A stretch of DNA of 6,935 nucleotides from Candidatus Iainarchaeum sp. (lineage in GTDB: Archaea; Iainarchaeota; Iainarchaeia; Iainarchaeales; CSSED10-239). The notes beneath the pieces are model-generated. The model made no database searches and had not been told where the DNA came from. It saw only the letters and a list, made by a program, of their open reading frames with translations. The stretch is taken from NCBI GenBank assembly GCA_028693335.1, contig JAQUVR010000030.1, positions 1 through 6,935 of the forward strand, written 5' to 3'. Positions within the stretch are counted from its first letter, which is position 1. Every line of letters starts with the position of its first letter. Below, piece by piece: positions 1 to 6,935 of the stretch. The translations under genes and the position numbers were made by a program.

Positions 1-177
1 CAAATTTGCTTGTGTGATCTTGAAACCATAGATCACTATAAAAATTTAAGGCACGATCTTTCTGATTGTAAAAGAATGCATATTGACAAATCTTTTGTGA
101 TGTTGTTTAAAGTAAATAAAAAAAGCAAAGAAATTATTTTTTATAAAATAAGTCATCATGATTTTGCATACAAGTGA
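1..177 (+). CDS. 3' fragment (58 codons plus stop) of a RelE/YafQ-type type II toxin (mRNA interferase); the 5' end lies outside the window
   Basis: Not in the supplied ORF track because it runs off the left edge. Frame 1 reads QICLCDLETIDHYKNLRHDLSDCKRMHIDKSFVMLFKVNKKSKEIIFYKISHHDFAYK, with stop TGA at 175-177. The pattern DH..L...L...R..HI..(hydrophobic strand)K......I.F..I..H....Y matches the C-terminal sheet and catalytic His/Arg region of RelE/ParE-superfamily toxins. From memory it is closest to YafQ (DHPLQGSWKGYRDAHVEPDWILIYKLTDKLLRFERTGTHAALF). Confidence 0.5.
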   Translation, partial: QICLCDLETIDHYKNLRHDLSDCKRMHIDKSFVMLFKVNKKSKEIIFYKISHHDFAYK

Positions 178-183
178 ATAAAA

Positions 184-855
184 ATGTCTGAAAAAATAAC
201 CATAATTTGCGATCTAAGAGAAAGAGCTTCTCAAGTAATGTCTGAATTATTAAAATTAAGTACAGATAAAATAACTATAGAAATTTTACAAGAACAACTA
301 TCAGTTGGAGATTATCAAATAACTGATGATATTGTTATTGAAAGAAAAACGCTTGCAGATCTTAATGCCTCAATAATAGATGGTAGAATATTTGATCAAT
401 TAGAAGATCTATTAAATATAAAGAGATCTGCATTGATTATTGAAGGAACTATTGATTATCTTGATAATTCTAAAGGGATAAACAAAAAAGCAATTGTTGG
501 TTTATTAACCAAAATTGGTATAGAATACAGAATCCCTATCTTCTTTACAAAAAATCAAAAAGAAACCGCATTATTCTTATATGTAATTGCAAAAAAGGAA
601 CAACTTGGAAATGGCAATAAAGAAAACAGATTAAGATTTAGTAAAACTAAAATGTCTTTTTCAGAAAGACAATTGTTTATTATGGAGTCATTTCCAGATA
701 TTGGCCCAACAGTTGCAAAATCATTATTATTAGAATTTAAGAGTATAAAAAACATAGCAAATGCAGAAATAAAAGATTTGCAAAAAGTTTCAAAAATGGG
801 CCCAAAAAAAGCAGAGAAAATAAAATATCTTTTTGAAAGGTCTTTTTGTGATTAA
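184..855 (+). CDS. xpf: Short-form XPF/ERCC4-family structure-specific endonuclease (nuclease domain plus tandem helix-hairpin-helix, no helicase domain)
   Basis: 223-aa ORF with a complete ERCC4 signature: IICDLRE near the N-terminus, VGDYQI (GDY at nt 307-315) and IVIERKTLADLNASIIDGRIFDQ (ERK at nt 340-348). The C-terminal (HhH)2 is FPDIGPTVAKSLLLEF followed by VSKMGPKKAEKI. An SD-like AGTGA (173-177) sits 6 nt before the ATG. Confidence 0.85.
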   Translation: MSEKITIICDLRERASQVMSELLKLSTDKITIEILQEQLSVGDYQITDDIVIERKTLADLNASIIDGRIFDQLEDLLNIKRSALIIEGTIDYLDNSKGINKKAIVGLLTKIGIEYRIPIFFTKNQKETALFLYVIAKKEQLGNGNKENRLRFSKTKMSFSERQLFIMESFPDIGPTVAKSLLLEFKSIKNIANAEIKDLQKVSKMGPKKAEKIKYLFERSFCD

Positions 856-857
856 TT

Positions 858-1379
858 TTATTTAATAGATCTTTGACTCATTTTTTCAATAATTTCTGAT
901 ATTTCTGATTGTGATTTTAAATTGTATTTTTTAATAATTTCTTTTTTATTAAAGCTTTTAGATGTTATTTTTTTTTCAATGAAATTCTTAAATAAAAAAT
1001 AATTTGTTTCTTTTTCTGATATTTTTTTCTTAGAAATAAAGCAAATGAAATGATCTTTGTCATAAACTAATTTTTCTAATTTACTTAATTGATCTGTACA
1101 ATTAATGGTTAATAACATTTCTTTATTAAGATCATTTGATACATTTAATTTATCCGAAATTCTGTGTTTTGTAATAAAAATCGCCCAGTTTAGATGATCT
1201 GTACTATATACCAAAGATTGAGGGATTATTGCAATTTCTAGATTTTTGAGCTTTTTTTGTACTTTTATCTCTTCAATCCTTTTTAAATAATTTTCTATAG
1301 TAATATTAGTTATAGATCCATAGATATATTTAATATAGATCTTGTTATTCTCTAAATCAAAACAAAAATCATTGTTCAT
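858..1379 (-). CDS. cgi121: Probable KEOPS complex subunit Cgi121-like protein
   Basis: 173-aa ORF, a typical size for the family. The central segment IAIIPQSLVYSTDHLNWAIFITKHRISDKLNVSNDLNKEMLLTINCTDQLSKLEKLV...HFICFI follows the archaeal Cgi121 pattern as I recall it from M. jannaschii (ILNADVVATKKHVLHAINQA...IAKSFWMEILVRASGQRQIHEAIK...NVCLI). This is a remembered pattern match, not a computed alignment. The gene converges on xpf with only 2 nt between the stop codons. Confidence 0.45.
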   Translation of the reverse strand: MNNDFCFDLENNKIYIKYIYGSITNITIENYLKRIEEIKVQKKLKNLEIAIIPQSLVYSTDHLNWAIFITKHRISDKLNVSNDLNKEMLLTINCTDQLSKLEKLVYDKDHFICFISKKKISEKETNYFLFKNFIEKKITSKSFNKKEIIKKYNLKSQSEISEIIEKMSQRSIK

Positions 1380-1448
1380 ATTTGTTTTGTAAGAAAAACA
1401 GTTTTTAAAGTAATTTGTAACATTTAAAATAATGGAGTGACTATTAAA
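1380..1448. promoter_or_regulatory. 69-nt divergent promoter spacer between the cgi121-like gene (minus) and rps8e (plus)
   Basis: An A/T box TTTTTAAA at 1402-1409 lies 22 nt from the minus-strand ATG (A at 1379), which is leaderless geometry for an archaeal TATA box. The same box is about 40 nt from ATG 1449, which would leave a short leader containing the SD-like GGAGTGA (1434-1440). A second A/T box, TTTAAAAT, sits at 1423-1430. Calls rest on position only. Confidence 0.3.
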
Positions 1449-1844
1449 ATGGTAGAATGGAAAAAAACATCAAGAAGAAAGCCAAGTGGCGGAATCAATA
1501 ACGCAGTTAATGCAAAGACAAAGACATTAAGTGAAAAAGGTGGTTCTTTTTCAAAGACAATAATTGCAAAAGAAGATAAGAGATATAAGAGTAGAACTGT
1601 TGGTGGATCAGAAAAACAAAAAGTATCACACGTAGCAAGTGTTTTAGTATCTCAAGGAAATAAAACTAAGTCTTTAAAGTTAATAGATGTGGTTGAAAAT
1701 AAAGCAAATAAACACTATGTAAGACAAAAAGTTTTGACTAAAGGGGCAATTGTTAAAGCAACAATGGACGGTAAGGAAGTTAAAGTAAAAATCACCTCCA
1801 GACCAGGACAATCAGGTCAAATCAATGGAATTGTTGTTGAATAG
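1449..1844 (+). CDS. rps8e: 30S ribosomal protein S8e (eS8)
   Basis: MVEWKKTSRRKPSGG at the N-terminus and VVENKANKHYVRQKVLTKGAIV...KITSRPGQSGQINGIVV at the C-terminus are the hallmark archaeal S8e motifs. I prefer ATG 1449 over the ORF-track GTG 1437, because GGAGTGA (1434-1440) is then a correctly spaced SD and MxxWxG/K is the usual S8e N-terminus. Stop is TAG at 1842-1844. Confidence 0.93.
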   Translation: MVEWKKTSRRKPSGGINNAVNAKTKTLSEKGGSFSKTIIAKEDKRYKSRTVGGSEKQKVSHVASVLVSQGNKTKSLKLIDVVENKANKHYVRQKVLTKGAIVKATMDGKEVKVKITSRPGQSGQINGIVVE

Positions 1845-1918
1845 TTCTTATGTGATCAATCATAAAAAAAACCAAATCACAAAATATTTTTAAAAAAATA
1901 AAAAGTGATCTTGGCAAA

Positions 1919-1950
1919 AAAAAAGAAAGACAAAAAGCGCTTTCTTTTTT
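1919..1950 (+). terminator. Perfect 11-bp A/T-rich inverted repeat ending in a T6 tract; possible rps8e terminator or regulatory hairpin
   Basis: AAAAAAGAAAG (1919-1929) and CTTTCTTTTTT (1940-1950) are exact reverse complements separated by a 10-nt loop (ACAAAAAGCG). More T-runs follow at 1956-1960 and 1967-1974. Only 2 G:C pairs, so the stem is weak. The region is alternatively the coding N-terminus of the next gene (see findings). Confidence 0.3.
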
Positions 1951-1984
1951 AATTCTTTTTTTAGTATTTTTTTTAATAATTTAT

Positions 1985-2434
1985 TTGTTGTTAACAAAGA
2001 CTTTTTTGTATAAACAAATAAACATTTTTTTTGCAGTTACTAGTAGTTTTTTTTTGAGACTTGTTTTTGGAATAAACAACCATTTTATTTATGATTCTTT
2101 TCTTAAAAGTTCAACAATAATCATTTCAAATTTAGAATACCCGTTAATAATAAACAAATTGTGCACAGGTATATTAGAATTTAGTTTGTTGTCTGCTGCA
2201 GTTATTGCATCAAAAGGAATATCTATTTTAAAAAGAATTATTGGTTTTTTGATTTCTATATTGGTGGTTATTGTTTTTAATATTTTTAGAATATCATTTA
2301 CTGGTTACTTAATAATAAACTTAAATTTATTTTGGGCAGAAATATTTCATGGAATATTATTTAGATTATTTTTAGTTATTATTGTAATTGGCACCTATTA
2401 CCTTTGGTTAAAAAAAAACATGCTGTGTGATTAA
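1985..2434 (+). CDS. Miniature archaeosortase/exosortase-family integral membrane protein (putative transpeptidase); 5' end uncertain
   Basis: 149-aa polytopic hydrophobic ORF. It carries the three family signature residues in typical contexts: LIINKLCTGILEF (Cys60, nt 2162-2164), VVIVFNIFRISFTG (Arg102, nt 2288-2290) and AEIFHGILFRLF (His122, nt 2348-2350). The only canonical in-frame start is TTG 1985, and the frame stays open upstream to 1856. Confidence 0.6.
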   Translation: MLLTKTFLYKQINIFFAVTSSFFLRLVFGINNHFIYDSFLKSSTIIISNLEYPLIINKLCTGILEFSLLSAAVIASKGISILKRIIGFLISILVVIVFNIFRISFTGYLIINLNLFWAEIFHGILFRLFLVIIVIGTYYLWLKKNMLCD

Positions 2435-2436
2435 TT

Positions 2437-3267
2437 ATGCCAACAAAAAGACCATCAAAAAATCCAATAACCTTTATTGGTGAAAAAAACAGAATTGTTT
2501 TTACTGATTTAATTCCAACACTTAGAAAAATCCAAAGACAAAAATATGCCATTTTAATTGAGCAAGAAAAAGAAAGATCAAAAGCAGTTACTCAAAAAGT
2601 AAAAGATTTACAAAGAGAAATGGAAAGAAGGTTTTTTACAACAGACCCAAAAACAAAAGCAAGAAAACCATTTAAATTTTCTGATCTCTCTCCAAAAATG
2701 CAAAGAAACCTAGAAAGATTTTTATTTAGAAAAATAAAACAACTGGATCTTTCAACATTTTCAATAAAGCAAAAAGAAGAACTACTGGCAGATGTTAGAA
2801 GATTATTATTTGATATAAAAGCCAAAAAAAATAGAAAACAATTACTCTTGAAAAGCACAGCAAAACAACAACTTTTAGAAGATGTTATGCCTGATTTTAA
2901 TAAATTAAAAGAAAAAGATAAGCGAACAATTAATACCATAATAAACTATAACTTATCACTTTTAACCACAAACACATATATTACAAGTAATGAATATAAT
3001 ATGTTAAGAGAAAAAGTTGTTTTAGAAATTAGAAGGATAAATACCAATTATGTTGTTATAGAAGAAATAAAAAACGAGTTGTTATCAGATCCAACAACAA
3101 AACGAAAATTTGCAGAAATGAGCGAAATAGAAAAACGTAAGAAACTAAAACAACTAGATCAAATAATTCGTTCAAATCCAAGATATGCAACACCCAGTGG
3201 AAGATCTCAAATTGAGCGAACTTTTGCAAGAATTATGGTTGGTGCTAATGTAAAAAAGAATAAATAA
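2437..3267 (+). CDS. Hypothetical Lys/Arg-rich, predicted helical/coiled-coil cytoplasmic protein (orphan)
   Basis: 276-aa ORF whose ATG is 2 nt after the archaeosortase-like stop. SD-like GTGAT (2427-2431) sits 5 nt upstream, inside the 3' end of the preceding gene, so translational coupling is likely. No signal peptide or TM segment, and I recognise no family motif. Confidence 0.65.
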   Translation: MPTKRPSKNPITFIGEKNRIVFTDLIPTLRKIQRQKYAILIEQEKERSKAVTQKVKDLQREMERRFFTTDPKTKARKPFKFSDLSPKMQRNLERFLFRKIKQLDLSTFSIKQKEELLADVRRLLFDIKAKKNRKQLLLKSTAKQQLLEDVMPDFNKLKEKDKRTINTIINYNLSLLTTNTYITSNEYNMLREKVVLEIRRINTNYVVIEEIKNELLSDPTTKRKFAEMSEIEKRKKLKQLDQIIRSNPRYATPSGRSQIERTFARIMVGANVKKNK

Positions 3268-3269
3268 TC

Positions 3270-3653
3270 TTATTTTTCTTCTTTTATTAATTTTTTTACT
3301 TGTTCAACTGTTGTATATTCTAATGGATTAATATTATCTATAATGTACTTCATTTCCTTTAATTCATCAGACTTTGCATATCTTTTAGAAAAAAGTTCTA
3401 ATGTTGCTTCAATATTTTTTACTTTTTGTTCCATATTTTTTAATTTATCTAAAATTTCATTAATTTGTTCATTATTAATTGTAGATCCACTATTACTTGC
3501 ACCATTAACACTAGCAATCTTTTTATTTAATATAAGTATATTTCTACCAAGAATTTTTTCATTATGAACAAGATACTTAATTTTTTGTGAAAGTACAAGT
3601 ATACTTGATTGAAGGGCCTTAATATCTTGTGAGCTTCCTTGATCGTCTGCCAT
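3270..3653 (-). CDS. Hypothetical small coiled-coil protein (helix, Gly/Ser/Asn linker, helix)
   Basis: 127-aa ORF with an acidic N-terminus (MADDQGSSQD) and heptad-like segments on either side of ASVNGASNSGSTINN. No TM or signal peptide. I considered prefoldin beta but the beta-hairpin pattern is absent. Its stop is 2 nt from the stop of the convergent 276-aa gene. Confidence 0.6.
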   Translation of the reverse strand: MADDQGSSQDIKALQSSILVLSQKIKYLVHNEKILGRNILILNKKIASVNGASNSGSTINNEQINEILDKLKNMEQKVKNIEATLELFSKRYAKSDELKEMKYIIDNINPLEYTTVEQVKKLIKEEK

Positions 3654-3883
3654 TTTTTTTCAAATTTTTAAATTGTTTTATAAAAGTGTTCTAATATAAA
3701 ATATATTTGAAAAGTTTATAATAGAATCCTTTTTTTGTAAAAATAGAAATTAACAATCTTTTTAAAGGGTTTGTTTCAAATATATTTATTAATTATACAA
3801 AGTTAATTACAAAAGGATTGTTTAATAACCAAACAGACATTTACCTCATTTTTTTAAAAATAAATTAAAAAAGGAAAAAATTT
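3654..3883. promoter_or_regulatory. 230-nt divergent intergenic/promoter region, the longest non-coding stretch in the window
   Basis: Palindromic TTTTATAAAA at 3676-3685 lies 22 nt upstream of the minus-strand ATG (A at 3653), which is leaderless TATA geometry. An A/T box at about 3851-3870 and a weak SD AGGA (3872-3875, 8 nt spacer) precede ATG 3884. No GC-rich segment suggests a structured RNA. Confidence 0.3.
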
Positions 3884-3955
3884 ATGAACAAAAGAAATAT
3901 GTTTTTGGCAATAATAGCATTGATATTTATATCTATTTTAAATCCAATTAATGCT
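3884..3955 (+). other. Sec-type signal peptide of the surface protein
   Basis: MNKRNMFLAIIALIFISILNPINA / LNF has a basic n-region (KR), a 13-residue hydrophobic core and a small-residue c-region (I-N-A). The cleavage site is estimated by eye. Confidence 0.7.
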
Positions 3956-6865
3956 TTAAATTTTAATATAGACTCATTAGTCATAAGCACAGAATCAGAA
4001 AACACTTATGCATCATTACAATATGGAAACTATTATGATAATGTTTCATTAAGGTTAGGCTTTAGAGCATCAGATTTAACATATGGGCAAAACATACCAG
4101 TAGTGATTACTCCAAAGATTTATGGAATCTCAGATAATGGCCAAATGCAATATCTTTATTCAGCACCACCAGTATACTATACTTTGTATAATACATCTAC
4201 TCAAGAATATTATTATCCAAACATATTCTATTTACAACCACCATATACTGGTTATCAAGTACTAATTGATGCACAAACATTAGTTCCTGCAAATATTTAT
4301 TATGGAGTAAATAATGCTTATGTTTATGTTTCTGGATATCCAACATATTATTATCCAGCAGAGCCAAATGATCCAGATCCAAGTGATCCACAATACCCAG
4401 AAAATGATTGTTTTAATATGAGTTTATCTGGTCAAGGTTCTTTTTATATAAATGAAGATCAAGAAAAGGAATATAGGTTGTATATTGCAAACAACTCTAG
4501 TTTACCATTAACAATTCAATCAGTAACAACAACAAACCCATCAAGATTAGATATAGATGATATTTCTTATCCGCACACAATTTCTGCAAATCAAACAAGA
4601 TATGCTCAAATAGATTTGATTGCTGATTTAGTAAGTAGTAATTATTCTTCATTTTTTGATATTATTGTAAAAGGAAATTATCCTGATGGAACAGTATGTC
4701 AAAAAGCATTTACTGTTGACTATACAATAAATGATAGAAGTTCAAATAATTCAGGAGATTGTTCTGATCTTATCTTAAATGATTTTGAATTTACATTAAA
4801 TGAATTTCAAAATCTTACTCAAGAAATAAGAATTAAGAATGAATCATTAGATTACGAATATGTAATAGATTCAGTAAATATTTATGATGATAGTTATGTT
4901 TCAACAAATGTAATTGATTACCCAAGAAGAATCTATACTAATCAAGCAGACTATTTAAAAATAAAATTTGAAGCAGAAGATATAACAAGAGATCTTACAA
5001 GAAACCTAGATTTAAGAGTAAATGGATATTTGAGAAGATCAGGAAGAGAAGATAAAAGATGTAATATTAGATCAAATATAAAAATAAATTTAATTGATCA
5101 AGGAAGTGTAAACTATTCTCCTGCAACAAGCTGTAGCAACATAAAAATATTTGCACCAAATATTTCACAATTAGAAAACACATTATCAAATTATGGAAAA
5201 GACAATGGTTTTTTTATAGTTAATAATTCTAATCAAAAATTTACAATAAGTTATCTTTTAGTAAACGATAACACTAGTTATGCTGATTTAAAAGTAAATA
5301 ATTATAGTTCAATGATATATCCATCAGCAACATTACCAATAAACTTTGAATTAACAACAACAGAAGTAGCAACAACTCAAAGCACAAATGCAAAAGTTGA
5401 GGTTAGTGGAAGGTTTGATGATGGAACTGTTTGTAATTATTCAAATATTAATAAAACCTTTACAATAAACATTCTAGATTCACAAGACAATTATTGTGGA
5501 TCTGTTGGAGTTTTATCTCAAAGGGTTAATGAAGGAAGATCTGATGTTGTTTTGTTTAATAATACTAATAAAAAATTCTATGTAACCAATATATTATTTC
5601 AAGAAAAATATAAACTAGATGCAAGAGTTGATACTTCTCAACACACAATCTCAAAAAACAGTTCATTATCAATTCCAGTTAGTTTTACAGGAGATGGTTC
5701 CTTACAAATGATTGTTTCAGGGAAATTTGAGGATGGCAAAGCATGTAATTATACTCAAACAACACCTGGTATTTTAAGTGTTAGTGGAAATATAAATAAT
5801 TCAACCTATAATTTTTCAGAAAATAATTGTTCATTAGATCTTACAATTCCAAATATTTATGAAATTGATGATGCTATAGAAAAATATGTTTTAACTGTAA
5901 AAAACTATAGTAAAAATTCAGGAAAAATAGTAATCTATAGTAATGGAGCAACCATTAACCCTGCAATTATTTATTTAGACGGTTATGATAATTTTAATCA
6001 AGAACTAACATTGTCAAACTTTAGTAATCCAACAGCAGTAAACTATTCTGTACAATTAAATAACTGTAATGCTTTTTTAAGAAATACAACACTTGCAAAT
6101 AAATTAATTACAGAAAACAGAATAGAACTAGTATCTTATCCACAAAAATACACACCAGTAAATTCTATGATCGCATTTAGTGTTTTATTAAAAAATGATT
6201 TTTCAGAAAATAAAAATCTATTAATAAAATTAGGTGGCTTTCCTAACAATTGGCAAACAGATTCAAAAAATATAACTGTTAGTTCCAGAAGTACAGAAAG
6301 TATAACCTTAACCGGAACAATACCACAAGATGTTATTGGTGTTTATGATGGGCATATAGAAGTTTATGAAAATAATTTGTTAATCGAAAGTAAGCCAATT
6401 ACAATTGATCTAACCATAAAAGATGCCGATCTTTCTGTTGATAATAAAAAAATAGATTCTATAAGTAAATCAAATGGATATCAATTAAAATTTGATTTGA
6501 CAAACAATACAGAATTTAGAAAAGATGTTATAATTAGTTTTGATCTTGATAATTCTTGGGTAATTGATGGAGAAAAAAATATTGAACTATTACCAAAAGA
6601 AAAAAAAGAAATTATATTTAAGTTAATGCCAACAACAAAAAAAGAAGATCAAAGTTTTAGACTGATCTTTAAAGAAAAAGGTACTGATAAAATTTTATTA
6701 GAAGAAAATATTTTATTAGAACAAAAGAAAGATACCTTTGGCCTTACTGGTTTTTTAACTTTGGGGCTTAATAGTTGGATTGGTTTTTTAGTTTTAATAA
6801 TTATTGTTATTATAGTAATTATTTATATTTTAAAAAAAAAGAAAAAGAAAAAAATATTTATTTAA
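3884..6865 (+). CDS. Large secreted, heavily sequon-decorated multi-domain cell-surface protein (S-layer/adhesin-like) with a C-terminal tripartite anchor or sorting signal
   Basis: Uninterrupted 993-aa ORF with an N-terminal signal peptide and beta-strand-like alternating hydrophobic patterns throughout. I hand-counted 30 N-x-S/T sequons (x not Pro). There are 10 Cys residues, all in regular pairs, and a C-terminal TM helix plus K7 tail. Confidence 0.9.
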   Translation: MNKRNMFLAIIALIFISILNPINALNFNIDSLVISTESENTYASLQYGNYYDNVSLRLGFRASDLTYGQNIPVVITPKIYGISDNGQMQYLYSAPPVYYTLYNTSTQEYYYPNIFYLQPPYTGYQVLIDAQTLVPANIYYGVNNAYVYVSGYPTYYYPAEPNDPDPSDPQYPENDCFNMSLSGQGSFYINEDQEKEYRLYIANNSSLPLTIQSVTTTNPSRLDIDDISYPHTISANQTRYAQIDLIADLVSSNYSSFFDIIVKGNYPDGTVCQKAFTVDYTINDRSSNNSGDCSDLILNDFEFTLNEFQNLTQEIRIKNESLDYEYVIDSVNIYDDSYVSTNVIDYPRRIYTNQADYLKIKFEAEDITRDLTRNLDLRVNGYLRRSGREDKRCNIRSNIKINLIDQGSVNYSPATSCSNIKIFAPNISQLENTLSNYGKDNGFFIVNNSNQKFTISYLLVNDNTSYADLKVNNYSSMIYPSATLPINFELTTTEVATTQSTNAKVEVSGRFDDGTVCNYSNINKTFTINILDSQDNYCGSVGVLSQRVNEGRSDVVLFNNTNKKFYVTNILFQEKYKLDARVDTSQHTISKNSSLSIPVSFTGDGSLQMIVSGKFEDGKACNYTQTTPGILSVSGNINNSTYNFSENNCSLDLTIPNIYEIDDAIEKYVLTVKNYSKNSGKIVIYSNGATINPAIIYLDGYDNFNQELTLSNFSNPTAVNYSVQLNNCNAFLRNTTLANKLITENRIELVSYPQKYTPVNSMIAFSVLLKNDFSENKNLLIKLGGFPNNWQTDSKNITVSSRSTESITLTGTIPQDVIGVYDGHIEVYENNLLIESKPITIDLTIKDADLSVDNKKIDSISKSNGYQLKFDLTNNTEFRKDVIISFDLDNSWVIDGEKNIELLPKEKKEIIFKLMPTTKKEDQSFRLIFKEKGTDKILLEENILLEQKKDTFGLTGFLTLGLNSWIGFLVLIIIVIIVIIYILKKKKKKKIFI
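4151..4408 (+). other. Tyr/Pro-rich low-complexity segment ending in an acidic Pro-Asp linker
   Basis: Residues 90-171 contain 20 Tyr in 82 residues (YYY at 109-111 and 155-157), and residues 90-175 contain 13 Pro. The segment ends PAEPNDPDPSDPQYPEND immediately before the first Cys-bracketed module. Confidence 0.8.
4409..6067 (+). repeat. Five tandem, highly diverged protein modules of about 111-124 aa, each bracketed by one Cys pair (predicted disulfide-stapled Ig-like beta-sandwiches)
   Basis: Cys residues sit at 176/272, 293/393, 417/517, 538/621 and 649/728, with TGT codons at nt 4409, 4697, 4760, 5060, 5132, 5432, 5495, 5744, 5828 and 6065. In modules 1, 3 and 4 the second Cys lies in a recurring motif: KGNYPDGTVC, SGRFDDGTVC, SGKFEDGKAC. 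Each module has a core of the type x-I/V-x-N-x-S-x-x-x-hydrophobic-x-I. The repeat is visible at protein level only; there is no DNA-level repeat. Confidence 0.7.
6107..6724 (+). other. Two Cys-free CARDB/NEW3-like beta-sandwich domains
   Basis: LIKLGGFPNNWQTDSKNITVSSRSTESITLTGTIPQDVIGVYDGHIEVY and ISFDLDNSWVIDGEKNIELLPKEKKEIIFKLMPTTKKEDQSFRLIF both follow the pattern P/D-x-x-W-...-I-x-L-x-P/S-x-x-x-x-I-x-L/F-x-x-x-P. That pattern is typical of CARDB/NPCBM-associated NEW3-type domains in archaeal surface proteins. Pattern-level call only. Confidence 0.4.
6740..6862 (+). other. C-terminal tripartite element: GLTGF motif, about 26-residue TM helix, K7 basic cluster (candidate archaeosortase recognition signal)
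   Basis: The C-terminus reads DTF-GLTGF-LTLGLNSWIGFLVLIIIVIIVIIYIL-KKKKKKK-IFI-stop. Its layout matches PGF-CTERM/PEP-CTERM-type signals: short signature motif, hydrophobic helix, then a basic tail at the extreme C-terminus. The signature is TGF rather than PGF. Confidence 0.5.
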
Positions 6866-6935
6866 ATTAAAATAACTAGAATAAAATTAATTTGTTCTGG
6901 TTAATACACGAAACAAACCTTTAAATACAAATTTT

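Follow-up and report, generated by a model that had tools for sequence, protein, structure and literature searches.

Does a small archaeosortase-like gene that lies upstream of the gene for a large secreted protein in a DPANN archaeon work on that protein, and do the two genes between them have any part in it? The stretch of DNA analysed here (the window) is a complete contig of 6,935 bp from a MAG of Iainarchaeota (Diapherotrites, DPANN). The original prediction described a dedicated module of four genes, made up of a 149-aa enzyme, a surface protein as its substrate and two orphan partners. Our analysis points instead to an archaeosortase-type protein-sorting pair of the Iainarchaeota archaeon, with the two intervening genes (encoding proteins of 276 and 127 aa) as mere neighbours, a reading that we consider fairly likely.

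A small archaeosortase-family enzyme and the start of its gene

The following features of the enzyme gene are used below; A3 and A5 are alignments of 18 family members and of 114 more distant small sortases, respectively, and residues are numbered in a frame of 192 aa.

1850–2434, plus strand: archaeosortase-family gene of about 194 codons, placed by its TIGR04178 score, full-frame alignment of homologues and hydropathy
1853–1855, plus strand: in-frame TGA at codon 2 of the sortase gene, kept in the closest relatives
2162–2164, plus strand: codon of Cys103, in an LCTG motif, invariant in A3 and at least 90% conserved in A5
2288–2290, plus strand: codon of Arg145, in an FNIFRI motif, invariant in A3 and A5
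2348–2365, plus strand: codons of the invariant His165 (2348–2350) and the nearly invariant Arg170 (2363–2365), in an FHGxLFR motif (A3, A5)

The ORF finder called the sortase only as 1985–2434, a frame of 149 aa with a TTG start. Its product scores 41 bits against the exosortase/archaeosortase signature TIGR04178 (cut-off 23; E=1.7e-10), which bears out the family assignment made in the original prediction, and the 192-aa frame scores 40.1 bits; the match of the shorter product to PF09721, at 15.5 bits, falls under the cut-off of 25.7. Five hydropathy segments over threshold and one weaker segment give the profile of a polytopic membrane protein. A3 shows no variation at C103, R145 or H165 and at least 90% conservation at R170. 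In A5, whose 114 members all pass TIGR04178 at E<=0.001, R145 and H165 likewise never vary, and conservation of C103 is at least 90%. In H. volcanii, ArtA depends critically on Cys173, Arg214 and Arg253 (PMC9263693); in the window enzyme, Cys103 is presumed to be the nucleophile. By its sequence, then, the product of 1850–2434 is assigned to the exosortase/archaeosortase superfamily, with the Cys/Arg/His (and additional Arg) set retained.

The size of the enzyme, which had been put forward as distinctive, is not unusual, since the NCBIfam models for ArtD, the pacearchaeosortase and others span 150–170 positions and hundreds of proteins of 160–230 aa bear the same signature. Identity to relatives beyond the closest clade is 45–57%. 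The NCBIfam profile search yielded no named subfamily model whose cut-off the window sortase passes, and a sequence search found no match to a solved structure. The enzyme falls in a narrow subfamily that has no name yet, and it is one of the superfamily's smaller members.

The 149-aa extent proved to be a truncated call, because homologues of 173–211 aa align over the whole frame from 1856 on and the frame is open back to an ATG at 1850, encoding a conserved Lys-rich N-terminus and a first TM helix. Codon 2 of this longer frame is the TGA: the 5' end reads ATG-TGA-TCA in the window and in the related locus L001, and TTG-TGA-TCA in L007. Such a stop could mean that the sortase gene is a pseudogene here and that processing is absent in this organism. 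TGA acts as a stop codon elsewhere, no in-frame ATG, GTG or TTG occurs in the window between 1856 and 1984, and a protein begun at 1985 would be without the first TM helix. However, the start-TGA arrangement is present in relatives down to 77% protein identity, the protein sequence encoded after it is conserved among relatives, including across an indel of 3 codons that keeps the frame, which indicates that this region is translated and under selection, and the catalytic residues are intact; we regard loss of function as quite improbable. A bolder proposal holds that in Iainarchaeota a minimal (~190 aa) sortase anchors, and is strictly dedicated to, a single main envelope protein and co-transcribed with rpS8e, and that in one clade its output is throttled by ATG-TGA, so that read-through of UGA or a non-canonical start would be needed. 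We think this improbable; if true, the throttling would amount to a form of translational control that has not been described for sorting enzymes.

A large secreted protein with a tripartite C-terminal signal

The candidate target has two features of interest.

3884–6865, plus strand: 993-aa secreted surface protein with a signal peptide, about eight tandem beta-sandwich domains and a C-terminal tail
6743–6853, plus strand: tripartite C-terminal signal, consisting of LTGFLTL (6743–6763), a hydrophobic helix (6764–6832) and seven Lys (6833–6853)

The gene encodes a protein secreted by a Sec-type route, built of Ig-like beta-sandwich domains and closing with a conserved motif, then a TM helix and a cluster of basic residues. 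Hydropathy marks a signal-like helix at the N-terminus, and the sequence contains 30 N-glycosylation sequons and 10 Cys (aa 176, 272, 293, 393, 417, 517, 538, 621, 649 and 728). The AF2 model (mean pLDDT 69) shows beta structure throughout, in about eight sandwich domains, apart from a single helix at the end, and its Foldseek matches are only generic Ig-like, ASH and macroglobulin-domain arrays. Orthologues from related loci are 31–41% identical. Hints of an S-layer, all of them indirect, are the single-copy secreted Ig-like array, the many sequons, the conserved upstream region and the adjoining ribosomal operons.

The tail is as originally described, with LTGFLTL at aa 954–960, a hydrophobic stretch at aa 961–983 and KKKKKKK at aa 984–990. 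The pattern L-[TS]-[GA]-F-[FL]-[TS]-[LF], followed by a TM helix and K/R, recurs in 28 of 29 orthologues, the exception having Ala in place of Thr/Ser. Nothing else in the C-terminal region is as well conserved as the motif, whose flanks are not conserved, and the motif abuts the TM helix with the basic cluster behind, exactly the placement of exosortase/archaeosortase signals. In about 350 kb of related loci the 993-aa protein and its orthologues are the only ORF bearing a motif, TM helix and basic tail of this kind, and a metagenome scan for the motif returned a single orthologue fragment. Wherever a locus reaches far enough, the large protein near the enzyme bears the tripartite signal, so that enzyme and signal co-occur in the way typical of the superfamily. 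A profile search of the tails found no curated CTERM model matching above its cut-off, and L-[TS]-[GA]-F-[FL] appears to be a new flavour of sorting signal. In orthologues of the Forterrea clade, 50–70 extra cytoplasmic residues follow the TM helix, an uncommon feature in such signals.

We consider the 993-aa protein a probable substrate of the sortase. By analogy with ArtA/PGF-CTERM of Haloferax, the C-terminal helix would retain the exported protein in the membrane, where the sortase would recognise L-[TS]-[GA]-F-[FL] at the point of membrane entry; its Cys would then cut away the helix and basic tail, and the new C-terminus would be joined to a membrane lipid, giving a lipid-anchored surface protein.

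Gene neighbourhood and the two intervening genes

The remaining features lie between enzyme and target.

2437–3267, plus strand: gene for a basic, helical-looking, non-membrane protein of 276 aa, starting 2 nt past the sortase stop codon
3270–3653, minus strand: gene for a cytosolic coiled-coil protein of 127 aa, specific to Iainarchaeota, with invariant NEKIL-RN and D-xx-NP motifs
3654–3883, no strand: divergent intergenic region of 230 bp with two conserved blocks, CTTTTTAAAGG.TTTG and TATTTATTAAT.A.ACAAAGTTAAT

Linkage was counted in contigs from 15 species-level (species-representative) genomes and in several metagenome contigs, taking only those that extend far enough. In every one of them the sortase gene lies 0.6–2.7 kb from the gene for the large protein; the two are never strictly adjacent, with 1–4 genes between them, and their proximity persists although the interval genes turn over. 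Since the sortase family, the synteny and the C-terminal motif all recur across these genomes and contigs, the features of the locus exceed chance. Taken alone, though, the linkage is weak evidence, because sortase and large gene sit inside a conserved ribosomal-protein neighbourhood: the surrounding block (XPF, Cgi121, rpS8e ... rpL3 operon) keeps its synteny as a unit in every locus, so inheritance of gene order, and not functional coupling, could account for the linkage. By Haft's criterion, a dedicated system is one in which the genes for enzyme and target are regularly consecutive or near each other (10.1101/2023.06.07.544157), and those for the sortase and the large protein are near each other in all loci reaching far enough, within a neighbourhood that is syntenic throughout.

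This synteny from XPF to the rpL3 operon is the main ground for an alternative in which the two genes are neighbours by descent only. The enzyme would then be a general sortase with several targets elsewhere, perhaps including the large protein, or the helix would be a permanent anchor and the motif beside it structural. The sortase gene runs in the same direction as rpS8e and is tightly spaced from it, the large gene has a conserved upstream region of its own, and several further membrane-anchored proteins of very large size are reportedly encoded in the Forterrea genome (PMC5905446). Neither version readily fits a motif that occupies the exact position of a sorting signal and is conserved above the rest of the C-terminal region, nor were other candidate targets seen in the ~350 kb of related loci; we hold descent alone to be rather unlikely, if worth keeping in mind.

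The four-gene system proposed originally is supported for the enzyme and the large protein but not for the two genes between them. Both intervening proteins are indeed orphan and non-membrane: no TM segment is predicted in either, and profile searches gave no family match for either one. Homologues of the 276-aa protein are confined to six related loci (L001, L007, L008, L011, L012 and L018), which form one clade with the window; identity is 30–60%, rising to 98.6% in the near-identical L001. In other loci the slot holds a gene with a faint thymidylate-kinase match, a minus-strand gene of ~100 aa, a gene for a 531-aa secreted protein, or nothing. Because of this restriction to one clade, the 276-aa gene, once put forward as a partner of the sortase, is probably not part of the sorting system.

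The 127-aa gene has a firmer place, being found on the opposite strand between sortase and large gene in every locus. As had been noted, it is divergent from the large gene, and the 230-bp spacer is likely to contain the promoters of both genes; its two blocks are conserved in 9 loci that have diverged. Its AF2 model consists of four helices and gave no Foldseek match. Among its 105 homologues, those of like length (~127–152 aa) are 62–84% identical and the longer, more distant ones (154–183 aa) 34–48%; across related loci the family is 65–85% identical, far above the sortase beyond its closest clade or the target. In distant Diapherotrites the homologues adjoin PolB, with no sortase within 10 kb. 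The proposal that this protein is a sorting partner therefore loses ground to a plainer description, a conserved neighbour and not a demonstrated partner. A weaker addition to the bolder proposal above, likewise improbable, would make it a cytosolic factor linked to how the envelope protein is expressed or exported.

That both proteins serve the enzyme as accessory partners, in chaperoning, lipid-donor handling or regulation, would agree with the 2-nt spacing behind the sortase gene, kept in seven loci counting the window, and with the constant position of the 127-aa gene and the conserved divergent spacer that it has in common with the target gene. Such a dedicated four-gene module is nevertheless highly improbable. 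For the 276-aa gene it is largely refuted by the family's absence from most loci; the 127-aa family is much more conserved than either enzyme or target and occurs beside PolB without a sortase; and both proteins are predicted to be soluble and cytosolic, neither resembling PssA or PssD, the known ArtA helpers.

Comparison with known systems and meaning of the locus

Among the closest known systems to the sorting pair that we favour is ArtA/PGF-CTERM of Haloferax, which belongs to the same superfamily, has the Cys/Arg(/His/Arg) residues conserved in the window sortase, and targets a large surface protein with Ig-like domains through a motif, TM helix and basic tail in which G-F abuts the helix (PMC6098224, PMC9263693). 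Profile searches, however, returned no match of the window sortase to the ArtA model (TIGR04125) at E<=1 and none of the large-protein tails to PGF-CTERM; PEF-CTERM reached only 13 bits against a cut-off of 23. The window-type motif has no Pro: where PGF carries P, it has T or S (TGF, SGF or SAF). The window sortase has ~190 aa, whereas ArtA has about 300. Furthermore, pssA and pssD genes are not near the window sortase, and the many targets of ArtA contrast with the one nearby target seen here.

Within DPANN, the pacearchaeosortase (NF033505; a profile of 167 positions) is likewise a small archaeosortase subfamily, and PACE-CTERM-PROT (NF033506), described as a 'putative S-layer protein', has a name that implies a C-terminal sorting signal; pacearchaeosortase and target are encoded side by side. 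The window sortase scores only 14.4 bits against the pacearchaeosortase cut-off of 80, the full-length large protein does not match PACE-CTERM-PROT (the tail of one orthologue gave 6.2 bits against a cut-off of 110), and that system differs in its lineage (Pacearchaeota, not Iainarchaeota), its motif and the fold family of its target. Archaeosortase D (TIGR04175; a profile of 150 positions), ArtE, XrtG, XrtH and XrtX are of similar length and contain the same signature domain, and many of the 114 distant relatives match ArtD and other short-subfamily models weakly; the window sortase, in contrast, reaches 9.7 bits with the ArtD model, whose cut-off is 125. Finally, in the dedicated one-enzyme/one-target systems of Haft, for example JDVT-CTERM with MrtJ, enzyme and target are also regularly nearby, but the two genes here are never adjacent, and MrtJ-type enzymes belong to a protease family unrelated to the window sortase. 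Points counted against a sorting pair were the non-adjacency, the block synteny, the Forterrea tail extension, the misses by CTERM models and the codon-2 stop.

We therefore describe the sortase and its target as a new sub-type of an already known system, and the gain is incremental, since the ArtA/PGF-CTERM principle and a similarly named DPANN pair (pacearchaeosortase and PACE-CTERM-PROT) were known. The motif L-[TS]-[GA]-F-[FL]-[TS]-[LF] could become a family model for annotation, and the sortase, being small and without a solved-structure match in the sequence search, might suit structural studies that call for a compact member of the superfamily. DPANN archaea spend their lives attached to hosts, and hardly any of their surface proteins have been characterised. 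The 993-aa protein is a candidate for, and probably is, the main envelope (S-layer-like) or host-contact protein, so the locus points both to the likely main surface protein of an Iainarchaeota lineage that includes Ca. Forterrea and to the enzyme that probably anchors it to lipid.

Gene order and the start of the sortase gene

The window has a G+C content of about 25%, its repeats are AT-rich, low-complexity matches, and Rfam and tRNA scans found no Rfam families or tRNAs in it. Its genes are laid out as follows.

Features of the window
1-177, partial ORF at the 5' contig end, with a weak YafQ-toxin match (16.6 bits, below cut-off)
184-855, XPF/Hef-type nuclease
858-1379, minus strand, weak match to Cgi121
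1437-1844, rpS8e
1850-2434, plus strand, sortase-like gene (1985-2434 in the ORF finder), between rpS8e and the 276-aa ORF
2437-3267, 276-aa ORF
3270-3653, minus strand, 127-aa ORF
3884-6865, plus strand, 993-aa ORF (the large protein)

Searches with the sortase-like protein led to relatives in Iainarchaeota/Diapherotrites (DPANN) genomes, among them that of Ca. Forterrea multitransposorum, which is complete (CP045477.1). In one related locus, L006, the same neighbourhood carries a pair consisting of an RHH antitoxin and a ParE/YafQ toxin.

The sortase-like gene is present as first proposed, but not with its start at 1985: the orthologous start is the ATG at 1850, 5 nt past the rpS8e stop codon. 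One 108-aa fragment aside, the homologues retrieved from the large protein collection have lengths of 173-211 aa and align to the window frame back to 1856, and the stretch upstream of 1985 encodes a Lys-rich N-terminus and an additional first TM helix. This region is kept at the protein level, with an in-frame indel, and for these reasons it is, judging from sequence comparison, translated. A frameshift from GTG 1905, which would explain the missing N-terminus, is ruled out by the continuous frame that relatives show from 1850.

Codon 2 of this frame is TGA, and past it the window has no canonical start codon in frame ahead of 1985. The start and TGA at 1850-1855 recur in locus L001 (ATG-TGA, 2434-2439) and, as TTG-TGA, at about 9951-9956 in L007, whose sortase is 77% identical. 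The arrangement could be a conserved start-stop element, a case of UGA read-through or a non-canonical start. TGA elsewhere in these genomes works as a stop codon, and its recoding as Trp is ruled out by long genes that lack internal TGA and by genes that end in TGA. Three public sortase proteins (P0001-P0003) start with ‘MW’; since the L001 DNA as called does not translate to the query protein, we infer that the simplest source of the ‘W’ is the gene caller, which would have picked a code-4 model for low-GC contigs. Public gene calls on these contigs, for example L001 486-1439 and 2434-3018, apparently read TGA as Trp, so that protein databases contain mistranslated entries for this lineage; the L001 XPF protein is listed there with 317 aa, which apparently reflects TGA read-through from an upstream ORF.

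Family and conserved residues of the enzyme

The 149-aa ORF at 1985-2434 scored 41 bits against the exosortase/archaeosortase signature model TIGR04178 (cut-off 23), bearing out the family membership originally predicted for it. It scored far below the cut-offs of two named subfamily models, pacearchaeosortase (14.4 bits, cut-off 80) and ArtD (9.7 bits, cut-off 125). Hydropathy indicates 5-6 membrane segments in the sortase-like protein. Cys103, Arg145 and His165 are invariant in its family and Arg170 is nearly so; among 114 more distant small relatives Arg145 and His165 are still invariant, with Cys103 at least 90% conserved. A Cys/Arg/His triad has been inferred for the superfamily (10.1101/2023.06.07.544157), and Cys173, Arg214 and Arg253 are critical for ArtA of H. 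volcanii (PMC9263693).

A search of 1.84 billion representative proteins with the sortase profile gave 428 matches at E<=1e-3 but only two at E<=1e-30, so the window enzyme is a member of a narrow subfamily. This is nested in a large set of signature-carrying proteins, mostly 160-230 aa long, of which all 114 sampled matched TIGR04178 at E<=0.001 and gave only weak E-values against the named subfamily models (best about 1e-17, to ArtE). With so many signature carriers of this length, small size is ordinary in the superfamily and does not set the enzyme apart. Among solved structures, a sequence search with the sortase profile returned only a chance match. One protein from the representative search, P0196 (1,102 aa), opens with a small sortase domain (residues 6-181), past which lie about 900 more residues in which Gly, Ala and Ser are abundant; the fusion is either real or an artefact of gene calling.

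The large protein and its C-terminal signal

The 993-aa protein begins with a signal-peptide-like sequence and contains 30 N-x-S/T sequons and 10 Cys (aa 176, 272, 293, 393, 417, 517, 538, 621, 649 and 728). The Cys spacing of about 80-100 residues in consecutive pairs suggests that five consecutive beta-sandwich domains each have one disulfide. An AF2 model of the protein, built on a 13-sequence alignment, is all-beta apart from a single helix at the C-terminus and divides into about eight sandwiches; its mean pLDDT is 69, with most domains at 75-90. Foldseek gave this model only generic matches, to Ig-like, ASH and macroglobulin-domain arrays (hydin and alpha-2-macroglobulin) with TM-scores of about 0.1, and sequence searches of Pfam, NCBIfam and the PDB gave no match.

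The C-terminus consists of LTGFLTL (aa 954-960), 23 hydrophobic residues and a Lys run (KKKKKKK). In 16 locus and 12 protein-search orthologues the motif L-[TS]-[GA]-F-[FL]-[TSG]-[LF], a TM helix and a K/R cluster are always there, with one motif variant (F-A-G-F-L-T-L, in L005), while the sequence flanking the motif is variable; the tail noted in the original prediction is thus kept across orthologues. The large-protein orthologues are the only ORFs with such a tail in the roughly 350 kb of related loci, and a metagenome scan for the motif, made with a narrow alignment, returned one orthologue fragment. None of the curated C-terminal sorting-domain models matched above its cut-off. In Forterrea-clade orthologues (L003/L009/L020, L013, L016, L017 and L002), 50-70 further charged cytoplasmic residues lie past the TM helix and basic cluster, an extension that is unusual for a sorting signal meant for discard.

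In several related clades, a gene for a secreted, extremely Tyr-rich protein of 118-144 aa (DFDVTDISYSYV...YPYYPN...) lies just upstream of the large-protein gene (L002 11747-12136, L003 11443-11799 and L006 12754-13188, with equivalents in L013, L014, L016, L017 and L020). This gene is absent from the window. Its fusion into the N-terminal part of the window's large protein was considered and rejected, as the two show no real similarity.

The region between the divergent genes (3654-3883) contains two blocks conserved in nine diverged loci, CTTTTTAAAGG.TTTG and TATTTATTAAT.A.ACAAAGTTAAT, the latter about 90 nt upstream of the large-gene start. They are probably promoter elements of the TATA/BRE type; a role as an RNA element is possible, although the Rfam scan of the window found nothing.

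Conservation of the neighbourhood and comparison with known systems

Loci were collected by exact-protein look-ups and a scan of species-representative genomes (15 species). The order is XPF, Cgi121 (minus strand; six loci without a match), rpS8e, sortase, 0-2 variable genes, the 127-aa gene (minus strand), the optional Tyr-rich gene, the large protein (880-1,050 aa) and the rpL3 operon. It is kept from XPF to rpL3 in every contig reaching far enough, and the predicted proximity of sortase and large protein recurs with it. Haft's criterion for dedicated systems is that the genes lie near each other (10.1101/2023.06.07.544157), as those of this pair do; since the whole block is syntenic, linkage alone is no proof of coupling. 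Among loci, identities are 45-57% for the sortase (outside the closest clade), 31-41% for the large protein, 53-71% for rpS8e and 65-85% for the 127-aa protein.

A four-gene module including the two intervening genes as partners, as originally envisaged, is unsupported. Homologues of the 276-aa protein occur only in L001, L007, L008, L011, L012 and L018 (30-60% identity; 98.6% in the near-identical L001). Its slot is taken in L002 by a 207-aa protein that resembles thymidylate kinase only faintly, in the Forterrea clade by a minus-strand gene of about 100 aa and in L006 by a 531-aa secreted protein, and is empty in L005, L010 and L014; the 276-aa protein is thus no conserved component. The 127-aa protein, with 105 homologues, is among the most conserved in the window and is present throughout Iainarchaeota/Diapherotrites, with nearly invariant blocks A-L-x-S-S-...-N-E-K-I-L-x-R-N and E-x-K-x-x-x-D-x-x-N-P. 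More distant homologues (40-45% identity, 157-183 aa) are encoded beside PolB in divergent orientation, and no sortase occurs within 10 kb of them. Its AF2 model has four helices, for which Foldseek found nothing; a PDB profile search gave only generic coiled coils, and a PHROGs search with both proteins gave nothing. The 127-aa protein, which matches no known family, is a lineage-specific and conserved cytosolic coiled-coil protein, and gene order best explains its position here.

We also looked at the neighbours of more distant small sortases, in L025 and L026 (L024 was too short). L025 (749-3655) has a 178-aa gene of the sortase family and, 84 nt downstream, a gene for a secreted protein that measures at least 762 aa and is cut off by the contig end; at L026 no obvious target was seen. 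The layout of a small sortase beside a big secreted protein may recur in other lineages.

The best explanation of the sortase-like gene product and the large protein, which we hold with moderate confidence, is that they are enzyme and substrate. The features originally observed are confirmed, with the gene start corrected. By analogy, the pair would resemble ArtA/PGF-CTERM, a membrane-embedded Cys protease and a surface-protein target with a motif, TM helix and basic tail, but it differs from ArtA, ArtD and pacearchaeosortase in failing all three model tests. NCBIfam holds a small pacearchaeosortase model (NF033505) and a PACE-CTERM-PROT model (NF033506), the latter described as a putative S-layer protein; by their names, these belong to a system of the same kind in another DPANN lineage. 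Our full-text literature searches turned up no account of archaeosortase systems in Iainarchaeota. The locus is a new subfamily and signal flavour within a known kind of system.

Follow-up and report, generated by a model that had tools for sequence, protein, structure and literature searches.

A short open reading frame at positions 1985-2434 of a 6,935-nucleotide stretch of archaeal DNA from Candidatus Iainarchaeum sp. (contig JAQUVR010000030.1 of assembly GCA_028693335.1, G+C about 25%; the whole stretch is called the window here) was taken in a preliminary description for a half-size member of the exosortase/archaeosortase family. This raises the questions of whether the encoded protein belongs to that superfamily, where its gene really begins, and which protein it might process. 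Members of the superfamily carry a nearly invariant cysteine, arginine and histidine on consecutive membrane helices (Haft 2023 preprint). Translation of the reading frame places these residues where they had been described, at Cys60 (within LIINKLCTGILEF), Arg102 (in VFNIFRISF) and His122 (in AEIFHGILF), and the distance of about 40 residues reported between cysteine and arginine measures 42 (Table 1). The cysteine lies in an LCTG context, the arginine in FNxxRI and the histidine in HxxLFR. All three are invariant (16/16) in an alignment of close homologues (A1; n = 15, 44-95% identity), as are Asn142, Glu108, Thr104 and Gly105, in a numbering that starts at position 1856 and is used below for the longer protein. 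The pattern extends to an alignment of 120 relatives at 21-50% identity (A3), in which the cysteine is present in 119 sequences and the arginine, the histidine and Asn142 in all 120, and in which Arg170 is arginine in 107/120 and lysine in 12/120.

Profile searches assign the protein to the same superfamily. The NCBIfam signature TIGR04178 ('exo_archaeo'; cutoff 23 bits) is matched at 41.0 bits (E 1.7e-10), residues 55-142 of the 149-residue product aligning with positions 2-92 of the 97 in the profile; a 192-residue version of the protein scores 40.1 bits, and 118 of the 120 relatives also match. The second profile proposed as a check, Pfam PF09721 (Exosortase_EpsH), gave a score narrowly below its gathering value (15.5 bits versus 25.7) and a match that spans profile positions 130-249 of 254 only, because nothing in the protein corresponds to the N-terminal half of this 8-TM model. 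Precomputed Pfam matches on the homologues are graded 'weak'. Among 1.84 billion cluster representatives searched with HMMER, 393 relatives were found at E <= 1e-3, 150 at E <= 1e-10 and only 2 at E <= 1e-30. One relative, P0065 (1102 aa), has the sortase domain at residues 6-182 fused to about 900 further residues. Membership in the exosortase/archaeosortase superfamily is thus borne out by a signature HMM score above cutoff, by the invariant Cys, Arg and His residues, and by the membrane face that these residues share according to the predicted helix order. The reading frame encodes a small polytopic membrane protein of this superfamily, with predicted activity as a cysteine endopeptidase or transpeptidase.

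An AlphaFold2 model of the sortase built from alignment A1 (pLDDT 82, pTM 0.73) contains an amphipathic helix (residues 6-20) and five further helices, at 22-47, 50-69, 103-117, 124-155 and 158-190, with a beta-hairpin loop at 75-99. The cysteine opens the third of these five, Arg145 lies ten residues before the end of helix 124-155, and His165 lies seven residues past the start of helix 158-190. Location of the three residues on opposite sides of the membrane had been named as an observation that would speak against the family assignment; in the model, the helix order instead directs all three to one face, which also carries the hairpin loop and the turn at 156-157. Across the family, lysine and arginine residues number 6-9 in the N-terminal tail, about 3 in the loop at 120-127 and 3-4 in the C-terminal tail, and the loops at 74-101 and 150-160 are neutral or acidic. 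Judged by these loop charges, the catalytic face would be extracytoplasmic, on the assumption that helix 50-69 does not span the membrane. This helix is the least hydrophobic (mean KD 1.0-1.3), and if it did span the membrane the basic N-terminal tail would fall on the catalytic side. An extracytoplasmic active site, as the model suggests, agrees with the description for ArtA. A PDB sequence search and a Foldseek search with the sortase yielded no meaningful match among solved structures.

The claim that the protein is a half-size, minimal catalytic core does not survive comparison with its homologues, which are 180-194 residues long and carry a basic tail and an extra helix. The product in the window is about 190 residues long, its 5' end having been missed, and named subfamilies of similar size are already known. 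Upstream of 1985 the sortase frame remains open as far as a TGA at 1853-1855, and the 43 codons of 1856-1984 align residue for residue with the N-termini of the homologues, encoding a lysine-rich tail and a hydrophobic helix. When 1856-1984 is shuffled by mononucleotide, stop codons are absent from only 0.8% of the results. When the window is compared with loci L005 and L011 of a sister subclade (75-77% protein identity), dN/dS is 0.23-0.29 in the extension, at dS 0.7-0.8, and 0.12-0.13 in the core, and the extension differs by one in-frame 9-nt indel, with no frameshifts and no further stops. The combination of purifying selection, an in-frame indel and the rarity of stop-free shuffles indicates that the extension is translated and that the gene is not a pseudogene. 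On the evidence of these alignments, the reading frame first described appears to be the 3' three-quarters of a gene for an archaeosortase of about 190 residues. The TTG at 1985 is merely the first in-frame TTG, and mechanical calling of open reading frames shortens the gene.

What is unusual about this gene is its start, and in no other respect does it depart from expectation: an N-terminal coding stretch is under selection and has no canonical start codon. The sortase frame of the window contains neither ATG nor GTG nor TTG from 1856 to 1984, and the sole canonical start, the ATG at 1850, is followed at codon 2 by the in-frame TGA. One might therefore suppose that this clade has a defective gene, whether a pseudogene created by a nonsense mutation or by loss of the start, or a source of a truncated, 149-residue product made from TTG 1985 and without the first helix. 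We regard this as very improbable, given that two subclades a dS of about 0.7-1.2 apart have both retained this arrangement, that purifying selection extends over the whole gene, and that the sole indel is in frame; a pseudogene is rejected on the dN/dS values of core and extension alike. The window and loci L001-L005 and L011 all read (A/T)TG TGA TCA xxx ATA AAA AAA at this point, and the ATA at 1862-1864 aligns with the ATG of orthologues, as is seen when L023 (MKKNSLLKNLKKDL) is set beside L005 (IKKQNLFKNIKKDL). Non-canonical initiation at ATA 1862 in the window clade is the start to which these alignments lead us to give somewhat better than even odds, and the simplest history would be mutation of ATG to ATA with weak initiation retained at the ATA. 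Read-through of the UGA from ATG 1850 (TTG in the sister subclade), or reinitiation at the ATA coupled to the ATG-TGA mini-ORF, seems to us improbable, and a start at GTG 1852 combined with slippage on the A8 run may be a further alternative. If read-through or reinitiation did operate, the arrangement would be a programmed start-stop device that throttles a membrane protease in a DPANN archaeon; plain near-cognate initiation at ATA is more likely than such a device.

Public gene calls give the protein an N-terminus of the form 'MWS...' by decoding the TGA as tryptophan, and loci with such calls fail to match the query under table 11 because TGA has been read as Trp. Reassignment of TGA to tryptophan or glycine (code 4 or 25) was considered and rejected: TGA closes the YafQ-like reading frame exactly at the end of the profile (92/92), TGG alone encodes tryptophan in the genes of the window, and in-frame TGA occurs in no other gene. 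The toxin-gene TGA is in frame with the Hef/XPF ATG and lies two codons before it, and a 317-residue public call in L004 (486-1439) apparently fuses the two genes. In these archaeal genomes of 25% GC, code-4 gene callers thus produce spurious 'MW...' N-termini and join adjacent genes. Because it lacks a canonical start yet evolves under purifying selection, the gene is a clean, small system for testing whether DPANN archaea use non-canonical initiation or UGA read-through.

The suggestion that the protein represents a lineage-specific subfamily is upheld, in that its close relatives come solely from metagenome-assembled genomes (MAGs) of Iainarchaeota/Diapherotrites and no model of a named subfamily comes near its cutoff. 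Genome matches are to DPANN MAGs of Iainarchaeota/Diapherotrites or to unclassified archaeal MAGs; the organisms named are Ca. Forterrea multitransposorum (complete genome), Ca. Iainarchaeum and Diapherotrites. The homologues already bear the label 'exosortase/archaeosortase family protein' at NCBI and JGI. Moreover, short sortases are not new, and apart from its start codon the window protein is an ordinary member of a known family. Short NCBIfam subfamilies include ArtD (150 profile positions), XrtS (155), XrtH (158), pacearchaeosortase (167), XrtY (168), XrtG (187) and heimdallarchaeosortase (199). The window protein resembles ArtD, XrtH (TIGR04177), XrtY, XrtG and heimdallarchaeosortase in its comparable length and common conserved core, and its homologues match the short named models weakly (P0007 to XrtH, for example, with 30.8 bits), but all scores lie well under the cutoffs of 86-160 bits. 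It scores 9.7-10.8 bits against the ArtD model (TIGR04175; cutoff 125) and 9.1-14.4 bits against the pacearchaeosortase model (NF033505; cutoff 80), and no match to the ArtA model is listed for it at E values up to 10. A conserved basic N-terminal tail and a location linked to rpS8e set the Iainarchaeota group apart from the other short subfamilies.

Gene order around the sortase is shared among its close relatives (Table 1). Where the flanking sequence is long enough, Hef/XPF stands first, with Cgi121 (minus strand), rpS8e and the sortase after it, and next come variable genes and a gene for about 127-131 residues (minus strand), followed in some loci by a gene for about 120 residues, then by a gene for a protein of 800-1050 residues and, wherever the flank reaches, by the rpL3 operon. 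The sortase is probably co-transcribed with rpS8e. The 276-residue protein encoded 3' of the sortase has no family match; it is 30% identical to an ORF at the same position in L023 (E 7e-28), and other loci have ORFs of different size or minus-strand genes there. The coiled-coil gene occupies the same position in every related locus, and its PspA-like similarity is weak (E 0.0016). The ORF of about 120 residues ahead of the large protein is present in L006, L008 and L009 and missing in the window and L023. The 230-nt gap at 3654-3883 is presumably a divergent promoter region. Scans of the window found no tRNA genes, Rfam matches or terminator-like sites, and promoter-like sites are not commoner in it than in shuffled sequence.

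Table 1. Coordinates of the genes, codons and signal elements in the window (residue numbers of the sortase are given for the 149-aa frame and for the frame counted from position 1856).
Feature	Position	Strand	Remarks
YafQ/RelE-type toxin gene, 3' part	10-177		Profile match; ends in TGA
Short Hef/XPF nuclease	184-855		Family match
Cgi121	858-1379	-	Family match
Ribosomal protein S8e (rpS8e)	1437-1844	+	Directly 5' of the sortase and in the same orientation in every locus
ATG-TGA in frame with the sortase	1850-1855	+	5 nt past the rpS8e stop; 'TTG TGA' in the sister subclade
Archaeosortase, probable full coding region	1862-2434	+	About 190 aa if ATA 1862 is the start; frame open from 1856
Reading frame of the preliminary description	1985-2434	+	First in-frame TTG, TAA stop, 149 aa; carries the conserved catalytic region
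Candidate nucleophile Cys codon	2162-2164	+	Cys60 = Cys103; first residue of helix 103-117
Arg codon	2288-2290	+	Arg102 = Arg145; FNxxRI motif
His codon	2348-2350	+	His122 = His165; HxxLFR motif
Basic 276-aa protein, Lys/Arg-rich	2437-3267		Begins 2 nt past the sortase stop (TAATTATG)
127-aa coiled-coil protein	3270-3653	-	Divergent from the gene of the large surface protein
993-aa secreted multi-domain beta-sandwich protein	3884-6865	+	Candidate substrate; putative S-layer or major surface protein
Signature motif L-T-G-F-L-T-L	6743-6763	+	Residues 954-960 of the 993-aa protein; candidate sorting signal
Hydrophobic helix (965-983) and seven Lys (984-990)	6776-6853	+	Parts two and three of the tripartite signal; protein ends at 993

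The large protein at the 3' end of the window is the candidate substrate that we propose for the sortase. Its gene lies 1.4 kb 3' of the sortase in the window and 0.85-2 kb away across loci, an orthologue occurs at the same position in every locus examined with enough downstream flank, and a reciprocal search that started from homologues of the 993-residue protein led back to the same 184-residue sortase. An AlphaFold2 model of the protein (pLDDT 69) has a signal-like hydrophobic helix at residues 4-18, about eight all-beta (beta-sandwich) domains and a terminal helix at 964-986, the stretch around the C-terminal motif being disordered. N-x-S/T sequons number 30, against 17 expected. Foldseek searches with the model returned generic tandem beta-sandwich proteins only (TM about 0.1-0.15), and none of the 50 matches listed is an S-layer protein.

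The C-terminus of this protein resembles a PGF-CTERM sorting signal. Signals of this tripartite type have been defined by a position near the C-terminus, a motif in which three or more residues are near-invariant, a hydrophobic helix, a basic cluster and an N-terminal signal peptide, and systems with one enzyme and one target have been termed 'dedicated' (Haft). The window protein shows attributes 1 and 3-6 of that definition, namely the motif, the helix, the basic cluster, the C-terminal position and the signal-like helix. In all 23 orthologues a motif of the form [LIM]-[TS]-[GA]-F-[FL]-x-[LF] is followed by about 20 hydrophobic residues and a Lys/Arg cluster, F-[FL] being replaced by L-F in L015; stated more narrowly, [ST][GA][FL][FL] stands just ahead of the hydrophobic segment in 23/23, and a 24th orthologue (L025) has A-G-F-L. 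Across the final 60 columns of the alignment of these proteins (A4), no position is invariant except F957 and L960. The motif starts 29-47 residues from the C-terminus in 16/23 orthologues, and in the other 7/23 a tail of a further 40-70 residues, predicted to be cytoplasmic, follows the basic cluster, an arrangement unusual among sorting signals. No other ORF of at least 80 residues has the tripartite pattern in the window or in 24 loci that together make up about 290 kb. Against curated models, the C-terminus scores 14.5 bits for Heimdall-CTERM (cutoff 24), 11.3 for PEF-CTERM (23) and 8.8 for Loki-CTERM (19.9), all below cutoff, and no match to the PGF-CTERM model is listed.

On the basis of this PGF-CTERM-like tripartite ending, we propose that the small Iainarchaeota archaeosortase forms a dedicated pair with the large surface protein as its substrate, a reading to which we assign a probability of about 60%. 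By analogy with the action of Haloferax volcanii ArtA on the PGF-CTERM S-layer glycoprotein, the large protein would be exported through Sec and stay tethered for a time by its C-terminal helix, and at the outer boundary of the membrane the sortase would recognise the motif that contains GF. The cysteine of the enzyme would then attack the peptide bond, leading to removal of the helix and basic tail, and the new C-terminus would probably be transferred to a membrane lipid. The system would be dedicated in the sense that one enzyme serves one or very few substrates.

By itself, proximity supports this pairing only weakly because the whole block, from Hef/XPF, Cgi121 and rpS8e to the rpL3 operon, is a phylum-wide housekeeping synteny. 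It is conceivable, then, that the sortase is a genuine archaeosortase and that the large protein is not its substrate, being anchored instead by its C-terminal helix and retaining the motif for some other role, such as packing in a lattice or stalk, in which case the proximity of the two genes would reflect nothing beyond this conserved order. SlaB is anchored by its C-terminal helix in just this manner. The long cytoplasmic tails of some orthologues, the failure of the C-terminus to reach any curated sorting-signal model, and the existence of distant relatives of the sortase with no large-protein neighbour are all consistent with such an arrangement. Nevertheless, motif, helix and basic cluster follow one another in the canonical tripartite geometry, the GF core mirrors that of PGF-CTERM, and within a C-terminal region that otherwise varies, no stretch but the motif is invariant. 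In addition, some substrate must exist for a sortase that is conserved, and the loci examined contain no further candidate with the pattern. We therefore consider it unlikely, while allowing it real weight, that the large protein merely sits beside the enzyme.

The distant relatives bring in a different set of possible clients. For small sortases with 27-40% identity (G+C 31-58%), no neighbour with a tripartite CTERM was found in the loci examined. The homologues in L029, L032, L036, L037, L040 and L047 adjoin either two ORFs of about 760-790 residues or one fused ORF of about 1270 residues, with a common N-terminus; the L029 ORFs (2164-7962) match T2SSE (E 5.8e-19) and T2SSF (24.3 bits versus a cutoff of 25.2), and a small ORF nearby has a pilin-like N-terminus (MKMMNSKGQAFSTFQLLISAIIALTILVILLG). 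This distant clade of sortases may be linked to type IV filaments, and it could be argued from these neighbours that the enzyme in the window serves another surface structure, for example in the maturation of components of a type IV pilus or other filament. We find this distinctly improbable. Neither the window nor the Iainarchaeota loci of close relatives (46-95% identity) have pilus genes in the vicinity of the sortase gene, the distant relatives are only 27-40% identical, so that specificities may differ, and the four pilin-like ORFs of L024, which has a more divergent sortase, lie 3' of the large protein. Moreover, archaeal pilins are processed by PibD-type prepilin peptidases and not by sortases. 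The same locus, L024, encodes beside the large surface protein a 498-residue right-handed beta-helix protein (5356-6852) that ends in ...SLLSEFKNSWRAILVVTIFFLFVIFGIVYYFKHKG; it may be a further substrate, whose motif would be a degenerate S-E-F.

Returning to the proposed pair of sortase and large surface protein, its nearest characterized counterpart for comparison is the ArtA system of Haloferax volcanii, in which Cys173 and Arg214, 41 residues apart, are experimentally essential (PMC9263693). The window sortase is like ArtA (HVO_0915) in its TIGR04178 signature, its polytopic membrane character and its Cys-Arg spacing (42 here and 41 in ArtA), and the candidate substrate is like the PGF-CTERM S-layer glycoprotein in being large and secreted, with a tripartite C-terminus in which G-F stands just before the helix. 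The enzyme differs from ArtA in size (about 190 residues rather than about 300) and apparently in having one substrate per locus rather than several, and the motif, [TSA]-[GA]-F-[FL]-x-[LF], differs from P-G-F. Pacearchaeosortase is likewise a small sortase of a DPANN lineage (167-position model), and if its partner is the PACE-CTERM 'putative S-layer protein' (NF033506), which we assume from the names, that system would come closest to the present one in both logic and size. It belongs to a different phylum, however, and the C-terminus of our candidate substrate scores 11.2 bits against the PACE-CTERM cutoff of 110. The literature searched contained no description of DPANN or Iainarchaeota archaeosortases or of 'pacearchaeosortase'.

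To our knowledge, Iainarchaeota have no cultured members. If the pairing proposed here is correct, these archaea would anchor their main surface protein by sortase-mediated removal of a C-terminal helix, probably with attachment to lipid, and a signal of the [TS]-G-F type would be added to the catalogue of archaeal sorting signals.
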